Positions 1 to 64,000 of a stretch of 64,000 bases of DNA are shown piece by piece. The number at the start of each line of letters is the position of its first letter. The first letter of the stretch is position 1. The notes under the pieces are model-generated. The model was not told the origin of the DNA. It saw only the letters and a list, made by a program, of their open reading frames with translations, and did not search any database. This stretch comes from a virus, in the IMG/VR virus record IMGVR_UViG_3300020472_001862, positions 96,001 through 160,000 of that record; one strand, given 5' to 3'. The position numbers were made by a program, and so were the translations under genes.

Positions 1-639
1 AAAAGATTCTTTGCTGCTGATAATATTTCTAAATACATTCACCCAGGTGAGACTGCAGAATTAATTGAAGAACTAGAAGTAGCCTTTGAACAAGTTTTAC
101 AAAGTCTTATTATTGATACAACAAACGACCCTAATAGTATGGGTACAGCACATCGTCTAGCTAAGATGTATATAAATGAAATCATGGGTGGTAGATACAA
201 ACCTGATCCTAGGATTACAGCATTTCCTAACGATGGACAATACGATCAATTGATTGTAGTTAGAGCAGACATTAAAAGTATGTGCTCTCATCATCACCAG
301 CCGGTTAGTGGTACATGTTATATAGGCTGTATGCCTGGTGAGGAAGTTATTGGACTTTCTAAATACACTAGAGTTGCACAGCATCTATCTAATCGTGGAC
401 ACTTACAAGAAGAACTAACAGAAATGATAGGCGAAAGGATTGAAAAACTTACAAAGTCTAAAGCTGTTGGTGTTTATATTAAAGCAAGGCATGGTTGTTG
501 TGAGAACAGAGGTATATTGGCAAGCAATAGCTCTACACAAACAACTGTCTTAAAAGGTGAACTAAAAACTAATCCTTCTCTTAAAGAAGAGTTTATGGAT
601 AATATTAAGTTACAGGAAATGGGAAATGGATACCTCTAA
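1..639 (+). CDS. folE: GTP cyclohydrolase I (5'-truncated by the window edge)
   Basis: Frame is open from base 1 (KRFFAADNISKY...). Motifs SMCSHHHQP, IGLSKYTR, LQEELT, ARHGCCENRG. Confidence 0.93.
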   Translation, partial: KRFFAADNISKYIHPGETAELIEELEVAFEQVLQSLIIDTTNDPNSMGTAHRLAKMYINEIMGGRYKPDPRITAFPNDGQYDQLIVVRADIKSMCSHHHQPVSGTCYIGCMPGEEVIGLSKYTRVAQHLSNRGHLQEELTEMIGERIEKLTKSKAVGVYIKARHGCCENRGILASNSSTQTTVLKGELKTNPSLKEEFMDNIKLQEMGNGYL

Positions 640-1132
640 ACAAGTAGTCGTTGACTTAGAAACATTAAGCATACATCCTAATGCGTGTATCGTATCTATT
701 GGTGCAGTACTAATAGAAGATATGGAAATTACAGATACATTTTATATTAATGTTGACGGTAGAACATGTAAAGAGGCAGGCCTACATATAGATCCTGACA
801 CAATTAAATGGTGGGGAGAACAAAGTAAAGAGGCACAAGAGGCTTGGCAAAAAAATCCTGTTCCTTTACAAGAAGCAATAGATAAGTTTACATTGTGGTA
901 TGGCAAAGAGTCTATTCCTATTTGGGGGTACGGTGCTAACTTTGATGTAGTAATATTAGAGAGTGCTTACAGAGCCTTAGACATGAATATCCCTTGGAAG
1001 TTCTGGGACATATCATGTTTAAGAACATTAATGAATGTCTTAGATAAAAGATTACCTAAGGCAAACAATCACAATGCGTTAGATGATGCTACGGCAGAGG
1101 CAAAAGTATTAATTGAGATATTGAAATCATGA
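626..1132 (+). CDS. DEDDh 3'-5' exonuclease (DexA/ExoVIII-like)
   Basis: VVDLETL, WGYGANFD, HNALDDA motifs. Confidence 0.85.
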   Translation: MDTSKQVVVDLETLSIHPNACIVSIGAVLIEDMEITDTFYINVDGRTCKEAGLHIDPDTIKWWGEQSKEAQEAWQKNPVPLQEAIDKFTLWYGKESIPIWGYGANFDVVILESAYRALDMNIPWKFWDISCLRTLMNVLDKRLPKANNHNALDDATAEAKVLIEILKS

Positions 1133-2397
1133 GTAGAAAATTAGATTATGTAGTATCAGGTACTTCTTATATGAGATTTAGTAATCCTGGTATAGCAAAA
1201 GACGAAACAAATTCACAAATTATTAATATGCTAATAGACAAGCTGGTAACAGATGTCCATAGTCATAAATTTTCTATGCTTTACAATGGACATACCGAGT
1301 CTAGCTTTGGAGATAGATTCACAGCATATAAAGATCATGTACATGAAATACATGCAGACTCAGGTGGGTTACAAATTGTTACACAAGGCATGACTATCAC
1401 AGATGAATTGAAAGACAAAGTATATGAGAACCAGGCGGAGTGGGCAGATGTAGGAATGTGCTTTGATGAGATACCTGTTATACTTACAGGCGACAGATCA
1501 GATAGGAACGATACAAAAGCTAGGTTCTTTGACTTTGAAAACTATGAAGAACTAGCTCGTAAGACAGGTAGGAATGTTAAAAGACAACTAGAAATATTTG
1601 ATAAGGCAGATAGTAAATGTAAACCTTATATTATCTTACAAGGTAATTGTGTTGACACATATCTTAGATGGTATGAATGTTTAATGGAAGAAGTTCCTGC
1701 AGAATGGCATGATAGAATTGGTGGCGTAGCAATGGGAGCAGCAGCTCTAGGCACAGGTCCACTTGAAGATGTTAAACGAGCCTTTATTGCTAGTGAGATT
1801 GCTAAAGTATGGCCACAAGAAACTATGCACTTACATGTATTAGGAGTAGGCAGTATTAGGCGTATGATTCCATATCTAGTCTTTTGTCAGAATGGTTTGT
1901 ATGATAATGTAGAAATATCTTATGACTCTACAACTCATAGTAGGGCGGTTGAGACAGGTTTATACTACATGGGACAAGGCACAACTAAGTTTAGCAGAAA
2001 GATGTCTAATTTGTATCGAGAAATGTATGATAATGTGCAGGAAACGATCCAATTAGGCGTAGAATTAGACGAATTCCACACCATTATGAACACACCTAGC
2101 ATGAAAGCTAAAGAGAAATATGGCAATCTAAACAAGTGGATATATGTTAGAACAGCATTTATCCTTATGTCCATTAGAAACTTCATGGCACATCTAGAAC
2201 AGATGATGAATGACAAAGAAACCTTATTGAAGTTTACGGGTAAGATGAAACTTGACGGCCAGTTCAGGAACCTCTATAATGTAACTAATCGTGAGCAATT
2301 TGATGCTTGGGAAAATAACCAGTACTTAGGTGGCAGTATGAAGAGTATGGCTGTTGGTACAGAGGCACCTAGTAGTTTAGAGGATTTATTCACATGA
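1129..2397 (+). CDS. dpdA: TGT-fold 7-deazaguanine DNA transglycosylase (DpdA-like)
   Basis: ADSGGLQ, MCFDEIP, ILQG, HLHVLGVGS, SYDSTT motifs; lies among folE/queD. Confidence 0.78.
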   Translation: MSRKLDYVVSGTSYMRFSNPGIAKDETNSQIINMLIDKLVTDVHSHKFSMLYNGHTESSFGDRFTAYKDHVHEIHADSGGLQIVTQGMTITDELKDKVYENQAEWADVGMCFDEIPVILTGDRSDRNDTKARFFDFENYEELARKTGRNVKRQLEIFDKADSKCKPYIILQGNCVDTYLRWYECLMEEVPAEWHDRIGGVAMGAAALGTGPLEDVKRAFIASEIAKVWPQETMHLHVLGVGSIRRMIPYLVFCQNGLYDNVEISYDSTTHSRAVETGLYYMGQGTTKFSRKMSNLYREMYDNVQETIQLGVELDEFHTIMNTPSMKAKEKYGNLNKWIYVRTAFILMSIRNFMAHLEQMMNDKETLLKFTGKMKLDGQFRNLYNVTNREQFDAWENNQYLGGSMKSMAVGTEAPSSLEDLFT

Positions 2398-2537
2398 TAG
2401 ATAAAGTAAAAGAAAATATAGAATTTTGTAAATGTAATTGGAAAGCCTTGTTTATAGGTAGTTTCTGTATGCACTTTATATTCGACTGGATTATATTTGG
2501 ATTGGGTGTAACATTAGGTATGCACATAGGACACTAA
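2394..2537 (+). CDS. 47-aa predicted membrane protein (not in ORF track)
   Basis: ATGA overlap with the dpdA stop; MIDKVKENIEFCKCNWKALFIGSFCMHFIFDWIIFGLGVTLGMHIGH; ends just before the next ATG (2539). Confidence 0.6.
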   Translation: MIDKVKENIEFCKCNWKALFIGSFCMHFIFDWIIFGLGVTLGMHIGH

Positions 2538-2538
2538 C

Positions 2539-3096
2539 ATGAATATATTTTTACTTAATGAGAATCCATTACTATGTGCAGAACAACATTGTGATAAGCA
2601 TGTTGTTAAAATGGTAATTGAATACGCACAGCTCATGTGTACAGCACATAGGTATTTAGACGGAGAACTATATGGCGAACTTACAGACAAAGGTAGAAAA
2701 ATTAAAAGATGGCGACACCCAAACACTTGTATGGAGGCTACTTTATACAAGGCAAGCCATGTCAACCATCCAGATGGTTTGTGGGTTAGAAATAGTTCTG
2801 CCAATTATGACTATCTATATGATCTATGGTTTAAACTATGTAAAGAATATACTCATAGGTATGGTAGGCTACACTTAACACAAGAAAAACTAGAACACTT
2901 GTTAAAGTTTGCTCCTAAGAATATTCCATTTGCTACTGAGGCAGATGTAAAAGGATTACCATTGGCAATGCCTGATGATGTAAAAGGTAAGAGTGTAGTC
3001 AACTCTTATCGTAGGTATTATAACAAATACAAAATTGACTTTGCTAATTATACAAACAGGGAGAAACCAGAATGGCTATTGCAAACAGGTACATAA
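2539..3096 (+). CDS. pyrimidine-dimer DNA glycosylase / DenV-related protein
   Basis: MNIFLL..CAEQHCDKHVVKMVIEYAQL..AH, HxNHP, EYTHRYGR, PLAMP pattern. Confidence 0.75.
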   Translation: MNIFLLNENPLLCAEQHCDKHVVKMVIEYAQLMCTAHRYLDGELYGELTDKGRKIKRWRHPNTCMEATLYKASHVNHPDGLWVRNSSANYDYLYDLWFKLCKEYTHRYGRLHLTQEKLEHLLKFAPKNIPFATEADVKGLPLAMPDDVKGKSVVNSYRRYYNKYKIDFANYTNREKPEWLLQTGT

Positions 3097-3458
3097 AAGT
3101 ATCATTCCAAAGAGAAGGTGTACATAAATTTCCAGGAGCTGATACAAATCCTGATTATGCTACAGGTGACTGGCGTGATGTTAGTTTCCTAGGTTATCCT
3201 CATAGACACATATTCCATTTTTATGTAACACTAGGTGTTTCTCATAACGATAGAGATGTAGAGTTCATACAATTTAAGCGTGAACTAGAAAGACAGTTTG
3301 AACAAGGAACATTACAACTAGATTACCAGTCTTGTGAGATGGTAGCAGAAAATCTTATAAATTATATAGAAGAGCAGTATCCTAATCGTGCAGTAAGAGT
3401 TGAAGTGTATGAAGATAATGAAAATGGAGGCATACTAGAGAATGATTTATTTAATTGA
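3072..3458 (+). CDS. QueD-like T-fold paralog, candidate CDG decarboxylase (DpdL-like)
   Basis: LGYPHRHIF, RDVEFI, SCEMVAE and VEVYEDNENG motifs; second T-fold gene in the deazaguanine cluster. Confidence 0.65.
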   Translation: MAIANRYIKVSFQREGVHKFPGADTNPDYATGDWRDVSFLGYPHRHIFHFYVTLGVSHNDRDVEFIQFKRELERQFEQGTLQLDYQSCEMVAENLINYIEEQYPNRAVRVEVYEDNENGGILENDLFN

Positions 3459-4503
3459 TTTAGAATATGTCGAGACACGATACACAGCACAATGGAAGAC
3501 AGAATTTCCTCAGCAAATAGCAGATCAAACAGAACAAGACATAACTGTTATTGAAGGTCCAGAAGAGATAGCAGCGTGTACAACACCAGGTGCCTTCTTA
3601 AACTTTGCAGGCACAAACATATACAAGTCAGAACAAGTAAAACTTCTTGCAGAATATTTTAACAACAATCAGATTAAGAACGGAGATCATTTTGTCTTTG
3701 CAGACGCTTGGCATCCAGGTATTATTAATCTTAAATACATGTTAGATTTATTTCAGATAGATGCAACAATACATGCACTATGGCATGCAGGTAGTTATGA
3801 CCCTCAGGATTTTTTAGGTAGATTAATTGGTAATAAAAAGTGGGTAAGGCATACAGAACTAGCATTGTTTGATGCTATAGATAAAAACTATTTTGCTAGT
3901 AACTTTCATATAGAATTATTTGTAGGTGTCTTCTTTGGTCCTGATGATGAAGAATATATTAATAGTAAAATTGTTAGAACAGGTTGGCCTATGGAATACT
4001 TAGGCAACTACATAAGGCCAGATAGATTGGAAAAAGAAAATATTATTCTATTCCCTCATAGAGATGCACCTGAAAAACAATTAAATATATTTAAAGACTT
4101 AGAAAAAGAATTGCCACAGTATAAATGGATTAATTGTAATGAATATAATCTAACAAAACCAGAATATAATCAGTTACTTGAACAATCCAAGATGGTTTTC
4201 TCAGCAAACCTACAAGAAACATTAGGTATTAGCTGTTATGAGATACTAAGAGCAGGAGGTATGCCTTTAGTTCCTAATAGATTATCATACAAAGAAATGT
4301 ATGAGGACATATTTAAATATCCTACACAATTTACACTAGACTGGAAAGGATATCAGGACAACAAAAGTATTCTATTAGGTAAAATAGAAACAATGATGGA
4401 AAATTTTAATTCACCTGAAATACAAGGTGCAATTAAGAGTAATAGAGACATGCTAGAGGAACAATATTTCTCGGCAACAAATTTATATCAGGAGTTAAGA
4501 TGA
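3442..4503 (+). CDS. GT-B fold glycosyltransferase
   Basis: HAGSYD, FPHR..PEKQ and QETLGIS..E (EX7E) signature. Confidence 0.75.
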   Translation: MIYLIDLEYVETRYTAQWKTEFPQQIADQTEQDITVIEGPEEIAACTTPGAFLNFAGTNIYKSEQVKLLAEYFNNNQIKNGDHFVFADAWHPGIINLKYMLDLFQIDATIHALWHAGSYDPQDFLGRLIGNKKWVRHTELALFDAIDKNYFASNFHIELFVGVFFGPDDEEYINSKIVRTGWPMEYLGNYIRPDRLEKENIILFPHRDAPEKQLNIFKDLEKELPQYKWINCNEYNLTKPEYNQLLEQSKMVFSANLQETLGISCYEILRAGGMPLVPNRLSYKEMYEDIFKYPTQFTLDWKGYQDNKSILLGKIETMMENFNSPEIQGAIKSNRDMLEEQYFSATNLYQELR

Positions 4504-4955
4504 GAGATTACAAATACTATTCAACAAAAACTTATGGACATGAGGAAGGACTTTCATGTATGTTTAGACAGCCTTTAGCAACGCATAGTCATTGTAGCTT
4601 ACTACATGGTTACGCTTTGTCTTTTAGTTTTAAGTTTGGTTGTAACCACCTTGATGATAAAAATTGGGTAGTTGATTTTGGAGACTTAAAAGATCTTAAG
4701 GCATGGTTAAAAGATTCTTTTGATCATAAACATGCAGTAGCAAAAGACGATGAACACTTAAATTACTTCTTAGAGATAGAACAAAAAGGATTATCAGAAG
4801 TGAGAGTAATGAATGGTGTAGGTTGTGAGAAGTTTGCAGAACAAGCATTCCATTTCGCAGATGATTTAGTTAAGAAGAAAACAGAAGGCAGGTGTTACGC
4901 TGTCTCATGTGAAGTTCGGGAACACGGGGCTAACAGCGCTATATACGAGGGCTAA
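4500..4955 (+). CDS. queD: 6-carboxytetrahydropterin synthase
   Basis: HCSLLHGY, WVVDFGDLK..LKDSFDH, GCEKFAE, EVRE motifs. Confidence 0.88.
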   Translation: MRDYKYYSTKTYGHEEGLSCMFRQPLATHSHCSLLHGYALSFSFKFGCNHLDDKNWVVDFGDLKDLKAWLKDSFDHKHAVAKDDEHLNYFLEIEQKGLSEVRVMNGVGCEKFAEQAFHFADDLVKKKTEGRCYAVSCEVREHGANSAIYEG

Positions 4956-4958
4956 CTT

Positions 4959-6020
4959 ATGAAAGTAGCTCTAGTTACAGACACCCATTTTGGTGCCAGG
5001 AGTGATAGTTTAGCTTTTGATGCTTACTTTGCTAAGTTTTATGACGAGACATTCTTTCCTTACTTAAAAGAACATGACATTAAAACTGTATGCCATCTAG
5101 GCGACATATTTGATAGACGAAAGTATATAAATTTTAATACATTACGGTCTTGTAAAAGATACTTCTTTAAACAGGCTGAGGATATGGGAATAGATATCCA
5201 TATGATTCCTGGTAATCATGATACCTATTTTAAAAATACAAATGATGTAAACAGCCCTGACTTATTGTTAGGAGAATATAACAACATAACATTATATCAA
5301 GAACCAACAGAAATAATGTTAGATAGAGAGAAGGTTTTATACCTTCCATGGATATGTGGAGAAAATTATGACAGGACTATGGCCAAAATTAAAGAGTCTG
5401 ACGCAAAGACTTGCTTCGGACATTTCGAGTTCGCAGGTTACTTCCTTTTGCCTGGAATGCCTAATCTCCATGGCATGGATACTGACGCTTTTAGTGACTT
5501 TGATCTTGTGGTCAGTGGCCATTTTCATCATAGGCATAGCAGAGGGAATATTACATATATGGGCAACCCTTATGAAATCACTTGGTCTGACTATAAAGAC
5601 CCTAGAGGTTTCGCCATATATGACACGGTTAAAAGAGATTTGGAGTACATCAATAACCCGTTTAGAATCTTCCACAAGATTTATTACGACGATTCAGATT
5701 TCGAGGGGAGCAATGCCATTAGCAATTTTGATTTTACTAGTGTCGTTGGTTCTAATGTTAAATTAATTGTTAACAAAAAGACTGACTACAAAAAATTTGA
5801 TGACTTTGTAGACAAATTATACACATGCAATTTAATTGATCTAAAAATTATAGAAGACTTCTCAGAGTTTGAAGATGAAGCTCTAGGAGAGGATATAGAT
5901 TTAGAAGATACAATGACATTATTAAAAGAATATGTTGATGTCGTTGAAACGGATTTAGACAAACAACGGATTAAGAATTTATTACAAAGCCTTTATATCG
6001 AGGCACAAGATACTACATGA
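4959..6020 (+). CDS. 47: recombination endonuclease subunit (Mre11/SbcD-like), T4 gp47
   Basis: DTHFG, HLGDIFD, PGNHD, GHFE, SGHFH metallophosphoesterase motifs; precedes gp46. Confidence 0.95.
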   Translation: MKVALVTDTHFGARSDSLAFDAYFAKFYDETFFPYLKEHDIKTVCHLGDIFDRRKYINFNTLRSCKRYFFKQAEDMGIDIHMIPGNHDTYFKNTNDVNSPDLLLGEYNNITLYQEPTEIMLDREKVLYLPWICGENYDRTMAKIKESDAKTCFGHFEFAGYFLLPGMPNLHGMDTDAFSDFDLVVSGHFHHRHSRGNITYMGNPYEITWSDYKDPRGFAIYDTVKRDLEYINNPFRIFHKIYYDDSDFEGSNAISNFDFTSVVGSNVKLIVNKKTDYKKFDDFVDKLYTCNLIDLKIIEDFSEFEDEALGEDIDLEDTMTLLKEYVDVVETDLDKQRIKNLLQSLYIEAQDTT

Positions 6021-7690
6021 TACAATTTAATACAATTAAGTGGAAAAACTTTTTGTCTACAGGTAATGCTTGGACAGAAGTAAAACTAGATCATTCCCCT
6101 AGTACATTAGTCGTAGGTGAGAATGGAAGTGGTAAGTCTACATTATTAGATGCCTTGACTTTTGCTTTGTTTAATAAACCTTTTAGAACAGTTTCCAAAC
6201 CTCAGCTTATTAATACTATTAATGGCAAGAATTGTTTAGTAGAAATATCATTTAGTATAGGCACAAAGAACTATACTATTAAGAGAGGACTACAACCTAG
6301 AGTATTTGATATTACAATTAATGGAGACTTGTTAGATAAGAATGCCAACATAAGAGACTTCCAGAAATATCTAGAAGAGAATATTCTTAAACTTAATTAC
6401 AAATCTTTTACACAAATTGTTATGTTAGGTAGTGCCTCATTTACACCTTTTATGCAGTTACACTTAGGTGCTAGGCGAGAGATCATTGAGGATATATTAG
6501 ACATCAGTATCTTTACAAGTATGAATGCTGTACTTAAAAGCAAACTTACACAATTAGAAAACGATAAAAGAATTGTTGAAGGTGAGATAGATGTAGCAAG
6601 GCAGAAAGCAAATATTCAAGAAACATATATAAAAACATTGGAGGATGATAAGTCCTCTAAAGTCACACAGATCTTAAAAGACATTAAGGAGACAGATAGT
6701 GCGATCGAGGAAGCTCATGAAGAGGCATCAAGACTCACAAAGGAGAAGCAGGAGGTTGGTCCTGTTACGGAAAAGAAAAGAAAACTTGAAGAATTTAGAA
6801 GTAAGTTCGAAGGACAAGTCAGTAAGCACAGAAAAGAATTAGAATTTTTTCACAACACAGACGAGTGTCCTACATGCCAGCAAGGTATAGAACACGATCA
6901 TAAAGAATTAATGACGCAGAGAGATGAAGAAAAGATCTCAGAACTTGAAAAGGCTCTACAAGAACTGGATACGCAGTATAGCGAGGTAGAAGTATTAGTA
7001 CAAAAGGTTCAAGAGTTAGACGAAAAGATAATGGAAACAAACAATGAAGTCATTGCACAACAAAGAATACAACAACGATTACAATTAGAACTTAGTGATA
7101 CAGAACATAAGACAGGTAACATCACTGAGGAAAAGAAAAAACTTAAAACACTTGCAAAGGATACAATTAAAAAAGTTGAAAGTAGAAGTGAACTAAGTAA
7201 CAATGAACACTATTATTCTGTCTGTAAATCTATGTTACAGGATACCGGAATCAAGACAAAGATTATTAAGGCATATCTTCCTATAATAAATAAATTAGTT
7301 AACAAATATCTAGCAGCGATGGATTTCTTTGTGCAGTTTGATTTAGATGAAACATTTAAAGAAACAATTAAGTCTAGACACAGAGATAAATTTAGTTATG
7401 CCTCATTTAGTGAAGGTGAAAAACAAAGAATAGATTTAGCCTTAGTGTTTACATGGAGAACTATTGCTAAGATGAAAAATAGCGCTAGTACTAATCTGTT
7501 ATTACTTGATGAAGTGTTTGATAGTTCCTTGGATAACAATGGTACAGAATTTGTTATGAACTTGTTAAACACTATTGGCGAAGATACAAATGTCTTTGTA
7601 ATCTCGCACAAGGGTGATCAACTGTTTGATAAATTCAGAGGTGTTATTAAATTTGAGAAGAGGCAGAACTATTCTGTAATAGCAAAGTGA
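6017..7690 (+). CDS. 46: recombination ATPase subunit (Rad50/SbcC-like), T4 gp46
   Basis: GENGSGKS, CPTC zinc hook, FSEGE, LLLLDEVFD, ISH. Confidence 0.96.
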   Translation: MIQFNTIKWKNFLSTGNAWTEVKLDHSPSTLVVGENGSGKSTLLDALTFALFNKPFRTVSKPQLINTINGKNCLVEISFSIGTKNYTIKRGLQPRVFDITINGDLLDKNANIRDFQKYLEENILKLNYKSFTQIVMLGSASFTPFMQLHLGARREIIEDILDISIFTSMNAVLKSKLTQLENDKRIVEGEIDVARQKANIQETYIKTLEDDKSSKVTQILKDIKETDSAIEEAHEEASRLTKEKQEVGPVTEKKRKLEEFRSKFEGQVSKHRKELEFFHNTDECPTCQQGIEHDHKELMTQRDEEKISELEKALQELDTQYSEVEVLVQKVQELDEKIMETNNEVIAQQRIQQRLQLELSDTEHKTGNITEEKKKLKTLAKDTIKKVESRSELSNNEHYYSVCKSMLQDTGIKTKIIKAYLPIINKLVNKYLAAMDFFVQFDLDETFKETIKSRHRDKFSYASFSEGEKQRIDLALVFTWRTIAKMKNSASTNLLLLDEVFDSSLDNNGTEFVMNLLNTIGEDTNVFVISHKGDQLFDKFRGVIKFEKRQNYSVIAK

Positions 7691-7697
7691 AGACAAC

Positions 7698-8780
7698 ATG
7701 AATAATATTAAAATTATTTTGAGAAACCCATTACAAGTAAAGGTCCAAGAAGGATATAGTGACTTTTTAGAATACACTATTATACCTTCAGATACACCTA
7801 TTAAAGAAGCATGGTTAGATAAACTTAGAGATATACTTAGACAAAACTTACCTATTGATAATGACTTTTGCCACTTAGGTTTCCCACAGACACATAGGGA
7901 CTTACCTTTTTTGTGCAATAGACTTAATGATTGTAAAAGAATAATAAATGAATTTCCTTGGGAAGACTTTGTACTTAGACCTATAGAAATAACAGAAACA
8001 TTTACGCCTGAATTGGTTGTAAATAATGAGTCTGAATTTACAGGCATCACAGGAGGAGCAGATGATTGGGTTAATCATGATGTGATGAATAAACTTCACA
8101 ACTATTTTGAGAAAATGAATGGCACAATAGAAAATCCTTCTCCCTATATAGCAGCAGCACAAAAATGGCCAGAGATAATAATTGATGATGTTGTACATTA
8201 TCCTAAAAATGTAGATCAAAACACACCATGCGCACAGGCAATAAAAGATTTAAATTTAGTATGTCATGAGATGGAATCATTAATCAACGCACAGAAAGCA
8301 GGACTAGATGCTACTGCAACAACTATTGTTCAATGGAATAGATCAGATAGATGGCCTTTAGAGGACTATATGAGAGATGGATTTTTAGAAAATAGATACA
8401 AAAGAGTTCCAGGAGGAGTATATTTACATTGGAGTCAAGTAGGTAAAACATTATTAGAAGTATTTAATGATGAGGGTGCTCCTAAATTAGATAAAGCAAC
8501 ATGCGAGGCTATAACACATTTAGATTATTATAGTTCCATGTTTGATATACATTGGGGGCCTGAACAAGATTGGGCACCACATGAATTTTGGCCTTGGTTA
8601 GAAGAGAATGGATTTGATCCTAACGATAAATATCTATCATTAGGATTTATGCCAATAGGCCAAGTAGACTTAGAACACTCTTTCGGAACGGTAGATCCCA
8701 AGAAAATTTTAGCTATTAAAGGCAGGTATCTACATATACATAGTATAGAGTTCGACGGTATTAAAGCTGTGTATGAGTAA
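7698..8780 (+). CDS. hypothetical protein (paralog of 35146..35895)
   Basis: 360-aa ORF sharing MNKLHxYF, PGxxYxxxxxVGK and xGxxPxxxx blocks with the 35 kb ORF. Confidence 0.75.
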   Translation: MNNIKIILRNPLQVKVQEGYSDFLEYTIIPSDTPIKEAWLDKLRDILRQNLPIDNDFCHLGFPQTHRDLPFLCNRLNDCKRIINEFPWEDFVLRPIEITETFTPELVVNNESEFTGITGGADDWVNHDVMNKLHNYFEKMNGTIENPSPYIAAAQKWPEIIIDDVVHYPKNVDQNTPCAQAIKDLNLVCHEMESLINAQKAGLDATATTIVQWNRSDRWPLEDYMRDGFLENRYKRVPGGVYLHWSQVGKTLLEVFNDEGAPKLDKATCEAITHLDYYSSMFDIHWGPEQDWAPHEFWPWLEENGFDPNDKYLSLGFMPIGQVDLEHSFGTVDPKKILAIKGRYLHIHSIEFDGIKAVYE

Positions 8781-9066
8781 AGGGAGTAAGCGTAGACCTG
8801 GTAAAGGCTATGAAGATAATTGGGACTTAATTTTTAAAAGGAAGAAAATGATAGAAATATATGGAAAACCAAGATGTCCATTTTGTGATAGAGCTAAAGC
8901 ACTATGTGAACAGAAAGGATTAGAATACGAATACAAAATGTTAGATGCAGATTTTACTGCTGAGGAAATGTTTGAAAGAGCGCCTAATGCTAAAACATTC
9001 CCACAAATTTTTATAGATGGTGAATCTATTGGCGGGTACACCGAGTTGGAGAAACTACATGGCTGA
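8773..9066 (+). CDS. glutaredoxin (Grx domain starts at ATG 8848, after a basic 25-aa extension)
   Basis: IYGKPRCPFC, TFPQIF, IGGY. Confidence 0.9.
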   Translation: MSKGSKRRPGKGYEDNWDLIFKRKKMIEIYGKPRCPFCDRAKALCEQKGLEYEYKMLDADFTAEEMFERAPNAKTFPQIFIDGESIGGYTELEKLHG

Positions 9067-9421
9067 GTTTACCGGCACAGGCTATATTGCTTTGCCAACA
9101 ACAGTACATATAAAGGACAGTCCTATCCATGGACAAGGTCTTTTTGCTAAGGAAGATATTCCTTTAGACACAGAGCTAGGAGAGGCGCATGCTTTTCTAA
9201 TGCAGGACTTTCAAGATGGTGTATGGGCTAGAAAAACATGGATGAGAACTCCTTTAGGAGCTTTTATTAATCATAGCGATACACCTAATGCTATTGTAGA
9301 AGTAAGAACGCCTGTAGAGTTTCCTAATACAACAACACTGATTACAACAACTAATATTTTAGCTGGCGAAGAAATAACAGTATCATATGATGAAGGTACA
9401 TTTTCATTACTAGGACTATGA
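9059..9421 (+). CDS. SET-domain protein 1
   Basis: SPIHGQGLFA, RTPLGAFINHSDTPN, GEEITVSY. Start moved to ATG 9059. Confidence 0.88.
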   Translation: MAEFTGTGYIALPTTVHIKDSPIHGQGLFAKEDIPLDTELGEAHAFLMQDFQDGVWARKTWMRTPLGAFINHSDTPNAIVEVRTPVEFPNTTTLITTTNILAGEEITVSYDEGTFSLLGL

Positions 9422-9771
9422 GTTTTGATAAAGACACTTATCGTCCTTTACCAAAAGGTTTAACGATAAAAGAATCTAAAATAGATGGATTAGGGTTACA
9501 TGCTTCTATGCCTCATAGTGCAGGTACAAAGTTTGGCGAGACACATGTATTAGTACATAGTAGAGATAGACACGAGTGGGTAAGAACACCCTTAGGAGGT
9601 TTTATAAATCATAGTAATAATCCTAATTGTTTTATAACAACAGAAGCAGGTGATAGAACATTATATGCTATAAAACCTATTAAAAAAGGAGATGAACTAA
9701 CAGTCTTTTATAGGTTTAAAGGTTATGATGGAATAATAAATAGCGATATACAACCAGATGTAGGCGGTTAA
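9418..9771 (+). CDS. SET-domain protein 2
   Basis: SKIDGLGLHA, RTPLGGFINHSNNPNC, GDELTVFY. Confidence 0.9.
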   Translation: MSFDKDTYRPLPKGLTIKESKIDGLGLHASMPHSAGTKFGETHVLVHSRDRHEWVRTPLGGFINHSNNPNCFITTEAGDRTLYAIKPIKKGDELTVFYRFKGYDGIINSDIQPDVGG

Positions 9772-9772
9772 C

Positions 9773-10345
9773 ATGGAAGAAATGAAATTAACAGAAACAG
9801 AACACACAGATTTAGATGAATTACATTTATTGCCTTTTACTGATCCTTTATTGAAAAGAAAACCTAAACCCTTTGACTTTGATAAAGAAGATGCTAAGGC
9901 AATTAAAGATAAATTGATTGCCAAGATGTATGAACTTGGTGGAGTAGGACTTTCAGCCAATCAAGTAGGTATAGATAGAGCTGTCTTTGTTGTAGGTGAT
10001 GGCCAAATAGATGGAATGCAAAAAGCATTCTTTAATCCTGAAATACTAGGTATAGGAAAAGAGATGGAGTCAATGAAAGAAGGCTGTTTATCTTTTCCAG
10101 GCTTATGGCTTATGGTAAGTAGACCTAAACAGGCTATGATAAAATATTGGGACGAAGAAGGCGAAGAACATATGGAAACTTATGAGGGTGTAACTAGTCG
10201 TGTTATACAACATGAGTATGATCACATGCTAGGACATAATTTTACTCATAGAGTATCTAAAATAAAATTAGACCGTGCTTTTAAGGCCCTAGATAAGAAG
10301 GTTAAGAAGTACCAAAGACGACAAGCACAGGCCAAACAGGCATAA
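9773..10345 (+). CDS. def: peptide deformylase
   Basis: GVGLSANQVG, EGCLS, QHEYDH. Confidence 0.95.
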   Translation: MEEMKLTETEHTDLDELHLLPFTDPLLKRKPKPFDFDKEDAKAIKDKLIAKMYELGGVGLSANQVGIDRAVFVVGDGQIDGMQKAFFNPEILGIGKEMESMKEGCLSFPGLWLMVSRPKQAMIKYWDEEGEEHMETYEGVTSRVIQHEYDHMLGHNFTHRVSKIKLDRAFKALDKKVKKYQRRQAQAKQA

Positions 10346-10366
10346 ATAGTATTAAAGGAGAAACAG

Positions 10367-10720
10367 ATGGCAGATGACATATTTGACTTTGGTTTTACAG
10401 CAGTAGATGAACCTGATCAGGGAACACCTGCTCCTGCACAACCGTCTGTAGACTCAGACGCAATCTTAGATAAACTAGCACAACTAGAAGCTAAGGTATT
10501 GAACGCAGATAATTCTGGAATGGTTAATGAACACAGGGCATTAATTGAATCCGATGTATCTAGCAAACTTCGTGATGTAGAGGATCTTGTCCTCCCTTTA
10601 CTTTACAATTTGCAAAAGAATCCTGAAAAGGAATATATTCATTGGCCAAATAGAACGGCTATTATTGACAAACAAATTGAAAAGATAAAGGCGGTAACAA
10701 GATACTATGAGCGAGTCTAA
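10367..10720 (+). CDS. conserved T4-like hypothetical protein
   Basis: AAGGAG RBS, CATAAATA upstream, FDFGFTAVDE...PLLYNLQKNPEKEYIHWPNR. Confidence 0.75.
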   Translation: MADDIFDFGFTAVDEPDQGTPAPAQPSVDSDAILDKLAQLEAKVLNADNSGMVNEHRALIESDVSSKLRDVEDLVLPLLYNLQKNPEKEYIHWPNRTAIIDKQIEKIKAVTRYYERV

Positions 10721-11318
10721 CGGATTAAATAAAAACCAATTACAAAACGCATACCAAAGACCAGTAGCTAACATCTATGACTTGTACCTCACAGGTGCAA
10801 TAGGAGATGCCAAAGACTATCAAGATTGGAATCAAATGATGAGATCAGCTACGGAAAATGATGTTGTTTACATACATATTAATTCTAATGGCGGTGAGAT
10901 ATTTACAGCTATACAATTAATGAGAACAATGCAGGAGACACAGGCAACTGTAATAGCTTCTGTGGAAGGTATGTGCATGTCAGCAGCCACATTATTATTT
11001 TTAACAGCAGATGTATGTGAAGTATCAGAACATAGTCATTTCATGTTCCATACATACAGTTCAGGTAATTGGGGTAAGGGTAGTGAACAATTAGCTAATG
11101 TAATGGCTGATGATAAATGGGCACGACACTTATTCAATACAGTTTACAAAGGATTCTTAGATCCAAAAGAGATGGAGTCAATGATTGATGGTAAGGACTT
11201 ATGGATGAATCCTGCAGAAGTAGGCAAGAGGTTAGAGAAAAGAAACAAACTAGCCTTAAAAGGTAAAGGACCAAAAAAGAAGGAAAAAGCTTTACTTTCA
11301 CCTAAAAAGACTCCATAA
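10707..11318 (+). CDS. ClpP-like serine protease
   Basis: IHINSNGG, GMCMSAAT, FMFH, DLWMNP. Confidence 0.85.
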   Translation: MSESNGLNKNQLQNAYQRPVANIYDLYLTGAIGDAKDYQDWNQMMRSATENDVVYIHINSNGGEIFTAIQLMRTMQETQATVIASVEGMCMSAATLLFLTADVCEVSEHSHFMFHTYSSGNWGKGSEQLANVMADDKWARHLFNTVYKGFLDPKEMESMIDGKDLWMNPAEVGKRLEKRNKLALKGKGPKKKEKALLSPKKTP

Positions 11319-11319
11319 T
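11291..11319 (+). promoter_or_regulatory. sigma70-like promoter upstream of the secreted protein and TonB receptor genes
   Basis: TTTACT-17 nt-CATAAT after an A-tract, resembling the other promoters in the window. Confidence 0.5.
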
Positions 11320-11341
11320 TGTAAGTATATAGGAGAAAGAT

Positions 11342-11782
11342 ATGAAAGAAGTTTTTAAGTTTATTTGTGTAATGTTTATAATGGCTCTTGCAGCAGGCCT
11401 GTCACCTAAAGCAGAGGCAGCAGACACCAGTGATGTAATTGCAGGTATTATATTTGGAGGTTGGTTAGGCAGTGAATGGCAAAAAGACAGACAACCTATT
11501 GAACCCTATGTAACACACTTCCCACATGGAACAATCATTGTTCCAGGGTATAAATTAACAAGAAACATGCAGTGCTTTTTTGAAATGGAAGCAGATGGCA
11601 TGCCCAAGTATGCGGTGCCTAACTGTTCCACTAGTGGTAGCAGTTATCGCAACAAATATTCTAACGCAAAAATCCTCCAGCAGGATATGTATCCTTGCGG
11701 TAGTTATTGGGGATATGGTTGCAGACATTTAGTTCAACAACTAAAAAATGGAACCATTACAGGGGTATTTAATTTTAATTAA
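11342..11782 (+). CDS. hypothetical exported protein
   Basis: AGGAG RBS; signal peptide ending AEA; four Cys in the mature part. Confidence 0.7.
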   Translation: MKEVFKFICVMFIMALAAGLSPKAEAADTSDVIAGIIFGGWLGSEWQKDRQPIEPYVTHFPHGTIIVPGYKLTRNMQCFFEMEADGMPKYAVPNCSTSGSSYRNKYSNAKILQQDMYPCGSYWGYGCRHLVQQLKNGTITGVFNFN

Positions 11783-11790
11783 GGAGTAAT

Positions 11791-13326
11791 ATGAAACACT
11801 TGAATGTGAAAGCCCTACTAACAGTAGGACTAATTTTCGTTATGACACCAGGAATGGCGTCAGATATAGAAGAAGTAATTGTAATAGGAGCCAATGAAAC
11901 ATTTGGTTCATCTCAACCAGAGTATGATAATTCAGTACTAGAAGCAGTAGATGTTTATAGTGTATATCAAGCTGGTGGAAGAGGAGGTTTTGCAGGAGTT
12001 TCTAGCAATGGAACAGATGTAAAACATACAGCAGTTTTTAGAAATGGAATCCCTGTAAACAATCCAGGAGGTGGCTGGTTTGATTTTGGAACTGAACTAC
12101 CTACATTTCAAGACTTTACAATTATATCAGGACCTAATAGCGTATTGTTTGGTAGCTCAGCAATGGCAGGAACAGTACTTATGGAGGACACATTTTCCCC
12201 ACACTTTTTTACTAAGGGTGGCGACAAAAGATACTTAGTATCATTGGGCAATGAATATGTATCATTAGCACATTACAAAGGATCTAATGGTTCTGCACGA
12301 ACAGATAATAATGAGGAAGATTGGTTTGAAAATACAACACTAAAAACTAATTACCAGGTAGGTGATTGGAAACTTGTATCCTCATACCAAGACTATACTT
12401 ATGATTATGACAACTGTTGGTTTGGAATTGACGGTAATGATTGTGTACAACAAGGTGAAAAAGTAGACATGTCAATTAGAAATAGTTGGCTCACAGTAGG
12501 CTATGGACAAAATGATGTTGAACACAATACAGGATGGGAATCTAAAAGCAAAAGATATTTTGTGGATGCTAATGAAGAAATTTTACCTGGATTAATTGTA
12601 GGCGCACAAGCACACAGGCAGGAGTATAATGAATATTGGTATCAACATTATGCCACCTATGTAAATTATTCTTTAGAAAATCATAGCATTGGTTGGAGAG
12701 TAGAAGACGACGATCATGTAATTAGATATGGTTTTGAAAAAGATCTATTTAGACTTTCATTAGGTAACAGTATTAGAATGCCTAATCTATATGAAAGGTT
12801 TGGTGATGATTGGGTAGCAGCTAACCCTGGATTAAAAGCAGAGAAAGGTAAAGGCATAACATTAGGATATGGATTCCTCTCAGCATTTTATTATGACTTC
12901 TCAGAAAGTATAGATTTTGATATGGGTACTTATGGTTATGTCAACTCAGGAGGATATGAATCCAAAGGATTTAGTATTGAAAAACATTTCCTATATGATG
13001 ATGGTGCATTACATGTATCAACTTCATATACTGATACAGATCAAATTAGAGCTGCCAAATATGAAACAAAGTTATCCTGGTTCAGTACAATACAAGGCTG
13101 GGACTATCTAATATCATATGTAGGACAATACGACAGAGGTAATGACTTTGACGGAACACCTATTGATGATGTATCAACCTTTGATTTTAATGTAGGATAC
13201 TACATAAGGCCAGGATTGCGTTTTGCAGTCGAGATTAGGGACATTTTGAACAGAGAATTCGAGATTTTGCCCCATTATGGCGCTGGTGGAAGGGAAATAA
13301 ATCTCACCTTACACCTAAGTTATTGA
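11791..13326 (+). CDS. TonB-dependent outer-membrane receptor (BtuB-like, compact)
   Basis: Signal peptide, TonB-box-like EEVIVIG, plug motifs VFRNGIPVN and GPNSVLFGSSAMAGTV, R.PNLYE, NPGLKAE, C-terminal GREINLTLHLSY. Confidence 0.85.
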   Translation: MKHLNVKALLTVGLIFVMTPGMASDIEEVIVIGANETFGSSQPEYDNSVLEAVDVYSVYQAGGRGGFAGVSSNGTDVKHTAVFRNGIPVNNPGGGWFDFGTELPTFQDFTIISGPNSVLFGSSAMAGTVLMEDTFSPHFFTKGGDKRYLVSLGNEYVSLAHYKGSNGSARTDNNEEDWFENTTLKTNYQVGDWKLVSSYQDYTYDYDNCWFGIDGNDCVQQGEKVDMSIRNSWLTVGYGQNDVEHNTGWESKSKRYFVDANEEILPGLIVGAQAHRQEYNEYWYQHYATYVNYSLENHSIGWRVEDDDHVIRYGFEKDLFRLSLGNSIRMPNLYERFGDDWVAANPGLKAEKGKGITLGYGFLSAFYYDFSESIDFDMGTYGYVNSGGYESKGFSIEKHFLYDDGALHVSTSYTDTDQIRAAKYETKLSWFSTIQGWDYLISYVGQYDRGNDFDGTPIDDVSTFDFNVGYYIRPGLRFAVEIRDILNREFEILPHYGAGGREINLTLHLSY

Positions 13327-13347
13327 AATAAATAGTAAAAAGATTTC

Positions 13348-13424
13348 AAAAAATGCTTGACTCTTGGTTCGCCAGAGTGCATAATACATGTATATTAAAT
13401 AAAAAGTGAGGACTTAATAATATG
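13348..13424 (+). repeat. promoter+RBS cassette, copy 1 (copy 2 at 15948..16025)
   Basis: First 39 nt differ by one base between copies; both continue GTATATTAAATAA...AAGTGAGGACTTA...ATATG. Confidence 0.85.
13357..13385 (+). promoter_or_regulatory. sigma70-type early promoter
   Basis: TTGACT-17-CATAAT with AGAGTG extended -10 and an upstream A-tract. Confidence 0.85.
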
Positions 13425-15929
13425 CCAAACCAAATAGAAGTAAAATCAGTATTAGCGAAATTACTAGCGACAGAGGATATTGACATTGTTCATGATGCCA
13501 AAGCTCCAACTGCAGCATTTGATGTAAAGAACCGTAAACTGTATTTACCTGTTTGGAAAAACATGTCTAACTCCATGTACGATTTATTCATCGGACATGA
13601 AGTAGGACATGCACATGAAACTCCTGAAGAAGGATGGCATGATGCAGTTATTGATAACCCTTCACTAAAAGCATTCTACAATATTATAGAAGACGCTAGG
13701 ATTGAAAGAAAAGTAAAAGAAAGATATCCTGGTCTTGTTAAGTCCTTCCACAGAGGTTACCAAGAATTATTCGATAAAGACTTTTTTGGTGTTAAGGATA
13801 GAGACTTAACCACACTTCCTTTTGTTGATAGAGTAAACTTACATTTTAAAATTGGCCACTTACTTGGTCTTAAATTTACAGAAACAGAACAGACTTTCCT
13901 AGACAGAGTTTCCAAAACAGAAACATGGGCAGATGTAAAAGAACTAGCACATGAGTTAGCAGACATTTCCAAGAAAGAAGCTGAGGAAAGACAAGACGAA
14001 TTAGAACCACTCCAACAGATGTTAGATGACTTGATGTCAGATATGGATCAAGCAGAATCCGAGACACCTGATTGGAATAACTACATGCCAGATCATATGA
14101 AAGAAGATGAGGAGTCAGAAGATGACGGAGAAGGTGAAGGTGAAGGTGAAGCTCAAGAAGATGACACCAAAGACGAATACGGAAATCCAAAACCAGGAAC
14201 ACCCGGTGGTTCTCAAGGTGAGGATGAAAGCGATGAAGACTTCAACGAGCGTAGACAAAAAGAGTGGGACGCAGAACAGAAACAATGGGAAGAAGATCGT
14301 AAGAGAAGAAATGCAGAATACGAAGCAGAAACAAAAGCTCGTGAACTATACGAAGAAGATGTAGCTAAGAACGAAGAACAGAAAAAAGAGCTACAAGATG
14401 CCATCGAAGAAGTTGAAAAGATGCATGGCTTCCTAAACGGCGAAGGCCAAAAGTCAATTACAGATGACGCTTTCAGAGATAACGAAAAGTCACTTGTTGA
14501 TACAGACGCTCAAGAAATTGTTTACTTGAAACCTCAGAAGTTGCACAAGGCTAAAGAGTGGATTGTTCCAATGAACGAACTATATAATTGGGACGAGTGC
14601 ATAGAGCTACAAGACGGCGGTGAATTTGATTATGATAATCCAATGCCAGTAGACAGAGTTAAGGCTGAAGGTAAAAGATTGTTCAAAGAGTTCTTGTCCA
14701 ACACTCAACCAATAATCAACTCAATGGCACAGACTTTCGAGATGAAGAAGGCAGCACAGGCTAACAAGAAAGCACAAATTGCCAAGACAGGTAAGTTGAA
14801 TGAGGACAGACTTTGGGCTTACCAATTGACTGAAGACTTATTCCAAAAGAACATGATTGTTCCTAACGGTAAGAACCATGGTATCATAATGTATGTTGAT
14901 TTATCAGGTAGTATGAACAGACAGATGCCTGGTACACTAGAACAGATGATGAATATGGCATTGTTCTGCAGAAAGGTTAACATTCCATTTGATGTATATG
15001 GTTTCTCAAATTGCAGATATGGTGAGAGACACCCTACTCCTTGGAGTGAGAACAAAGACATGAACAGAAGTATTATAGAGGGTCGTGAAGACGGCGAAAT
15101 GATAATTACAGATTCTAACTTTGCTCTTGTCCACATGCTAAGCTCTACTTGTAAGAAGTCAGACTTTGATAACGCAATGGCATACTTATTACTAATGAAG
15201 TTAGGATACTCAAATAGAAGTTATTACTATGCAGAACCAGGCCAATTATATGGTTACATACAGAACGATTACTTTAGACTAGGTGGTACTCCACTTAACT
15301 CAGCTCTTGTTCTAGCTCCACAGATTGCCAAAGAGTTCCAGAAGACTTACAATGTAGAAAAGTTGACTACGGTATTCTTAACAGACGGTGGTGCTACAGA
15401 CTCTATTACATACAGAGACTCAACCAGAGAACACAGAGCAGTGGCTAGTGTATATGGTGAGCCAATAGCTATTAAGCAACAAGGCAGCACCACACAGCTC
15501 CCTAACAAGGGTGGATACAGCCGTAGAGATGGTGTTACTACATTGACCCTTGTAGAGTTCTACAAGAAGATCACAGGTAGTACTCTTATTAACTTCCACA
15601 TTGTAGACGGTAAGAGAGAAAACTTCTACAGCGAGTATGTATCCACAGACTGGATGGAAGGCATAACTCCACATAACTATGTAACCAATGAGTTCATAGA
15701 TGGTACATGGAAAGAAGTACTTAAGGACAAATTTACAGTCGTAGAACCAGCATTTGGATACGACGCTAGGTTCCTACTAAAAGGACAAAAAGATCTTGAA
15801 GTAGGCGTACAAGAATTGGAAGTAAAATCCAACAAAAAAGGTGATTTATTGAGAGGATTCAAGAAGTTTTCTAAAGGAAAAAGCACTTCTAGAACTTTCC
15901 TTAATCAAATCATAGAGTTAGTAGCATAA
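13422..15929 (+). CDS. CobT-like protein: HExxH peptidase-like N-terminus, acidic linker, VWA domain
   Basis: GHEVGH, NIIEDARIE, D/E-rich linker, VDLSGSM MIDAS, GGTPL, FLTDG. Confidence 0.85.
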   Translation: MPNQIEVKSVLAKLLATEDIDIVHDAKAPTAAFDVKNRKLYLPVWKNMSNSMYDLFIGHEVGHAHETPEEGWHDAVIDNPSLKAFYNIIEDARIERKVKERYPGLVKSFHRGYQELFDKDFFGVKDRDLTTLPFVDRVNLHFKIGHLLGLKFTETEQTFLDRVSKTETWADVKELAHELADISKKEAEERQDELEPLQQMLDDLMSDMDQAESETPDWNNYMPDHMKEDEESEDDGEGEGEGEAQEDDTKDEYGNPKPGTPGGSQGEDESDEDFNERRQKEWDAEQKQWEEDRKRRNAEYEAETKARELYEEDVAKNEEQKKELQDAIEEVEKMHGFLNGEGQKSITDDAFRDNEKSLVDTDAQEIVYLKPQKLHKAKEWIVPMNELYNWDECIELQDGGEFDYDNPMPVDRVKAEGKRLFKEFLSNTQPIINSMAQTFEMKKAAQANKKAQIAKTGKLNEDRLWAYQLTEDLFQKNMIVPNGKNHGIIMYVDLSGSMNRQMPGTLEQMMNMALFCRKVNIPFDVYGFSNCRYGERHPTPWSENKDMNRSIIEGREDGEMIITDSNFALVHMLSSTCKKSDFDNAMAYLLLMKLGYSNRSYYYAEPGQLYGYIQNDYFRLGGTPLNSALVLAPQIAKEFQKTYNVEKLTTVFLTDGGATDSITYRDSTREHRAVASVYGEPIAIKQQGSTTQLPNKGGYSRRDGVTTLTLVEFYKKITGSTLINFHIVDGKRENFYSEYVSTDWMEGITPHNYVTNEFIDGTWKEVLKDKFTVVEPAFGYDARFLLKGQKDLEVGVQELEVKSNKKGDLLRGFKKFSKGKSTSRTFLNQIIELVA

Positions 15930-15947
15930 AAATGTTGAAATCTTTTG

Positions 15948-16025
15948 AAAAAATGCTTGACTCTTGGTTCACCAGAGTGCATAATAACGGTATATTAAAT
16001 AATAAAAGTGAGGACTTATAATATG
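15948..16025 (+). repeat. promoter+RBS cassette, copy 2 (-35 at 15957, -10 at 15980)
   Basis: TTGACT-17-CATAAT exactly 2600 bp after copy 1. Confidence 0.85.
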
Positions 16026-17207
16026 AAAGCAATAGATAGAGAAAACTTAATCCAGGCGTTACAGTCACAGGACAACGGCACTGGAGTTTTTACCCGTAAA
16101 CAAATCATTGAAACTGCCACATCAATTGGCTTAGGTTTCCCAGCGTGGTTGGTTAACGGAAAACCAGAAGTCAAAGTAGACAGAGGTGTCTATAACCTGA
16201 CTTCAATGTTTGGTGGCCAGGTGGCTAGCGCACAACCAATTGAACCAGCAACACAGCAGGTTCCATTGGCGGTTGTTGAAACACAACCTAGAGAGTTGGT
16301 ACAGGCACAACTAAGAGTTGATGTCGAGAATCTAGTTCCTGAGAAGGACGCTACATTCGTTCCATTTGGCTTTTACAAAGACTTGAAAAAAGTTTTAAGC
16401 TCAAGTATGTTTTACCCAATATTCATTTCAGGCTTATCAGGTAATGGTAAGACTACAATGGTAGAACAGGTTTGTGCTAATCTTAAGCGTGAGGCTATAA
16501 GAGTAAATATTAGTATTGAAACTGATGAGGATGATTTAATCGGTGGCAATACACTAGTTGACGGTAATGTCGTCTATAGAGAAGGGCCCGTCCTCACCGC
16601 GATGAAGCGGGGCGCTGTTCTCATACTTGATGAAGTGGATAGGGGTTCGAACAAGCTGATGTGCTTACAAGCCATCCTTGAGGGGAAGCCTTACTTCAAC
16701 AAGAAGACTGGCGAAACCGTAACTCCTGCTCCTGGATTTAACTTAGTAGCAACAGCTAACACTAAGGGTCGAGGTTCAGATGATGGCAAATTTATTTCAG
16801 CCAACATACTCGACGAGGCATTCCTAGAAAGGTTTGCAATCACAGTTGAGCAGGAGTACCCTACAATGGCTACCGAGAAAAAGATTGTTGTTAAGAAGAT
16901 GGAAAAGGTCAACAATGTTGACGAAGACTTCGCGACACACCTTGTTACTTGGAGTGATGTAATTCGTAAAACATATTACGAAGGTGCCATCGACGAACTT
17001 ATTTCAACTCGTAGGTTGGAACACATTGTTAACGCATTTGCCGTGTTTGGTGACAAGCAAAAGGCAGTTCAACTTTGTGTTAATAGGTTCGACGAAGACA
17101 CAAAAGAGGCATTCATAGACTTGTATGCCAAAGTTGATCCTAGTGTAGAACTAGCAGAGTCAACTGAAGAAACTGAACAGGAGATACACGAAGATGGCGA
17201 AGAGTAA
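16023..17207 (+). CDS. CobS/MoxR-like AAA+ ATPase
   Basis: GLSGNGKT, LILDEVD, ATANTKGRG, AFLERF, ISTRRL. The GTG at 16008 is part of the RBS, so ATG 16023 is used. Confidence 0.9.
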   Translation: MKAIDRENLIQALQSQDNGTGVFTRKQIIETATSIGLGFPAWLVNGKPEVKVDRGVYNLTSMFGGQVASAQPIEPATQQVPLAVVETQPRELVQAQLRVDVENLVPEKDATFVPFGFYKDLKKVLSSSMFYPIFISGLSGNGKTTMVEQVCANLKREAIRVNISIETDEDDLIGGNTLVDGNVVYREGPVLTAMKRGAVLILDEVDRGSNKLMCLQAILEGKPYFNKKTGETVTPAPGFNLVATANTKGRGSDDGKFISANILDEAFLERFAITVEQEYPTMATEKKIVVKKMEKVNNVDEDFATHLVTWSDVIRKTYYEGAIDELISTRRLEHIVNAFAVFGDKQKAVQLCVNRFDEDTKEAFIDLYAKVDPSVELAESTEETEQEIHEDGEE

Positions 17208-17502
17208 GACGCCAGAGTATAAGTTCAACGAAGGAGCTCTCATTAGGGAGCTCCAATCGTATATCGACGCTACATACTCAGGGCATTATAGCAGAAACAA
17301 ATTCCAATCAACGGAATTTATCAGTGATTGTGGACACGGAATAGGATTTGCAATAGGCAATATTCTTAAGTATGCACAACGGTATGGCAAAAAAGGAACC
17401 TCAGAGGACCATAGAAAGGACCTACAAAAGGTTTTACATTATGCCATTATTGCACTTAACGAACACGACAAGAGTACAACAAAGCATTATCTAGACGACT
17501 AA
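17194..17502 (+). CDS. DUF3310-like phage protein
   Basis: HY..GFAIGNILKYAQRYGKK..DLQKVLHY. Confidence 0.75.
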   Translation: MAKSKTPEYKFNEGALIRELQSYIDATYSGHYSRNKFQSTEFISDCGHGIGFAIGNILKYAQRYGKKGTSEDHRKDLQKVLHYAIIALNEHDKSTTKHYLDD

Positions 17503-17513
17503 TAAATACTGAT

Positions 17514-19073
17514 ATGAACAAGGGTATTATATTAGGTTGTCTACAACAGAACCCAGGTTGGCAAGGCGCATTAGGAGCGCTAAACCCAAACTGGGTTAAC
17601 CTCAAAAGATCAGGTGGCGCACATAAGATAGCCACTTTCATGCGTAAAGAAGGTTGGGACATTGAAGTCCTCGATTACTGGTTGGCATTTGAAGAGCATG
17701 AGTTCAAACAATTTGCCCGTTCAAGGATAACACAAGATACAAAATTCATAGGTGTTAGTGTTACCTTTGGATACAAATTAGACCTATTACAAAGAGCACA
17801 AGATCATCTTAAATGGTTAAAGGAAGAGTATCCTGATGTAACTATAATTGCTGGATCTAAAATGCTAGTTGACATCATGGTCCTACCTTGTGATTATTAT
17901 GTATGTGGTTATGGAGAGTATGGATTAATTAAATTATTAAAGGGTGAAGCAACGATAACAAAGTTTCAAGGATTGAATTGTGTTATGGCAGATAGACATC
18001 ACCCTTGTTTCCCTAGTAAAGATTTGCGTGTTGAGTATGAGGATAGAGACTTTATTCAACCCACAGATACTCTAACACTAGAACTCTCCCGTGGTTGTAA
18101 ATTTAAATGTAAGTTCTGTTCATACAATGCAATAGGTATGAAGGGAGACTTAACTAGGGATATGGATACTTTATATGATGAGATGTTATCTAACTATGAA
18201 AGGTTTGGTGTAACTAGCTATCATGTGGCAGACGAAACAACAAACGACAATCAAGAGAAAATAAGATTTGCTGGTAGTGAAATACAAAAACTTCCTTTCA
18301 AACCAAACCTAACAGGATTTATTAGAGCAGATATATTATCCACAAGAGAGGACGATAAAAAGTACCTAGCAGAGATGGGATTCTGGGCTCAGTATTATGG
18401 TGTGGAAACTTTTAACCAAACTGCAGGTAGAACTGTAGGTAAAGGTATTGATCCTGATAAACTTAAAAGGGGATTGCTGGATACTAAAGACTATATGAAC
18501 AAACATTGTGGCAGGTATAGGGCAACTACAAGTCTAATATTAGGACTGCCTTACGAGACGTCTGAGAGCCTCTATGATGGTTTAAATTGGTATAGAGAGC
18601 ATATGCCTAATGAGAATTTAGTGATGCAACCCTTATACATAAACAGACAAATAAACGAATTAATGTTTGCATCCTCAGAGTTTGGTAGAACATGGAGGCA
18701 GTCTGGACACTTTCATCCTGAGGAAATAAAAGAAGAGATTACTGCTGAGGATTACGCAGAGTTTTCAGAACACCCTATGTTACAAGGATATATTAAGAAT
18801 TTACATAGTGAACAACATAACTTACATTGGAGCCACGATAGTTACACATGGAAGTCAGCAATACTAGAGTTAGCTAGAACTATGCAACAGGGTTTGTATG
18901 ACCCTAGAATTAATAGGATAATGACATGGGATTTATTTAACTTTATAACTCCAGGAACATATGATTATGATAGTGTATTAGAACTATCTATCATGGGTTA
19001 TGATGTTAAAAAACTCACAGAGGATACCAATACATACATTAAAAACTATAAAGAGGCAAAATTAAATGCCTAA
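17514..19073 (+). CDS. B12-binding radical SAM enzyme, copy 1
   Basis: Cobalamin-domain pattern (HKIATFMRKEGWDIEVLD, IGVS, IIAGS, DYYVCGYGE); SRGCKFKCKFC; DET; GVET; ILGLPYET. Confidence 0.88.
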   Translation: MNKGIILGCLQQNPGWQGALGALNPNWVNLKRSGGAHKIATFMRKEGWDIEVLDYWLAFEEHEFKQFARSRITQDTKFIGVSVTFGYKLDLLQRAQDHLKWLKEEYPDVTIIAGSKMLVDIMVLPCDYYVCGYGEYGLIKLLKGEATITKFQGLNCVMADRHHPCFPSKDLRVEYEDRDFIQPTDTLTLELSRGCKFKCKFCSYNAIGMKGDLTRDMDTLYDEMLSNYERFGVTSYHVADETTNDNQEKIRFAGSEIQKLPFKPNLTGFIRADILSTREDDKKYLAEMGFWAQYYGVETFNQTAGRTVGKGIDPDKLKRGLLDTKDYMNKHCGRYRATTSLILGLPYETSESLYDGLNWYREHMPNENLVMQPLYINRQINELMFASSEFGRTWRQSGHFHPEEIKEEITAEDYAEFSEHPMLQGYIKNLHSEQHNLHWSHDSYTWKSAILELARTMQQGLYDPRINRIMTWDLFNFITPGTYDYDSVLELSIMGYDVKKLTEDTNTYIKNYKEAKLNA

Positions 19074-19077
19074 TTAT

Positions 19078-19085
19078 TATAAATA
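19078..19085 (+). promoter_or_regulatory. T4-type late promoter
   Basis: Intergenic TATAAATA. Confidence 0.75.
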
Positions 19086-19118
19086 GTAGACAGAGATTAC
19101 AACAATTGGAGTAAATAA

Positions 19119-19445
19119 ATGGCATATACAGTAACATGGGTCTTAACAAGGCCAAACGCAGAGACAGCTCTTCCTGTTATTAGTGATTATTCAGCCACTA
19201 ATAAGGATGCAAGCGACGCAATTTATGCTAGTTCAGGAGTTACAAAGTCCTATTCCATAGATGGATTGGCAACCACAGTTACTTATGAAGCAGCAGATAA
19301 AGCAACTTATGACTCAGCCAAAACACAGATAGATGCAATATCAGATGAAGCTTCTGTAAAAGCAAGTTTAAAAACAGCAATGCAATCAGCAGGATGTACC
19401 GTAGTGGTAACAGATTCAGAAGGAACTGAACTAGCAAACTTCTAA
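19119..19445 (+). CDS. small acidic Ala/Thr/Ser-rich late protein
   Basis: GGAG RBS, directly after a late promoter. Confidence 0.75.
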   Translation: MAYTVTWVLTRPNAETALPVISDYSATNKDASDAIYASSGVTKSYSIDGLATTVTYEAADKATYDSAKTQIDAISDEASVKASLKTAMQSAGCTVVVTDSEGTELANF

Positions 19446-19461
19446 CAAACAGGTTTATATT

Positions 19462-20220
19462 ATGAATTTTGGTGAGAGAATAACTTACGAAAAAGATAAC
19501 CATGTCGCCGTCTTAACAATAAACGGTGTTGGTCCTCTAAATTTAATTGACAGACCTTTTTATCAAGGTTACAATGATGCCCTAGTAGAATTCCGTGAGG
19601 ATGACTCTAGGGTTTTACTTATCAAGTCAGGCAATCCTAATCACTTCACAGCAGGCTTCGAGGTAGATACTATTATCGATGCCTTAAAGACTGGTTACGG
19701 CAATACAGTTACAGATAATGATATGGTTACACCTAAACCTATAGTATCTGCTATCAAAGGATATTGTGTTGGAGAGGGTGTAGGTATTATGTTGGCAAGT
19801 GATTTTGTATTTGCAGATGCATCAACACAAATATCATGTCCAGAAACAAAACTAGGTTTCAATGCTGTTACTATGCAGGTTAAATTCGCACAAAGAATAG
19901 GCCACAATAGAACAATGGAATTTATGATGGGAGATTTACATGATGTTAAATGGTTAGACAAAGTAGGACTATTGACTAAAGAGTGTGATGGAGATGTAGA
20001 TGAAGTTGCATTAGCATACGCACATAAAATTGCCAATAACAATGCACCCATTGCCGTTAGAGGAACAAAAGGTGCCATATGGCATACAGTAAACTCTCAT
20101 AAGGACGAAGCTATAGACTTTGCTTTATGGGCTAAAGACATGACATTAGATTCAAAGGATATAGAGGAAGGTGTAGCTGCTTTTATGGAAAAAAGGCCAC
20201 CCGAATTTAAAAATGAATAA
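19462..20220 (+). CDS. enoyl-CoA hydratase/isomerase (crotonase) family
   Basis: VAVLTIN, FTAGFE, KPIVSAIKGYCVGEG, SDFVFA, PETKLG, EGVAAFMEKRPPEFK. Confidence 0.92.
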   Translation: MNFGERITYEKDNHVAVLTINGVGPLNLIDRPFYQGYNDALVEFREDDSRVLLIKSGNPNHFTAGFEVDTIIDALKTGYGNTVTDNDMVTPKPIVSAIKGYCVGEGVGIMLASDFVFADASTQISCPETKLGFNAVTMQVKFAQRIGHNRTMEFMMGDLHDVKWLDKVGLLTKECDGDVDEVALAYAHKIANNNAPIAVRGTKGAIWHTVNSHKDEAIDFALWAKDMTLDSKDIEEGVAAFMEKRPPEFKNE

Positions 20221-21163
20221 AGAAGATCAACCTTTAAGACAAACAAGACTAGGAGAACATGGGTGTATATCTTTTGCATCCTCTCCTGACATAAAATATA
20301 AATGGATGTTACATGAATCCAAAGAGTGGTTTGCAAGAGCTAAAAGAGTTCAAGGACCTGATTGGTATTGGAGTGGAGATGTTGAGCCTATAGAATATAA
20401 CTTAGACTCTTTAGGTTTTAGAAACGATACAGACATACATGATATTAGTAAGAATAAAATTTGGTGGTTATTTGATTCATCATGCCCTGGATTAGCTCCA
20501 GGAGTTCGTACAGACGACATGACGTCTAATAAGATAACTGAATACACAGGTATTCCTGTATATAATATGAGCATCTATGGTGATAGACCAGAGTTTGTTG
20601 CTAATAATATATTAGAACTATCTAAAAGGTGGCAGAACCCACCTAGTAAAATATTATTACACATGGCAGAAAATCCCACAGGAACATTTAAACTTACCAA
20701 TACAAACACAGTTAAGAATTTGGATTATGCTGGTTCTATGTTAAAAGGTGGTAAAGATTTTACCTTCTTAAAACCTTTTGAAGAGCAGAAAATATCTGAA
20801 GGGCAACATAGGTTGGCATACAAAATATTAATTGAATTGTGTAAGAGTTTAGATATACCTTTAACTTGGCTCTACACAGGATATGAATCCGATATAACTT
20901 CCGCTAATGATTTTAGAGATCAGGATTTTATAGAGTGGTTCGGTTACGCATCGGCAGGACATTTTGAAAAGGATGATACCTTTGATGTAAGACAAAGTAA
21001 AGTTAAAGATATGATTATAAAACCTTTTATGGAATGCAAGCCACCTTCAGATAAAACATTAGATGAAGTAGGGAGAGACTTATATCACCCTAGTGCAAGC
21101 CAACAAAGGTTGTGGGCCCAGGTAATTACAAATCATTATCTGGAAACAAAAAGAAACTTTTAA
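20213..21163 (+). CDS. hypothetical SGNH-like protein
   Basis: YNLDSLGFR, VYNMSIYG, RDLYHPS (DxxHP). Confidence 0.5.
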   Translation: MNKEDQPLRQTRLGEHGCISFASSPDIKYKWMLHESKEWFARAKRVQGPDWYWSGDVEPIEYNLDSLGFRNDTDIHDISKNKIWWLFDSSCPGLAPGVRTDDMTSNKITEYTGIPVYNMSIYGDRPEFVANNILELSKRWQNPPSKILLHMAENPTGTFKLTNTNTVKNLDYAGSMLKGGKDFTFLKPFEEQKISEGQHRLAYKILIELCKSLDIPLTWLYTGYESDITSANDFRDQDFIEWFGYASAGHFEKDDTFDVRQSKVKDMIIKPFMECKPPSDKTLDEVGRDLYHPSASQQRLWAQVITNHYLETKRNF

Positions 21164-21164
21164 A

Positions 21165-21208
21165 TGGTCCTATAGACCATTGACTTTTAGTATGTAAGAG
21201 CCTATAAT
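21165..21208 (+). promoter_or_regulatory. sigma70-type promoter with upstream TGGTCCTAT box
   Basis: TGGTCCTATAGACCA directly followed by TTGACT-17-TATAAT. Confidence 0.8.
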
Positions 21209-21239
21209 ACGGTTATAGGTTTAAAAATTGGAGTATATT

Positions 21240-21902
21240 ATGAAACTTAGCAAAGACACTCTTGATGTTCTCAAGAACTTCGCAACTATTAACACGAACA
21301 TTCTTGTTCGTGAGGGAAACTCGCTCTCCACTATTAGCACAGGTAAAAACATTTTTGCCAAGGCTGATATTACAGATCCGTTTCCTAAAGAATTCGCAGT
21401 CTATGATTTAAATAGTCTGCTTTCCCTACTTACTGTTATGGAAGATACAGATGTTGGCTTTGGAGACGAAAGTCTTACAGTAACAAAAGGCAATTCTGTT
21501 TTTGAATACTTTTATGCAGACCCTAACATTATTGTTAGTGCCCCTGATAAGAATATTGAAGTAGACAACTTCTTCCAGTTCGACTTATCCAAAGATGATA
21601 TTGACATGATAATGAAGGCAGCAGCTATTACAGCAGCTCCTATGTTAAGCGTCATTGGTGATGGTACTGAAGTGGTAATTACAGTAGGCGATCCTGCTAC
21701 TCCTAAGTCTAATTCTTTTAGACAGGCATTAGGACAAACAGACAAAGTATTTGATGCTAGACTAGCTGTTGAAAACTTTAAGGTTGTACCTTCAGGTTAT
21801 ACAGTTATTTTATCTGAGAAAAAGTTTATGTTCTTAGAGAGTAGTAAAGGCAATTTAAAATATTGGTTAGCGCTTGAGCGTTCATCATCTATTGGAGAAT
21901 AA
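21240..21902 (+). CDS. 45: sliding clamp, T4 gp45
   Basis: MKLSKDTLDVLKNFATINTNI, FAVYDLN, YWLALE. Confidence 0.95.
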   Translation: MKLSKDTLDVLKNFATINTNILVREGNSLSTISTGKNIFAKADITDPFPKEFAVYDLNSLLSLLTVMEDTDVGFGDESLTVTKGNSVFEYFYADPNIIVSAPDKNIEVDNFFQFDLSKDDIDMIMKAAAITAAPMLSVIGDGTEVVITVGDPATPKSNSFRQALGQTDKVFDARLAVENFKVVPSGYTVILSEKKFMFLESSKGNLKYWLALERSSSIGE

Positions 21903-21903
21903 A

Positions 21904-22086
21904 ATGGGAGAAGATCAATTAGAGGTAACTATCCGTGAAGCACAGAATGGCTGGGTAGTTGAATTAAACCGTGAAGGTGAGACAATGGAGTACATTTTCA
22001 CAAGACCTAATCCAGCTATCAACTTGGTTAGGAAAGTAATGAAGGGTGAAGTAGATCCTTTCAATGAAGGAGAAAATGATGAGTAG
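21904..22086 (+). CDS. hypothetical protein
   Basis: GGAG RBS before ATG 21904; IREAQNGWVV. Confidence 0.65.
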   Translation: MGEDQLEVTIREAQNGWVVELNREGETMEYIFTRPNPAINLVRKVMKGEVDPFNEGENDE

Positions 22087-22687
22087 TTTGACACCAGTAG
22101 TTCCTGATTTTGTAGTTAAGAAACAAGTTACTACAACTTCTGGAGATAAAATTTGGGTAGAGATGACAAAGCAACAATTATTTGACGGCAAGCGTGTCGT
22201 TGTTTTTGGTTTGCCTGGAGCATTTACACCTACATGTTCAAGCCAGCAATTGCCTGGTTATGAACAAGCATATTCTGAATTTAGAGATGCAGGTATTGAT
22301 GACATTTATTGCGTTACAGTAAATGATTCTTTTATTTGTAATGAGTGGCATGTAGATCAAGGATTAGTTAATGTAAAACTTATTCCTGATGGTAGTGCAG
22401 AGTTTACAATTAAAATGGGTATGGATGTTCGTAAGGACAACCTAGGATTTGGTATTCGATCTTGGAGATACGCAGCTATCATAGACGATGGACATGTTAT
22501 TCAAGAATTTGTAGAGCCAGGCTTCGCAGATAATTTTGAAGGCGACCCTTATGATATAAGTGCACCTGATAATGTTTTAGATAATGTTAAAGCGTATGGA
22601 TGGCCTAGTAAGTATGAAGCAGACGAAGGTAAGCATATAGACCTTAGTTTTTCAGAAACGACAGATGTTAAGGAGACTTTTTCCTAG
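22076..22687 (+). CDS. peroxiredoxin (Prx5 type)
   Basis: LPGAFTPTCS, VND, PDGS.EF, GIRSWRYA. Confidence 0.93.
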   Translation: MMSSLTPVVPDFVVKKQVTTTSGDKIWVEMTKQQLFDGKRVVVFGLPGAFTPTCSSQQLPGYEQAYSEFRDAGIDDIYCVTVNDSFICNEWHVDQGLVNVKLIPDGSAEFTIKMGMDVRKDNLGFGIRSWRYAAIIDDGHVIQEFVEPGFADNFEGDPYDISAPDNVLDNVKAYGWPSKYEADEGKHIDLSFSETTDVKETFS

Positions 22688-22756
22688 ACCTTTTTACCCT
22701 CGGAAAAAATGGCCGACATTTTGGAGCAAAAAAGTTTCTGACAATTTGGAGATAAT

Positions 22757-23701
22757 ATGACAACAACACCTGAACAGTTTTTATGGGTAGAGCGATACAG
22801 ACCCAGGTTAATACAAGATTGTGTATTGCCTGAAAGTGTAAAGAAGCAGTTTGCACAGTTTATTAAGAAAGGCGAGGTTCCTAACTTATTATTGTCAGGT
22901 ACTGCAGGTACAGGAAAAACAACTATTGCTCGTGCTTTATGTAATGAGCTAAATTGTGATTATATCATTATTAATGGTAGTGATGAAGGTAGGCAGATTG
23001 ATACCCTAAGAACTAAAATTAGGCAATTTGCCTCAGCTGTCTCATTCGAGGGTAAAACTAAGGTTGTTATTCTTGATGAGGCAGACTATATGAACCGAGA
23101 TAGTGTCCAGCCAGCCCTTAGAGGGTTCATAGAACAATTTGCTGAGAACTGTAGGTTTATATTTACATGTAACTATGCTAATAAGCTAATAGACCCGTTA
23201 CATAGCAGGACTACTGTTATAGACTTTAAATTAGCACCCTCAGATCGCCCTGTATTAGCCGCTAAGTTCATGGATAGAATGAAGTATATCCTTAGTACAG
23301 AAGGCGTGGAATATCAAGAGAAGGTGCTTGCTGAGCTCCTAATGAAGTACTTTCCTGACTATAGAAGGGTGCTAAATGAGCTACAGCGGTACTCAGCGGG
23401 GGGTGTTATAGATGAGGGTATACTAAGTAACTTCCAGGAAGTTAATGCTAAGGCGCTTGTAGAGAGTCTTAAGGGTAAAGACTGGCGTAAGATGAGACAA
23501 TGGGTGGCAAACAATGTAGACACAGACCCTCAGGCTATATTCCGTCAGATATACGATATACTACTTCCAGAGATTAAGAGCCCTGCTCGGTTAGTACTTG
23601 ATATTGCAGATTATCAGTACAAAGCAGCTTTCGTAGCAGATCAGGAGATTAACTTAACTGCTTGTTTAACACAAATTATGGTAGATTCGGAGTTCAAGTA
23701 A
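22757..23701 (+). CDS. 44: clamp loader large subunit, T4 gp44
   Basis: LWVERYRP, GTAGTGKT, ILDEADY, PLHSR, FPDYRR. Confidence 0.96.
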   Translation: MTTTPEQFLWVERYRPRLIQDCVLPESVKKQFAQFIKKGEVPNLLLSGTAGTGKTTIARALCNELNCDYIIINGSDEGRQIDTLRTKIRQFASAVSFEGKTKVVILDEADYMNRDSVQPALRGFIEQFAENCRFIFTCNYANKLIDPLHSRTTVIDFKLAPSDRPVLAAKFMDRMKYILSTEGVEYQEKVLAELLMKYFPDYRRVLNELQRYSAGGVIDEGILSNFQEVNAKALVESLKGKDWRKMRQWVANNVDTDPQAIFRQIYDILLPEIKSPARLVLDIADYQYKAAFVADQEINLTACLTQIMVDSEFK

Positions 23702-23799
23702 TGGCACAACCACAGCAGCAACAACAAGATCTTCCCTCGAAGGAAGAACTTAAGGAAATTATAAAACAACAACAAGACCCGAGGCATAATCAAGAATAA
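23701..23799 (+). CDS. 32-aa Gln-rich micro-ORF
   Basis: TAATG coupling at both ends; MAQPQQQQQDLPSKEELKEIIKQQQDPRHNQE. Confidence 0.5.
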   Translation: MAQPQQQQQDLPSKEELKEIIKQQQDPRHNQE

Positions 23800-23951
23800 T
23801 GGCTAAAGACGCTTGGATACAAGTAAGAGTAGAAAGGGCTAAAAGAGAAGAAATAAAGAAAGAAGCCCAGAAAAGAGGGATATCTGTATCTCAACTAATG
23901 TTGGAGGGATACGAAACTCTAAGAGAGGGGAAATATATTGACTTTAAGTAA
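23799..23951 (+). CDS. 50-aa ribbon-helix-helix (CopG/Arc-like) DNA-binding protein (not in ORF track)
   Basis: MAKDAWIQVRVERAKREEIKKEAQKRGISVSQLMLEG: alternating beta ribbon, helix, GxSxS turn. Confidence 0.7.
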   Translation: MAKDAWIQVRVERAKREEIKKEAQKRGISVSQLMLEGYETLREGKYIDFK

Positions 23952-24102
23952 ATTATGGAGATTGTGGTGTTTGTCATTAGGAGAGAAAGCAAGTGATGAC
24001 TCCAAGGAAGCAGATGCAGTTGCAGTTATGAGAACCATTGTTGTTCTTGTTAACTTCTTTACTTGTTTCTTTATCATCTCAGGCGTATTGAGGCATTGGT
24101 AA
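23938..24102 (+). CDS. 54-aa membrane protein (TTG start)
   Basis: LWRLWCLSLGEKAS..EADAVAVMRT..TM..GVLRHW; resembles a small family I recall from marine T4-like phages. Confidence 0.6.
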   Translation: MTLSKLWRLWCLSLGEKASDDSKEADAVAVMRTIVVLVNFFTCFFIISGVLRHW

Positions 24103-24186
24103 TGAATAACAATGATAATGATATAAGAATTTTGACTATATATTTTATAATAATAATGTTAATAATTAGTTATAGTTTTGGATAAT

Positions 24187-24645
24187 ATGACAGACGCAAT
24201 ATTAGAAGGCTTTGGTGAGCCAGTCGAAGAAATAAACGAAGAGGAGTTCCAAGAGAAACTTAAAAAGATCTCTCCTTTTGACTACGCTAATAGCATTTAT
24301 ACAAAAGACAATCTTATAGTTGATGAAAGGACAGAAAAAGAATACAATCCTTTTATGGTAAATCGTGCAATGGGTATGGGTAAAGATACTTGTATTGCCG
24401 CTAATGAAATGAATTCGAGACATCACTTGGATAATAAAATGCAATATGACTTCCTTATGGATGTTGTAAGGCAGGGTAAAAGATATAACAAGTGGTTGAA
24501 GAATGATGAAGAAAACATAGAGGCAATCCAAAAGTTTTTTGGATATTCTTTAATTAAAGCAAAACAGACCCTTAGTCTGTTAAATGATACACAAATAGAT
24601 CTCATAAAAATACATTTGAACACTTCTAAAGGTGGAAAAGTATAA
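24187..24645 (+). CDS. 62: clamp loader small subunit, T4 gp62
   Basis: SPFDY, YNPFMVNR, ANEMN, QYDFL, FFGYS..KA; upstream of regA. Confidence 0.9.
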   Translation: MTDAILEGFGEPVEEINEEEFQEKLKKISPFDYANSIYTKDNLIVDERTEKEYNPFMVNRAMGMGKDTCIAANEMNSRHHLDNKMQYDFLMDVVRQGKRYNKWLKNDEENIEAIQKFFGYSLIKAKQTLSLLNDTQIDLIKIHLNTSKGGKV

Positions 24646-24648
24646 ATA
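24641..24648 (+). promoter_or_regulatory. T4-type late promoter
   Basis: TATAAATA overlapping the gp62 stop. Confidence 0.6.
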
Positions 24649-24694
24649 CCTTTATAACTTAATTATTATTTAAGACATAACAGGCATATTGAGA

Positions 24695-25114
24695 ATGAGT
24701 GATCAAGAGAATTACTTTAACATAGACTATCCAGGGTATTCACCTTTAGAAGTTACCTTAAACGACCCAGAAGATTTTTTGAAGGTTAGGGAAACTTTGT
24801 CTCGAATTGGAGTAGCATCGAAAAAGGACCAAGTCCTTTATCAGTCTTGCCATATATTACACAAGAAAGGTAGATACTTTATAACACATTTTAAAGAATT
24901 ATTCGCTCTTGATGGTAAGGAGGCTGACTTCCAAGATAACGATTTACAACGCAGAAATACTATTGCTAAATTACTCCAAGATTGGGGTTTGGTAAAAATA
25001 TTAGGCGAAGTAGAAGATTTAGCTCCGTTGAGCCAAATCAAAATTATATCGTTTAAAGAGAAGGGTGAGTGGGAGCTAATCCCCAAATACAACATTGGAA
25101 AGAAAGTTAAATAA
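24695..25114 (+). CDS. regA: translational repressor RegA
   Basis: DFLKVRETLSRIGVAS, LYQSCHILHK.GRY.I.HFKELF.LDG, PKYNIG. Confidence 0.97.
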   Translation: MSDQENYFNIDYPGYSPLEVTLNDPEDFLKVRETLSRIGVASKKDQVLYQSCHILHKKGRYFITHFKELFALDGKEADFQDNDLQRRNTIAKLLQDWGLVKILGEVEDLAPLSQIKIISFKEKGEWELIPKYNIGKKVK

Positions 25115-26378
25115 AAACCAAATAGAAGCATTACAACTTATTAAGGACGAACAGGATGCAGTAGGTCCTGGTTTCTGCGTGCTAAAATGGTACCACCAAG
25201 AAATGCACTTAGGAACAGGAAGGGCACACTCCTGTTATCATTGTCCTACACATCAAATACCTTTAGGCGCAGACTTACACAATACACCTCACAAGGTTGA
25301 ACAAAGAGCAACAATGTTACAAGGTGGCAAACCTTCAGAGTGCTCTTATTGTTGGGAGGTAGAGGATCTTGATCTAATCTCAGATAGACAAACTCTTGCA
25401 GTACAATTTTTTAAACATAATAGAGATATAGTTAAAGAGGCAAAAGAAGCAGGACTTGGTTATGTATATCCTAAATATTTAGAAATATCCTTCACTAATA
25501 AATGTCAAATGGCATGTAGTTATTGTGGACCGGTATTCAGCACAACATGGGAAAAGGAAATAGAGGAACATGGTCCTTACAAACTATCAGAGGATTATAA
25601 TCTTATTCATACACCTCAGATAGAAAACTCTCCCTATGTGGCAAAGTTTTGGAAATGGTTTCCACAGGCATATGAACACTTATTTGTTCTTAGAGTAACA
25701 GGAGGAGAGCCTTTATTAGATAAGAATACATATAAACTTCTAGAATATGTTAAGGCAAATCCTAGAAAAGGATTAACATTCCATTGTAATTCTAATCTTA
25801 TGGTTACAGAAAATAGAGTACAAAAATATATTAACCTAGTAAAAGATGTACCTAATACTAAACTTTATGCTAGTATTGACTCATGGGGAAAACAGGCAGA
25901 GTATATAAGACATGGTTTAGAGATAGAACATTTTGAGGCAAACTTAATTAGATTATTAGCTCAAGGAATTCCTGTTGGTATCATGTGTACATATAATTTT
26001 TTATCTATTGATAATATTAGTGAGTTTATATTTAAAATGGCGGAACTTAAAACACAATTTGGTGATTTACTAACAGTTGACATGCCTTATATGGTTGAAC
26101 CATTACACCTTTCAGCACAAATTTGCGATGATAGTCATATACATATAATGGAAGAAAGTTTAAAAGAAATGGAACTATATCCATTTACTACAGGCGAAAT
26201 AGAAAAATACAGAAAGACTGTAGGATGGATAAAAGCAAACAGGTTCAAAGGTGATGAACTTGTCAAACACAGAAAAGATTTCTGGGCGTTTGTAAAAGAA
26301 CATGATAAGAGAAGAGGCACAAATTTTAAAGAAGCTTTTCCTCACTTAGGAATGATAGGATTTAATAATGAAACATGA
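25095..26378 (+). CDS. radical SAM protein with extra Cys clusters (twitch/SPASM-associated type)
   Basis: FCVLKW, SCYHC, ECSYCW, NKCQMACSYC, TGGEP, YIRHG. Confidence 0.88.
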   Translation: MERKLNKNQIEALQLIKDEQDAVGPGFCVLKWYHQEMHLGTGRAHSCYHCPTHQIPLGADLHNTPHKVEQRATMLQGGKPSECSYCWEVEDLDLISDRQTLAVQFFKHNRDIVKEAKEAGLGYVYPKYLEISFTNKCQMACSYCGPVFSTTWEKEIEEHGPYKLSEDYNLIHTPQIENSPYVAKFWKWFPQAYEHLFVLRVTGGEPLLDKNTYKLLEYVKANPRKGLTFHCNSNLMVTENRVQKYINLVKDVPNTKLYASIDSWGKQAEYIRHGLEIEHFEANLIRLLAQGIPVGIMCTYNFLSIDNISEFIFKMAELKTQFGDLLTVDMPYMVEPLHLSAQICDDSHIHIMEESLKEMELYPFTTGEIEKYRKTVGWIKANRFKGDELVKHRKDFWAFVKEHDKRRGTNFKEAFPHLGMIGFNNET

Positions 26379-27027
26379 AATGGGTGAATACAAATTACAT
26401 TCAATTAATAATCCATTAATATTAACTATAGAAGATTTTTTACCCGAAGAAACAGTAGATACATTAATGGATGATATTAATGAACATTGTGTTTTTAAAG
26501 AGGCAAAAGTTTCCACAGATGATGGCACAGGTGAATATACTAACAAAAGAAATAACCAAACATCTTCTCTAAACTTTGCACAATCTGATGGCGCAAGAAT
26601 GTTTTTAGACATGGCATCAGCAACATTAAGAGTACATCCTTCTCAAGCAGAGCCATTATCAGTTATTAAGTATTTACCAGGACAACAATTTGAACCTCAT
26701 TTAGATGCTTTTGGAGAGGACAAGATAGAATCTTATTCACCTCAAGCAGGCAACAGAATAGCAACAGCAATATTATATTTAAATGATGTACAGCATGGAG
26801 GGGAAACAGATTTTCCTAATATGGGTATTACAATACCTGCTAAGAAAGGAACCTGTGTATTTTTCTCTAATACATTTATGGGAACATGCACACCTATTGA
26901 TTTATCAATGCACGCAGGCATGCCTGTTATTCGTGGAGAAAAAACAGCAGTTAATTTGTGGTTTAGATCAGGTGTTTATGACAATAATATGTACCAAAAA
27001 TGGTTAGAAAGTCAGCAGAGTGTATAA
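26368..27027 (+). CDS. 2OG-Fe(II) oxygenase (prolyl 4-hydroxylase-like)
   Basis: Y..GQ.F.PHLD, RIATAILYLNDV..GGETDF, MHAG.PV..GEK. Confidence 0.9.
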   Translation: MKHEMGEYKLHSINNPLILTIEDFLPEETVDTLMDDINEHCVFKEAKVSTDDGTGEYTNKRNNQTSSLNFAQSDGARMFLDMASATLRVHPSQAEPLSVIKYLPGQQFEPHLDAFGEDKIESYSPQAGNRIATAILYLNDVQHGGETDFPNMGITIPAKKGTCVFFSNTFMGTCTPIDLSMHAGMPVIRGEKTAVNLWFRSGVYDNNMYQKWLESQQSV

Positions 27028-27030
27028 ATA
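27023..27030 (+). promoter_or_regulatory. T4-type late promoter
   Basis: TATAAATA upstream of the hsp20 leader. Confidence 0.7.
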
Positions 27031-27032
27031 GT

Positions 27033-27091
27033 AATGATACGCCGAAAGGGTATCATATATTAACCTTGCTAACTAATAGGAGGAAACTAAA
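27033..27091 (+). promoter_or_regulatory. ROSE-like RNA thermometer in the hsp20 5' UTR
   Basis: GAAA-capped hairpin (ATGATAC..GTATCAT), then CCTTGCT pairing with AGGAGG with a bulged G. Confidence 0.65.
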
Positions 27092-27538
27092 ATGGTAAGA
27101 TTAAACACGACTAACTGGAACGATTTTGTTTCAGCATTCCCACAAGTAGAAAGTAGATTGATTGGATTTGACAGAGTATTTGACGCTGTTACCAAACTTC
27201 ACACCGTTGAAGGAGGCCAATCTAATTCTTTCCCACCTTATAATATCAAAAAACTAGACGCTGAGAATTATGAAATTCAAATTGCTCTTGCAGGATTCAG
27301 TAAATCTGAATTGAATATTAGTGTGGAAGACGGCAACCTTGTCGTTAAAGGTGAACAAGAGAAATCAGAAGATGAATTCTTGCACAAAGGAATTGCAGAA
27401 CGCAATTTCACAAGAACATGGGCATTAGCAGATGATGTTAAAGTCACAGGTTCAAAATTGAAGGATGGAGTTTTAACTATTTCATTGGTACACGAAATAC
27501 CAGAGGAAAAGAAACCTACATCTATTGAAATTAAATAA
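27092..27538 (+). CDS. small heat-shock protein (Hsp20/IbpA-like)
   Basis: IGFD, FPPYNI, IALAGF, FLHKGIAERNFTR, DGVLTI. Confidence 0.95.
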   Translation: MVRLNTTNWNDFVSAFPQVESRLIGFDRVFDAVTKLHTVEGGQSNSFPPYNIKKLDAENYEIQIALAGFSKSELNISVEDGNLVVKGEQEKSEDEFLHKGIAERNFTRTWALADDVKVTGSKLKDGVLTISLVHEIPEEKKPTSIEIK

Positions 27539-27560
27539 TTAGAAACAGGAGATAAGGAGT

Positions 27561-27905
27561 ATGGCTACTAACATACAAATCGTTAAACTTACAACAGGTG
27601 AAGACTTGATTGGAGACATTAAAGAAGAGGAAATTGAGGGTAGAGGTTTTCTACTTATCAAGAAACCAGCTATTATTATGATTATGCCTAAACCTGGAAG
27701 TGAAACTGATTATACTGTAGGGCTTGCTCCTTACGCTCCATTTGCAAAAGATCACAAAGTTCCGATCTTTCCAGCTCATGTTGTTTCAGTCTACGATCCA
27801 GGAACAGAGATGTTAAATTCGTATAATAAAAAGTTTGGTTCCGGAATTGTTCAACCTGACTTTATAAATAAAAAGGTGTTGAACGAAACAATTAAAGGAA
27901 AGTAA
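27561..27905 (+). CDS. conserved T4-like hypothetical protein (possible Sm-like fold)
   Basis: IVKLTTGEDLIG, LAPYAP, YNKKFGSGI; AAGGAG RBS. Confidence 0.7.
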   Translation: MATNIQIVKLTTGEDLIGDIKEEEIEGRGFLLIKKPAIIMIMPKPGSETDYTVGLAPYAPFAKDHKVPIFPAHVVSVYDPGTEMLNSYNKKFGSGIVQPDFINKKVLNETIKGK

Positions 27906-28307
27906 ATGTATGAATATAGAATTAATGTTGTCAAAATTATTGATGGCGACACAGTAGATGTGGATATCGACTTGGGCTTCGGTGTCTGGCTCAAGAAACA
28001 AAGAATACGTCTGCATGGGATCGATACTCCCGAAAGTAGAACCCGTGACCTCGACGAAAAACGATACGGACTTATGGCGAAGAAATACCTCACGCAGCAG
28101 ATTGAAGGTGGAGCTATACTCAAAACAAGGCTCGATAAAAAAGGAAAATATGGAAGGATACTTGGTGAATTTATTAGTTTAGATGGTAATACTAATATAA
28201 ATGAACTAATGATATCCAAACATCATGCCGTATCCTATCACGGCGCAAGTAAAGCAGAAATAGCAGAGGGACACTTGCGAAATAGGACCAGAGTTAAAGA
28301 AATTTAA
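27906..28307 (+). CDS. thermonuclease (SNase) family
   Basis: IIDGDT, RIRLHGIDTPE, KYGRILG. Confidence 0.9.
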   Translation: MYEYRINVVKIIDGDTVDVDIDLGFGVWLKKQRIRLHGIDTPESRTRDLDEKRYGLMAKKYLTQQIEGGAILKTRLDKKGKYGRILGEFISLDGNTNINELMISKHHAVSYHGASKAEIAEGHLRNRTRVKEI

Positions 28308-28336
28308 TTGACATTTAGTACGAAAGAGTGCATAAT
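28308..28336 (+). promoter_or_regulatory. sigma70-type promoter of the DNA polymerase gene
   Basis: TTGACA-17-CATAAT with AGAGTG. Confidence 0.85.
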
Positions 28337-28362
28337 GTCTATATTATGTTTAAGGTGTTGTT

Positions 28363-30858
28363 ATGAATTTTTATACTTATGCAAGACATTATGGAAATGA
28401 CATACTTTTCCGTGGTGTAAAAGACGGTAAGCGATTTACTGCAAGGCGTGGATTCCAACCTACTCTATTTGTTAAGAGTCAAGAAAAATCTAAATACAAA
28501 AGCATTTTTGGTGAGAATGTCTCGCCTATGAAATTCCCTACAAACAAGGAGGCAACCGCCTTCTTTGACAGTTACAAAGATGTAGATAATTTTCCAATAT
28601 TTGGACAAAATTATTACGCATACCAATATATCACCGAGAACTATCCTGGTGAGATTCAATGGGATGCTAATAAAATGGCAATCTATTCTATCGATATAGA
28701 AACAACATCGGAAGGTGGATTTCCAAATGTAGACTCCCCTAGTGAGAAAGTTCTAGTTATCACACTTCAAAACAACAACACCAAGAAGATAACAACTTTT
28801 GGCCTAGGGGAGTTTACTCCTACAAAAGAAACATCTCACCTAGATATTGATTATCATGGCTTTGATACAGAAGAACAGTTATTAGAAAATTTCCTCACTT
28901 GGTGGCAGGAAAACTGTCCTGATATTATTACAGGTTGGAACAGTAATTTATTTGATATGCCTTATCTTATTACAAGAGTTCAACGAGTATTAGGTGAGGA
29001 TGAACATAAAAGATTCTCGCCTTTTAAGTTAATTAACAAACGCCCTATTAGATTTGCTAATCGTGAGATGACAGCATTCGAGATTACAGGTGTAGCACAA
29101 TTAGACTATTTAGATCTATATAAGAAGTTTACTTATGTGACTCGAGAGTCATACAAACTAGACTTTATTGCAGAAACAGAACTAGGCAAAAACAAACTAG
29201 AGTCTGGTTTTGACACATTTAAAGAGTTTTATGACGGGGATTGGAATAGGTTTGTAGAATATAATATTATTGATACAGTTATTGTCGACGAACTAGAAGA
29301 CAAGATGAAACTTATTGAACTTGCTATTACAATGGCCTATGACGCTAAGTGTAATTATAATGATGTATTCTCAGCTGTTAGAACCTGGGATAGTTTATTA
29401 TATAATCATCTATGGGAAAAGGATATTGTTATTCACCAGGGTGGTGGTAGAAAGGATAGACAAATAGAAGGTGCCTTTGTACAAGAACCTGTTCCTGGAA
29501 GTTATGAATGGGTAGCTAGTTTTGATGCTACAAGTCTATATCCTAGTATTCTAATGCAACACAATATGAGTCCTGAGACTATTGTTCCTGGATTTAAATA
29601 TGATGTTAGTGTTGACGATCAACTGGACAGATATCAGTTGGACAAGTTAAAGGAAAAGAACTACACTATGGCAGGTAATGGTTCCTGCTATACAAGAGAA
29701 AAGAAAGGCCTGTTCCCTGAGATTGTACAAAAGTTTTTTAATGATAGATTAAAATATAAGAAGTTAATGCAGAAGGCACAGAAAGATTTCCAAGAAACAG
29801 GTGCCCTACATCACAAGAACGAGATAAGTAAATATAATAATTTTCAGATGGCTCGTAAGATTCAATTAAACAGTTTATATGGTGCCCTGGCTAATCAGTA
29901 TTTTAGATTCTATGATGATAGAATTGCAGAAGGTATTACAATGTCAGGACAATTAGTTATCCGAGATACAGCTAAGGCCTTGGACAAGTATATGAACAAA
30001 GTATGTGGCACAGAAGATGAGATGTATTCCTTTTATAGTGATACTGACTCTTGTTATGTTACATGTAAGAATTTGGTAGACAACTTCTTCCCTGACAAAG
30101 ATGTAGATAAGGTTGTAGGTCTGTTAGATAAAATAGGCACAGAGAAAATAGAACCTGCTATTGCACAGGCAATGACAAAGTTAGGTAACTATACTAATGC
30201 CTTTGAACATAAGATAGACTTTAAGCGTGAGGTTATCGCAGATAAAGGTGTGTTTGTAGCTAAGAAAAGATATGCCTTAAATGTATTAGATGATGAAGGA
30301 CTAAGACTAAAAGATCCTAAACTAAAGGTTATGGGTTTAGAAATTGTAAGGTCCTCGACTCCTGCTCCTATTCGAGATAGTTTGAAAGAGGCAGTTCGTC
30401 TTATTCTTACAAGTGATGAAGAACATCTACAGAAATATATTGCTGAGGCACAAAAACATTTTAATACATTAACAGCAGAAGATATTGCTTTCCCTCGAGG
30501 ATGTAATAATCTTAAGAAATACACATCTACAGCAGATGTATATCAGAAAGGCACACCTATACATGTTCGTGGCTCTTTACTGTATAATAAGCTCTTAAAA
30601 GACAAAAGTTTGAACCTTAAGTATGAGAATATACAAGAAGGTGACAAGATTAAGTTCCTTTATTTGAAGGAGCCTAATAGTTTACATGAGAATACGATTG
30701 CCTTTGTAACTAAACTTCCTAAGGAGTTTGAGATAACAAAGTATGTAGACTATGATTTAATATTTCAGAAAGCATTTATTGATCCTTTAGAAAACATTCT
30801 AAAACCTATAGGCTGGAATACAGAACCACAAGCAACATTGGAGGACTTGTTTAGATGA
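28363..30858 (+). CDS. 43: family B DNA polymerase, T4 gp43
   Basis: DIET, GWNS..FD, SFDATSLYPS, KIQLNSLYG, YSDTDS, KKRY, C-terminal clamp-binding LEDLF. Confidence 0.98.
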   Translation: MNFYTYARHYGNDILFRGVKDGKRFTARRGFQPTLFVKSQEKSKYKSIFGENVSPMKFPTNKEATAFFDSYKDVDNFPIFGQNYYAYQYITENYPGEIQWDANKMAIYSIDIETTSEGGFPNVDSPSEKVLVITLQNNNTKKITTFGLGEFTPTKETSHLDIDYHGFDTEEQLLENFLTWWQENCPDIITGWNSNLFDMPYLITRVQRVLGEDEHKRFSPFKLINKRPIRFANREMTAFEITGVAQLDYLDLYKKFTYVTRESYKLDFIAETELGKNKLESGFDTFKEFYDGDWNRFVEYNIIDTVIVDELEDKMKLIELAITMAYDAKCNYNDVFSAVRTWDSLLYNHLWEKDIVIHQGGGRKDRQIEGAFVQEPVPGSYEWVASFDATSLYPSILMQHNMSPETIVPGFKYDVSVDDQLDRYQLDKLKEKNYTMAGNGSCYTREKKGLFPEIVQKFFNDRLKYKKLMQKAQKDFQETGALHHKNEISKYNNFQMARKIQLNSLYGALANQYFRFYDDRIAEGITMSGQLVIRDTAKALDKYMNKVCGTEDEMYSFYSDTDSCYVTCKNLVDNFFPDKDVDKVVGLLDKIGTEKIEPAIAQAMTKLGNYTNAFEHKIDFKREVIADKGVFVAKKRYALNVLDDEGLRLKDPKLKVMGLEIVRSSTPAPIRDSLKEAVRLILTSDEEHLQKYIAEAQKHFNTLTAEDIAFPRGCNNLKKYTSTADVYQKGTPIHVRGSLLYNKLLKDKSLNLKYENIQEGDKIKFLYLKEPNSLHENTIAFVTKLPKEFEITKYVDYDLIFQKAFIDPLENILKPIGWNTEPQATLEDLFR

Positions 30859-31433
30859 TTAAAAGTTTTTGGCCTAATGAGTGGCCGTTTGAACAAATTG
30901 TAAGTCAGTTACCTGATAAAGGTAATCTAATTGAAATAGGAACTTATTTAGGTAAATCTGCTATAGCATGGGCTGATGAGTTTAACAAAGCAGATAAAGA
31001 TTGGAATATTCATACTATTGATTCCTTTAGTGGTATTCCTAATGTTTGGAGTGAAGACAATCCTAACATAGAATTTTTCAAGAGCTTAGTAATAAGTGGA
31101 GAGGAACAATTAAAACAGTTTAAGGAAAATATAGAAGGTAAAGATAACATTACATGGGAAAAAATATTTTGGACACCAGATTACAAAACAGATGAATGGT
31201 ATGATGTTTTATTTTATGATGGCGCTCACGGATATGGAAACTGTAAACAAGCATTAGAATATTGGGTAGACAGAACAGAATGTATGGTTATAGATGATTA
31301 CGAAGCAATGTTTCCAGGTACAATGAAGGCAGTAGATGAAGTATATGCTTCTATGAGAGATCCTAAAGAGTTTGAACAAATTTGTGTTGAAGGAAAACAA
31401 ATAGCAGTAATTTGGAGTATAAAAATACCATGA
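30855..31433 (+). CDS. class I SAM methyltransferase (Methyltransf_24-like)
   Basis: IEIGTYLGKSA, TIDSF, FYDGAH, IDDY. Confidence 0.85.
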   Translation: MIKSFWPNEWPFEQIVSQLPDKGNLIEIGTYLGKSAIAWADEFNKADKDWNIHTIDSFSGIPNVWSEDNPNIEFFKSLVISGEEQLKQFKENIEGKDNITWEKIFWTPDYKTDEWYDVLFYDGAHGYGNCKQALEYWVDRTECMVIDDYEAMFPGTMKAVDEVYASMRDPKEFEQICVEGKQIAVIWSIKIP

Positions 31434-31600
31434 AAAATAAAGACGAAAGAGATAGCCACTTCATATATAGCATATGGAAAAGTGGTTTTAGAGTAGGCGG
31501 TTGTGTGATACCATTTGTATTCATGGAACCATGGGCATGGCAAGTATTTTTAGGAGCATTTTTTGTTGCTGAAATACTAGGAATTATTGAGGAGATATAA
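31430..31600 (+). CDS. small membrane protein
   Basis: HF..SIWKSGFR, two hydrophobic segments, AEILGIIEE. Confidence 0.6.
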   Translation: MKNKDERDSHFIYSIWKSGFRVGGCVIPFVFMEPWAWQVFLGAFFVAEILGIIEEI

Positions 31601-31788
31601 TGGGAACAAGAGCGTGGTATAAAAAAGGCATAAATGCTAGAAGGGAGGGTGCTTTAGAAAGACTTAGAGCATCTAAATTTACACCAAAAATTGTAAAAGG
31701 AAAAGAACGCAATGAAAAGAACTGGACAAAGAAGAAAGAGGAACAAATTGAAACTCTTGAATCCAGAATTAGAGGGACACAAAGTTAA
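31600..31788 (+). CDS. small basic hypothetical protein
   Basis: GAGGAG RBS, TAATG coupling. Confidence 0.65.
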   Translation: MGTRAWYKKGINARREGALERLRASKFTPKIVKGKERNEKNWTKKKEEQIETLESRIRGTQS

Positions 31789-31836
31789 GTTTCAATATAA
31801 GAAACTTTTAGATCAACAAAAAGAGATCGACGAACA

Positions 31837-32598
31837 ATGGAAACGAATACAAAAATTGCAATTATCGGATACGGATTTGTAGGTAAAGCTACAGAATATT
31901 TTCTAAAGGAAAAATTTGAAGAACCTTTAGATGTTTTTATTCACGATCCTGACTTAGGTTACAATGTAAGTAATTGGGCAGAAATAGATTACGCATTTAT
32001 TTGTGTTCCAACTAACCTAAAGAACGGAACTTTAGACACTTCTATTATAGATAATATACTATCAGAACTTTACATAGGAGTACAACCTATTATTAGGAGT
32101 ACAATAGGTCCTGATCAAGCTATTCAATATGCTAATAGAGGATTAATTATAATGCCAGAATTCTTGAGAGAGAAACATTGGAAAGAAGATGTTGATAATG
32201 AACATATCGATCTTTTAATTGGTTGTTATAATTGTGATCCTTTTGTTGATCTAATGTCCCGAGGTAATAAATTTGTAAAACTAGTTACACCGGTACAGGC
32301 AAGTGCAATAAAAATGTTTAGGAATGCTGCACTGGCAGTTAAAGTAGGATTAGCAAATGACTTCAAAGCAATCTGTGATATTTATGATACTGACTATAAA
32401 GTTATACAGGATTTCTTAGAAGAGGATGCTAATTTAGGAGGAACACATTGGGCTGTTCCTGGTCCTGATGGACAAGAAGGTTTTGGTGGAACTTGTTTAC
32501 CAAAAGATTTGACACATGCTTCTTCCCTGTGCTACAATACAAATAATATAATGAATACGGCCTTGGAGGCTAATAAAAGTAGGAGAAAAGATGGGTAA
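31837..32598 (+). CDS. UDP-glucose/GDP-mannose dehydrogenase family (short form)
   Basis: IIGYGFVG, FICVPT, RST, PEFLRE, GFGGTCLPKD. Confidence 0.88.
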   Translation: METNTKIAIIGYGFVGKATEYFLKEKFEEPLDVFIHDPDLGYNVSNWAEIDYAFICVPTNLKNGTLDTSIIDNILSELYIGVQPIIRSTIGPDQAIQYANRGLIIMPEFLREKHWKEDVDNEHIDLLIGCYNCDPFVDLMSRGNKFVKLVTPVQASAIKMFRNAALAVKVGLANDFKAICDIYDTDYKVIQDFLEEDANLGGTHWAVPGPDGQEGFGGTCLPKDLTHASSLCYNTNNIMNTALEANKSRRKDG

Positions 32599-33661
32599 TC
32601 TATTAGAAAAATTACAAAAGAATTCCACTATTAGAGAAACAGAAATATTGACTGACTCTAAGTTTTTTAATGACAAAGACTTGATTCAGACATCTGTTCC
32701 AGCAGTTAATGTTGCTCTAAGTGGAAAATTAGATGGTGGACTTACACCAGGACTTACAGTATTTGCAGGTCCTAGTAAACACTTTAAAACAGCATTTGCT
32801 ATGTTGCTAATTAAAGCACACCAGGAGAAATATCCAGAAGGTGTTGTTTTATTTTATGATAGTGAGTTTGGTGCACCTAAGTCTTATTTTGAGACATTTG
32901 ATATTGATACTAGCAAGGTAATACATACACCTATTGCAGATATTGAACAACTTAAACATGATATAATGCAACAGTTAAATGGTGTTGAACGAGGTGATAA
33001 TATTATGATTGTTGTAGACTCTGTTGGTAACTTAGCTTCTAAGAAAGAAGTAGAAGATGCCTTAGAAGGTAAAAGTGTAGCAGATATGACAAGGGCTAAA
33101 CAAATGAAGTCCTTATTTAGAATGGTTACACCTCATTTAACAATTAAAGATATTCCTGCTATTGTTGTTAACCACACATATAAAGAAATAGGATTGTTTC
33201 CTAAAGATGTGGTTAGTGGTGGTACAGGTATTTACTATTCTGCAGATAATATTTTTATTATTGGTAGGCGACAACAAAAGACAGGAACAGAAGTTACAGG
33301 TTATGAATTTGTAATTAATGTTGAGAAGTCTAGGTTTGTTAGAGAGAAGTCTAAGATTCCTGTAGAAGTTACATGGGAGAATGGTATTAGTAAGTGGTCT
33401 GGTTTGTTAGACATGGGACTTGCTTCTGGACATGTAATTAAACCTAGTAACGGCTGGTATCAGAGAGTTGATATGGACACAGGTGAAGCTGTAGATCCTA
33501 AAGTAAGGGCTAAGGACTTAGCTAAAGACTTTTGGCTCCCAATACTTTCAGATCCTAGATTTGGTGAATGGGTTAAGAAACAGTATACAATCGGCTCTGT
33601 TGAAATGATGGCAGAAGAAATTAGTGATGAAGATATTCAAGAAGAATACGATAAAGTGTGA
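32591..33661 (+). CDS. uvsX: RecA-like recombinase UvsX
   Basis: NVALSG, AGPSKHFKT, YDSEFG, DSVGNLAS, DMTRAK, SGG.G. Confidence 0.97.
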   Translation: MGNLLEKLQKNSTIRETEILTDSKFFNDKDLIQTSVPAVNVALSGKLDGGLTPGLTVFAGPSKHFKTAFAMLLIKAHQEKYPEGVVLFYDSEFGAPKSYFETFDIDTSKVIHTPIADIEQLKHDIMQQLNGVERGDNIMIVVDSVGNLASKKEVEDALEGKSVADMTRAKQMKSLFRMVTPHLTIKDIPAIVVNHTYKEIGLFPKDVVSGGTGIYYSADNIFIIGRRQQKTGTEVTGYEFVINVEKSRFVREKSKIPVEVTWENGISKWSGLLDMGLASGHVIKPSNGWYQRVDMDTGEAVDPKVRAKDLAKDFWLPILSDPRFGEWVKKQYTIGSVEMMAEEISDEDIQEEYDKV

Positions 33662-33791
33662 TAGGTGTGAAAAACCTATAGACAAAAAAGATAAAGCATA
33701 TTGTTTTCATAATGACGATGAGGAGATTTATATTTGTGCTCCTTGTGTCGTCGAAGTGTATAATGATTATAAGCATGAGGTAAAGAAATAG
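33627..33791 (+). CDS. 54-aa C4 zinc-finger protein (not in ORF track)
   Basis: MKIFKKNTIKCDRCEK...IYICAPCVVEVY; stop abuts the gp41 ATG. Confidence 0.65.
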   Translation: MKIFKKNTIKCDRCEKPIDKKDKAYCFHNDDEEIYICAPCVVEVYNDYKHEVKK

Positions 33792-35165
33792 ATGTACAAT
33801 CTTGAAATTATTATTTTAACAAATTTGACTAAAGATGAAAACTTTACTAGAAAAGTTCTACCCTTTATTAGAGCAGATTATTTTGAAGACCAAGACAATG
33901 TTTTTGTATTCTTGGCGATTAAAGATTATATAGAAAAATACAATAAAACTCCTACACAAGAATCTTTACATATAGCAGCTCTAAATTCTAACGCTACACC
34001 TTCAGAAATAAAACAAGTAGATCTTATAATGGAAGGTTATAAAGATGATGATAAAGTAAATATAGAATGGCTCATTGATGAAACAGAAAAATGGTGTAAA
34101 GATAGGGCTGTTTATAATGCTATTATGGAGTCTATACAAATTATTGATGGTAAAACTCCAGATATAAGTGCTGATGCTTTACCTGATTTGTTGACTAAAG
34201 CATTACAAGTAGGATTTGATACTAATGTAGGACACGACTTTATAGAAGATGCCGACAAGCGTTTTGATTTTTATAATAGAGTAGAAAACAAAGTTCCTTT
34301 TGATCTCGAAATGTTTAATAAGATTACAGAAGGAGGACTATCTAATAAGACTCTTAACATAGCATTAGCAGGCACAGGTGTTGGTAAATCCCTGTTTATG
34401 TGTCATATGGCGTCAGCAGCTATTGCTAATGGACATAATGTACTCTATATTACAATGGAAATGGCAGAAGAAAGAATAGCAGAAAGAATAGATGCTAACC
34501 TAATGAATATTCCTATAATGGATTTGAAAGAAATGTCTAAGCCTATGTTCCAAGATAGAATAGGATTATTAAAAGATAAATTTGAAGGTAGATTAATTGT
34601 AAAAGAATATCCTACAGCATCTGCACATGCAGGACACTTTAAGGCTTTACTTAATGAACTTAAACTAAAAAGAAATTTCCATCCTAATATTATTTTTATT
34701 GACTATTTGAATATATGTTCTAGTAGTAGATTTAGGCCTGGTAGTAGTGCTAACTCTTATACAATTATTAAAAGTATTGCAGAAGAACTTAGAGGGTTAG
34801 CAGTAGAACAAGATGTTCCTATTGTTAGTGCTACACAAACAACAAGAGGAGGTTATGGAAACAGTGATGTTGACTTAACAGATACCTCAGAAAGTTTTGG
34901 ACTCCCGGCAACAGCAGACTTAATGTTTGCAATTATAAGTACAGAGGAGTTAGAACAACTAGGACAATTTATGATTAAACAGTTGAAAAACAGATACGCT
35001 GATCCTACAAGAAATAAAAGATTTATGATAGGTGTTGATCGTTCTAAGATGAAATTATATGATTTGGAAGATTCAGCACAACAGGCTATAACAGACTCGA
35101 ACATTGATGTTCCAGTATTTGACAGAGGACAATCGGAGACTCGATATGACGACCTTAAGTTTTAA
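33792..35165 (+). CDS. 41: replicative helicase, T4 gp41
   Basis: AGTGVGKS, ITMEM.EE, KEYPT, IDYLNI, ATQTTR, SESFG, QLKNRY. Confidence 0.97.
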   Translation: MYNLEIIILTNLTKDENFTRKVLPFIRADYFEDQDNVFVFLAIKDYIEKYNKTPTQESLHIAALNSNATPSEIKQVDLIMEGYKDDDKVNIEWLIDETEKWCKDRAVYNAIMESIQIIDGKTPDISADALPDLLTKALQVGFDTNVGHDFIEDADKRFDFYNRVENKVPFDLEMFNKITEGGLSNKTLNIALAGTGVGKSLFMCHMASAAIANGHNVLYITMEMAEERIAERIDANLMNIPIMDLKEMSKPMFQDRIGLLKDKFEGRLIVKEYPTASAHAGHFKALLNELKLKRNFHPNIIFIDYLNICSSSRFRPGSSANSYTIIKSIAEELRGLAVEQDVPIVSATQTTRGGYGNSDVDLTDTSESFGLPATADLMFAIISTEELEQLGQFMIKQLKNRYADPTRNKRFMIGVDRSKMKLYDLEDSAQQAITDSNIDVPVFDRGQSETRYDDLKF

Positions 35166-35895
35166 TGATATAGAATTTGATGTAATAGACAATGTCTTAG
35201 CAAAAAGATATTCTAAGTTCCTAATGGAAAACATAAACCAAAGTAAAGAGTTTTATTTCATGGGAGATAAATTGGATGAGATTCTATCTGAAATAGATAA
35301 AATTGTTTACATGTATGGCAAAGAGCCTACAAGAGACATGAATAAATTACATGATTATTTCGCAGATCATGAAGACGAACCTGAAATGAGTAGGCTGAAT
35401 AATCTTATTCATTATTATGAATTGTGTATAAACAATTTTCCTCCTCGATGGGGATATATGGTAGGCGATGCAACGATGGAATTGTTTCCTGCAGACTATG
35501 AACACTTTACACTATTAAGACAACCAGGCAGTCTTTATGTGAATTATCCTCATGTAGGAAAACACTTTGCTGAGATTGCTTATTCTAGAGATTATAGTAT
35601 TCAAGAACATCAATATATACCTCAAGATATATGTAGGCCAAGTTTCCATATATGGTTAGGAGATGAAATAACTGTTGAAATGTTGAATATTAATATAAAT
35701 TTATTGATTGATATTGCTCACGGAAAGCTACAAGATAGGCTAAATTTGCCTGATATTGACGATCCTGCTATGAGAATAGGGTATATTCCATTTGCCACAC
35801 TTAAAGATGATATAAATATAAATGAACTTACAAATCATCTTTTGAAGTGTAAGAGTAAATGTAAAAATCAATGGGAGTTATTTACAAATGGCTGA
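35146..35895 (+). CDS. hypothetical protein (paralog of 7698..8780)
   Basis: GGAG RBS before ATG 35146; MNKLHDYF, PGSLYVNYPHVGK, IGYIPFA. Confidence 0.72.
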   Translation: MTTLSFNDIEFDVIDNVLAKRYSKFLMENINQSKEFYFMGDKLDEILSEIDKIVYMYGKEPTRDMNKLHDYFADHEDEPEMSRLNNLIHYYELCINNFPPRWGYMVGDATMELFPADYEHFTLLRQPGSLYVNYPHVGKHFAEIAYSRDYSIQEHQYIPQDICRPSFHIWLGDEITVEMLNININLLIDIAHGKLQDRLNLPDIDDPAMRIGYIPFATLKDDININELTNHLLKCKSKCKNQWELFTNG

Positions 35896-36238
35896 CAGTA
35901 AATCAGAAGTAAATATTAGTTTAGAAGAATATGAAGCACTAAAGGCAGCAGCAGCGCCAGCCGAAGAGGAAGCACCATCTGGGAAACCTTGGTGGAGTGC
36001 ACCTGACGATAGAGGTTGGATTTGGATTGCACCTGAATATTTTAGTAGATGGAGATTATTTCCTCGTGCGTTTATTAGCATGTACATATATTTGTTATAT
36101 GAAGTAACAAACTGGTTCATGGCTTTACCTTCACCAGGAGCTGAACAAGCAGGTCTTGTTAGTGTAGTGGTTGGAGCTGGAGCAGCTTGGTTTGGCTTGT
36201 ATGTAAACAGTACTTCAACAGGACAGAGTAAAGAGTAA
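35888..36238 (+). CDS. two-TM membrane protein
   Basis: WRLFPR + TM + WFMAL..P + TM; TATAAATA at 35811. Confidence 0.72.
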   Translation: MADSKSEVNISLEEYEALKAAAAPAEEEAPSGKPWWSAPDDRGWIWIAPEYFSRWRLFPRAFISMYIYLLYEVTNWFMALPSPGAEQAGLVSVVVGAGAAWFGLYVNSTSTGQSKE

Positions 36239-36651
36239 TGCCTGAGGTAGTTTTATCAGATTTCTATATTGAGTTTATAGGGTTTTTACTCACCCTTATG
36301 ATAGGCCTTGCTATTAGAGACGCAGCTACATCTTTTGTTAAAGGTGCTAAGTTTAGATTTAACCCCGCCTTCCAGGAAGGTGATAAAGTTATACTAGATG
36401 GGCAACATGCCTTGATAGTTAAAATTGGAATGAGTGAAACAGTTTTTGGAATATATGGAGATGATGGTTATACATGGAGGTATGTTCCAAATGCTAGAAT
36501 AGAGTTTTTGAAGTTAGAGAAAATTGTTGATCCTGAGTTACATCGGGACACAGCACAAGAGAAGGCACAAAAATTAGTTGACGCTATGCAAGATGCCAAA
36601 ATTAAAACTAACGGAGAGGAAATTAATAAGTTAAAAAATGGAGAAAAGTGA
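36238..36651 (+). CDS. minimal MscS-like protein (TM plus beta domain)
   Basis: AIRDAATSFVKG..FQEGDKVILDG..IVKIG..T..VPN. Confidence 0.65.
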   Translation: MPEVVLSDFYIEFIGFLLTLMIGLAIRDAATSFVKGAKFRFNPAFQEGDKVILDGQHALIVKIGMSETVFGIYGDDGYTWRYVPNARIEFLKLEKIVDPELHRDTAQEKAQKLVDAMQDAKIKTNGEEINKLKNGEK

Positions 36652-36884
36652 TGCCCCCAAAATTCAAAAAGAGCCACAAGGAATATATTAAAGGTCCAGA
36701 CGGCAGATCAACAAAAAGAACTAGAATGAAGCACTATTATGTAGGGCAAACTTCAACTCAAGATTTAATAGATGCCATAAATAAAGGCAAACCAAAACAT
36801 CGTAATAAATTTATAAATGAATTAACAAGGCGAGGAGTGAAATTAGTATGGAAGACGAAAGACGAGATAGCAACGGAACAATAG
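36648..36884 (+). CDS. basic hypothetical protein
   Basis: Coupled ORF, K/R-rich. Confidence 0.65.
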   Translation: MMPPKFKKSHKEYIKGPDGRSTKRTRMKHYYVGQTSTQDLIDAINKGKPKHRNKFINELTRRGVKLVWKTKDEIATEQ

Positions 36885-37426
36885 GCGAAGGGCAAAAACC
36901 TGGAGCTTTAAAAATATATGATGGTGCATTAAGTGAAGACTTTTCCGATGATCTAATTGAAATATTCAACACAAACGAAAAAGCACATACAAGAAATCAA
37001 AACGATACTCTCAATTTCCTAGAGTATAATTATACTACAAATCACAAAGATGAAGATGTGCATAAAAGGCTCATGGAACATACAGGGCAACTCTACAAAC
37101 ATTACCTTGAAGATTTAGGCACAACTAATATGATTAAAGCATCAGGCTTTGAGGAAATTAAAATACACAAATATGAACAAGGCGTAGGATTCCACGATTT
37201 ACATATAGATGCAGTAGATTATGAAAGTGCTATTCGAGCAGTGGCTTTTACCTGGTTTCTTAATGAAACTGATGGCAATATAGATTATCCATTACAACGC
37301 ATAGGTATCGAGGCCCGTAAAGGTAGGGTAATTATTACCCCTGTATCGTGGGAATACGCTTCAAATAACCATATTTCCAAGGAATCTGACAAATATATTT
37401 TACAAACTTATCTACATTTAGCCTAA
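36848..37426 (+). CDS. 2OG-Fe(II) oxygenase-like protein
   Basis: IHKY..G..FHDLHID, R.VAF.WFLN, GRVII.P, DKYIL. Confidence 0.75.
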   Translation: MEDERRDSNGTIGEGQKPGALKIYDGALSEDFSDDLIEIFNTNEKAHTRNQNDTLNFLEYNYTTNHKDEDVHKRLMEHTGQLYKHYLEDLGTTNMIKASGFEEIKIHKYEQGVGFHDLHIDAVDYESAIRAVAFTWFLNETDGNIDYPLQRIGIEARKGRVIITPVSWEYASNNHISKESDKYILQTYLHLA

Positions 37427-37474
37427 GTTACTGATATAACAGACAAAAAGATTCAAAAGATTTACAGAAAAAGG

Positions 37475-37503
37475 TTGACATCTGGTCCTTTAGAGTGCAT
37501 AAT
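37475..37503 (+). promoter_or_regulatory. sigma70-type early promoter
   Basis: TTGACA-17-CATAAT, upstream A-tracts, AAGTGAGGA RBS. Confidence 0.87.
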
Positions 37504-37533
37504 AGTACTATAAACTAAAAAAGTGAGGAAAAT

Positions 37534-37896
37534 ATGTTAATAGTTGAAACCAAAACAAAAATCGAAATTAATGAAGTATGTGAATTATCACAAGATTCTT
37601 ATTACACTAGAAATCCTGAAGATTCAGCAGTTACTGGTGATATTGGACCTAACAGTCCAGAGTCAATTTTTGTTAAATCCGTTGAAATTATCAAATATGA
37701 AGATAAAGCAGATGGAGATGTTTGGTACCATGCTAAAGTAGAACATGATGGTATTTGGGAAATCTACACAGATACAGCAGTAGGCCCATTTATTGATCTA
37801 AAACTACAAAATGCAGGTCACAACTTTACACATGTAGATTTTTCAGAACAAGGTATGCAACAAAACGGTGTAGCAGACCTTGATTTAGTAGCTTAA
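37534..37896 (+). CDS. hypothetical early protein
   Basis: First ORF after the promoter; W.IYTD, FSEQGMQ. Confidence 0.75.
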   Translation: MLIVETKTKIEINEVCELSQDSYYTRNPEDSAVTGDIGPNSPESIFVKSVEIIKYEDKADGDVWYHAKVEHDGIWEIYTDTAVGPFIDLKLQNAGHNFTHVDFSEQGMQQNGVADLDLVA

Positions 37897-37914
37897 TTAG
37901 TTTAGGAGAACTTT

Positions 37915-38301
37915 ATGAGAACTTGGGAAGAATTATCAGAAAAAGAACAGTTACTGACTTATATCAGTGATGTTCATAAGGATGCTAGAGGTTTTAGGCC
38001 TCGTGGTATGTACAACGATTATTCGGTTCCAGAACTCAAGAAGGTTCTTGACGATCTTTCTGAGGAGGCTCATCAAGAGGCTCTTCGTATAGAGAGAATG
38101 GAAACTGAGAACTGGAAGGAGCTTAAGAAGCACCTTTCAGGTCTTGTGGATATGGGCGCTAAAAATTTCAAGCAAGCTCTTTCTTGGGATATTCAAGCCG
38201 AGGATTGTGAACATGAAGGCTGGACAGATTATGGCTTTTATTGTTACAAAAAAGGTATTGCGTATCGTAAGGAAAGGGTGCTAACTAGATTAGCAGCTTG
38301 A
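37915..38301 (+). CDS. hypothetical early protein
   Basis: AGGAG RBS; ISDVHKDARGFRPR. Confidence 0.75.
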   Translation: MRTWEELSEKEQLLTYISDVHKDARGFRPRGMYNDYSVPELKKVLDDLSEEAHQEALRIERMETENWKELKKHLSGLVDMGAKNFKQALSWDIQAEDCEHEGWTDYGFYCYKKGIAYRKERVLTRLAA

Positions 38302-38307
38302 TGCTTT

Positions 38308-38351
38308 TGGTCCTATTAGTGGTTGACATTTGCATTGAAAGAGTGCATAAT
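38308..38351 (+). promoter_or_regulatory. sigma70-type promoter with upstream TGGTCCTAT box
   Basis: TGGTCCTAT at 38308, then TTGACA(38323)-17-CATAAT. Confidence 0.82.
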
Positions 38352-38385
38352 GTTACTTATAAATTAGAAATGGAGAAACGCTGTT

Positions 38386-38712
38386 ATGACAGATCAACTA
38401 TTTAAGTATGCAGGCTATTCAGTTACAGAGTCAGGCCAAACTAAGGCTAGGTTCGGTAATGATATGGTTTCACGCATAAAGAAACTTACGGCTAAGGGTA
38501 ACCAAGATACTTGGTTCGCTGAATTGCCGCAAGCCATGACCAAGAAGGAAGCATCTAATTTCTTACTTGAGAGGGAGGAGATTAAATCCAACTTTGATGT
38601 AAGAGATGCTTTACAAAAGGTCGTGTATCGTAATGTACCTAAGGGAACAACTCGTGTTGTGAACGAGGGTGCTGTTTCAACTGGCAATGATGCCAACAAT
38701 ATGGAGAGCTAA
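38386..38712 (+). CDS. conserved T4-like hypothetical protein
   Basis: FKYAGYS..KARFGND..RIK.L..ELP.AMTK.EA. Confidence 0.75.
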   Translation: MTDQLFKYAGYSVTESGQTKARFGNDMVSRIKKLTAKGNQDTWFAELPQAMTKKEASNFLLEREEIKSNFDVRDALQKVVYRNVPKGTTRVVNEGAVSTGNDANNMES

Positions 38713-38713
38713 T

Positions 38714-38965
38714 ATGGCTAATCGTAAAGTGACCCAAACTCAAAAGGTTCTAAACTTTTTGAATAAAGGGAATAGTTTGAGCAATGCAGTAGCAACGCAC
38801 AAACTTAAAGTAAATAGACTACCTGCTAAGATTCATGTTCTTAGACAAGCTGGGTATCCTATCTACACTAATACCAATGCAGTAGGTAACCCTACTTACC
38901 GTCTTGGTACTCCTAGCAGAGCAATGATAGCAGCAGCATTTGCAGCTGGCGTATCATTTAGCTAA
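38714..38965 (+). CDS. winged helix-turn-helix protein
   Basis: TQ..KVLNFL.KG.SL...A......RLPAKI..LR..GY.I.T; GGAG RBS. Confidence 0.75.
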   Translation: MANRKVTQTQKVLNFLNKGNSLSNAVATHKLKVNRLPAKIHVLRQAGYPIYTNTNAVGNPTYRLGTPSRAMIAAAFAAGVSFS

Positions 38966-38975
38966 GCTAGATACC

Positions 38976-39163
38976 AATGGAGCACTATAAGTCGGGAACT
39001 AGCGCATGTGCTCCATTACATTTTAAGAGGTTTGGTACACCGAGGTCGTCAGAGTCCAAAAGACCAACTATAAATAAAAGGAGAGAGGGGTGGACCTCAC
39101 AAAAAACCATAACAAGAAACATATCTGTCCTGGGTACGACAGACGAAATAAAAGACCCACAGA
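38976..39163 (+). ncRNA. candidate structured RNA (four hairpins)
   Basis: 10-bp perfect stem 38976-85/39008-17, plus three GGT...AAAA(G/A)ACC hairpins with complementary loops. Confidence 0.4.
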
Positions 39164-39186
39164 ATTTACAAACAGCGGAGGCTTAG

Positions 39187-39429
39187 ATGGCAGACAACAT
39201 TGGACAAGAACTTTTAGAGGCTTTAGAACAACAATATAGAGGAAATATTGCCTCGGCAAAAGCTAATGTTAGAGTGTACCTAGAAAATCCAGCAGGGATA
39301 GGAGAACATCCTGATGTGGTACAAGCCCTCGATACGCAGATAGCAATTATAGCAGAAAACCAAGAGAAATTAGATACGCTAAACAGTAGACGATACAATT
39401 TCTCAGGCAGGAGACACCCTGTTGAGTAA
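39187..39429 (+). CDS. conserved hypothetical protein
   Basis: GGAGG RBS; YL.NPAGIGEHPDVV. Confidence 0.8.
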   Translation: MADNIGQELLEALEQQYRGNIASAKANVRVYLENPAGIGEHPDVVQALDTQIAIIAENQEKLDTLNSRRYNFSGRRHPVE

Positions 39430-39613
39430 TACCTTTGGTAACGAATTTTTTAGAGCAGAGATCTCACCCATAGAGGTGCCAGACGGAATGTTCAAAGTAG
39501 AGTTTTATAGTAAAGATGATTTGATCTTTACAGAATATGTAGGTGATAGAAACATAGCTGTGGATACAGCAAAGACGTTCGTTAGACAAAGGGAGAAACT
39601 GCATGGCAAATAA
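39422..39613 (+). CDS. hypothetical protein
   Basis: Overlapping, coupled ORF. Confidence 0.6.
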   Translation: MSNTFGNEFFRAEISPIEVPDGMFKVEFYSKDDLIFTEYVGDRNIAVDTAKTFVRQREKLHGK

Positions 39614-40088
39614 TGTATATTCTACATTACAATTTGAAAAAGGAAATACAGAAGCAGAAAGAGAATTCTTAAGAATATTTGAATTCATAGAAACCTTTGA
39701 CGAAAGAGGATTAGAGTTTGCAGACTTCTTCCTAACCAATCAGGAAATTGTAGATGAAGAGTTTATGGAAGATTGGATTGGTCCTAGGAATGCAGTAGTC
39801 ACAAAATTTATGGGAACAGAAGTAGAGATTAAATCTTCTTGGATATCACCTCATAAATTCTTTGAAGGATTATTAGAACACCTAAGAAATACAGATTCAG
39901 ATGTTGTATTGAGTATGCAATATGAAGATGAGTTTTTAAACTTTTGTGGTGTGTATGTTAACGACAAACAAATTGAGGAGTCAGGAGGGTGGTTTAAGAC
40001 TCGGTTCGATGAATTAAACGACCCTGATTTAGACTTCTTAGAGTATGTAGAGGACATACAGATAGAATGGTTAGATGAATTGTGTTGA
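39603..40088 (+). CDS. acidic hypothetical protein
   Basis: GGAG RBS; MANNVY.., S.W..P, YEDE...FCG. Confidence 0.72.
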   Translation: MANNVYSTLQFEKGNTEAEREFLRIFEFIETFDERGLEFADFFLTNQEIVDEEFMEDWIGPRNAVVTKFMGTEVEIKSSWISPHKFFEGLLEHLRNTDSDVVLSMQYEDEFLNFCGVYVNDKQIEESGGWFKTRFDELNDPDLDFLEYVEDIQIEWLDELC

Positions 40089-40262
40089 TTTTGTGTTGAT
40101 AGTATGTACGGGAGATATATAATGCGGTTTGTGGAAAAAATGGAGACATATAGTACACAATCTCCTACTTCTTCTGTTCTTATACATAATGGAGGAAGAC
40201 TTGAGGCTTGTTAAAACGACATCAACCAAAGGTCAACAAGACGTCAAGATGGAGATGGAGAT

Positions 40263-40793
40263 ATGAGGTTAGATTACAAAGACTGTGGCAAAATTGGCAT
40301 TACCTGTAGCACATTTGATTTACTACACGCAGGTCATGTTGTCATGTTGGAGGAAGCCAAAAGGCATTGTGATTACCTAATAGCAGCGCTGCAAGTAGAT
40401 CCTACTCTAGACAGACAAACAAAGAACAAACCTATTCAAAGTATAGTAGAAAGACAAATACAATTAGCAGCTGTAAAGTATGTTGACGAGATAGTCATGT
40501 ACTCTACAGAAAACGAATTAGAAGATTTATTCCTTACATTACCTTTAGAAATTAGAATATTAGGTACTGAATATAGGGACAAAGAATTTACGGCTAAGCA
40601 AATATGTTTGGATCGTAATATTGAATTGTTTTACAATGTCAGAGATCACTCGTTCTCGAGTACAAGTCTCAGACAAAGAATACGATCCAATGAAATTGAA
40701 AAAATAACTGGTTACAAGGATGCAGTAATGCCTGAGGTTGTAGCCGCTAACAAAAAGAGGATAGATGATGAAAAAGACAACGGCGATTCGTAG
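40263..40793 (+). CDS. cytidylyltransferase (TagD-like, HIGH family)
   Basis: TFDLLHAGH, CDYLI, KPIQS..ER, YVDEI, R..SFSST. Confidence 0.9.
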   Translation: MRLDYKDCGKIGITCSTFDLLHAGHVVMLEEAKRHCDYLIAALQVDPTLDRQTKNKPIQSIVERQIQLAAVKYVDEIVMYSTENELEDLFLTLPLEIRILGTEYRDKEFTAKQICLDRNIELFYNVRDHSFSSTSLRQRIRSNEIEKITGYKDAVMPEVVAANKKRIDDEKDNGDS

Positions 40794-40962
40794 AGTAGTT
40801 AATTGTTTAAATGCTGAGAAAAGAGCCTTACATGGTGAATTCAAAAGTTATTGGAGCCACACTGCTCAGAAAATAGCTAAATCTAATGATATAGATATAG
40901 AGCGTGTAAAAAATAATTTGGAGTTATACAATGCAGAACCTAAAAGTAGTAGCATCCACTAG
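40765..40962 (+). CDS. hypothetical protein
   Basis: Coupled ORF. Confidence 0.55.
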   Translation: MMKKTTAIRRVVNCLNAEKRALHGEFKSYWSHTAQKIAKSNDIDIERVKNNLELYNAEPKSSSIH

Positions 40963-41275
40963 AATTTGGGAGGCTAAAAATCCTAATCAACCTGATTTTC
41001 CTATGTGGCACCCTATAGGTGGTAGTGAATATATTATAGGTTATTTGGATGTACCTGATGGTGAAGCACCACAACTCTCTCAAATTGCAGAACATGTTAC
41101 TAACTTTATGCACTTATTAGAAGGTAAAATTACGCCTAATGTCGTGGAGATATTTTCAGGATATGAGGTTTACTTTGTAGATACCTTAACACATAATGAG
41201 GCATTCCAACTACAACAAGGTGATTCTATTGACTTTCCAGCAGAAGATGTTACAAAAATCGAAGGCCAATCATAG
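40931..41275 (+). CDS. hypothetical protein
   Basis: GGAG RBS; W.P.GGSEYII. Confidence 0.7.
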   Translation: MQNLKVVASTRIWEAKNPNQPDFPMWHPIGGSEYIIGYLDVPDGEAPQLSQIAEHVTNFMHLLEGKITPNVVEIFSGYEVYFVDTLTHNEAFQLQQGDSIDFPAEDVTKIEGQS

Positions 41276-41993
41276 GTGGACATTTGGGTTTACATACTTT
41301 AATGAACCACATAAGCTAGAGATACAAATGGAAGCCTGGTCCAAATGGCCAGGTAATGTAGATATCTTTGTCGTAGACGATGGCTCAGACATTCATCCTG
41401 CTAAGGAACTATTAGAAAATTTTCATTTAGAAGACTGGCAACCAACCCTACAACTCTGGAGGGTAACAAGAAATATAGGATTTAACTCCCATGGCTGTAG
41501 AAATCTCATAGCCAAATACGCAGACACAGATTGCATACAATTCTTAGATATAGATCATGTGATGTATGCTCCCGATGTTGCTAAACTTAAACAAATGAAA
41601 GTAGGAAGTAAGGATATTATTCATCATAAAAACTATAATGAATATCAACAAACAGTAAAAGATCATCCAGGCCATATGAATTGTTTTGGTATACACAAAG
41701 ATTTATTTTGGGAAGCTGGAGGTTATGATGAATCTTTTACCGGCCATCATTATGGAGATAGAGAGTTTTTAGATAGAATCTTTGCATGTGAACACAGGAA
41801 GATAAAATCCCAATGTGCTACTTCAATGAACCGTGAAGGAAGACATGGTAGTGTAGATAAAAATGTGGAAAAGACAGAGTACACACCAGGAGACGATAAG
41901 TTTTTTAAAGTTCCTTTGGACATTCCTGAGGTTAAAAAACTTAGAGGAACAAAAACACAAAGATTGGATTTTCCGTTTATTAGGATATTATAA
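41247..41993 (+). CDS. GT-A (family 2/7-like) glycosyltransferase
   Basis: VVDDGS, CRN, FLDID, GGYDESF.G..YGD. Confidence 0.85.
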   Translation: MLQKSKANHRWTFGFTYFNEPHKLEIQMEAWSKWPGNVDIFVVDDGSDIHPAKELLENFHLEDWQPTLQLWRVTRNIGFNSHGCRNLIAKYADTDCIQFLDIDHVMYAPDVAKLKQMKVGSKDIIHHKNYNEYQQTVKDHPGHMNCFGIHKDLFWEAGGYDESFTGHHYGDREFLDRIFACEHRKIKSQCATSMNREGRHGSVDKNVEKTEYTPGDDKFFKVPLDIPEVKKLRGTKTQRLDFPFIRIL

Positions 41994-41996
41994 ATA
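41989..41996 (+). promoter_or_regulatory. T4-type late promoter; near-leaderless mRNA likely
   Basis: TATAAATA five nt before ATG 42002. Confidence 0.75.
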
Positions 41997-42001
41997 CTGT
42001 T

Positions 42002-43177
42002 ATGCGCTTTACTGAATTTTTAAAAGAAGATAAAGAAGAAGATAAACTGAAGCATTTAGAGCATGTGGAGGATCATGTAATCCATGCTGGACACGAAGGC
42101 TTTGGACATGCTTTCCATACAATTAATGATGTTCATAATAGTTTACAAGGCAAAGGTTCAGGACAAACACAGACAACAATTAAATATGATGGAAGTCCTG
42201 CTGTAGTATTTGGGAAACACCCAGAGAACGGAAAGTTCTTTGTAGCATCTAAATCAGCATTCAACAAAACACCAAAAATTAACCATTCACACGAAGACAT
42301 AGATGCTAATCACGGACATGCTCCTGGACTTGTATCTAAATTAAAAGCAGCTCTAGATCACGCACATAAAATTAAACCTAATGGTGTATATCAAGCAGAC
42401 ATAATGCACGCTGGAGATGTTAAACACGACAAGAAGAATAATAGAGTAGATTTTACACCACAGTTAATTACATATCACGCACCAGCAGACTCAGAACATG
42501 GCAAAGCAGCTAAGAGAGCCAAGCTTGGGTTAGCAATACATACGGAGTATGAGGGTAAGACAATAGCCGATATGAAAGCCAAACACGGTGCTATTGACGC
42601 AAATACCTTCACAAAGCACAAGGATGTGCACCTTATGAGTGCTAATCATGATACAAGTACACATAGGTATAGCCTGGAAGATCGTAAGCAAGTAGATCAT
42701 CATCTAGAACAAGCAGTAGCACACTTTAAAAACACACCCAAAGAACATCACGATACAGTTCAAAAACATGCTACGGCAATGAAAGTATATGTCAACCATA
42801 CAGTACGAACAGGCGAACAACATTCTCACGAAGGGTTCGTAGCACATCACAGCGCCTCACATCAAAAGAAGATAGATAAAGTTAAAACAGATGTTGCTAA
42901 AGCAAGACATCAAACTACTATGGATAACACCATAGGTCATATAAATAAGAATAAGGAACACTTTGAAGGCCCAATGAACATGCACAAGCATTTACAAGCG
43001 GCAAAGAATATAATTACAAACACAATGTCTCAAAAATCAGAATGGGGGCATGAGATAGACGGAGCTAAGACTAAACCAGAAGGTTTTGTTGCCATACGAA
43101 ATGGTAGGCCTTCTAAATTTGTAGACAGGAAAGAGTTTAGTGCGCTAAACTTTAACAAAAACGATGCGAGGAGATAA
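42002..43177 (+). CDS. His-rich ligase-superfamily nucleotidyltransferase-like protein (DUF6267-like) with capsid-targeting-like N-terminus
   Basis: MRFTEFLKE; KYDG (motif I), QADIM, EGFVA and SKFVDR in ligase motif order; about 43 His in 391 aa by hand count. Confidence 0.65.
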   Translation: MRFTEFLKEDKEEDKLKHLEHVEDHVIHAGHEGFGHAFHTINDVHNSLQGKGSGQTQTTIKYDGSPAVVFGKHPENGKFFVASKSAFNKTPKINHSHEDIDANHGHAPGLVSKLKAALDHAHKIKPNGVYQADIMHAGDVKHDKKNNRVDFTPQLITYHAPADSEHGKAAKRAKLGLAIHTEYEGKTIADMKAKHGAIDANTFTKHKDVHLMSANHDTSTHRYSLEDRKQVDHHLEQAVAHFKNTPKEHHDTVQKHATAMKVYVNHTVRTGEQHSHEGFVAHHSASHQKKIDKVKTDVAKARHQTTMDNTIGHINKNKEHFEGPMNMHKHLQAAKNIITNTMSQKSEWGHEIDGAKTKPEGFVAIRNGRPSKFVDRKEFSALNFNKNDARR

Positions 43178-43180
43178 GAC

Positions 43181-43228
43181 ATGAGCAAATGCAAATGCTG
43201 TAAATGCTGTAATTGTACTTGTTGTTAA
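43181..43228 (+). CDS. 15-aa Cys-rich micropeptide MSKCKCCKCCNCTCC (metallothionein-like)
   Basis: GAGGAG 7 nt before the ATG; 8 of 15 residues Cys; fills the gap between two genes. Confidence 0.6.
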   Translation: MSKCKCCKCCNCTCC

Positions 43229-43231
43229 GCA

Positions 43232-44089
43232 ATGGCAGAAGATAAGCACATAGTATTTTCATACGGAAGAATGAATCCACCTACTGCTGGACATAGCAAG
43301 GTTGTGGATAAGGTTCATTCTCACGCACAAAAAATAGGTGCTAATCACGCAGTTATTGTTAGTCATTCACAAAACAATAAAACAGATCCTTTACATCATG
43401 AACATAAGAAAGAATATTTAAAACATATTCATCCTGAAGTTAACTTTGAACATTCTACAAAAGAACACCCTCACTTCCTGGCACAACTTAAAAAGTTCCA
43501 CCAAGAAGGACATACACACGCAACAATGGTTGTAGGAAGTGATAGAGTAAAACAATTTAAAGCGTTGGCTAATAAGTACAACGGCAAAGAGTATAATTAT
43601 AAAAAGATACATATCTTATCAGCAGGACAGAGAGATCCTGATGCTGAGGGAGTAGCAGGTATAAGTGGAACAAAGATGAGAGCACATGCAAGTGGCAATG
43701 ACTACAAATCTTTCAAGGCAGGATTACATGCCAATCATAGTGATGAACATGCCAAAAAACTATATAAAGCAACACGACAAGGTATGAACTTACAGAAAGA
43801 GGAGAGAGGCATGTTAGACTTTCAAACATTTTTAAAAGAAGACATGGAAGGAATGTCTCAGAAGTCTGGAGACAAAAGAAGTACAGAGAGTGGTGCTGGT
43901 ATGACGGCTAAAGGTGTAGCCAAATATAATAGACGAACAGGTGGTAATCTAAAAACAGCAGTAACTACACCACCAAGTAAACTTAAAAAAGGCAGTAAAG
44001 CAGCAGGAAGGCGTAAGTCTTTTTGTGCTAGGTCCAAAGGTTGGACAGGCGAGAGAGGTAAAGCTGCTAGGCGGAGGTGGAATTGTTAA
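43232..44089 (+). CDS. His-rich HIGH-family nucleotidyltransferase fused to a basic C-terminal module
   Basis: YGRMNPPTAGH, MVVGSDR, SAG.RDPD, SGTKMR; about 22 His in the first 190 aa; C-terminal RRKSFCAR module. Confidence 0.8.
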   Translation: MAEDKHIVFSYGRMNPPTAGHSKVVDKVHSHAQKIGANHAVIVSHSQNNKTDPLHHEHKKEYLKHIHPEVNFEHSTKEHPHFLAQLKKFHQEGHTHATMVVGSDRVKQFKALANKYNGKEYNYKKIHILSAGQRDPDAEGVAGISGTKMRAHASGNDYKSFKAGLHANHSDEHAKKLYKATRQGMNLQKEERGMLDFQTFLKEDMEGMSQKSGDKRSTESGAGMTAKGVAKYNRRTGGNLKTAVTTPPSKLKKGSKAAGRRKSFCARSKGWTGERGKAARRRWNC

Positions 44090-44352
44090 TTTTAACTAGA
44101 TTGGCTATAGCATGTGTAACAGCAGTATTTGGAAACGCATTTAGTAAATGGTTTCTTAATACAAAAGTTGGTGGTTGGTTCCAAAGAAAAGTAAATAGTT
44201 TAATGGAGTTTTTGGCAAATAGATATAATATAGAACTTGCCAAGAAAGAAGCTAAATGGAGAGCAGATTATCCAATGTTAGCCAAAAGAATAGACAACAT
44301 AGAGTCTAAACTAGAAGGCTATGAAGACTGGAAGAAGGTTTTAGATGAGTAA
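44077..44352 (+). CDS. membrane-anchored hypothetical protein
   Basis: N-terminal hydrophobic helix; upstream of the spanin-like pair. Confidence 0.6.
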   Translation: MELLILTRLAIACVTAVFGNAFSKWFLNTKVGGWFQRKVNSLMEFLANRYNIELAKKEAKWRADYPMLAKRIDNIESKLEGYEDWKKVLDE

Positions 44353-44713
44353 AATATTAATGGGTATTATTGTAGCAATGGTTCTTGCCTTTGGTACATA
44401 TTACTGGCTGACTGAAAAGAGACTTGCAGTTCTAACTGAGAACAATGCTAAGTTATCTATAGCAGCAACAACAAATCAACAAACAATAGATAAATTAACA
44501 TCAGATTTCCAACAACAACAGGTTCTTAATGAAGAACTAAATATAAAGCTAAAGGCCTCTGAGGCATATGGCGACAATTTAGCTAAAAAATTAAGAGAAC
44601 ATGATTTAACAATGCTAACCCTAAAGAAACCTGGGTTAATTGAACGGAGAGTGAATAGTGCGACACAGAAGATTCTTACAGATCTCGAGTCTAGTACTGC
44701 TACTGTTAATTAG
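44345..44713 (+). CDS. i-spanin (Rz)-like protein
   Basis: N-terminal TM plus coiled coil, KPGLIERRVN.AT; overlaps a lipoprotein gene. Confidence 0.6.
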   Translation: MSKILMGIIVAMVLAFGTYYWLTEKRLAVLTENNAKLSIAATTNQQTIDKLTSDFQQQQVLNEELNIKLKASEAYGDNLAKKLREHDLTMLTLKKPGLIERRVNSATQKILTDLESSTATVN

Positions 44714-45056
44714 TAGCGGTTGTAGTCTTATACCTAAAGAGGTACAGGTACAAACTAAATTCGTAGAAAAACAAATACCAATACAAGGACACCCTAAAGG
44801 TTTAACTATGTATCCTATACAGTTTTATGCTGTAACGGAGGAAAACTTTGAGGAGTTTAAAGAGAAATTTGAGAAAGAAAATGCAGATTTAGTTTATTTT
44901 GCATTAAGTGTTCCTGATTATGAGAACTTATCCTTAAACATGGGCGAACTAAAACGCTATATAGAACAACAAAAGACTATCATTATATACTACGAACAAT
45001 CTATTACAGGTGTTAAGGCTGAAATAGTTTTGGATGACGACAAAGCCAAAGACTAA
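44658..45056 (+). CDS. o-spanin (Rz1)-like lipoprotein
   Basis: Lipobox LLISSGC; YENLSLN..ELKRYI.QQK.II.YYE. Confidence 0.62.
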   Translation: MRHRRFLQISSLVLLLLISSGCSLIPKEVQVQTKFVEKQIPIQGHPKGLTMYPIQFYAVTEENFEEFKEKFEKENADLVYFALSVPDYENLSLNMGELKRYIEQQKTIIIYYEQSITGVKAEIVLDDDKAKD

Positions 45057-45061
45057 TCTTG

Positions 45062-45069
45062 TATAAATA
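45062..45069 (+). promoter_or_regulatory. T4-type late promoter
   Basis: TATAAATA five nt before ATG 45075. Confidence 0.78.
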
Positions 45070-45074
45070 AGAGT

Positions 45075-46505
45075 ATGAAGAACTTTATGACATTCAGAGA
45101 AGATTTAGCTTCTGGCAGACCTGCCAAAAAACCTGTTTCTAGTAATTTACTACAACAAAGAGCTAAAGCAAATACTAAAGCTCTAAAGTCAGGTTTCATG
45201 AGGTTAACGAAACAGGAAAGAGATAAAGAAGCTCGAAGAATGTCAGAAGAGAAAAAGAACTGTGGGTGTGGACAAGATCCTTGTATCACATATGGCAAAA
45301 AACAAATGAAAGAAGCTATAGATACAAAACCAGTACACGATGCCAATAAAGCATTAGAGAAAAACATGGGTCTTAAAAAGACTAAGGACTCAGGTATCGT
45401 TAAAACTAAAGGTGGGTATGCAAGGAAAAGAACTTACACCAGAGAGTCTGCCAGGGATAATTACAATCCAGAAATTTCAGATAAAAGAACTAAAGAAAAA
45501 CTTAAAAAGGCTGGACTACCGCCTGAGTCTCCTAAAGTAATGGAAGCAAGAGAAAGAATTAGAGATATATTTGAAGGTAAGAAAAAAGGACTAGACGGCA
45601 AAGCATGTTGGAAAGGATACAAACTACAAGGTACCAAAAAGAAAGGTAATAAAACTGTAGATAATTGTGTACCAATGAGTGAGGAAGAACAAATGAAACC
45701 TCATAAAATGTACAAGGGCGATAAAGTAGTCGTGGCAAAGAATAAAGCAGAACATGATAAACTTAACAAGCAAGGATATACACACGACGATCCTAAAACT
45801 AAAAAGATTGAAGAAGTATCAGATCATCTTAAGACAAGATATATCCATAAGTCTATGAGGGATATAGACACTAAGGAAAGAGCTTCACAATTAGCAGACA
45901 AACAAGGCGCACCTGCTAGTGTAGGTAAATCATTAAGTAAGTCTACAGGCAAAAGACGTAAAGGTATTGCAAGAGCAAGAGCCAATTTAGAAAGACCTAT
46001 TAGAGAAGGTAAAAAACCAGTAGTACACAGCACAAAGCCAGACAGTCTTAAAATGGTTAAGATTAAATACAACAAACCTATTAAAACAAAAGTAACAGAC
46101 ATAGGTCCTGGTGGAAAAGAAGTAGTTAGAAAAGATTGGTCTGAAGGAATAGAAAGAGATCCTAAGTCTAATTCATTTAATAGAACAAAAAGAAAAGAAA
46201 CAACTGTAAGAGTTGGACAAAAGAGAGATAAGAAAACAGGTAAGATGGTAGATGTGATGGGTAAATCATCAGCACCACAAGGCTTACCTTCAATGAAAGA
46301 ACATCAAATTCAATTGGTAACAAACTTAGATTTTAATGAAAGTCTAGGTATGTTAGTATCAAGAGGCTTAAATAAAGTCCGTGGTGCTATTAAAGATGCA
46401 GAAAAGAGAACAGGATATAAAGTAGATCCTAGTAAAAACAAACATTCAAATCCAGTATCAGGCAAGAACATTGCTAAAAGACTGGCATCGCAAAAAAAAA
46501 GGTAG
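45075..46505 (+). CDS. Lys-rich modular capsid-internal polyprotein, part A
   Basis: N-terminus MKNFMTFRE; repeated hydrophobic-X-E junctions; ends just after an A9 run. Confidence 0.65.
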   Translation: MKNFMTFREDLASGRPAKKPVSSNLLQQRAKANTKALKSGFMRLTKQERDKEARRMSEEKKNCGCGQDPCITYGKKQMKEAIDTKPVHDANKALEKNMGLKKTKDSGIVKTKGGYARKRTYTRESARDNYNPEISDKRTKEKLKKAGLPPESPKVMEARERIRDIFEGKKKGLDGKACWKGYKLQGTKKKGNKTVDNCVPMSEEEQMKPHKMYKGDKVVVAKNKAEHDKLNKQGYTHDDPKTKKIEEVSDHLKTRYIHKSMRDIDTKERASQLADKQGAPASVGKSLSKSTGKRRKGIARARANLERPIREGKKPVVHSTKPDSLKMVKIKYNKPIKTKVTDIGPGGKEVVRKDWSEGIERDPKSNSFNRTKRKETTVRVGQKRDKKTGKMVDVMGKSSAPQGLPSMKEHQIQLVTNLDFNESLGMLVSRGLNKVRGAIKDAEKRTGYKVDPSKNKHSNPVSGKNIAKRLASQKKR

Positions 46506-47818
46506 AAATACCTAAGTCCGCTAAGAAAGACTTAGACAAACAATCCAAAGCAAGAGATAAAGATTGGTGGAAACACCAAGACAAATCTATGTCTGAGGCA
46601 AGCACAAATAAATTTAGTCTACAAGGACAAGAAGATGGCCCTTTAAGTTCTATGCCAAAAGGAACTAAGCCAATAGGTAGTAGAACTAAAAAGAACAAAG
46701 TATATGAAGATGCTCGATATGATCCTACTCCAGGTGGTATGGAATGGGGCACACCTCAAGGCACAGATTATTTCAAATCATTAACACCAGGTGAAGGCAA
46801 AGAAAGAGAAAAGCCTTTAAAGCCATTAAACATTAAAGCAAGAAAACCTGAAGACGAGAAGGGTGTTAAGGTTACAGAAGGACTACGCCAACAATTTGAA
46901 CCTGAATACTCAGAAGCTAAAAGACGATTAGGCAATAAAATTAGAGGCAAATTAGGACTTAAAAAGAAACCTACATTAGATTGGAAAAAGGATGCAGGTA
47001 TTAAAGAAGATTTAGACCTATCCCACATAGAAGATAAACAGGCAGATCATAGTAAGCATCAGTACCCTATTAACAATGAAGTAGAAACACATGATAAAGG
47101 TGATAAAGGACATTGGTTAACAGGTAAAGATGGTGATTGGTATATAGAACAAGATGACATTAAAGAGTTAGATAAAGAGGCAGAAAACTATACATTTGAT
47201 AAAGCTGTAGATGATGGATTGTATGACGATGATGAATTGGAATGGGAAGATTTCGACAATACTCCTGGATTTGATAATGAGATAAATGTAACCGAGGCAT
47301 TATCAGTACAGGGTCGTTTAAAAAGACGATTTAATGCACGAAGAAACAAACAAAAATTAAAAGTAGCTAGGCGTATAGCATTACGAAGAGGCTCCACACC
47401 AGATAGATTGAAGAAGAGAGCAACCAGGGGTGCAAGGCTCATGGTTTATAAACGACTACTCAGGGGCAGAGACAGAGCTGGACTACCACCAGCAGAGAAG
47501 GCTCGTTTAGAGAGAATGATTACTAGATTCCAACCACTAGTAAGTCGTATATCTGTTAAACTATTACCTCAGATGAGAAGAAATGAAATTAAACGACTAA
47601 CAGGGAGGGCTAAGTTAAGAGCTAAAACTAGTAAGAAGTTTAAAGCAGCAAAACCAGTGAAGAGTGCATCACAAAAGAGAGCTAAGAAGTTTAAAATAAA
47701 GGTTAACAAATATAAGGCACCTAAGAAGAAAGCAGCTAAACCTAGATATGCTTCTGGTGGCCCTACACTTAAAAAAGCAAGTAAAGCATATAAAGCCTTC
47801 TCATATTCCATAGGCTAA
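46478..47818 (+). CDS. polyprotein part B (-1 frame, open from 46478; first ATG 46589), Arg/Lys-rich C-terminus
   Basis: Frame is stop-free across the A9 run; no SD before 46589. Confidence 0.65.
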   Translation, partial: KTGIAKKKVEIPKSAKKDLDKQSKARDKDWWKHQDKSMSEASTNKFSLQGQEDGPLSSMPKGTKPIGSRTKKNKVYEDARYDPTPGGMEWGTPQGTDYFKSLTPGEGKEREKPLKPLNIKARKPEDEKGVKVTEGLRQQFEPEYSEAKRRLGNKIRGKLGLKKKPTLDWKKDAGIKEDLDLSHIEDKQADHSKHQYPINNEVETHDKGDKGHWLTGKDGDWYIEQDDIKELDKEAENYTFDKAVDDGLYDDDELEWEDFDNTPGFDNEINVTEALSVQGRLKRRFNARRNKQKLKVARRIALRRGSTPDRLKKRATRGARLMVYKRLLRGRDRAGLPPAEKARLERMITRFQPLVSRISVKLLPQMRRNEIKRLTGRAKLRAKTSKKFKAAKPVKSASQKRAKKFKIKVNKYKAPKKKAAKPRYASGGPTLKKASKAYKAFSYSIG

Positions 47819-47825
47819 GCCAACA

Positions 47826-47833
47826 TATAAATA
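47826..47833 (+). promoter_or_regulatory. T4-type late promoter
   Basis: TATAAATA five nt before ATG 47839. Confidence 0.78.
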
Positions 47834-47838
47834 CTAAT

Positions 47839-49407
47839 ATGAACCACGGTATTATAATGGGTGGTGTGGTTGACTATTATTATGATTCAATCAAACGAGC
47901 ACCCGGCGCACATAAAATTGCTACACATCTAAGACGAGAAGGATGGGACGTCGAGGTATTAGATTTTGTTCAATCCTGGACAATAGAAGAACTGCAAGAA
48001 TTCACAAGACAAAGAGTACATTCAGGGACAAAGTTCCTCGGCCTTAGCGCTACATTTTCTATTAGATTTAAAACATTATATGAATTCGCCAGATGGTTTA
48101 AGAAAGAATACCCAGACATTCTAATCATAGGAGGATCTCAGGCATTCCATAATTGTGAGGGACTGCCCTTAGACTATATGGTACATGGCTATGGTGAGTT
48201 GGCTATGAGTGCTATTCTTAGCGGAGATGTTAGGTATCAGACACATAAATGGCTTAATGGACACAAATTTAGGCGCGTAGACGCCACACATGACTATATG
48301 GCAGCGCGTATGAAAGACCTAAGTACACATTACGAGGAAAGGGACTATATAGAGCCACAGGAGGTCCTTACAGTAGAGTTTGGGCGTGGTTGTATATTTA
48401 ACTGCCACTTTTGTACCCTCACTTATAGGAACATTAAGGACGATCACAGCAGGGCTGAGGACAACTTATATCAGGAAATGCTAGAGAACTATAACAAATG
48501 GGGCACAACAAACTACTCTATATCTGATGAAACAGTTAATGATTACACAGAAAAGATAGAAAGATTTGCCGGTGCTATCAGAAAATTGCCTTTTAAACCT
48601 AATTGTGCAGGTTATATTCGTGGAGACTTATTAGTACATAAACAAAAAGATTGGCAAGCAATCGAGGATATAGGCTTAAATACACAATTCTATGGTATAG
48701 AATCTTTCCATACACCTTCAGCAAAATCTGTAGGTAAAGGTATGCAGTCAGGTAAACTACAAGATGGTTTATTAGAATATAAAGACCATATGAGGAGTAA
48801 AGGACACTTCCAGGCACATTTAAGTCTAATAGCAGGACTACCACATGAAACATTAGACACATTAAGAACAACTAAAAAATGGATAGTGGATAATTGGGTA
48901 GGACAATCAGCACAAATTATGCCTTTGTGGATTCCAGATCAAACTAGAATATATGAAGAACAAAGTAGATTTGCAATGGACCCAGGCAGATACGGCTATA
49001 CAAAAACAACAATGGAAGAGTCTAGTAATGGATTCTGGGAAGACGCACCTCATAAAAGATTTGGAAATTTGTATAGGGGTATAAAAAAGAGAGAAGAAGA
49101 GGAAACAGGTGTAGTATATAACACAGAAGAGAGTACATTCCAGGAAGAAATGTCTTTTATGAACTGGAAAAATGATAATACTAATCTATATCAAGTGTTA
49201 AATTACTTAGAACATGAGTGGTATGTTGGTGATGAACAGTTATGGAAAGAACCGCCTTTACCCTTCTCATATCATAATTGGCTAATAGACCCTAATTATA
49301 AATGGGAAGATATGTCTAAACCTAAGTCAGAATTAGCTGTTCCTCAGGAATTAGCTAGAAACTTTATAGAAAATTATAAAAGGAAAAAGTTAGGATTAAC
49401 TTCCTGA
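47839..49407 (+). CDS. B12-binding radical SAM enzyme, copy 2
   Basis: KRAPGAHKIATHLRREGWDVEVLDF, IIGGS, DYMVHGYGE, GRGCIFNCHFC, DET, GIES, IAGLPHET. Confidence 0.88.
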   Translation: MNHGIIMGGVVDYYYDSIKRAPGAHKIATHLRREGWDVEVLDFVQSWTIEELQEFTRQRVHSGTKFLGLSATFSIRFKTLYEFARWFKKEYPDILIIGGSQAFHNCEGLPLDYMVHGYGELAMSAILSGDVRYQTHKWLNGHKFRRVDATHDYMAARMKDLSTHYEERDYIEPQEVLTVEFGRGCIFNCHFCTLTYRNIKDDHSRAEDNLYQEMLENYNKWGTTNYSISDETVNDYTEKIERFAGAIRKLPFKPNCAGYIRGDLLVHKQKDWQAIEDIGLNTQFYGIESFHTPSAKSVGKGMQSGKLQDGLLEYKDHMRSKGHFQAHLSLIAGLPHETLDTLRTTKKWIVDNWVGQSAQIMPLWIPDQTRIYEEQSRFAMDPGRYGYTKTTMEESSNGFWEDAPHKRFGNLYRGIKKREEEETGVVYNTEESTFQEEMSFMNWKNDNTNLYQVLNYLEHEWYVGDEQLWKEPPLPFSYHNWLIDPNYKWEDMSKPKSELAVPQELARNFIENYKRKKLGLTS

Positions 49408-49411
49408 TTTG

Positions 49412-49419
49412 TATAAATA
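49412..49419 (+). promoter_or_regulatory. T4-type late promoter
   Basis: Intergenic TATAAATA. Confidence 0.75.
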
Positions 49420-49445
49420 CCGGTATAAACTTAAAGAAGTGTAAT

Positions 49446-51212
49446 ATGGCATACGATAAGAAAAGACTAGACACTCTAATTAGGCAAGGCATGATGCCCG
49501 CCAAATCATTACCTATTTTACATAGGGCTTTAGATAAACTAAAGAAGGGAGTTAACTTAACACCATATGAAAGAGAAGGGATTTCTAAGTTAATGGATAA
49601 AGTAATGGGTTTCCAATTTGGAGATGATATTACTTATAACAGAGCTAGATTACACACTCAAAGAACAAGATATCAAACCGAGGAGATAGGACCAGTGGAT
49701 AAAGGAAAAGAAGGCGATGTTATCGTCTATGATGGCTCTAAAGATGAAGCCGAATCAAAGAAGGATAAAAAAGTCAAGAAGAATGCACAGTCTAAACTTC
49801 TCAAAACTAATAAAGGAGATGGTATGAAACCTGAAGAAGAAATAAAAGAGGCTTCAGCTAGTAGACCCGCAGATAAAGATATTGGGGATAAAGAATCTCC
49901 TAAACAAGGGTCTTCTGTTAAGCCAGAAATTACGGATGGACCTAAACAAGATTCTAAACCTTCAATTAAAGAAGGCTTAATATCAGATTTAGATTCAGAA
50001 GGAATGAGAGCCAGAGCGAGTAGGCTAGGAAAGAAAAAAGGTAAAGTTTCTAAAGAGAAATTAGCCAAAGAACTTCCAGCAGCTCTTAGAAAAGAAAAAC
50101 AAAAAGCAGGATTGTCAGAAGACATGGTTAAGTTCAATGAACTTTACAAAGAAAATCTAGAAAGAGCATTAGCTAATAACAATGTAGATAATGTTAGAGA
50201 TATTCCTCTTAAAATTAAATCTGCTCTATTCAAACATGTTGAAGAAGCAACATACTCAGACAAACAAATTAAAATGGCTAAGGGTATTGCTTTTGATAAG
50301 CGACATAAAGGTGGCGACATGACAGGCGCTTATAAGAAAATGGAAAAGATCAAGAAAGGTTTAGGAGATACTCCTCAAGCAAGTAAGGCGCTTCAACGGG
50401 CTAATGAAGAATTAGAACAGCCGTTAGAAGAAGGTTCACTTAAAGACTTTGCAATGGGACATGGCTATTTTGATAACAGCAGTGAGGGTAAAGCAAAAAG
50501 GAAAGATCCTCAATGGTTATCTAAACAAGCAGGAAGTAAGAAAACTATTTCTTATGATAAAAAGAAACCTGCAGTTAAAGAATCTAAAATGGCAACTAAA
50601 GACCATGATGGAGACGGCAAAATAGAAACAGGCTCAGCAGAGTATCTAGGTTCTAAAGACAAAGCTATTAAGAAAGCTCTTAAGAAAGTACCTGCTCTCA
50701 AGAAAGAAGAAGTAGAAGAAACAGAAGTTAAGAAAACTCCTAACCAAGCAGTTAGAGATGTTCATAGAACTGTAGCTGATGTACTTGCCGGTAAAACAAT
50801 AGAAGTTTCAGATGAACCTTTAGTCATAGATCCTAATGTAGAATCTCAAGCAGAACTAGATAGAACAGTTAATAATGTTCAAGAAGGTGCTAGAGAAGAC
50901 GCTCTGAGGGATATTAGTAGAGATAAGGACTTAGCTAAGCCTAAGAAACCAGCACCTAAACCAGGTAAGTCAAAGCATGACGGTTCAGAGAATAAAGGCC
51001 CAGACCATATAGTAGCTCAATTAAGAAAAGCTGTTAGTTTAGGCGACAAACATGATGGTGTTAAATTCCAAGATGGAAAAACACATAAAGTCAGTGCAGC
51101 ACATGCTCATAAATTTTTAAATAAATATATGGCAGGTAAGCCAGCAGACAAAGAGAAAATGCAGTCTCATGGACATGCATCTCACGATAACTTTAAAAAA
51201 CACATAGATTAA
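49446..51212 (+). CDS. Lys-rich modular head-internal (poly)protein
   Basis: IKE|A, IKE|G, VEE|A, LEE|G, VKE|S, VQE|G junctions; DHDGDGKIE loop; His-rich tail. Confidence 0.62.
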   Translation: MAYDKKRLDTLIRQGMMPAKSLPILHRALDKLKKGVNLTPYEREGISKLMDKVMGFQFGDDITYNRARLHTQRTRYQTEEIGPVDKGKEGDVIVYDGSKDEAESKKDKKVKKNAQSKLLKTNKGDGMKPEEEIKEASASRPADKDIGDKESPKQGSSVKPEITDGPKQDSKPSIKEGLISDLDSEGMRARASRLGKKKGKVSKEKLAKELPAALRKEKQKAGLSEDMVKFNELYKENLERALANNNVDNVRDIPLKIKSALFKHVEEATYSDKQIKMAKGIAFDKRHKGGDMTGAYKKMEKIKKGLGDTPQASKALQRANEELEQPLEEGSLKDFAMGHGYFDNSSEGKAKRKDPQWLSKQAGSKKTISYDKKKPAVKESKMATKDHDGDGKIETGSAEYLGSKDKAIKKALKKVPALKKEEVEETEVKKTPNQAVRDVHRTVADVLAGKTIEVSDEPLVIDPNVESQAELDRTVNNVQEGAREDALRDISRDKDLAKPKKPAPKPGKSKHDGSENKGPDHIVAQLRKAVSLGDKHDGVKFQDGKTHKVSAAHAHKFLNKYMAGKPADKEKMQSHGHASHDNFKKHID

Positions 51213-51224
51213 TAGGAGAAAAAT

Positions 51225-51809
51225 ATGTCAAATTGGGGAGCAACTGACGCGGACGAAAGTAAGCCTAAGTATCTTACAGCCGCTCAGAAAAAAGAAGTAT
51301 ATGCTAACGCCAGTGGATGGGTTGTAGAAGCAGGTTCTACTATGACAGGAAATGGCCGTACAGGCGCTGATCCAGAAGTACTAGTAGCCATGTCTTCTCT
51401 ACAAACTAACCTAGGTGCAGCAGATATTACAGAAATTGAATGGATTACAACAGCAGCAGATAAGTCAGCAGGCTTTACACTTTCAGCTAGAGTAAGATTC
51501 AATGAAGAAGTAGATGTAACAGGAACACCACAATTATCAGTAACCAACGGTAACGAAGGTACTGGTTCAGGTCGTGGCCCACATGTACTTTCATACGCTA
51601 GTGGTACTGGTTCAAACGAACTTGTATTCTCACTAGTTATAGCAGCAGCAAACGCAGCTACTAATGCAGACGATGTATTAAGCATTGGTACCAACCCACT
51701 TGCTTTAAACTCAGGCACAATTAAAGATAAAGGAACTTCACAAGTTTCTACTATCACAAGTGCAGCAGGTATTGGTACAGCAGCTGGTACATTAACAGTC
51801 GTAGCATAA
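51225..51809 (+). CDS. virion structural protein (Ig-like/decoration type)
   Basis: AGGAG RBS; Ala/Thr/Gly-rich; FNEEVDVTGTPQL, YASGTGSNELVF. Confidence 0.65.
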   Translation: MSNWGATDADESKPKYLTAAQKKEVYANASGWVVEAGSTMTGNGRTGADPEVLVAMSSLQTNLGAADITEIEWITTAADKSAGFTLSARVRFNEEVDVTGTPQLSVTNGNEGTGSGRGPHVLSYASGTGSNELVFSLVIAAANAATNADDVLSIGTNPLALNSGTIKDKGTSQVSTITSAAGIGTAAGTLTVVA

Positions 51810-51819
51810 GGAATAAGTA

Positions 51820-52266
51820 ATGGCAGATAGTAAACTTTCAGAGTTAACGGCAGCTACAACAGCTGCTGCAACAGACACAGCATATTTGGTTCAGAGTTCA
51901 GTCTCTAAACAAATAACCGTAGCAAATTTGTTCGGGAATGTATCTACTCCTGTACAGTTTACTAACTCCATTCAAATTGGAGATCATAATACAATAACAG
52001 CAGCAGGTGCTATTAGCACAGACTATAATGTTACATATATTAATGATCCATCGGGCGGTGGTACTTGTTCTATAGGAGCAGGATTAGACGGCCAAATAAT
52101 TATTATAATCATGTCTTCCAATAGTGGAGGCCACACAATCCAAGTATCAGGAGCTAATGTGGCACAAACAATAAGTTTAGATGCAGCTGGCGAAAGTGCC
52201 ACTATGTTATATGATACTGGACTTAGTAAGTGGTTCTTCATTGGAGGAAGTGCAACAGTGACTTAA
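51820..52266 (+). CDS. virion structural protein
   Basis: MADSKLSELTAAT start, SKQITVANL, beta-rich C-terminal domain. Confidence 0.6.
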   Translation: MADSKLSELTAATTAAATDTAYLVQSSVSKQITVANLFGNVSTPVQFTNSIQIGDHNTITAAGAISTDYNVTYINDPSGGGTCSIGAGLDGQIIIIIMSSNSGGHTIQVSGANVAQTISLDAAGESATMLYDTGLSKWFFIGGSATVT

Positions 52267-52269
52267 ACT

Positions 52270-52656
52270 ATGATTGAACTTAATGATGATAACTTTTTGA
52301 TCTTTGCTATAAAAAATTACCAAAATCCTTCATGTACAGGGATGGCGGAATTAGAAGATGATTTAAAGAGATTTAAATATTTAAAACGCTTGTTAAATAG
52401 ATATGAAAAGACAGGCGAGCCAAATGAAAGGCTTATTATAAATCACTTAATACTTCTATATAATGTTTTTGGTAAGGGAACGACAGAGATGTTGTTCTAT
52501 AAATTAGAAGAAAAATATTGGTCTAATTTAAAAACTTACCTGGTGTTCTTAAATAGAATGCCATTAGAAGAAGTAAGTACACAAGGATTAAAATTAAATA
52601 AAGGTGTTCATACGCCACTAAATAATGAACTTATAACTATATTAAGGAAAATTTAA
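52270..52656 (+). CDS. conserved T4-like hypothetical protein
   Basis: NF..FAIKNY.NP.C..DLKRFKY.KRL..ERLIINH..LYNVFG. Confidence 0.8.
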   Translation: MIELNDDNFLIFAIKNYQNPSCTGMAELEDDLKRFKYLKRLLNRYEKTGEPNERLIINHLILLYNVFGKGTTEMLFYKLEEKYWSNLKTYLVFLNRMPLEEVSTQGLKLNKGVHTPLNNELITILRKI

Positions 52657-53177
52657 TGAGTAGAGCGTTAGATGCAGTCGTAGGAATTAGGTTACTTAAA
52701 TTACTAAGTACACCTATTCAAAAGTCTAAAGCATTCCAATTAGGAATTATAGACGCCGACGGCAAAAAACTCAAGAACCCTTCTACTACAGCAGAAAGAA
52801 ATGCTTATACATTACTTAATAGATTTGTATTTAAAGTTCAAAAATCCTTAACAAGATCTTCTGATATGAATGCTCGTAGGCTGTTATCATTTGCAGCTGC
52901 TATGGCATTATTAAGAGAATATGAAGAAACAGATGATGAATTAGATGTGGCAGTTCTTTTAGAGTTACACATGGAAGACGAAACGGTACAGCAGCAGGCT
53001 AGACTTTTGGAATCTAATGTGTTATCATTAAAAAACTATATGGAAGAAATGAACGGAGTAGCTGGAGGAGCAGTAGCTGGTATAGGTGTTGGTCCTCAAG
53101 GAGAACCAGGAAGAGATCCTGTGTTTATGCCAATGAACAGAAGAAAAAAGAAGAAGAAGAATGCCAACAGCAAGTAA
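52656..53177 (+). CDS. conserved T4-like hypothetical protein (pre-primase)
   Basis: LLSTP....AF.LGIID.DGK.L; C-terminal LKNYMEE plus a Gly-rich basic tail. Confidence 0.75.
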   Translation: MSRALDAVVGIRLLKLLSTPIQKSKAFQLGIIDADGKKLKNPSTTAERNAYTLLNRFVFKVQKSLTRSSDMNARRLLSFAAAMALLREYEETDDELDVAVLLELHMEDETVQQQARLLESNVLSLKNYMEEMNGVAGGAVAGIGVGPQGEPGRDPVFMPMNRRKKKKKNANSK

Positions 53178-53637
53178 ATATGACAGAGAAATAGCAACAA
53201 TTAAAGCTGATGTTGCTGCCATAGGGCATTTATTCGGAAAGCTAGATGATGCTATAGAAAAAATTGGTAATGCAAGCGCTAATATTAGTGCTATCCTAGC
53301 CGTTCACGAGGAACGATTAGAAACTAACGAGAAGATTAACTTGGAAAGAAGAAGAGAATCAGAGGCAGCAGTAAAGGAGCTACATAGCAGAATATCTACT
53401 TCTACCCGAGAAAACCTGGAGCAACACAATCGCATGTCAGAAAATTTAAAAAATTCAGAAGATAAAATTTTAGCAGCTATTAATGAATTGCGTAAAGATG
53501 TGAACAGAGAACAGGAACACTTAGAGGAAAGGATATCTAAGTTGGAACAATGGAGATGGATACTTATAGGGGTATTAATTGCCATTTCAGCAGTAGTACC
53601 AAATATGGGCAAAATCGTGTCCATGCTAGCAAATTAA
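53161..53637 (+). CDS. coiled-coil protein with C-terminal TM
   Basis: LAVHEERL, ELHSRIS, LEQWRW plus hydrophobic helix. Confidence 0.75.
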   Translation: MPTASKYDREIATIKADVAAIGHLFGKLDDAIEKIGNASANISAILAVHEERLETNEKINLERRRESEAAVKELHSRISTSTRENLEQHNRMSENLKNSEDKILAAINELRKDVNREQEHLEERISKLEQWRWILIGVLIAISAVVPNMGKIVSMLAN

Positions 53638-53662
53638 TTTTACCAAACGGTACATAAACTAC

Positions 53663-53691
53663 TTGATATATACTTAACAAGGTCGTATAAT
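53663..53691 (+). promoter_or_regulatory. sigma70-type promoter of the primase gene
   Basis: TTGATA-17-TATAAT, seven nt before the ATG. Confidence 0.7.
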
Positions 53692-53698
53692 TACGACT

Positions 53699-54727
53699 AT
53701 GTTACACATTGATTTGAAATATATCATGATGGTTTCCCATCGGTTTGATAGATTCAAACGGAAGGATGATTACTTATTTAATTTCCGTTGCCCTATCTGT
53801 GGCGACAGTAGTACTAAAAAGTCTAAGGCTCGAGGATACCTATATAAAAAGAAGAACGACATGTTCTATAAATGCCACAACTGTGGTGCAGGTAAGACTT
53901 TTGGTGGATTATTAGAAGGTACTGATCCTATGCTACATAAACAATATGTGCTTGAAAGATATAAAGCAGGTGTAACTGCTCCTCGAGCCAACACAGAACC
54001 AGACTTCTCAGGTATGTTCTCACAACCTGAGTTTGGTAGGGAATCTTTAATAGACCAGCTTATGGATAGAGTTGATAAAATATATGAACAATGTGAACTA
54101 AGTGATTCTAATCATATAGCTGTGGACTATTGTAAGAAAAGAAAAATCCCTAGAGAGAAATGGGATAGACTATATCATATAGAAGACATCTCAAAGATAC
54201 ATCAGTTAGCTCCTAAATATAAAGATAGGATTACAACAAACGAGCCTCGTCTTGCTATCCCATTCTTCTCTCGAACTGGTAAATTAACAGGCCTTACATT
54301 AAGGGACTATGGTAATAATCCTTTAAGATATATTATGGTAAAAATAAATGAAGAATCTCCTACAATTTTCGGCCTAGATTGTATAAGTAATGATACACCA
54401 GTTAAAATAGTAGAAGGACCGTTGGACAGTTTATTTTTAGATAACTGTATAGCAGCAGCAGGTTCTTCATTTAACAAAATACAAGATTTAGGTTTAGATA
54501 ATCCAATAATTATTGTGGATAATGAGCCTAGAAACAAAGCGATTTGTAAGATCTTACACAACAAAATTAAAGAAGGCCACCGAGTAGTTATATGGCCGGA
54601 TTCTGTTACAGAAAAGGATATTAATGACATGGTAATAGGAAATCTAGATGTTGAAGAAATTATAAATTATAATACATTCCAAAATTTAGAGGCAGAATTA
54701 AAGTTTAGAACCTGGAGAAAATGTTGA
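53699..54727 (+). CDS. 61: DNA primase, T4 gp61
   Basis: RCPICGDS..CHNC zinc ribbon, VEGPLDSLF, DNEPRN, KDINDM. Confidence 0.96.
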   Translation: MLHIDLKYIMMVSHRFDRFKRKDDYLFNFRCPICGDSSTKKSKARGYLYKKKNDMFYKCHNCGAGKTFGGLLEGTDPMLHKQYVLERYKAGVTAPRANTEPDFSGMFSQPEFGRESLIDQLMDRVDKIYEQCELSDSNHIAVDYCKKRKIPREKWDRLYHIEDISKIHQLAPKYKDRITTNEPRLAIPFFSRTGKLTGLTLRDYGNNPLRYIMVKINEESPTIFGLDCISNDTPVKIVEGPLDSLFLDNCIAAAGSSFNKIQDLGLDNPIIIVDNEPRNKAICKILHNKIKEGHRVVIWPDSVTEKDINDMVIGNLDVEEIINYNTFQNLEAELKFRTWRKC

Positions 54728-54879
54728 TGAGTCTAGATAACCCAACTAACGAAAGAGATATGCACTTAAGAAATATTAGAGACTTGCAGGAACAACTCCA
54801 AACAGCATTTAAGAGAATAAGCGCCTTAAATTACGAAAATAATCAGTTAAAAGAACAGTTAAATAAAAAGGACAAGTAA
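54727..54879 (+). CDS. 50-aa coiled-coil micro-ORF (not in ORF track)
   Basis: TGATG/TAATG coupling; IRDLQEQLQTAFKRISAL. Confidence 0.6.
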   Translation: MSLDNPTNERDMHLRNIRDLQEQLQTAFKRISALNYENNQLKEQLNKKDK

Positions 54880-56675
54880 TGGCAAAGGCGGAGTATCACG
54901 GTATTACGGTTGATTTGGACAGAGATAAATTATTTGATTCTCTCGGCATTCAAAGATTAAAAGAAAGTTACATGAAAGAAGAGGAGGGAAGTCCTCAAGA
55001 AAGATTCGCTTTTGTTAGTTCTAAATTCAGTTCTAATCCAGAACACGCACAAAGACTATATGAGTATAGCAGTAAGCACTGGCTATCATATTCAACACCT
55101 ATTTTATCTTTTGGAAGGTCCAAAAGAGGCATGCCTATATCATGCTTTCTAAATTATATAGATGACACAGCGGAGGGTTTAGTTGAAAACTTATCAGAAA
55201 CAAACTGGCTTAGCATGCTTGGCGGTGGTGTCGGCATTGGGTTTGGTATTAGGTCAAGCGACGATAAGTCTACTGGGGTTATGCCTCATCTTAAGACTTA
55301 CGATGCCTCGTGCCTCGCGTACCGTCAAGGGCGCACTAGACGGGGTAGCTATGCTACTTACCTTGATATTAGTCATCCAGATGTTCTAATGTTCCTCGAA
55401 ATGAGGAAGCCAACAGGCGATCCTAATATGAGATGCCTCAATCTACATCACGGCATAAACATTACAGATAATTTTATGCAAGTTATTGAAAGATGTATGA
55501 CAGATCCAGATGCAGATGATGGCTGGAACTTAGTAGATCCTAACTCAGGGCTAATTAAGGATACAGTATCAGCTAAAGAACTATGGCAAAAGATACTAGA
55601 ATTAAGAATGGAAACAGGAGAACCTTATATTCATTATATCGATACAAGTAATCGAGAAATGAAACAATTCCAAAAGGATTTAGGATTAAGAATTAATCAG
55701 AGTAATTTGTGCTCTGAAATTATATTGCCCACTAACGAACAACGAACAGCGGTGTGTTGTCTATCATCAGTTAATCTAGAATATTACGACGCTTGGAGTA
55801 GACAGCCACTATTTTTAAAAGACGTAGCAGAAATGCTAGATAATGTGCTATCATTCTTTATAGAGAACGCACCTGATGAAGTAGGAAGAGCTAAATACTC
55901 AGCAAAGCAAGAACGGAGTATTGGAGTAGGTGCTCTTGGTTTCCATGCCTACCTTCAGAAGAACAATTTGGCTTGGGAGAGTAATGAAGCCAAAGGTGCT
56001 AACCTTAGAATGTTTAGACATATAAGGAGTAAATTAGATGAGGCAAACTTATCCCTTGGAAAGGATAGAGGAGAAGCTCCAGATGCTAAAGGGACAGGCA
56101 ACCGTTTTAGTCATCTTATGGCTATCGCTCCTAACGCTTCCAGTAGTATTATTATGGGTAACACTTCGCCTTCTATTGAGCCTTGGAGAGCTAATGCTTA
56201 TAGGCAAGACACTCTTAGTGGAGCGTATCTTAACAAGAATAAATTCTTAGATGCGCTTATTATAGAGTATTGTGAGAAACATCCTAGAACAAATTACGAC
56301 GAGGTTTGGTCCTCGATTATAAGTAATGATGGTTCAGTACAACACATTACACAATTAACAGATGAACAAAGACAAGTTTTTAAAACATCTATGGAAATAG
56401 ATCAACGATGGTTAATTGAACACGCAGCAGACAGACAGATGTATGTAGATCAGGCACAAAGTTTAAATCTATTCTTTAGGCCAGATACACATATATCTTA
56501 TTTGCACGCAGTACATTTCCTAGCATGGAAGTCAGGTGTTAAGACATTATATTATTGTCGTTCAGAGAAGTTAGGTAAAGCAGACAAAGTTTCTAAACGA
56601 ATTGAAAGAGAAATTATACAAGAACTTGATATGACGGCTATTGCAGATGGGGAATGTTTGGCATGCGAGGGATAA
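54879..56675 (+). CDS. nrdA: class I ribonucleotide reductase alpha subunit (no ATP cone)
   Basis: STP, ISCF, GGGVG, SNLCSEI, VCCLSS, APNASS, DQAQS, TLYY, CLACEG. Confidence 0.96.
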   Translation: MAKAEYHGITVDLDRDKLFDSLGIQRLKESYMKEEEGSPQERFAFVSSKFSSNPEHAQRLYEYSSKHWLSYSTPILSFGRSKRGMPISCFLNYIDDTAEGLVENLSETNWLSMLGGGVGIGFGIRSSDDKSTGVMPHLKTYDASCLAYRQGRTRRGSYATYLDISHPDVLMFLEMRKPTGDPNMRCLNLHHGINITDNFMQVIERCMTDPDADDGWNLVDPNSGLIKDTVSAKELWQKILELRMETGEPYIHYIDTSNREMKQFQKDLGLRINQSNLCSEIILPTNEQRTAVCCLSSVNLEYYDAWSRQPLFLKDVAEMLDNVLSFFIENAPDEVGRAKYSAKQERSIGVGALGFHAYLQKNNLAWESNEAKGANLRMFRHIRSKLDEANLSLGKDRGEAPDAKGTGNRFSHLMAIAPNASSSIIMGNTSPSIEPWRANAYRQDTLSGAYLNKNKFLDALIIEYCEKHPRTNYDEVWSSIISNDGSVQHITQLTDEQRQVFKTSMEIDQRWLIEHAADRQMYVDQAQSLNLFFRPDTHISYLHAVHFLAWKSGVKTLYYCRSEKLGKADKVSKRIEREIIQELDMTAIADGECLACEG

Positions 56676-57376
56676 GAAATTGGGGGCCCGATAGGATTAA
56701 GTATTCAGACGCTCCTAATAAAGTAGCGAATGATAGAAATCATATAGATATACTTGAGCAACCTATATATAATACAATGGACGATCAGAATGGTATCCAT
56801 TTTAGCCCTCACGAAATAGATTATACAGAATGGAAGGAAAGTATAGCAATATTTGGAGACTCTACAAGTTACGGACAATACCTTAACACAGGAGACTCTT
56901 TACATGAAATATTATCTTTCGATAGGCCTGTAAATAATTTTGCCTATCCTGCTGAAGGTAATGGACATATATTTAAAAAGTTTACAAATGTTGTAACAAA
57001 ATATGGTTTGCCTTGGGGTGTAATAGTAGGTTACTCCAGCCCATGGCGAATAGCACATACAAGAGAGGATGATAATATAGTTGAGTCTATTGGGCATTGG
57101 TCTAAGGAATATACTAAAGATCAAGCAGGAGCTATCCAATTTTTGTCTGAATGTAGGAAAACAATATTAGGACAAACTTACGATATTAAAAGTGCTATGA
57201 GAATTATGTGTAAGGATATTAAATATTTTGAATGGACAGCTTTTATAAAGAATAAATTTTTTGATGATGTATATCAACTTAGGTGGAAGGATCATGCCTC
57301 AGACGGAGTACATCCAGGACCAGAGACAATGAGATATTTGGCAAGAAAGATTGAAAAAGAGTGGAGAGATGTATAA
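56654..57376 (+). CDS. SGNH-like hypothetical protein
   Basis: IFGDSTSYG, VNNFAYPAEGN, DGVHPG. Confidence 0.55.
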   Translation: MFGMRGIRNWGPDRIKYSDAPNKVANDRNHIDILEQPIYNTMDDQNGIHFSPHEIDYTEWKESIAIFGDSTSYGQYLNTGDSLHEILSFDRPVNNFAYPAEGNGHIFKKFTNVVTKYGLPWGVIVGYSSPWRIAHTREDDNIVESIGHWSKEYTKDQAGAIQFLSECRKTILGQTYDIKSAMRIMCKDIKYFEWTAFIKNKFFDDVYQLRWKDHASDGVHPGPETMRYLARKIEKEWRDV

Positions 57377-58034
57377 TATAGATGGAGCAGGAGTTCCTAA
57401 AGGTGTAATAGGTGTTGTAGTATCAGGAGGCTTTGATAGCACTGTGCTGTGGCATTATCTGTATGGTATTTGTAAAGAAAGGAATCAAAAGATTATTCCT
57501 TTTACTGTACCTAAAAATGATGGAGCATTAACATACGCTATTAGAATGTTAGAGTGGAGTGCTAAAAGATATGGTGATAAAACTCTCCACCCTGTTGTAA
57601 TAAATTCTAAAGGTGTTAACTGGAGTAAAAAAGATTATCAAGGTGAAGAGGTAGCAAGGCAATTAATTGATGGTATAAAAGAGATAATGGACTTAGGTCT
57701 AGCTGGTTATGTTTACACAGGAGTGAATGAGTATCCACCTAATTATGAGACATTATGTTCATATCATGTACCCGGACCTAGAAATTTATCTAGGGATAGT
57801 GATTTTATTTACAAAGGCAGACCTGTAAGTGATATTATAAGGCAACCTTTTGCAGATTTAACTAAGACAGATTTAATTAACTTTGCAAATGAACTAGGAA
57901 TATTAGATGAGGTAATGGAAATATCTCATAGTTGCGTTGAGCTTATAAGAGGCAGGTGTGGGGAATGTTTTTGGTGTAAAGAAAGGGAATGGGGTTTTGC
58001 TGAGGCAGGACTAGTAGACAAAGGAACAAACTAA
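57351..58034 (+). CDS. QueC-like PP-loop ATPase
   Basis: VSGGFDS, PF..L.K, SHSC-x7-CGECFWC.ER. Confidence 0.75.
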   Translation: MKKSGEMYNIDGAGVPKGVIGVVVSGGFDSTVLWHYLYGICKERNQKIIPFTVPKNDGALTYAIRMLEWSAKRYGDKTLHPVVINSKGVNWSKKDYQGEEVARQLIDGIKEIMDLGLAGYVYTGVNEYPPNYETLCSYHVPGPRNLSRDSDFIYKGRPVSDIIRQPFADLTKTDLINFANELGILDEVMEISHSCVELIRGRCGECFWCKEREWGFAEAGLVDKGTN

Positions 58035-58044
58035 GAGGAAAGAC

Positions 58045-59037
58045 ATGGTGGCAAAACTTAAATTAACAGACGAAAGAGATTATTTCAAACCATTTAATTA
58101 TCCATGGGCGTATGAGGCATGGCTAAAACACGAGCAATCACATTGGTTGCATACAGAAGTACCAATGGCAGAGGATGCAAAGGATTGGAAGGAAAAGTGT
58201 ACTGATCCTGAGAAAGCATTCCTTACAAACATATTTAGATTCTTTGTACAAGGAGATATAGATGTAGCTGGAGGCTATATTAATAACTATCTACCTTATT
58301 TTCCTCAACCAGAAGTTCGCATGATGTTATCAGGATTTGCTGCTAGGGAAGCATTACATGTTGCTGCCTATGCACATTTAATAGAAACATTAGGTATGCC
58401 AGAGTCTACTTATAGTGAGTTTTTAGAATATCAAACAATGGCAGACAAACATGATTACTTCATGGAATTGTCAGCAGCTAACGGAACACCAGAGTCTGTT
58501 GCTACAAATATAGCTGCCTTCTCAGCATTTACAGAAGGTATGCAGTTATTCTCATCTTTTATTATGTTATTAAACTTCCCACGACATGGTAAGATGAAAG
58601 GTATGGGACAAATTATTACATGGTCTATCGTAGATGAAACAATGCACGCAGAGTCTATGATTAAACTATTTAAAACCTATATTAATGAGAACAAAGCGTT
58701 ATGGAATGATAAACTTAAAAAAGAGATATATGATATCGCAGAGAAAATGGTAGAACTAGAAGAGAAGTTTATTGATCTAGCATTCTCCATGGGCGATATG
58801 GAGAACTTAAAACCACAAGATGTTAAACAATACATTAGATATATTGCTGATAGAAGGCTTATAAGTATGGGTATGCGAGGTATCTTTAAGGTTAAAAGAA
58901 ATCCATTATTGTGGGTAGAAGAGATGATTAATGCTCCTACTCATACAAACTTTTTTGAAAATAGATCAACAGACTATGCTCGAGGAGCTTTAAAAGGAGA
59001 CTGGGGTGATGTCTGGGGAGAGGCTAGTAGTGCCTAG
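58045..59037 (+). CDS. nrdB: ribonucleotide reductase beta subunit
   Basis: FF.QGD, REALH..AY, TEG, DETMH, NFFE. Confidence 0.96.
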   Translation: MVAKLKLTDERDYFKPFNYPWAYEAWLKHEQSHWLHTEVPMAEDAKDWKEKCTDPEKAFLTNIFRFFVQGDIDVAGGYINNYLPYFPQPEVRMMLSGFAAREALHVAAYAHLIETLGMPESTYSEFLEYQTMADKHDYFMELSAANGTPESVATNIAAFSAFTEGMQLFSSFIMLLNFPRHGKMKGMGQIITWSIVDETMHAESMIKLFKTYINENKALWNDKLKKEIYDIAEKMVELEEKFIDLAFSMGDMENLKPQDVKQYIRYIADRRLISMGMRGIFKVKRNPLLWVEEMINAPTHTNFFENRSTDYARGALKGDWGDVWGEASSA

Positions 59038-59212
59038 AAAATATATAGAATGTGTTCATTGTGAAGGGACTGCTCATATTGAACATGAGCAAGAACACAC
59101 CTTCTATCAAATAAAATTTTGTCCCTTCTGTGGCGAAGAGCTAGAATTAGAAGAGGAGTTACACATTGAAGACTTTGAAGACTCAGACGAGTATAAAGCA
59201 AACAATCAATGA
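59030..59212 (+). CDS. zinc-ribbon protein
   Basis: CVHC...CPFCG plus an acidic tail. Confidence 0.7.
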   Translation: MPRKYIECVHCEGTAHIEHEQEHTFYQIKFCPFCGEELELEEELHIEDFEDSDEYKANNQ

Positions 59213-59522
59213 TATAGGTGGTGAGATTGTAAAAGATAGTGATGTATATACTGTCAAAGATAATACACACTTAAAGAACCTGGTACTTAGTAGCACATTT
59301 TTAAATGCTAATAAAGAGACATCAGGACATAAACATGAAGGCCAAGAAGAAATATATCTCTTCATAAAAGGCAAAGGTGAAATGACTATAGATGATGATA
59401 GATTTCCAATCGAGGCAGGTGATGCTATTCTTATAGAGGATGGTGTCTTTCATCAGGTACATAATACAGGACATTTAGGTTTATATTTTGTATGTGTCTT
59501 TGATGGAGGGCGAAACCATTAA
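59166..59522 (+). CDS. cupin-domain protein
   Basis: GHKH..QEEIY.F..G.G, GD...I..G.FH.V.N. Confidence 0.85.
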   Translation: MKTLKTQTSIKQTINDIGGEIVKDSDVYTVKDNTHLKNLVLSSTFLNANKETSGHKHEGQEEIYLFIKGKGEMTIDDDRFPIEAGDAILIEDGVFHQVHNTGHLGLYFVCVFDGGRNH

Positions 59523-59644
59523 TATAATACAGAAGATAGCACTAATAGTCTCAGCAATAACTGGTTTTATAATTTTAATATCAATAATCCCTGACTCAGA
59601 TCCTTGTAAAGGACCAAAGGATTATAGTAGATTTTGTATAACAT

Positions 59645-59773
59645 ATGGACATTGAAAAACTTTTAAAAAAATATCCGCTGTTTATGAACGCGGTTTTACC
59701 TACATTAGTAGTAGCATTTGCTATGCTGATGATGTTTACCATGATGAGTTTAATTCAATCTATTGTAGTATAA
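59645..59773 (+). CDS. 42-aa membrane micro-ORF
   Basis: MDIEKLLKKYPLFMNAVLPTLVVAFAMLMMFTMMSLIQSIVV. Confidence 0.45.
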   Translation: MDIEKLLKKYPLFMNAVLPTLVVAFAMLMMFTMMSLIQSIVV

Positions 59774-59776
59774 ATA
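59769..59776 (+). promoter_or_regulatory. T4-type late promoter
   Basis: TATAAATA five nt before ATG 59782. Confidence 0.72.
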
Positions 59777-59781
59777 CATAG

Positions 59782-60111
59782 ATGGCTAGGAAAAAGAAAG
59801 AACCTAAGAAGCATAGAGTATATTGTACATATTTTCCTGATGGCAGATATTACATAGGTTATTCTTGTAAGACAGATAAACAATTTGATAAGTATTATGG
59901 TAGCTCAACCATAGTTAAGGAGTCAGTAGACGAATTGAGGAAAGAGGTTATAGTAGAATATAAAACTAGAGCACCTGCAAAAATGCAGGAGTTTTTATTA
60001 CAATGGCAACAACGACACGACGATAGGTGTGTTAATGATATGTTGCATGTTAGAATAAGGAGTAGTTTCCTAAAAGATTTCGAACCTATCGAATGGAGGC
60101 CAAATGGTTAA
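59782..60111 (+). CDS. GIY-YIG-like nuclease domain protein
   Basis: RVY...GRYYIG, YYGSS, late E and N residues. Confidence 0.65.
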   Translation: MARKKKEPKKHRVYCTYFPDGRYYIGYSCKTDKQFDKYYGSSTIVKESVDELRKEVIVEYKTRAPAKMQEFLLQWQQRHDDRCVNDMLHVRIRSSFLKDFEPIEWRPNG

Positions 60112-61585
60112 GCAAAGTAATTTATCATTTATAGTTATGACTCTATTCTCTGCACTGGCAGTATCAGCAGTAGCTGCATACTTTTCTATTGTAGGACTTA
60201 TAGCAATATTTTCTGCTCTGCCTATGTCCATACTTGCAATGGGTATAGTGTTAGAAATAGCAAAACTTGTAACAGCATCATGGGTATATCAGTATTGGGA
60301 ACGAATACAGTTCATGATGAAAACATACATGATATTAGCAGTAGTCGTTCTATCCTTAATCACATCTATAGGTATATTTGGATTCCTAAGTAAAGCACAT
60401 ATGGACCAAGCAGCTACGGCAGGAGACGCTGGTGCACAAGTAAGTAGAATAGAGCAATTAGTAGCAAGAGAGCAAGGCAAAATATTATCTTTAGAAGAAA
60501 GGATACAAAGAATAGATGATGGCGGTACATTAGATGTTACAGATTCTATTCGACAACAGGAAGAAATACGAGATACTGCATGGGATAGAATCCAAGGCGA
60601 TATAACATACGCCGAAGAACAAATTGATAAGATTAGAGCCTCTTTAGAGTCAGATTTGGCGATAGAACAGTCAAAACTAGACGGTTTAGACGCTATAATA
60701 GCATCTTATACAAGCCAAGGTACTACTGGAAATGCCTTTAGTCGTACAGATAATGTGGCAAAGGGTTTAGAAGTAAGACAGGAACAAAAGGTAGAAAGAG
60801 ATGCTATAGATCTTAAGATGAAAGAGTTACGAGATTATGCAGAGACACAAATTGCCGGTTATCGTAACCAAATATCTCAATACAGAGCAGATACACAAGA
60901 AACAATAGATGGTGCCAATGCTGAAATAAACAGGCTGAGAGATAACGAAAGTAATGCACAAGTAGGCAGAGACGATCAAGTGGATAGCCTACAAGCACAG
61001 ATAGATGAGGTGTATTTAGTTATAGAGGATTATAACGAGGATTTATTTGAGAAGAGAGCCATCGTTAGAGAGTTAGATAATGAAGTAGGACCAGTTAAAT
61101 ATATTGCACAACTGATTTATGGCGAGAATGGTACAGCAGCGGTTGATTCTGCCGTACAAATTGTTATAATGCTACTTATATTTGTATTTGATCCTTTAGC
61201 TATTATATTAGTTATAGCAGCTAATTTAAGTTTTAAGGAAAGAATGGGTGGAAGGATAACAGCAATGTCAGCACCAGAGGTAGACTTTGTTGAAGAACTA
61301 ACACCAGCAGATAAACCAGAGGAAGGCTCATGGGCTGCACATACAACAGCACCTCCACCAGACTTTGGTTTAGATGATAAAGTGGGTGTAACTGACGCTT
61401 TACATATTGATATGGAATTGCCACCTGATGGTACAATGACAGAGGATATGGTAAAGAGCCAGGAAATACCTAAAGAGTTGGAGTCATGGGTATCAGACAA
61501 GTATGGTAAAGAGTCTGCCATGGACCCTAAAAAAGAAATAGATTTACAATGGTTAATTGATAAAAAGAGGAAGAAAGATGCCTAA
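60104..61585 (+). CDS. multi-TM coiled-coil membrane protein
   Basis: Three N-terminal TMs (LEIAKLV, TS.GIFGFLSKAH), long coiled coil, EVGPVKY, IFVFDPLA TM. Confidence 0.8.
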   Translation: MVKQSNLSFIVMTLFSALAVSAVAAYFSIVGLIAIFSALPMSILAMGIVLEIAKLVTASWVYQYWERIQFMMKTYMILAVVVLSLITSIGIFGFLSKAHMDQAATAGDAGAQVSRIEQLVAREQGKILSLEERIQRIDDGGTLDVTDSIRQQEEIRDTAWDRIQGDITYAEEQIDKIRASLESDLAIEQSKLDGLDAIIASYTSQGTTGNAFSRTDNVAKGLEVRQEQKVERDAIDLKMKELRDYAETQIAGYRNQISQYRADTQETIDGANAEINRLRDNESNAQVGRDDQVDSLQAQIDEVYLVIEDYNEDLFEKRAIVRELDNEVGPVKYIAQLIYGENGTAAVDSAVQIVIMLLIFVFDPLAIILVIAANLSFKERMGGRITAMSAPEVDFVEELTPADKPEEGSWAAHTTAPPPDFGLDDKVGVTDALHIDMELPPDGTMTEDMVKSQEIPKELESWVSDKYGKESAMDPKKEIDLQWLIDKKRKKDA

Positions 61586-61907
61586 TATTACAGAGTTTCA
61601 CCCAGATAGAAACAACGATGAATGGAGAAAGAGTGTAGAGGATCTACTTAAAACAGGCAATGGTAAGTTCCATTTCCAAAAAGTAGATGGAAGTTTAAGA
61701 GATATGTACTGCACACTGAACCCAAGTGTTTTACCAGAATCAGGTAATACTGAACCAGCAAGCCAGGCTAAGCCAGGTATATTAACAGTATTTGATATTG
61801 AGAAAAACGGCTGGCGTTCAATGAGATATGAAAATGTCATCGGTTTTAAGTTTTTGGGTGATCAAACAACAGATCCAGAACACCCATCATCATTTATTAG
61901 ACAATAA
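61578..61907 (+). CDS. WYL_2/Sm-like SH3-barrel protein
   Basis: F.KVDGSLR.M.CTL..VFD.EK.GWRS.R. Confidence 0.75.
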   Translation: MPNITEFHPDRNNDEWRKSVEDLLKTGNGKFHFQKVDGSLRDMYCTLNPSVLPESGNTEPASQAKPGILTVFDIEKNGWRSMRYENVIGFKFLGDQTTDPEHPSSFIRQ

Positions 61908-61951
61908 TGGTCCTATAGAGTCTTGACTCTAGGTTGTACTGCGCTTATAAT
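61908..61951 (+). promoter_or_regulatory. sigma70-type promoter with upstream TGGTCCTAT box
   Basis: TGGTCCTAT at 61908, then TTGACT(61923)-17-TATAAT. Confidence 0.82.
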
Positions 61952-61981
61952 TAGTAGTATGATTAATAAAGGAGTCCTTTC

Positions 61982-63103
61982 ATGGCAAAACGAAAACAAC
62001 GAACTCAGTACTTATTGGCTGAGCCTAATTGGGCTGCACTCAGCCTAATTGAGAAAGAGGAAGAGCGACAAAAAGCCTTTCAAGACACGCAATACTGGAT
62101 ACACCAGGAAATAGCAAACAAAGAAACTTACAAAGAGTTTCGAGAGTGGGTTAAGAAACACTCTGGTTGGGATAAACAGTCTCAGACATCTGTACTAGGA
62201 TGTCCTGACTGGCGATATCTAACAATAGGCCAGTATGCTTTCTTTCAGAACAAGACAGGTTGGATGCCTGTTAGGTGTAAAAAATGGATTGATAATAAAC
62301 TATCAGAGCTTATTGAGAAAGGTAACGAAGCTATAGCTGAAAAGAAAGAAGCTAAAAAGGTTGTTGTAATCAAACCTAAGATAATTAGAACACAATTATC
62401 TGACTTCCTATCAGCATTTGATGAGATGTTAGATCATCTAACCGTGGGTAAAAAAGCTGGTTCTGTAGAAAGTTTACTTAGACAAATAATAATGATACCT
62501 TCAGAGTTAGCTGAGGCTCGTAGTGAAATGTCTAAACTTAAGGATGAATTTGATGAACTTGTAAGAGTTCGTAAGATTAAAGGTGGTAGAAGTGATTGGG
62601 ACGAACAACTGGTAGAAGGTTATAGTCATATCAATACACCTAACTTAAGAAAGATTATGGCATACTTCGATGAAGGCTTACAGTCTATTGATACATACAC
62701 AGCATCTAAGAAAACTGTAAGGCGTAAGAAGCCACAAGATCCTCGCAAGATAGTAGCACGATTGAGGCATTTAAAAGCAGATAAGGACTTTAATATAGCA
62801 TCTATTAACCCTGTAGACATCCTAGGTAGTACCGAGGTGTGGGTATATGATGTTAAACGCCGTAGACTAGGGCTATATAAGTCTAAGGGTGATGGTGGAC
62901 TAGGTGTTAAAGGCACATCTGTTACAGGCTATGATGATGGACTATCATATGAAAAGACTTTGCGTAAGCCAGAGGAACAGCTTCCAGTAATAATGAAGAA
63001 GTCTAAGAACGCACTACATGATACAGTAGGAAAGATAAGAGGCAAACAAATGAAAGTTAAGACTCGTATTAATCCTAACATGCTAATTCTAAAGGTACAA
63101 TAA
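61982..63103 (+). CDS. conserved T4-like hypothetical protein
   Basis: QLVEGYS, SINP..I.G..EVWVY..K.R.L, VKGT, KTLRKP. Confidence 0.8.
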   Translation: MAKRKQRTQYLLAEPNWAALSLIEKEEERQKAFQDTQYWIHQEIANKETYKEFREWVKKHSGWDKQSQTSVLGCPDWRYLTIGQYAFFQNKTGWMPVRCKKWIDNKLSELIEKGNEAIAEKKEAKKVVVIKPKIIRTQLSDFLSAFDEMLDHLTVGKKAGSVESLLRQIIMIPSELAEARSEMSKLKDEFDELVRVRKIKGGRSDWDEQLVEGYSHINTPNLRKIMAYFDEGLQSIDTYTASKKTVRRKKPQDPRKIVARLRHLKADKDFNIASINPVDILGSTEVWVYDVKRRRLGLYKSKGDGGLGVKGTSVTGYDDGLSYEKTLRKPEEQLPVIMKKSKNALHDTVGKIRGKQMKVKTRINPNMLILKVQ

Positions 63104-63104
63104 C

Positions 63105-63995
63105 ATGATAGTCATAGATTATAATCAGGTGGCAATTGGTGCTTTTATGGCAGAGATACGCAATCGTTCAGATGTAGATGTAAACTTACCTTTACTCAGA
63201 CATATGATACTCAACACTATTAGATCCTATAATAAAAAACATAGAGAAGAGTTTGGTGGTGTGGTTATAGCATGTGATAACAGACATTATTGGCGTAGGC
63301 AAGTCTTTCCTCAATACAAAGCAGGTAGGAAGAGTACAAGGGAAGCATCTAATTTAGACTGGGGTGTGATATTTGATTCTCTTAATATGGTTAGAGATGA
63401 ATTGTCAGAAGTATTTCCTTATCCTTTAATAGATGTAGATGGTGCTGAGGCTGATGATGTAATAGGAACATTAGCAGAATATAGTCAGACAATAGGAGAG
63501 CCTGGGCCTTTATTTGAAGATGAAATAACACCAGAGCCTTTCCTAATTATATCAGGAGATCATGACTTTAAACAGTTACAAAAGTTTCCTAATGTAAAGC
63601 AATGGGCACCAGCACAGAAGAAGTGGGTTAAGTTACAGGAAACTCCTGAACAATATCTCATGGAACATATTATTACAGGTGATAAAGGAGATGGCATACC
63701 TAATATGCTATCAGGAGATAATGTATTTGTAGATGGTATTAGGCAAAGTCCTGTTCGTAAGAAACTATTAGCTGAATGGAAACTACAACAACCAGAAGAA
63801 TTTGTTACAGGTGAAACAGCACATGGCTGGAACCGTAATCGACTACTAATAGATTTGTCCAAAACACCAGAAGACATTAAAGAAAGTATTATACATAGTT
63901 ATACGAATCAAACAAATAAGGACAAAACAGCCTTATTAGACTATTTTGTTAAACATAATATGAGAACAATGGTTGAAGTCATTGATGAATTTTAA
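63105..63995 (+). CDS. rnh: RNase H / 5'-3' flap exonuclease (T4 rnh)
   Basis: IDYNQ, IACD..YWR..FP.YK..R, EADD, ISGD.DF.QL, GDKGDGIPN. Confidence 0.95.
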   Translation: MIVIDYNQVAIGAFMAEIRNRSDVDVNLPLLRHMILNTIRSYNKKHREEFGGVVIACDNRHYWRRQVFPQYKAGRKSTREASNLDWGVIFDSLNMVRDELSEVFPYPLIDVDGAEADDVIGTLAEYSQTIGEPGPLFEDEITPEPFLIISGDHDFKQLQKFPNVKQWAPAQKKWVKLQETPEQYLMEHIITGDKGDGIPNMLSGDNVFVDGIRQSPVRKKLLAEWKLQQPEEFVTGETAHGWNRNRLLIDLSKTPEDIKESIIHSYTNQTNKDKTALLDYFVKHNMRTMVEVIDEF

Positions 63996-64000
63996 ACAAG

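Follow-up and report, generated by a model that had tools for sequence, protein, structure and literature searches.

The window analyzed in this study is a stretch of 64,000 nucleotides within the 170 kb, 99%-complete genome of a marine T4-like myovirus. A block of modification genes is placed between the homologues of T4 gp55 and gp47. All eight ORFs at positions 1-4955 were verified on the + strand at the positions given by the first-pass annotation, and its description of the genes as overlapping or closely abutting was borne out: neighboring genes overlap by 4-25 nt or are separated by 1-3 nt. Most of its gene identifications also match the families and folds found here; the exceptions are described below with the genes concerned. 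We are highly confident that the block is a deazaguanine DNA-modification cluster.

Base synthesis and accessory genes

FolE, QueD and QueE are families established to convert GTP to 7-carboxy-7-deazaguanine (CDG). The first gene encodes FolE, GTP cyclohydrolase I (1..639, +; PF01227 131.9 bits; phrog_2197 E 7e-45). Its identity stands as annotated earlier; its 5' end is cut by the window, and the true start lies 44 nt upstream, giving a protein of 227 aa. QueD, the CPH4 synthase of 151 aa, is the last gene of the block (4500..4955, +; PF01242 46.7 bits; phrog_2389 E 3e-37). It has the PTPS fold with the motif CxxxHGY, a variant of CxxxHGH that is invariant in an alignment of 8 phage QueDs, including that of phiST. 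QueE had been correctly placed outside the window and was found upstream at genome positions 94427-95305, ending 695 nt before the window; it is followed by a 69-aa ORF and a xanthine/guanine-type phosphoribosyltransferase (PRTase).

QueC is absent from the cluster itself. A diverged QueC-like PP-loop ATPase is encoded 54 kb away (57351..58034, +), adjoining the RNR small subunit gene. It was recognized by PF06508 (36.3 bits, last 55 aa only) and by the motifs SGGFDS and C-x8-C-x2-C-x2-C, and it is kept in 4 of 5 related partial genomes. From these sequence features it is a possible member of the pathway, so the modified base need not be plain 7-deazaguanine (DG).

Three further genes accompany the block. 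The DEDDh 3'-5' exonuclease, Rv2179c-like (626..1132, +; PF16473 138 bits; phrog_255), is probably a DexA-type phage exonuclease; it is kept at the same place in T4-like relatives and lies beside the glycosyltransferase gene in BUCT-ZZ01. The 47-aa ORF (2394..2537, +) shows a single hydrophobic segment in its translation, as in a membrane peptide, and is patchy, occurring in only part of the relatives and not always at the same place. The 185-aa basic protein (2539..3096, +; pI 8.8; phrog_624 E 8e-53) had been called DenV-like. It is possibly EndoV/DenV-like, with PF03013 (Pyr_excise) reaching only 18.5 bits against a cut-off of 23, below the threshold for T4 EndoV. It is absent from about a third of the related loci and is not a core gene.

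DpdL, the transglycosylase and the glycosyltransferase

The T-fold protein of 128 aa is a QueD paralogue (3072..3458, +) in which LxxxHRHxF replaces the CxxxHGH of QueD; it carries LGYPHRHIF exactly. All 23 homologues aligned have H44, R45, H46 and F48, and H18, E64, C88 and E89 are further invariants of the family alignment. The protein matches phiST DpdL with 37% identity (HMM match E 1e-23), and the companions FolE, QueD, QueE and DpdA are all present. The earlier description of DpdL as an LxxxHRHxF protein proposed to be a CDG decarboxylase agrees with Cui et al. 2023 (PMC10516641); the conversion of CDG to 7-deazaguanine is a proposal of these authors, for phiST as well. The stop of DpdL overlaps the start of the glycosyltransferase gene by 17 nt, and the same overlap is seen in about 35 loci.

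The DpdA-type DNA guanine transglycosylase of 422 aa (1129..2397, +; phrog_10773 E 3e-96) has zero Pfam matches. In its structural model (pLDDT 88.5) a TGT (beta/alpha)8-barrel fold is predicted, and all 50 Foldseek PDB matches listed are tRNA-guanine transglycosylases (best E 1e-9, TM 0.46-0.61). An alignment of 13 homologues shows no variation at D77, S78, G79, G80, Q82 and D266, and hhalign (93.5%) places these residues on the P540-family motifs LGDSGGFQ and FDCA; the protein thus has the DSGG(F/L)Q motif and the catalytic Asp within (Y/F)D(S/C). Residues 5-303 match phi-Grn1, phi-ST2 and ValKK3 (tblastn E 1e-45), and the same search gave no match to phiST or the Campylobacter phages. The enzyme is therefore putatively DpdA2-like rather than DpdA3, and its family suggests that it may exchange guanine for a deazaguanine in phage DNA.

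The glycosyltransferase of 353 aa (3442..4503, +) was modeled with a pLDDT of 94.8. The model has a predicted GT-B fold of two Rossmann domains that is nearest to the GT4 type, and the top Foldseek matches are BshA, MshA, PimA, PglA and GlgM. The EX7E motif (E259...E267) is intact together with the basic residues R207 and K212 for the nucleotide-sugar diphosphate. Across 38 homologues with 25-89% identity, E267 is invariant, and E259, R207 and K212 are nearly invariant. These features are those of a retaining GT4-type enzyme. The protein stays below the Pfam Glycos_transf_1 threshold (PF00534, 16.1 bits vs a cut-off of 26.4); it is a very diverged member of the family, and PF00534 is carried by some homologues.

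A T4-type glucosyltransferase acting on hmC or hmU was also considered. The T4 DNA glucosyltransferases are not among the Foldseek PDB matches listed, and a cyanophage protein named 'DNA alpha-GT' ranks only 46 in the viral library. PF00303 is unmatched in the 99%-complete genome, which encodes ThyX only; because a ThyA-family hydroxymethylase is absent, this assignment was rejected.

Linkage of the glycosyltransferase to DpdL and DpdA

DpdL is encoded upstream of the glycosyltransferase in all 89 viral contigs that extend at least 700 bp upstream, and all 63 that extend at least 5.5 kb upstream contain a DpdA-type gene; these counts overstate independence since the compared loci are mutually related. 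The DpdA-type genes comprise 27 that are DpdA2-like and 36 of the P540 type, with the motifs LGDSGGFQ and FDCASPF. The co-occurrence analysis suggested in the first-pass annotation is therefore strongly positive. The glycosyltransferase adjoins deazaguanine genes in every close relative examined, and the trio with DpdL and DpdA is found in shuffled order in ACP17, X1/BUDD, PA5oct-like phages, Phosso, BCSR5 and BUCT-ZZ01, a linkage that spans five to at least six cultured phage lineages. Similarly, on bacterial chromosomes the glycosyltransferase lies beside a P540-type DpdA, and in one roseobacter a deazaguanine-precursor transporter of the YhhQ family is also adjacent. The glycosyltransferase and DpdA stay together even in islands without DpdL, FolE and QueE, which indicates that the glycosyltransferase goes with DNA insertion and not with base synthesis. 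Conversely, phiST has DpdL without the glycosyltransferase and makes plain 2'-deoxy-7-deazaguanosine (dDG), and close relatives of the glycosyltransferase were never found without DpdA. Such a distribution agrees with an optional step that comes after base synthesis.

The glycosyltransferase could in principle be unrelated to DNA modification, serving for example host envelope or phage protein glycosylation and being a neighbor only through the clustering of early/middle genes. Its Pfam match is generic and sub-threshold, and a distant branch with about 25% identity, represented by PhiXhv-12, lies beside GlmS and a BshB-like deacetylase with no dpdA within 14.7 kb. Independence from dpdA, named earlier as an observation that would speak against the idea, applies only to this branch. 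However, the linkage outlasts shuffled gene order, two DpdA subfamilies, the cultured phage lineages and the bacterial islands, and the translational overlap with DpdL speaks against a chance neighbor. We regard an unrelated enzyme as very improbable; the glycosyltransferase probably belongs to the deazaguanine pathway.

Proposed pathway and alternatives

In the proposed pathway, FolE, QueD and QueE would turn GTP into CDG, and DpdL would turn CDG into 7-deazaguanine. The DpdA2-like TGT-fold enzyme would then swap guanine in the phage DNA for the deazaguanine base. As the gene linkage suggests, the glycosyltransferase would move a sugar from a UDP-sugar to the deazaguanine, acting either before insertion on the free base, which HuiG glycosylates at N2, or on the base once it is in DNA. 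Against this step, nucleotide-sugar genes are absent from the cluster, and an epimerase gene is 70 kb distant. The upstream PRTase would most likely convert the released guanine to GMP, which would drive the exchange and supply FolE again. The end product would be phage DNA with G replaced by a sugar-bearing 7-deazaguanine, which may block restriction enzymes and perhaps deazaguanine-specific glycosylases. In line with this explanation, PA5oct DNA is resistant at G-containing restriction sites (PMC12191111). Taken as a whole, we hold this pathway to be the best explanation, with its chances of being right or wrong about evenly poised.

The part of the pathway that places the sugar on the DNA base is one that we would accept or doubt with equal readiness. 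7-Deazaguanine has no evident hydroxyl to act as acceptor, and we know of no precedent with a characterized mechanism, HuiG included, for a retaining GT4 enzyme forming an N- or C-glycoside. The solved structures nearest to the glycosyltransferase act on malate, inositol phosphate or lipids, not on DNA, and phiST reaches full dDG replacement without it. A precedent in favor is HuiG, a GT4-type enzyme that transfers GlcNAc onto N2 of the free 7-deazaguanine base in huimycin biosynthesis (PMC7439116); it is also the one qualification to the earlier statement that a GT-B enzyme has no characterized role in this route. The alternative offered earlier, a T-fold protein making a different 7-substituent, is conceivable, with the evidence weighing neither for nor against it.

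In a first alternative, the DNA would carry plain dDG as in phiST and the glycosyltransferase would act on a soluble or transient species, so that the virion DNA is sugar-free. The glycosylated deazaguanine might then be a carrier, a storage form or a huimycin-like antimetabolite, or the enzyme might glycosylate a by-product of the pathway. Consistent with this, the closest solved folds are the small-molecule GT4 enzymes BshA and MshA, HuiG works on the free base, base-paired DG has no obvious acceptor, and Vibrio phage VP1, like phiST, carries plain 7-deazaguanine. However, the glycosyltransferase is tied tightly to DpdA even in the bacterial islands described above, the phage would gain little from a soluble glycoside, and a decorated base could be inserted because TGT-family enzymes accept large 7-substituents. 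This reading is rather unlikely in our estimate.

A second alternative is a nucleotide-level route, in which the PRTase attaches CDG or DG to PRPP in the manner of TubE in tubercidin biosynthesis, with decarboxylation by DpdL; the deaza-GMP would be reduced and phosphorylated and then built into DNA by the polymerase. The roles of DpdA and the glycosyltransferase would be secondary, for example in a repair-type exchange or in nucleotide decoration. 7-Deaza-dGTP is a good polymerase substrate, and the tubercidin pathway pairs a PRTase with a decarboxylase on CDG. The PRTase is kept in the cluster in both phage groups and also in PA5oct and BUCT-ZZ01. Among cultured phages, its best relatives are those of Flavobacterium phage immuto_2-6A and phiST, precisely the phages in which 100% of G is replaced (PMC10516641); it tracks these full-replacement phages and not the glycosyltransferase. 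On the other hand, the PRTase scores best as a xanthine/guanine type (NF006613 E 3e-13), which fits simple guanine salvage, a dGTP-clearing enzyme was not found in the cluster, and the presence of DpdA in every locus points to base exchange. We consider this route improbable, more so than the first alternative.

Returning to the sugar-bearing base, we propose tentatively, at slightly less than an even chance, that an abundant marine T4-like lineage together with ACP17, PA5oct, BUCT-ZZ01, Phosso and X1 replaces guanine with a glycosylated 7-deazaguanine through a GT4-type enzyme working with DpdL and DpdA, which would be the first sugar-bearing purine in any DNA. No description of a sugar-bearing purine in DNA was found in the literature searched. 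To our knowledge, sugars on DNA bases have been described only for pyrimidines (glucosyl- or arabinosyl-hmC and base J), and all known phage deazaguanines bear small 7-substituents. If the proposal is true, deazapurines bearing a sugar form a new class of bases in DNA. The G modification of PA5oct, a phage considered for therapy, would then be identified, and the finding would be relevant to the recently reported defence glycosylases specific to deazaguanine. It would also account for ACP17, whose dpdL and dpdA gave no dDG in E. coli, where the authors suggest that further enzymes are required (PMC10516641). At 50% identity the glycosyltransferase family forms at least 1067 clusters, and its members occur on at least 598 IMG/VR contigs; as it is present in common marine T4-like phages, the modified base could occur widely in the ocean.

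Comparison with known systems

The T4 alpha- and beta-glucosyltransferases are likewise phage GT-B enzymes, acting after replication on a modified base in DNA; in contrast, they need 5-hydroxymethylcytosine, for which the window genome has no ThyA-family hydroxymethylase. BshA and MshA, retaining GT4 enzymes dependent on UDP-GlcNAc, match the glycosyltransferase best in structure (Foldseek E 9e-11 to 5e-9) and share its EX7E motif. In BCSR5 and PhiXhv-12 a PIG-L/BshB-like deacetylase accompanies the related glycosyltransferase, a pairing that recalls BshA and BshB. However, the identity to BshA and MshA is 11-13%, the acceptor domain is unrelated in sequence, and there is no deacetylase in the window cluster.

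HuiG of Kutzneria albida (PMC7439116) is also a GT4-type enzyme (PF13439) encoded with FolE/QueD/QueE-type genes, and is likened here by class and reaction, not by sequence; it makes a soluble secondary metabolite and is encoded without DpdA. The Vibrio schizoT4-like phages nt-1, VH7D, phi-Grn1 and phi-ST2 share the T4-like background and a homologous transglycosylase (E 1e-45), the matched ORFs being taken as putative DpdA2. In contrast, they carry QueC/QueF/ArcS/DpdM and low-level bases of the preQ0/preQ1 type, and they have neither DpdL nor the glycosyltransferase.

The phiST dDG system (FolE, QueD, QueE, DpdL and DpdA3; Cui, Hutinet et al., NAR 2023, PMC10516641) shares FolE, the CxxxHGY QueD, QueE, the HRHxF DpdL and the lack of QueC in the cluster. 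A related PRTase with 45.7% identity is present in phiST but encoded elsewhere in that genome. phiST lacks this glycosyltransferase family and uses DpdA3, whereas the window encodes a putatively DpdA2-like enzyme and a glycosyltransferase that overlaps DpdL. The DNA of phiST is known to contain dDG, whereas for the phage of the window a modified base is predicted.

Layout of the deazaguanine gene block

The record is 170,236 bp long with 99% completeness (CheckV), and its source virus is a T4-like myovirus. The sole nucleotide-level match in the phage collection was gp46 of Prochlorococcus phage P-HM1; a cyanophage identity was rejected because psbA is absent from the genome. UvsY, UvsW and the late sigma factor gp55 are located just 5' of the block, and gp47/gp46 (SbcD/SbcC-like) directly 3'. 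All the open reading frames listed in the first-pass annotation are present on the plus strand, overlapping or abutting: FolE (window 1-639, true start 44 nt before the window), an Rv2179c-like DEDDh exonuclease (626-1132), a 422-aa DpdA-like protein (1129-2397, phrog_10773), a 47-aa hydrophobic ORF (2394-2537), a 185-aa EndoV-like protein (2539-3096, phrog_624), a 128-aa T-fold protein, DpdL (3072-3458), a 353-aa glycosyltransferase, GT (3442-4503), and QueD (4500-4955). The queE gene, said to be missing from the window, was located upstream at genome 94427-95305. It is followed by a 69-aa ORF and then a 141-aa phosphoribosyltransferase (PRTase; genome 95512-95937, 63-488 nt 5' of the window), and the whole block therefore occupies the gp55-gp47 junction. 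The 185-aa gene, formerly described as DenV-like, and the 47-aa ORF are not counted in the core module, since many related loci lack them or have them displaced.

Predicted enzymes of base synthesis and exchange

The DpdA-like protein had no match in Pfam. Its structural model is confident (pLDDT 88.5, 13 homologues in the input), all 50 of the Foldseek PDB matches listed are tRNA-guanine transglycosylases, and the protein and its homologues (n=13) share invariant DSGGLQ and YDS motifs. We provisionally call it DpdA2-like, not DpdA3, because its cultured-phage relatives include the Vibrio schizoT4-like phages placed in DpdA2 by Cui et al. (PMC10516641), with phiST and Campylobacter phages not among them; this label was assigned by matching phages. 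The T-fold protein carries LGYPHRHIF and can be aligned to the DpdL of phiST, a phage known to make the deoxynucleoside of 7-deazaguanine, dDG (PMC10516641). QueD has CxxxHGY in place of CxxxHGH, a motif invariant in 8 phage QueDs, that of phiST among them. PDB sequence searches with the GT, DpdA and 185-aa proteins, as single sequences and as profiles, returned nothing useful.

The best NCBIfam match of the PRTase is xanthine phosphoribosyltransferase. Its best cultured-phage matches are in phiST (45.7%) and Flavobacterium phage immuto_2-6A, for both of which 100% G substitution was reported by Cui et al., who did not discuss this phosphoribosyltransferase (PMC10516641). The gene is not specific to GT; it is also present in PA5oct, in BUCT-ZZ01 and in the two groups of viral contigs. 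Its simplest role would be guanine salvage, drawing the base exchange forward; a bolder alternative, by analogy with tubercidin, would place it in a nucleotide-level route.

A diverged QueC-like PP-loop ATPase with SGGFDS and a four-Cys zinc motif (C-x8-C-x2-C-x2-C) is encoded at window 57351-58034, adjoining the RNR small subunit. Of five related partial genomes, four retain the gene, one of them as a tandem pair. Its presence means that this lineage is not certainly QueC-less, and the protein could amidate or otherwise activate CDG.

Nine large radical-SAM proteins (391-538 aa) are also encoded, more than is usual for a T4-like phage: three at window 17514-19073, 25203-26378 and 47839-49407, a tandem array of five at genome 12501-19231, and one at genome 166676-168292. 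Three of these proteins were compared with Pfam, and two of the three have a B12-binding domain. The genome also encodes a NifU-like Fe-S scaffold protein (genome 89867-90295).

Linkage of the glycosyltransferase to DpdA and DpdL

The GT model has a pLDDT of 94.8, and its nearest folds are the GT4 retaining enzymes BshA, MshA, PglA and PimA. The EX7E glutamates E259 and E267, together with R207 and K212, are retained across 38 homologues with identity down to 25%. We take GT to be a predicted active nucleotide-sugar transferase. An hmC/hmU glucosyltransferase was rejected because the genome encodes no hydroxymethylase. Isoelectric points fail to tell DNA-binding from small-molecule enzymes among these proteins, since DpdA and gp47 are acidic as well. 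An NAD-dependent sugar epimerase/dehydratase (PF01370, E 2e-44) at genome 29061-29936, 70 kb from the cluster, may be the source of the donor sugar.

In a set of 1.8 billion representatives, the GT family forms at least 1067 clusters at 50% identity; it is also found on at least 598 IMG/VR contigs, and 94 contigs were fetched for synteny. Co-occurrence of GT with dpdA/dpdL, a check proposed in the first-pass annotation, was borne out. DpdL is upstream of GT in 89/89 viral contigs whose upstream DNA spans 700 bp or more, and a DpdA-type gene is present in 63/63 where it spans 5.5 kb or more; these raw counts overstate independence because the compared loci are related to one another. The stronger argument is that the linkage recurs with two DpdA subfamilies, in several gene orders and in bacterial islands.

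Two architectures were found among the viral contigs. The T4-like marine contigs show the same gene order as the window. In PA5oct- and Phosso-like contigs of up to 364 kb, the DpdA2-like protein is replaced by a 510-560-aa protein with LGDSGGFQ and FDCASPF (P540-type), which profile comparison relates to the DpdA2-like family (93.5%, E 2e-7). Among cultured phages, the trio of DpdA, GT and DpdL recurs with its genes rearranged: the order is DpdA-GT-DpdL in ACP17 and PA5oct-like phages, GT-DpdA-DpdL in X1 and BUDD, and DpdL-GT in Phosso; the trio is present in BCSR5 as well. The family HMM identifies the 388-aa protein encoded after DpdL in BUCT-ZZ01 as a further GT homologue (E 2e-33). The bacterial genome scan used a family profile built from a 9-sequence alignment. 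A P540-type DpdA gene lies within about 4.5 kb of GT in all 27 bacterial contigs with a GT ORF called by the family HMM; among these, chromosomes of Pelagibacterium, Devosia, Methylobacterium and roseobacters have no FolE/QueE nearby.

The converse linkage fails: phiST, RHph_I1_18, Ahp1 and two Vibrio phages have DpdL but lack this GT. Close GT relatives are thus tied to DpdA and DpdL is independent of GT, as would be expected if GT carried out an optional tailoring step.

Several individual loci were also recorded. In the cultured freshwater Synechococcus phage BUCT-ZZ01 (L110:5373-9530), DpdA-DpdL is flanked by two group-1 glycosyltransferases, and the cluster also encodes an XGPRT and an Rv2179c-like exonuclease. 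Burkholderia phage BCSR5 (L113:5998-11575) encodes DpdL, an AAA_28 ATPase, a PP-loop protein, a PIG-L/LmbE-like deacetylase, a 155-aa ORF, GT, a 446-aa unknown and QueE. In Xanthomonas phage PhiXhv-12 (L143:4624-7858), a distant GT relative (25% identity over 61% of the query, tblastn) adjoins GlmS and a BshB-like deacetylase; dpdL is absent nearby and there is no dpdA within 14.7 kb, and the locus may serve a different amino-sugar modification of DNA or surface. Vibrio phage Bakedbeans gp176 (L111:5212-6363) is a 383-aa protein with DpdL as its C-terminal third and no Pfam match in its N-terminal 260 residues. In Rhizobium phage RHph_I1_18 (L109:8408-9232), a protein annotated as macro-domain (Appr-1-p processing), with no match in the Pfam scan, follows DpdL in the place of GT. 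In bacteria, an OLD-family nuclease adjoins the Pelagibacterium island (L124), DpdA-x-DpdL-GT stands beside a VapE-like gene in Methylobacterium (L131), and the chromosome of the roseobacter Pseudooctadecabacter jejudonensis (L139:9401-12557) carries a YhhQ/Vut_1-family transporter, GT and a P540-type DpdA.

A possible sugar on the base

Whether the phage DNA carries a sugar-bearing base is about evenly balanced. Against it, 7-deazaguanine lacks a hydroxyl group, the closest structural matches to the GT model are enzymes acting on small molecules, and plain 7-deazaguanine is present in the DNA of phiST (PMC10516641) and Vibrio phage VP1. No description of a glycosylated deazaguanine in phage DNA was found in the literature searched. 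In favor of a sugar-bearing base, PA5oct DNA contains a modified but structurally uncharacterised G (PMC12191111), and expression of ACP17 dpdL and dpdA in E. coli yielded no dDG, for which the authors suspected missing enzymes (PMC10516641). Related GTs are paired with a PIG-L/BshB-like deacetylase in BCSR5 and PhiXhv-12. This pairing mirrors BshA/BshB and, by analogy, points to UDP-GlcNAc as the donor in that branch of the family. A further precedent is the GT4-type enzyme HuiG, encoded in a cluster with FolE, QueD and QueE, which transfers a sugar onto the N2 amine of the free 7-deazaguanine base (PMC7439116).

Follow-up and report, generated by a model that had tools for sequence, protein, structure and literature searches.

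A candidate metallothionein-like micro-gene of fifteen codons carried as a mobile late-operon cassette by a T4-like marine myovirus

Within a 64-kb stretch of viral DNA (hereafter the window), a 15-codon, cysteine-dominated open reading frame (ORF) is best read, with a probability of roughly one in two, as a genuinely translated, "moron"-like accessory gene of a T4-like marine myovirus, situated in a late operon, and its product would most likely be a miniature metallothionein. Comparative sequence data indicate that this micro-gene is a real, conserved, and unannotated gene rather than a chance ORF or a microsatellite, and a thiolate metal binder, i.e., a mini-metallothionein, appears to be the best-fitting function for the peptide. 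The micro-gene is predicted to yield a free peptide of 15 residues, with a stretch of twelve holding all eight thiols. Its CxC/CC thiolates would enclose soft metal ions, such as Cu(I), Zn(II), or Cd(II), in a small metal-thiolate cluster, and during infection the peptide would thereby buffer or sequester metal, or oxidative damage linked to metal, inside the host cell. Protecting or supplying the unusually large Fe-S enzyme set of the phage (nine radical-SAM matches) is a plausible benefit, because relatives place the micro-gene beside a phage NfuA-like Fe-S carrier.

The features of the locus are collected in Table 1. Codon by codon, the micro-gene spells MSKCKCCKCCNCTCC, in which Cys accounts for 8 of 15 residues (53%) and is preceded by only three residues. 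The ORF begins with the ATG at 43181 and ends with the TAA at 43226-43228, after which GCA separates it from the next ATG at 43232, and the 3′ end of the DUF6267 gene reads ...GAT GCG AGG AGA TAA, holding the GAGGAG Shine-Dalgarno (SD) motif. All these positions, as well as the count of eight Cys, agree with those given in the first-pass annotation. Its remark that the Cys codons alternate between TGC and TGT needs correction, the order being TGC, TGC, TGT, TGC, TGT, TGT, TGT, and TGT. It had also described the ORF as missed by ORF calling, and indeed 15 codons fall below what gene callers report, while homologues of 22-32 aa (four bacterial ones of 25-32 aa profiled) have no Pfam or NCBIfam match, metallothionein families included, at E values up to 10. 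With up to two mismatches allowed, the pattern CxCCxCCxCxCC occurs once in the window, compared with 0.01 occurrences expected from shuffles, and a single time in the whole 170-kb genome.

Table 1. Features of the micro-gene locus (positions within the 64-kb window)
Feature	Position	Strand	Details
T4-type late promoter box TATAAATA	41989..41996	+	Operon head; DUF6267 ATG 6 nt after box
DUF6267-family gene, upstream	42002..43177	+	PF19782, E 1e-95; 391 aa, 11.0% His, 0 Cys
Second TATAAATA box, possible internal late promoter (uncertain)	42940..42947	+	Inside DUF6267 gene; 234 nt upstream of micro-gene
Presence/absence cassette, ~70 nt	43165..43240	+	Approximate limits, from alignment with relatives; comprises new DUF6267-gene 3′ end, SD, micro-ORF, and new downstream-gene 5′ end
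Shine-Dalgarno GAGGAG	43168..43173	+	7 nt 5′ of ATG; inside last codons of DUF6267 gene
Micro-gene	43181..43228	+	15 codons + TAA, encodes MSKCKCCKCCNCTCC; 8 Cys, spacing CxCCxCCxCxCC
Cytidylyltransferase-like (HIGH-type) + DUF6321 gene, downstream	43232..44089	+	285 aa, 7.7% His; phrog_3041/395 'cytidyltransferase'

The micro-gene is the second ORF of a late operon and, with its SD 7 nt upstream, is therefore not a leaderless first ORF. The window contains 12 late promoter boxes, every one of them on the gene strand. The internal TATAAATA box, which is present in most relatives and reads CATAAATA in one clade, was considered as a dedicated promoter of the micro-gene, a role left unsupported because the box has been lost in this clade, which includes a micro-gene carrier. 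Since the downstream transferase-like gene starts 3 nt past the micro-gene stop and lacks an SD of its own, its translation is probably coupled to that of the micro-gene. Among the 104 contexts, DUF6267 is the commonest upstream neighbour (immediately adjacent in 25), and the cytidylyltransferase-like gene lies immediately downstream in 27; in some phages, DUF6267 and the transferase are fused (phrog_455 covers both). A tRNA scan detected no tRNA genes in the window, and hence no phage tRNA-Cys there, and GenBank phages gave no megablast match to the 5-kb neighbourhood. The micro-gene is covered at 100% identity by metatranscriptome contigs from two studies, these being assembled contigs that may include DNA and give neither strand nor abundance. 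One RNA-library contig covers 42953-43232, although contigs cannot reveal transcript starts. Separately, metatranscriptome contigs from runs X16 and X17 end at 43171 and 43177 and restart past 43320, a gap that may represent assembly breaks at a presence/absence polymorphism.

The cassette formed by the SD and the ORF was found in approximately 100 distinct marine viral and metagenomic contexts, which together encode 61 distinct peptides of mostly 14-19 aa, and also in Porticoccaceae, an Oligoflexia MAG, and a Woesearchaeota-binned contig. The family is spread over sunlit-ocean phages and bacteria. In nearly all of these ORFs, the Cys block starts 1-4 codons past the ATG and is followed by the stop within 0-3 codons, and many members carry a C-terminal Gly. 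An SD-like motif precedes the ORF in 75 of 88 complete cassettes, and the recurrence of GGAG/AGGAG together with ...AAGAC ATG in many contexts indicates that the SD and an AAGAC-type spacer move with the ORF. No paper describing this family, or a phage-encoded metallothionein, was found in the literature.

Evidence for selection on the encoded peptide comes from seven cassettes located via the neighbouring DUF6267 gene, which were thus not selected by their Cys pattern. Across these seven, 6 of the 8 Cys codons vary at the third position (TGT/TGC only), while none of the 16 first or second Cys-codon positions varies, a pattern whose probability by chance is approximately 2e-6 to 6e-5 and which constitutes a clear sequence signature of purifying selection. 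The proposal of the first-pass annotation that coding selection, rather than a DNA microsatellite, accounts for the Cys codons is thereby upheld: these codons change synonymously only, and the placement of SD, start, and stop is kept in about 100 contexts. It had further regarded relatives without the ORF or SD, or with frameshifts, as evidence to the contrary; the relatives are either intact with synonymous Cys changes or cleanly devoid of the cassette. Decayed copies in syntenic loci were not detected by blastn-short. In alignments, five relatives (L041, L005, L009, L018, and L012) lack exactly the ~70-nt block, i.e., a clean indel; in most relatives, DUF6267 and the transferase occur but the micro-gene does not; and on the neighbour-gene tree the micro-gene is patchy, with near-identical sisters that do and do not carry the cassette. 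These comparisons show the micro-gene to be mobile among slots and lineages. A pattern-free scan of both strands of about 690 kb of related loci for ORFs of 8-32 codons with at least five Cys and at least 30% Cys yielded nothing beyond family members (all on the gene strand and preceded by an SD), one CxC-type variant occupying the same slot, and a lone, apparently spurious ORF without an SD.

Several properties of the family point to metal binding. The peptide combines low molecular weight with a Cys content above the ~30% in CxC, CC, or CxxC motifs that is used to define metallothioneins, and this size and Cys density hold across the 61 distinct family peptides. The residues between Cys are restricted to Lys, Ser, Thr, Asn, Asp, and Glu, in line with the few or no aromatic or hydrophobic residues of metallothioneins: none of the 231 spacer residues in 77 distinct sequences is L, I, V, F, M, W, or Y, whereas such residues make up 32.6% of the window's proteins. 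Thr, encoded by ACT, ACA, or ACC, occupies the third spacer in 55 of the 77 sequences. CCxCC and CxCC motifs, with Lys beside Cys, are features of vertebrate metallothioneins. In three phages (L027, L028, and L030), the identical slot is occupied by MCKCESCKCDPCTCSN, a Cys peptide of the classical CxC type. An ArsR/SmtB-type HTH gene, whose protein bears LCGC, CC, and C-terminal CC motifs, ends 19 nt before the start of the Oligoflexia homologue (L236, 25 aa); the two genes form an operon in which the homologue is the last gene before a hairpin-plus-T terminator. An SmtB/ArsR repressor adjoining a metallothionein gene is the canonical bacterial arrangement (PMC8790569). The Oligoflexia locus is a single case, with no further ArsR-like neighbours in the other contexts. 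The metallothionein-like assignment made at first pass stands as the best fit, on indirect support from composition, Cys motifs, lack of hydrophobic spacers, the one ArsR-linked homologue, and the same-slot CxC variant, while its metal-binding component is retained here as a predicted property. The His-rich flanking genes were also considered as part of a dedicated metal module, an idea that receives no support because the flanks are equally His-rich in relatives without the micro-gene; distant carriers, moreover, are not His-rich.

Among the other explanations, a role as an Fe-S or sulfur-trafficking helper is unlikely. The peptide would then briefly hold iron, an Fe-S cluster, or persulfide and pass it to, or protect, NfuA-type carriers and radical-SAM enzymes, rather than serve as a general metal sponge. 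This idea draws on the nine radical-SAM matches in the genome and on the fact that every NfuA-bearing slot (PF01521+PF01106) directly adjoins the micro-gene, in both orders and at no fewer than three tree positions; the micro-gene directly follows the NfuA-like gene in L002-4, L006, L020, L021, and L023 and precedes it in L022. However, the window's own genome possesses the micro-gene and no NifU-domain gene, most micro-gene contexts contain no NfuA within 5 kb, and close relatives that all keep the micro-gene differ in whether NfuA lies next to it (L019 vs L023), which suggests separate indels in one hot spot. The association may therefore reflect a shared insertion hot spot together with shared ancestry. 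Adjacent CC pairs are, in addition, an unusual ligand geometry for Fe-S clusters.

Another explanation makes the peptide itself irrelevant: eight Cys codons would make completion of the micro-ORF dependent on charged tRNA-Cys, and translation of the downstream gene would be coupled to that completion by a start without an SD located 3 nt after the stop (0-6 nt in relatives). Polycysteine short ORFs (sORFs) are proven cysteine-responsive attenuators in mycobacteria, where Ms5788A/Rv0815A and others are leaderless first ORFs with runs of consecutive Cys, an RNA duplex hides the downstream SD, and genes of cysteine/sulfur metabolism follow (Canestrari et al., bioRxiv 10.1101/834739). Such a cysteine-supply gate is quite unlikely here, as the micro-ORF does not stand first on a leaderless transcript, the downstream gene offers no SD to sequester, and cysteine/sulfur metabolism genes are absent downstream. 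Its folding energy (MFE -19.5 kcal/mol vs a shuffle mean of -20; z 0.17) reveals no RNA structure beyond that of shuffled sequences. The gene that follows varies widely across the family and elsewhere has its own strong SD; an NfuA-like gene or small unnamed ORFs are found in that position, with primase, lysozyme, and terminase genes further on, within 4 kb. Furthermore, a codon sensor requires neither exact Cys spacing, nor the exclusion of hydrophobic spacers, nor a conserved Thr, and the Oligoflexia copy, at the end of its operon, has no gene to gate before the terminator.

It is very unlikely that the peptide is primarily a gene-encoded low-molecular-weight thiol, i.e., a redox buffer, a scavenger of electrophiles or reactive oxygen species, or a ribosomal stand-in for glutathione or phytochelatin, with metal ligation of secondary importance. 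Its 53% Cys, the spread of the family in sunlit-ocean phages and bacteria, and the many members ending in Gly, as glutathione and phytochelatins do, are compatible with this role, which nevertheless lacks specific support; both the strict Cys spacing and the existence of a CxC-type variant fit ligands of a metal cluster better than a pool of bulk thiol, and the Oligoflexia copy has an ArsR-type regulator next to it, suggestive of metal or metalloid sensing.

Likewise, the ORF might encode a natural-product precursor, either a leaderless substrate of phage radical-SAM enzymes (thioether formation or methylation) or a substrate of the two flanking nucleotidyltransferase-like enzymes, yielding a peptide-nucleotide conjugate in the manner of microcin C. 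The nearest of the nine radical-SAM matches lies 4.6 kb downstream (47839-49407), the micro-gene is most often found between DUF6267 and the HIGH-type nucleotidyltransferase, which are fused in the phrog_455 phages, and a C-terminal Gly is common. A modified precursor is, however, highly improbable, in agreement with the first-pass annotation, which had ranked a radical-SAM product as the less likely alternative: a leader peptide is absent, with 1-4 residues before the first Cys in nearly all relatives, the nearest radical-SAM gene is missing from L087 and L092, which retain the micro-gene and its flanking genes, and no SPASM/maturase gene is adjacent in any of the contexts examined. The flanking enzymes are equally separable from the micro-gene, as most relatives have both of them without it and 47 contexts, bacterial included, have it without DUF6267 and the transferase. 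The neighbours in these 47 contexts are uninformative on function, and a Pfam search of ten neighbours from other contexts left nine without any family.

Finally, a chance ORF over a TGY-rich repeat, or a DNA or RNA element, is effectively refuted by the comparative data and carries a negligible probability, for although a fully relaxed Cys pattern returns mostly (TGY)n trinucleotide repeats in viral contigs and in 401 gammaproteobacterial genomes, the conservation is specific to codon position, SD, start, and stop keep their placement over the ~100 contexts, family members lie on the gene strand without exception, and the region shows neither an Rfam match nor a structure signal.

If the metallothionein-like reading is carried further, marine phages may use a peptide of 14-17 aa on a mobile cassette to reshape the metal and thiol chemistry of the infected cell, a broader proposal that is possible but doubtful. 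In its concrete version, the peptide would sequester Cu(I) or deliver metal so that Fe-S maturation, involving phage NfuA and the nine radical-SAM enzymes, could continue late in infection. Trace-metal or thiol buffering would then join the host functions taken over by ocean phages, and the presence of the same peptide family in SAR92/Porticoccaceae would mean that trace-metal handling in the surface ocean has a layer hitherto unseen. Neither gene callers nor protein databases register genes of 15 codons, yet the present one spans about 100 marine viral and bacterial contexts.

Comparison with known systems places the micro-gene closest to metallothioneins. The Cu-metallothionein of Neurospora crassa has ~25 aa and 7 Cys, and the alpha-domain of vertebrate metallothioneins contains CCxCC...CxCC. 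To our knowledge, no metallothionein is shorter than ~25 aa, and the micro-peptide, should it bind metal, would be far shorter than that. It differs from metallothioneins in its 14-19 residues, in having no detectable sequence relation to their families, in being phage-borne in a late operon, and in that its metal binding is predicted; it resembles them, including the ArsR/SmtB-controlled SmtA and NmtA/AzuR (PMC8790569), in small size, dense CxC/CC motifs, the lack of aromatic or hydrophobic spacers, and, for a single homologue, an ArsR/SmtB-type regulator in the same operon. With the mycobacterial polycysteine sORFs, it shares being unannotated, very short, Cys-dominated, missed by callers, and located just 5′ of other genes, but it lies within an operon behind an SD of its own, keeps a fixed CxCC-type spacing, shows no RNA structure, and is followed by variable, unrelated genes. 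Similar to SCIFF/ranthipeptide precursors, it is short and Cys-rich and belongs to a genome with many radical-SAM enzymes; unlike them, it has no leader and no adjacent SPASM maturase, and the nearest radical-SAM gene is dispensable in relatives. Phytochelatins, (gamma-Glu-Cys)n-Gly, are also short, thiol-rich metal ligands that often terminate in Gly, but they are enzymatic products of glutathione, whereas the micro-peptide is gene-encoded. Phage morons are small accessory genes, complete in themselves, that have inserted between conserved ones, and the ~70-nt cassette resembles them in bringing its own SD, in being present or absent between near-identical relatives, and in occupying many slots; in contrast to morons, it has no promoter or terminator of its own and would be expressed through the late operon and translational coupling.

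The window, bases 96001-160000 of a 170-kb IMG/VR virus record, has about 36% G+C with all long ORFs on the + strand, and since homologues of its DUF6267 gene occur in T4-like cyanophage, pelagiphage and Methylophilales phage (~30% identity), its source is a T4-like marine myovirus. The first-pass annotation had placed an SD, a start, a stop and the next start around a 15-codon ORF with eight Cys codons (the micro-gene), and each of these positions was confirmed in the sequence. Its statement that the Cys codons alternate between TGC and TGT holds insofar as both are used, but not as strict alternation, the order being TGC, TGC, TGT, TGC, TGT, TGT, TGT, TGT. With two mismatches permitted, the window has a single match to the Cys pattern, versus 0.01 expected from shuffles; the whole 170-kb genome likewise has one.

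Features of the micro-gene locus and of related loci (L-numbers, loci of relatives or other contexts; other positions in window coordinates)
Feature	Position	Strand	Details
T4-type late box TATAAATA	41989-41996	+	heads micro-gene operon
DUF6267-family gene	42002-43177	+	PF19782, E 1e-95; 3' end ...GCG AGG AGA TAA
SD GAGGAG	43168-43173	+	inside final DUF6267 codons because of that 3' end
Micro-ORF MSKCKCCKCCNCTCC	ATG 43181, TAA 43226-43228	+	ATG 7 nt past SD
Cytidylyltransferase-like/DUF6321 gene (transferase)	ATG 43232	+	starts 3 nt beyond micro-ORF stop
Box-to-ATG sites	41989-42004, 45062-45077, 47826-47841, 59769-59784		
Slot state 1			empty; DUF6267 and transferase genes abut or overlap
Slot state 2	window, L019, L032		micro-ORF only
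Slot state 3	L002-4, L006, L020, L021, L023; L022 (order reversed)		NfuA-like gene and micro-ORF
Slot state 4			other content
NfuA-like Fe-S carrier	L087:2494-3126; also L232, L092, L022, L023		196-211 aa, Fe-S_biosyn and NifU domains; between DUF6267 and transferase
CxC-type micro-ORF MCKCESCKCDPCTCSN	L027:4372-4422; same in L028, L030		SD AGGAGG-N6-ATG; same slot, just 5' of transferase
Oligoflexia two-gene operon	L236:600-1110		ArsR/SmtB-type regulator, 25-aa family member, terminator hairpin

Syntenic relatives, whose comparison the first-pass annotation had proposed as a check, were collected through the neighbouring DUF6267 protein, blind to the micro-ORF; in these 79 loci the slot between DUF6267 and transferase takes four states. 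Across the seven distinct cassettes (SD plus micro-ORF) of this unbiased set, the Cys codons change synonymously only: six of eight vary at the third position, exclusively between T and C, and none of the 16 first and second positions varies, a pattern with a probability for six random changes of ~2e-6 (uniform) to 6e-5 (transition-biased). No decayed copy was detected by blastn-short in any syntenic locus, and alignment A1 displays a clean block of ~70 nt, either present or absent, which substitutes for the final DUF6267 codons and the opening transferase codons. Presence is patchy on the DUF6267 tree, even between near-identical sisters: L019 and L032 carry the cassette, their respective sisters L018 and L024 do not. 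The cassette thus evolves as a coding unit. The slot after DUF6267 is an insertion hot spot, repeatedly occupied by very small accessory genes; another small insert there encodes a Lys-rich peptide of ~35 aa beginning MGKGQNRERGNKNKKKPSLSIKEKKAKKK... (L024:4180-4290, L025, L026, L029).

Degenerate-pattern scans widened the family to 30 viral contigs plus 99 metagenome stretches, almost all of them marine, and seven contigs from genomes. Of the latter, four come from Porticoccaceae genomes and one from an uncultured Cellvibrionales MAG, with a single copy per genome; the others are an Oligoflexia MAG contig and one binned as Woesearchaeota (for orientation, a peptide reported for SAR86 with the same spacing is MCDCCDCCECTCCSK). 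After de-duplication the family comprises 61 distinct peptides in 104 contexts. Two unrelated metagenomic proteins of 78-132 aa (L299, L367) were set aside; these contain the Cys pattern and have a hydrophobic core CCxCCWC[WF]CC and zinc-ribbon-like ends CPxC...CPRC. Nearly all family peptides are 14-19 aa long, with 1-4 codons from the ATG to the first Cys and 0-3 from the last Cys to the stop, and an SD-like motif precedes 75 of 88 complete cassettes. Cys conservation among these hits holds by construction, whereas the three spacer codons were unconstrained: hydrophobic or aromatic residues occupy 0 of 231 spacer positions against a background of 32.6%, and the third spacer is Thr in 55/77 sequences, encoded by ACT, ACA and ACC. 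A pattern-free, six-frame scan for any Cys-rich micro-ORF over ~690 kb of related loci returned family members, each on the gene strand and preceded by an SD, and beyond these just the CxC variant and one SD-less outlier. The micro-gene is almost certainly a real gene.

At the RNA level, the micro-gene has neither a structure signal relative to shuffles (z 0.17) nor an Rfam match. Metatranscriptome contigs from two studies cover it at 100% identity (X15, 41900-43328; X18, 42953-43232); being assemblies of RNA libraries, they attest presence rather than proven transcription. In two runs, contigs break off where the cassette begins on its upstream side (43171 and 43177) and restart after 43320; such interruptions, within 43171-43360, would be consistent with assembly-graph breaks where natural populations are polymorphic for presence or absence of the cassette.

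The window contains 12 TATAAATA late boxes, every one on the gene strand. In four genes just 5 nt separate the box from the ATG, which thus begins exactly 6 nt after the box, with no space for an SD; if transcription begins at a T4-like distance, these late mRNAs would have no leader or almost none. The proteins flanking the micro-gene are the window's most His-rich (DUF6267, 11.0%, with zero Cys; transferase, 7.7%; mean, 2.68%), and together with a GT2 glycosyltransferase (41196-41993, 6.0% His) they form consecutive late genes, all among the four most His-rich proteins. The trait is common to relatives at 75-95% identity, including those without the micro-gene, but does not extend to distant homologues, and distant carriers of the micro-gene are ordinary in this respect, so His richness marks the lineage rather than a partner. 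DUF6267 and transferase probably act together; positions 18-337 of PHROG 455 (764 positions) match the former and 420-637 the latter, implying fusion in some phages.

When immediate neighbours are tallied over all contexts, the transferase leads on the downstream side (27) and DUF6267 on the upstream side (25), with NfuA next upstream (7); a further 47 contexts lack all three in the vicinity, and the genes around them mostly belong to no Pfam family. Given this variety, the cassette is an accessory gene that moves between sites and prefers one slot rather than a fixed pathway part. Every NfuA-bearing slot has the micro-gene alongside, with either gene first, and the pairing recurs at three or more positions on the tree; the close relatives L019 and L023 differ by NfuA only. 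The NfuA-like gene scores above cut-offs for NifU (64 bits) and Fe-S_biosyn (38 bits); no NifU domain occurs in the window's own genome, and a literature search on phage NfuA returned nothing relevant. The adjacency is a weak-to-moderate hint at an Fe-S connection.

Among other explanations, a simple cysteine gate, in which translation of the downstream gene, itself without an SD, requires ribosomes to get through eight Cys codons, could operate at the window locus, but it leaves the family unaccounted for: the genes downstream differ between contexts and in many cases bring their own SD, Cys spacing and spacer chemistry are conserved, and the Oligoflexia copy is the terminal gene of its operon. 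The mycobacterial cysteine attenuator combines a leaderless first ORF, an RNA duplex masking the downstream SD and downstream cysteine/sulfur genes (bioRxiv 10.1101/834739); none of the three is present here. The radical-SAM RiPP substrate, the lesser alternative of the first-pass annotation, is improbable: the genome has nine radical-SAM hits (G000:C1 13002-18529, five in tandem; 114081, 121485, 144373, 167309), but the peptide lacks a leader and a linked maturase, the closest radical-SAM gene (47839-49407) being absent from L087 and L092 although both loci retain the micro-gene and the genes that border the radical-SAM position. The flanking enzymes might instead make a peptide-nucleotide conjugate, an imaginative proposal that is contradicted because micro-gene and enzymes each occur freely without the other.

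A mini-metallothionein function, judged from sequence, may be the role of the peptide, with a probability of about 0.5. The CxC variant has six Cys spaced CxC-xx-CxC-xx-CxC, a textbook metallothionein-type motif. In the Oligoflexia MAG, the family member MSSNDEQVKDQKCKCCSCCGCSCCD (25 aa) starts 19 nt past an ArsR/SmtB-type HTH gene (HTH_20, HTH_5), whose product has an LCGC motif in its helix-3 region and two CC pairs, one of them C-terminal; the regulator gene is preceded by the inverted repeat TTGCAT-N4-ATGCAA, and a GC-rich hairpin with a T-run directly follows the micro-gene. It is the single case of an ArsR-like neighbour across contexts. A metal-sensor repressor adjoining a Cys-rich peptide is a classical bacterial metallothionein layout, as with AzuR/NmtA (PMC8790569). 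Literature searches on the motif and on phage or viral metallothioneins returned nothing relevant. The metallothionein-like reading of the first-pass annotation is partly supported, by composition, motifs, the Oligoflexia operon and the CxC variant, but not by homology, as no Pfam or NCBIfam model matches the bacterial members of 22-32 aa. Under an operational definition, the peptide matches metallothioneins in its CCxCC/CxCC motifs, Lys beside Cys and freedom from hydrophobic residues; the likeness would lie not in membership by homology but in a proposed way of working.

Follow-up and report, generated by a model that had tools for sequence, protein, structure and literature searches.

The T4 proteins IPI, IPII, IPIII, and Alt each carry an N-terminal leader of about 10 residues that ends in hydrophobic-x-Glu and is removed by gp21 (PMC9026906, PMC8442874), a protease that cleaves after L/I-x-E (PMC9026906). 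This leader, the capsid-targeting sequence (CTS), works as a plug-in module for cargo of many kinds (PMC9026906, PMC8442874). As a group, the internal proteins of T4 are basic and late-expressed, have a cognate Peptidase_S77 protease and are single proteins cut once, beside the leader. The T4 proteins gp22, gp67, and gp68 are cut by gp21 at many Glu sites, but they are acidic, conserved scaffolds that are largely expelled. A functional analogy only is offered by adenovirus, an unrelated virus, whose protease matures the pVII and pX/mu precursors within the capsid into basic DNA-condensing peptides that are kept with the genome; protease and proteins are likewise unrelated and cassette shuffling is absent. 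In phiKZ and SPN3US, a T4-related prohead protease cuts head-packaged ejection or inner-body proteins at x-x-Glu, sometimes at several sites, removing long propeptides from large folded proteins (PMC5694885). Finally, the polyvalent proteins of phages and conjugative elements hold many modules per polypeptide, which is predicted to travel with the DNA during packaging and delivery and to be processed into units (Iyer et al., 2017, PMC5512222); their modules are enzymatic domains, released by embedded peptidase domains.

Here we analyzed a window of 64,000 nucleotides (positions 96,001 to 160,000 of the IMG/VR record IMGVR_UViG_3300020472_001862) from an abundant T4-like ocean phage with a genome of 170,236 bp. 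A sequence-only reading had described ORF45075, ORF46589, and ORF49446 as polyproteins made of short basic modules. We found the three ORFs where it had placed them (Table 1), together with all 21 hydrophobic-x-Glu sites that it had listed and the modules that it had named (Cys peptides, DxDxDG loop, His-rich tail, and the C-terminal block, whose net charge is +55). The Lys plus Arg fractions of ORF45075, ORF46589, and ORF49446 are 0.26, 0.24, and 0.21, respectively, and the three rank as the most basic among the large proteins of the genome. We consider it likely that they constitute two late units of capsid-cargo polyproteins, with a −1 link, that are cut by a gp21-type protease; targeting, cleavage, frameshift, and retention are what we infer. 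A search of the literature found no such system. Beyond the leader pattern, the chains share no sequence homology with the T4 internal proteins, and in place of a single cut they have about 10–20 sites within the chain, set between exchangeable modules, as well as a second gene appended by putative recoding. The chains are basic, mosaic, and fast-evolving, in contrast to the T4 scaffolds; the predicted products are many small, non-enzymatic peptides, unlike those of phiKZ, SPN3US, or the polyvalent proteins, and we propose that they are cut in trans by the head-maturation protease.

Table 1. Coordinates in the window of the ORFs, modules, and signals discussed in the text
Feature	Position	Strand	Remarks
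T4-type late promoter box TATAAATA	45062..45069	+	5 nt upstream of ORF45075 ATG
ORF45075	45075..46505	+	zero-frame product 476 aa; about 12 modules bounded by hydrophobic-x-Glu
CTS-like leader, ORF45075 aa 1–9	45075..45101	+	M-K-x-F-x-x-F-x-E, then predicted cut
First module, ORF45075 aa 10–58	45102..45248	+	kept in all orthologs
Cys-containing module, ORF45075 aa 59–80	45249..45314	+	swapped for other Cys-rich modules in relatives
CW-x-GY...NCV two-Cys basic module, ORF45075 aa 168–203	45576..45683	+	widespread in aquatic phage proteins
Module, ORF45075 aa 248–311	45816..46007	+	cleanly missing in L004/P0002
A9 slippery run	46492..46500	+	x-AA AAA AAA AGR; stop 4 codons on; proposed −1 shift site
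Start-less −1-frame coding stretch, A9 to ORF46589 ATG	46499..46588	+	frame open from 46478
ORF46589	46589..47818	+	409 aa as annotated; own late promoter and leader both missing
Basic C-terminal block, ORF46589 aa 237–409	47297..47815	+	net +55
T4-type late promoter box TATAAATA	49412..49419	+	upstream of ORF49446
ORF49446	49446..51212	+	588 aa; helical N-terminal domain aa 4–78, then modules, then His-rich C-terminal domain
Conserved sites of ORF49446			after E135, E176, E225, E267, E329, E379, E480
DxDxDG module, ORF49446 aa 380–425	50583..50720	+	indel unit in relatives

Composition explains the frequency of the loose xxE motif, an outcome that the sequence-only reading had named as speaking against it: neither [LI]xE nor [FMVILW]xE is enriched over shuffles in the three ORFs, and both are less frequent there than elsewhere in the genome. 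The narrower motif [FMVILW]xE[GA] occurs 13 times against 3.1 expected (0 of 5000 shuffles were as high), or about 0.009 per aa compared with 0.003 genome-wide, its restriction to Gly/Ala being post hoc and picked after viewing the site list. Its density is highest in the gp67/68-like protein, gp21, and gp22 of this phage, and the gp23 propeptide has an L-F-E/A site at residues 50–53. Position P3 in the three ORFs is frequently V, M, F, or W, as against the L/I of T4. Conservation is poor at roughly one in three of the listed sites, for example F-N-E/L, V-E-E/T, and M-K-E/A, and these may not be genuine. By comparison, at five sites in the ORF49446 family Glu is present in at least 97% of the sequences and P3 is hydrophobic in 88–100%, with P2 identity down to 36%.

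The expectation that homology boundaries coincide with x-x-E sites was confirmed by the relatives. We collected 62 distinct clean indels of at least 15 aa; the edges of 50 can be aligned to Glu/(...Glu)/ with an offset of at most 3 residues (3.4 expected) and those of 41 with an offset of at most 1 residue (1.5 expected), and in 26 of the 62 P3 is hydrophobic at each of the two edges (0.7 expected). The predicted shuffling between phages was seen as well, with modules permuted and exchanged among relatives and among gene families. Homologs of ORF45075 range from 382 to 865 aa through insertion, deletion, and reordering of modules, the module order in locus L006 is permuted relative to the window, and a module related to aa 248–311 of ORF45075 is found in P0354, a protein of the ORF49446 family. 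The first module of ORF45075 starts directly after hydrophobic-x-Glu in all orthologs, irrespective of the preceding sequence. Judged from these comparisons, the x-x-E junctions act as cassette boundaries.

The CW-x-GY...NCV module, which also occurs in p142 of cyanophage S-PM2, allows the junctions to be compared in many settings. Glu occupies P1 at 77 of 102 internal copies; 69 of these 77 have a hydrophobic P3, and 16 different residues are found at P2. P1′ is small or acidic and the junction contexts are otherwise unrelated. In four stand-alone proteins the N-terminus is Met followed by the P1′ residue, and 16 proteins terminate directly after NCV, without the Glu. With their hydrophobic P3, free P2, and Glu at P1, these junctions look like protease sites. 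The +55 block of ORF46589 is preceded in every copy by hydrophobic-x-Glu and then Ala; homologs are present in HTVC008M, Sinorhizobium phiM12, and Stenotrophomonas DLP6, in many cases as fusions with cytidyltransferase-like proteins. What the earlier reading labelled "protamine-like" consists of a conserved helical domain (aa 233–341, pLDDT 73–84) and, after it, a Lys-rich tail.

Several features point to the phage head. The leader of ORF45075 is similar to the T4 IPIII CTS as printed in PMC8442874, and its pattern recurs in 27 of 142 related proteins but in only 2 of 209 ORFs of the source genome. No CTS-like leader was found in ORF49446 of the window; its relatives have short leaders ending in hydrophobic-x-Glu. 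The late promoter box has 12 matches in the window, every one of them on the + strand, and four (41989, 45062, 47826, and 49412) lie directly upstream of ORFs of this locus. A gp21-type serine protease gene (Peptidase_S77) is located at genome positions 85829–86488, outside the window. In a different phage, cyanophage S-SM1, mass spectrometry of purified virions detected proteins from the matching locus position (Sullivan 2010), data that report presence in the virion and not cleavage: the cytidyltransferase T4-GC190 (25 counts) and the adjacent GC1453 (SSM1_188), GC1454, and GC1455. The latter two, SSM1_191 and SSM1_192, are Lys-rich and modular, SSM1_191 shares the DxDxDG motif with ORF49446, and the S-SM1 cytidyltransferase has a CTS-like leader and a module of the ORF46589 type at its C-terminus. 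Head targeting of the polyproteins is thus supported by the leader, the late promoters, the protease, and the S-SM1 virion data.

These observations bear on two other readings. The chains might stay uncut and act as disordered, modular DNA- or RNA-binding proteins in the infected cell, the Glu junctions being recombination scars or a linker preference. Composition does account for the loose motif frequency, the AF2 models are largely disordered and a Pfam search gave no family match for the three ORFs. We nevertheless hold this to be very unlikely, as it leaves unexplained why P3 and P1 but not P2 are conserved across unrelated contexts, the stand-alone starts at P1′ and the loss of the C-terminal Glu, the CTS-like leaders, the motif common to gp21, gp22, and gp23, and the syntenic S-SM1 proteins in virions. 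Alternatively, the chains may be cut by the prohead protease and yet serve as accessory core or scaffold parts that pair electrostatically with gp22, which is extremely acidic in this phage, and so help to assemble or size the prohead, their fragments being expelled like gp22/gp67/gp68 debris. Core proteins of T4 are typically cut internally more than once, as against the single cut of its internal proteins; the latter co-purify with gp22, and IPIII mutants alter head morphogenesis. A scaffold role seems unlikely to us, given that the syntenic S-SM1 proteins are present in mature virions, that fragments with so strong a positive charge (up to +55) should bind packaged DNA and that fast cassette turnover is unlike structural scaffolds.

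We also compared the junction of ORF45075 and ORF46589 with known recoding sites. In Thermus thermophilus dnaX, transcriptional slippage occurs at a 9-nt homopolymer (printed as 9 Ts), and runs of 9 A or 9 T are long enough for efficient slippage by bacterial RNA polymerase (PMC5009743). E. coli dnaX uses −1 ribosomal frameshifting at A_AAA_AAG, which shifts more readily in E. coli than A_AAA_AAA, and phage tail chaperones use G/GT frameshifts. In dnaX-type recoding the slippery run lies close to where the zero-frame ORF ends, and two products arise in a set ratio. ORF45075 has an A9 run in a like position, the sole homopolymer of at least 8 nt in the genome; every other KKK codon run in the three ORFs is interrupted by AAG. 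Exactly A9 is retained in 10 distinct loci. Nine of these, otherwise diverged in sequence, share the codon phase and a zero-frame stop within 4–6 codons; their +1 frame shuts within 4–7 codons, and their −1 frame is open for 372–505 aa in the eight uncut loci and for 181 aa in L004, which reaches its contig end. The tenth, L022, differs in codon phase and has a −1 extension of just 60 aa. L008, L009, L011, and L020 conserve the peptide encoded between the run and the ORF46589 ATG, their substitutions being skewed to the third codon position. The −1 ORF of L010 runs through 232 codons, and that of L013 through 69, before any ATG, GTG, or TTG. We found no late promoter box and no obvious ribosome-binding site before 46589. 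Unlike in dnaX, the putative shifted product is longer and joins two module strings, and no conserved downstream RNA structure that might stimulate a shift was found; this and the weaker shifting on A_AAA_AAA count against the link.

The two ORFs could instead be independent, with A9 simply encoding Lys-Lys-Lys at the end of a Lys-rich protein and ORF46589 using either the annotated ATG or an unusual start codon. The ATG at 46589 fits such a view, as do the ATG located 6 codons past the run in L011 and the distant relatives L014 and L016, in which the run is missing and the downstream ORFs have their own ATG. We think independence quite unlikely, because it does not account for the uniqueness of the run in the genome, its identical length, phase, and −1 geometry in nine diverging loci, the conserved coding upstream of any start codon, or the lack of initiation signals at 46589. 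ORF45075 and ORF46589 probably form a single recoded polyprotein of about 914 aa, a link that would give the leaderless ORF46589 a way to reach the head and that would reduce the three genes to two expression units. The sequence-only reading is partly supported: the module strings are real, their boundaries and swaps were found as it had predicted, and head targeting has support, but some of its sites may not be genuine and it lacked the A9 link.

A late-promoter gene with B12-binding and radical SAM domains lies between ORF46589 and ORF49446 in the window and in L006, L016, L020, L021, and L022, and several modules have paired Cys. The modules could accordingly be RiPP-like precursors that this class B radical SAM enzyme tailors before or after cutting. 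This appears highly improbable to us, with another gene at that position in L005 and L014 and neither a leader-recognition element nor RiPP family matches found. Such tailoring would be compatible with the capsid-cargo reading and not an alternative to it.

In the capsid-cargo model, unit 1 would begin at the start of ORF45075, and its 9-residue T4-CTS-like leader would steer the chain to the core of the prohead. Translation would mostly end 4 codons past A9, giving the 476-aa chain, and a fraction would shift to the −1 frame, through an A added by RNA polymerase or ribosome slippage, to give the chain of about 914 aa in which the ORF45075 leader carries in the ORF46589 modules. ORF49446 would be unit 2. 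In the prohead, the gp21-type protease would cut after Glu at the hydrophobic-x-Glu junctions, freeing about 25–30 fragments of 10–170 aa, mostly strongly basic; a few acidic ones may exit with scaffold debris. Two expression units thus probably load some 25–30 predicted peptides into the capsid, where, we speculate, they may neutralize the charge of the DNA or be injected.

No other large proteins in the genome are as basic as those encoded by ORF45075, ORF46589 and ORF49446, and all the junction sites and modules that the sequence-only reading had listed in them are present. That reading took the hydrophobic-x-Glu motifs between modules for cleavage sites of a gp21-type prohead protease. The head module upstream of the window encodes a portal protein, a gp67/68-like protein, a gp21 protease (Peptidase_S77), a gp22 scaffold (T4_CASP) and gp23. 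The frequency of the motif did not bear the proposal out when it was defined loosely: [LI]xE and [FMVILW]xE were as common as in shuffled sequences and less frequent than elsewhere in the genome, and we therefore dropped this count as evidence. Hydrophobic-x-Glu followed by Gly or Ala at P1' (the residue after the predicted cut) occurred 13 times in the three ORFs against 3.1 expected; because the restriction to Gly/Ala was picked after seeing the site list, we take this enrichment as supportive only. In the genome the restricted motif is densest in the gp67/68-like protein, gp21 and gp22 (homologs of known T4 gp21 substrates), and gp23 has an L-F-E/A site (the slash marks the predicted cut) at the expected propeptide position.

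The proposal also implied that homolog boundaries should fall at the x-x-E sites, and here it held, both for the ends of matched stretches and for clean indels. A search of 1.8 billion representative proteins with ORF45075 gave 594 matches, which begin or end near residues 59, 167, 203, 247, 311, 357 and 409, the positions of predicted cuts. Orthologs in related contigs range from 382 to 865 aa, with whole modules inserted, deleted or reordered. We rejected the ends of BLAST HSPs as breakpoints, since a CW-x-GY module dominates them and they are too fuzzy, and used instead 62 distinct clean indels of at least 15 aa from the three families. Fifty of these could be written, within 3 residues, as an insert that follows a Glu and itself ends in Glu (3.4 expected), and 41 within 1 residue (1.5 expected); a hydrophobic residue stood at P3 of both ends in 26 of the 62 (0.7 expected). 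When the comparisons were confined to the window proteins, 12 of 19 indels fitted the Glu-bounded form.

The CW-x-GY module, which contains two Cys residues, is found in more than 100 unrelated contexts. Glu directly precedes 77 of its 102 internal copies, and most of the others are out of register by one residue. Among the 77, P3 is V, L, I, M, F or Y in 69 and P2 is any of 16 different residues. In four proteins Met is followed at once by the P1' residue, and in 16 the chain ends with the module and lacks the Glu, so the motif belongs to the joint and not to the fold. The ORF49446 family is more colinear and has five sites with Glu in at least 97% of sequences, hydrophobic P3 in 88-100% and variable P2; some of the listed sites (F-N-E/L, V-E-E/T) proved not to be conserved. 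Altogether we count about 12 junction sites in ORF45075, about 8 in ORF46589 and 7-10 in ORF49446, many of them conserved and matching indel edges. Within the fetched protein sets, BLAST support for module sharing between the three families was limited to P0354/P0355 and P0236. Some ORF46589 orthologs (P0187, P0199, P0197, P0202, P0207 and one encoded in the related locus L005) carry an inserted Gly-rich, glycine-zipper-like hydrophobic module, named YcfJ by one source, exactly after an I-S-E or I-T-E junction; it is possibly a membrane-active cassette.

AF2 models consist mostly of disorder or low-confidence regions (mean pLDDT 57 and 53), the confident parts being short helical segments, residues 233-341 of ORF46589 and small terminal domains of ORF49446. 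A protamine- or histone-like DNA condenser, as which part of ORF46589 had been read, would be a low-complexity Arg/Lys tract that lacks a conserved fold. Sequence of low complexity is present in aa 342-409 only; aa 233-341 form four helices, conserved and invariant at many positions, with homologs elsewhere, which argues against that reading. Homologs of this basic domain occur in T4-like phages of Pelagibacter, Sinorhizobium and Stenotrophomonas (HTVC008M, phiM12 and DLP6), that of HTVC008M being a stand-alone protein with a leader like the T4 capsid-targeting sequence (CTS). The domain always follows hydrophobic-x-Glu/Ala and is often fused to cytidyltransferase-like proteins. A BFVD search gave no informative fold and returned uncharacterised relatives only, many of which are fused to a cytidyltransferase.

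ORF45075 ends in C-A9-G-G followed by a stop codon. The A9 run is the sole homopolymer of at least 8 bases in the whole AT-rich genome, and AAG breaks every other Lys triplet of the three ORFs. Homopolymers are strongly avoided genome-wide (8 A-runs and 5 T-runs of at least 7 bases, one run of at least 8), dozens of such runs being expected by a crude composition estimate. The -1 frame contains ORF46589 and has no stop between there and a point just before the A9 run; the annotated ATG comes 30 codons after the run, and the peptide that these codons encode is conserved in relatives. Exactly nine A were found in 10 distinct loci (55-100% protein identity), in the same codon phase in 9 of the 10, with an AGR codon next and a zero-frame stop after 4-6 codons. 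In the same-phase loci the -1 frame runs on without a stop for 372-505 aa (that of L004 is cut by the contig end), and a stop ends the +1 frame within 4-7 codons. ATG, GTG and TTG are all absent from the -1 ORF over 232 codons of conserved sequence in locus L010 and over 69 codons in L013. The more distant L022 has A9 in a different codon phase; there the -1 frame adds one 60-aa module and then stops, upstream of a separate ORF with its own ATG; in this variant slippage would append a single cassette. In L014 and L016, also more distant relatives, the run is absent and the ORFs are separate.

Judged from these sequence patterns, ORF45075 and ORF46589 are likely to be linked by recoding at A9. 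Bacterial RNA polymerase slips efficiently at nine A or T, as used by Thermus dnaX, and A_AAA_AAA is also able to support ribosomal -1 shifts (PMC5009743). Stimulation of a frameshift by downstream RNA structure was considered: hairpins past A9 have z of about -3.3 to -3.6 in the window and in L021 and -2.6 in L009, are weak in L011 and L013, and none was found downstream of A9 in L010. These structures are inconsistent between loci, and the mechanism may be either transcriptional slippage or ribosomal frameshifting. The predicted fusion of about 914 aa (pI 10.1) would provide a route into the head for the leaderless modules of ORF46589, and the link would mean that ORF46589-type genes are routinely annotated with wrong starts.

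The first nine residues of ORF45075 read M-[KR]-x-[FY]-x-x-hydrophobic, then x-Glu, with aromatic residues and a terminal Glu as in the CTS of T4 IPII and IPIII. Leaders of the T4 kind have 10-19 residues, an aromatic or hydrophobic residue at positions 4 and 7, and a hydrophobic-x-Glu cut site. Of 142 related proteins, 27 show this CTS-like pattern, versus 2 of 209 genome ORFs; ORF46589 and ORF49446 by themselves have no such leader. Both ORF45075 and ORF49446 are closely preceded by a T4-type late promoter box; ORF46589 is not. The leader pattern, together with a cognate Peptidase_S77 in the same genome, likens ORF45075 to the CTS/gp21 internal proteins of T4. These are cut once beside the leader, whereas each ORF here has multiple predicted junction sites, and the cassette architecture and the proposed recoding are further differences.

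Related proteins have been detected in virions. Purified virions of cyanophage S-SM1 contained the cytidyltransferase T4-GC190 (25 counts), T4-GC1453, 1454 and 1455, and likewise the S-layer-domain protein GC425; the virion proteins of that study also include T4-GC119, whose length varies greatly (Sullivan et al., 2010; PMC3037559). In the S-SM1 genome, GC190, 1453, 1454, 1455 and GC425 correspond to SSM1_190, 188, 191, 192 and 195, a syntenic block. SSM1_190 has a near-perfect CTS-like leader at its N-terminus and an ORF46589-type module at its C-terminus. The modular proteins SSM1_191 and SSM1_192 are rich in Lys and have hydrophobic-x-Glu joints, and SSM1_191 shares the DxDxDG module with ORF49446. 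The S-SM1 detection shows that this protein class is packaged, cleavage being a separate matter.

The source genome belongs to a T4-like myovirus (170,236 bp, about 99% complete according to IMG/VR) with almost all genes on the + strand. The locus of the three ORFs is flanked by a spanin-type lysis cassette, which is kept in all related loci, and by a homolog of a cyanophage 'S-layer domain' virion protein, the match to T4-GC425 being confirmed by tblastn; gp61 primase lies a few kb beyond. This arrangement is syntenic with S-PM2, S-SM1, HTVC008M and phiM12, and positions 42002 to about 53200 together resemble an island of late, virion-associated genes within the replication region. In L005, L014, L020 and L021 an unrelated gene of 286-312 aa takes the place of the radical SAM gene between the two putative polyprotein units or stands beside it. 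The cytidyltransferase-like protein, whose cyanophage homolog is virion-borne, carries its DUF6321 module in the window, L004, L021 and L022; in L005, L006 and L010 the module is missing and the protein stops a few residues past the L-K-E junction, so the same cassette grammar seems to apply to it.

Features of the putative polyprotein locus and of related loci (window positions unless a locus is named; the window is genome bases 96001-160000)
Feature	Location	Strand	Remarks
DUF6267 protein leader	42002-42028		closer to T4 CTS than ORF45075 leader; more hydrophobic-x-Glu sites after it
Cytidyltransferase-like protein	43232-44089
DUF6321 module	about 43830-44086		C-terminal in the preceding; starts right after L-K-E junction
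Lysis cassette	44077-45056		directly upstream of ORF45075; overlapping ORFs; small membrane protein, membrane-anchored protein, Rz-like lipoprotein spanin (phrog_812)
ORF45075	45075-46505	+	476 aa
A9 run	46492-46500
7-bp hairpin	46512-46535		11 nt 3' of A9; z = -3.6 (80-nt stretch); kept in L009
ORF46589	46589-47818	+	409 aa
Class B (B12-binding) radical SAM gene	47826-49407		own TATAAATA box
ORF49446	49446-51212	+	588 aa
Counterparts, by homology or position, of cyanophage virion proteins	51225-51809 / 52656-53177		T4-GC425, possibly GC426
gp21-family prohead protease	L003:9829-10488 (same genome, outside window)		adjoins gp20, gp22, gp23; Peptidase_S77, 138.6 bits
A9 variant of L022	L022:3335-3520
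ORF46589 ortholog with glycine-zipper-like insert	L005:9422-10729

The nearest published concept is that of polyvalent proteins (Iyer et al., 2017; PMC5512222), which resemble the present chains in concept and differ from them in being enzymatic and self-processed. We rejected this class, as no enzymatic domain or embedded peptidase was found in the three ORFs: none matched a Pfam family at an E of 0.1 or better, and their PHROG matches were families of unknown function only. A literature search for such polyproteins in T4-like phages found no description. The observation of the sequence-only reading is confirmed and its interpretation is supported in part: the cassette boundaries speak for it, the lack of enrichment of the loose motif and the poor conservation of some sites against it. 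We consider the best explanation, and a reasonably probable one, to be that these are capsid-cargo polyproteins cut at their junctions by the gp21-type protease, with recoding. A far more speculative extension, which we think rather unlikely, is a recoding-coupled delivery of 'peptide cassettes' by T4-like ocean phages, in which leader, junctions and A9 switch would let two genes supply 25 or more small peptides per capsid, injected with the DNA as a tunable cocktail. Its modules would be DNA-binding, Cys-paired, Ca-loop and, in relatives, glycine-zipper membrane-type, some perhaps tailored by the radical SAM enzyme, and phages would exchange the cassettes with one another, as a toolkit for an arms race.

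T4-like myoviruses rank with the most abundant marine viruses, and the gene families of the three ORFs have hundreds of metagenomic relatives, all annotated as hypothetical. The A9 link is a concrete candidate recoding site open to testing, and the leader and junction grammar could be used to package designed peptides in phage heads. If our reading is true, the T4 scheme of one leader and one internal protein would be extended into a polyprotein strategy, otherwise linked with RNA viruses, and these phages would have a large, fast-evolving set of capsid-delivered peptides.
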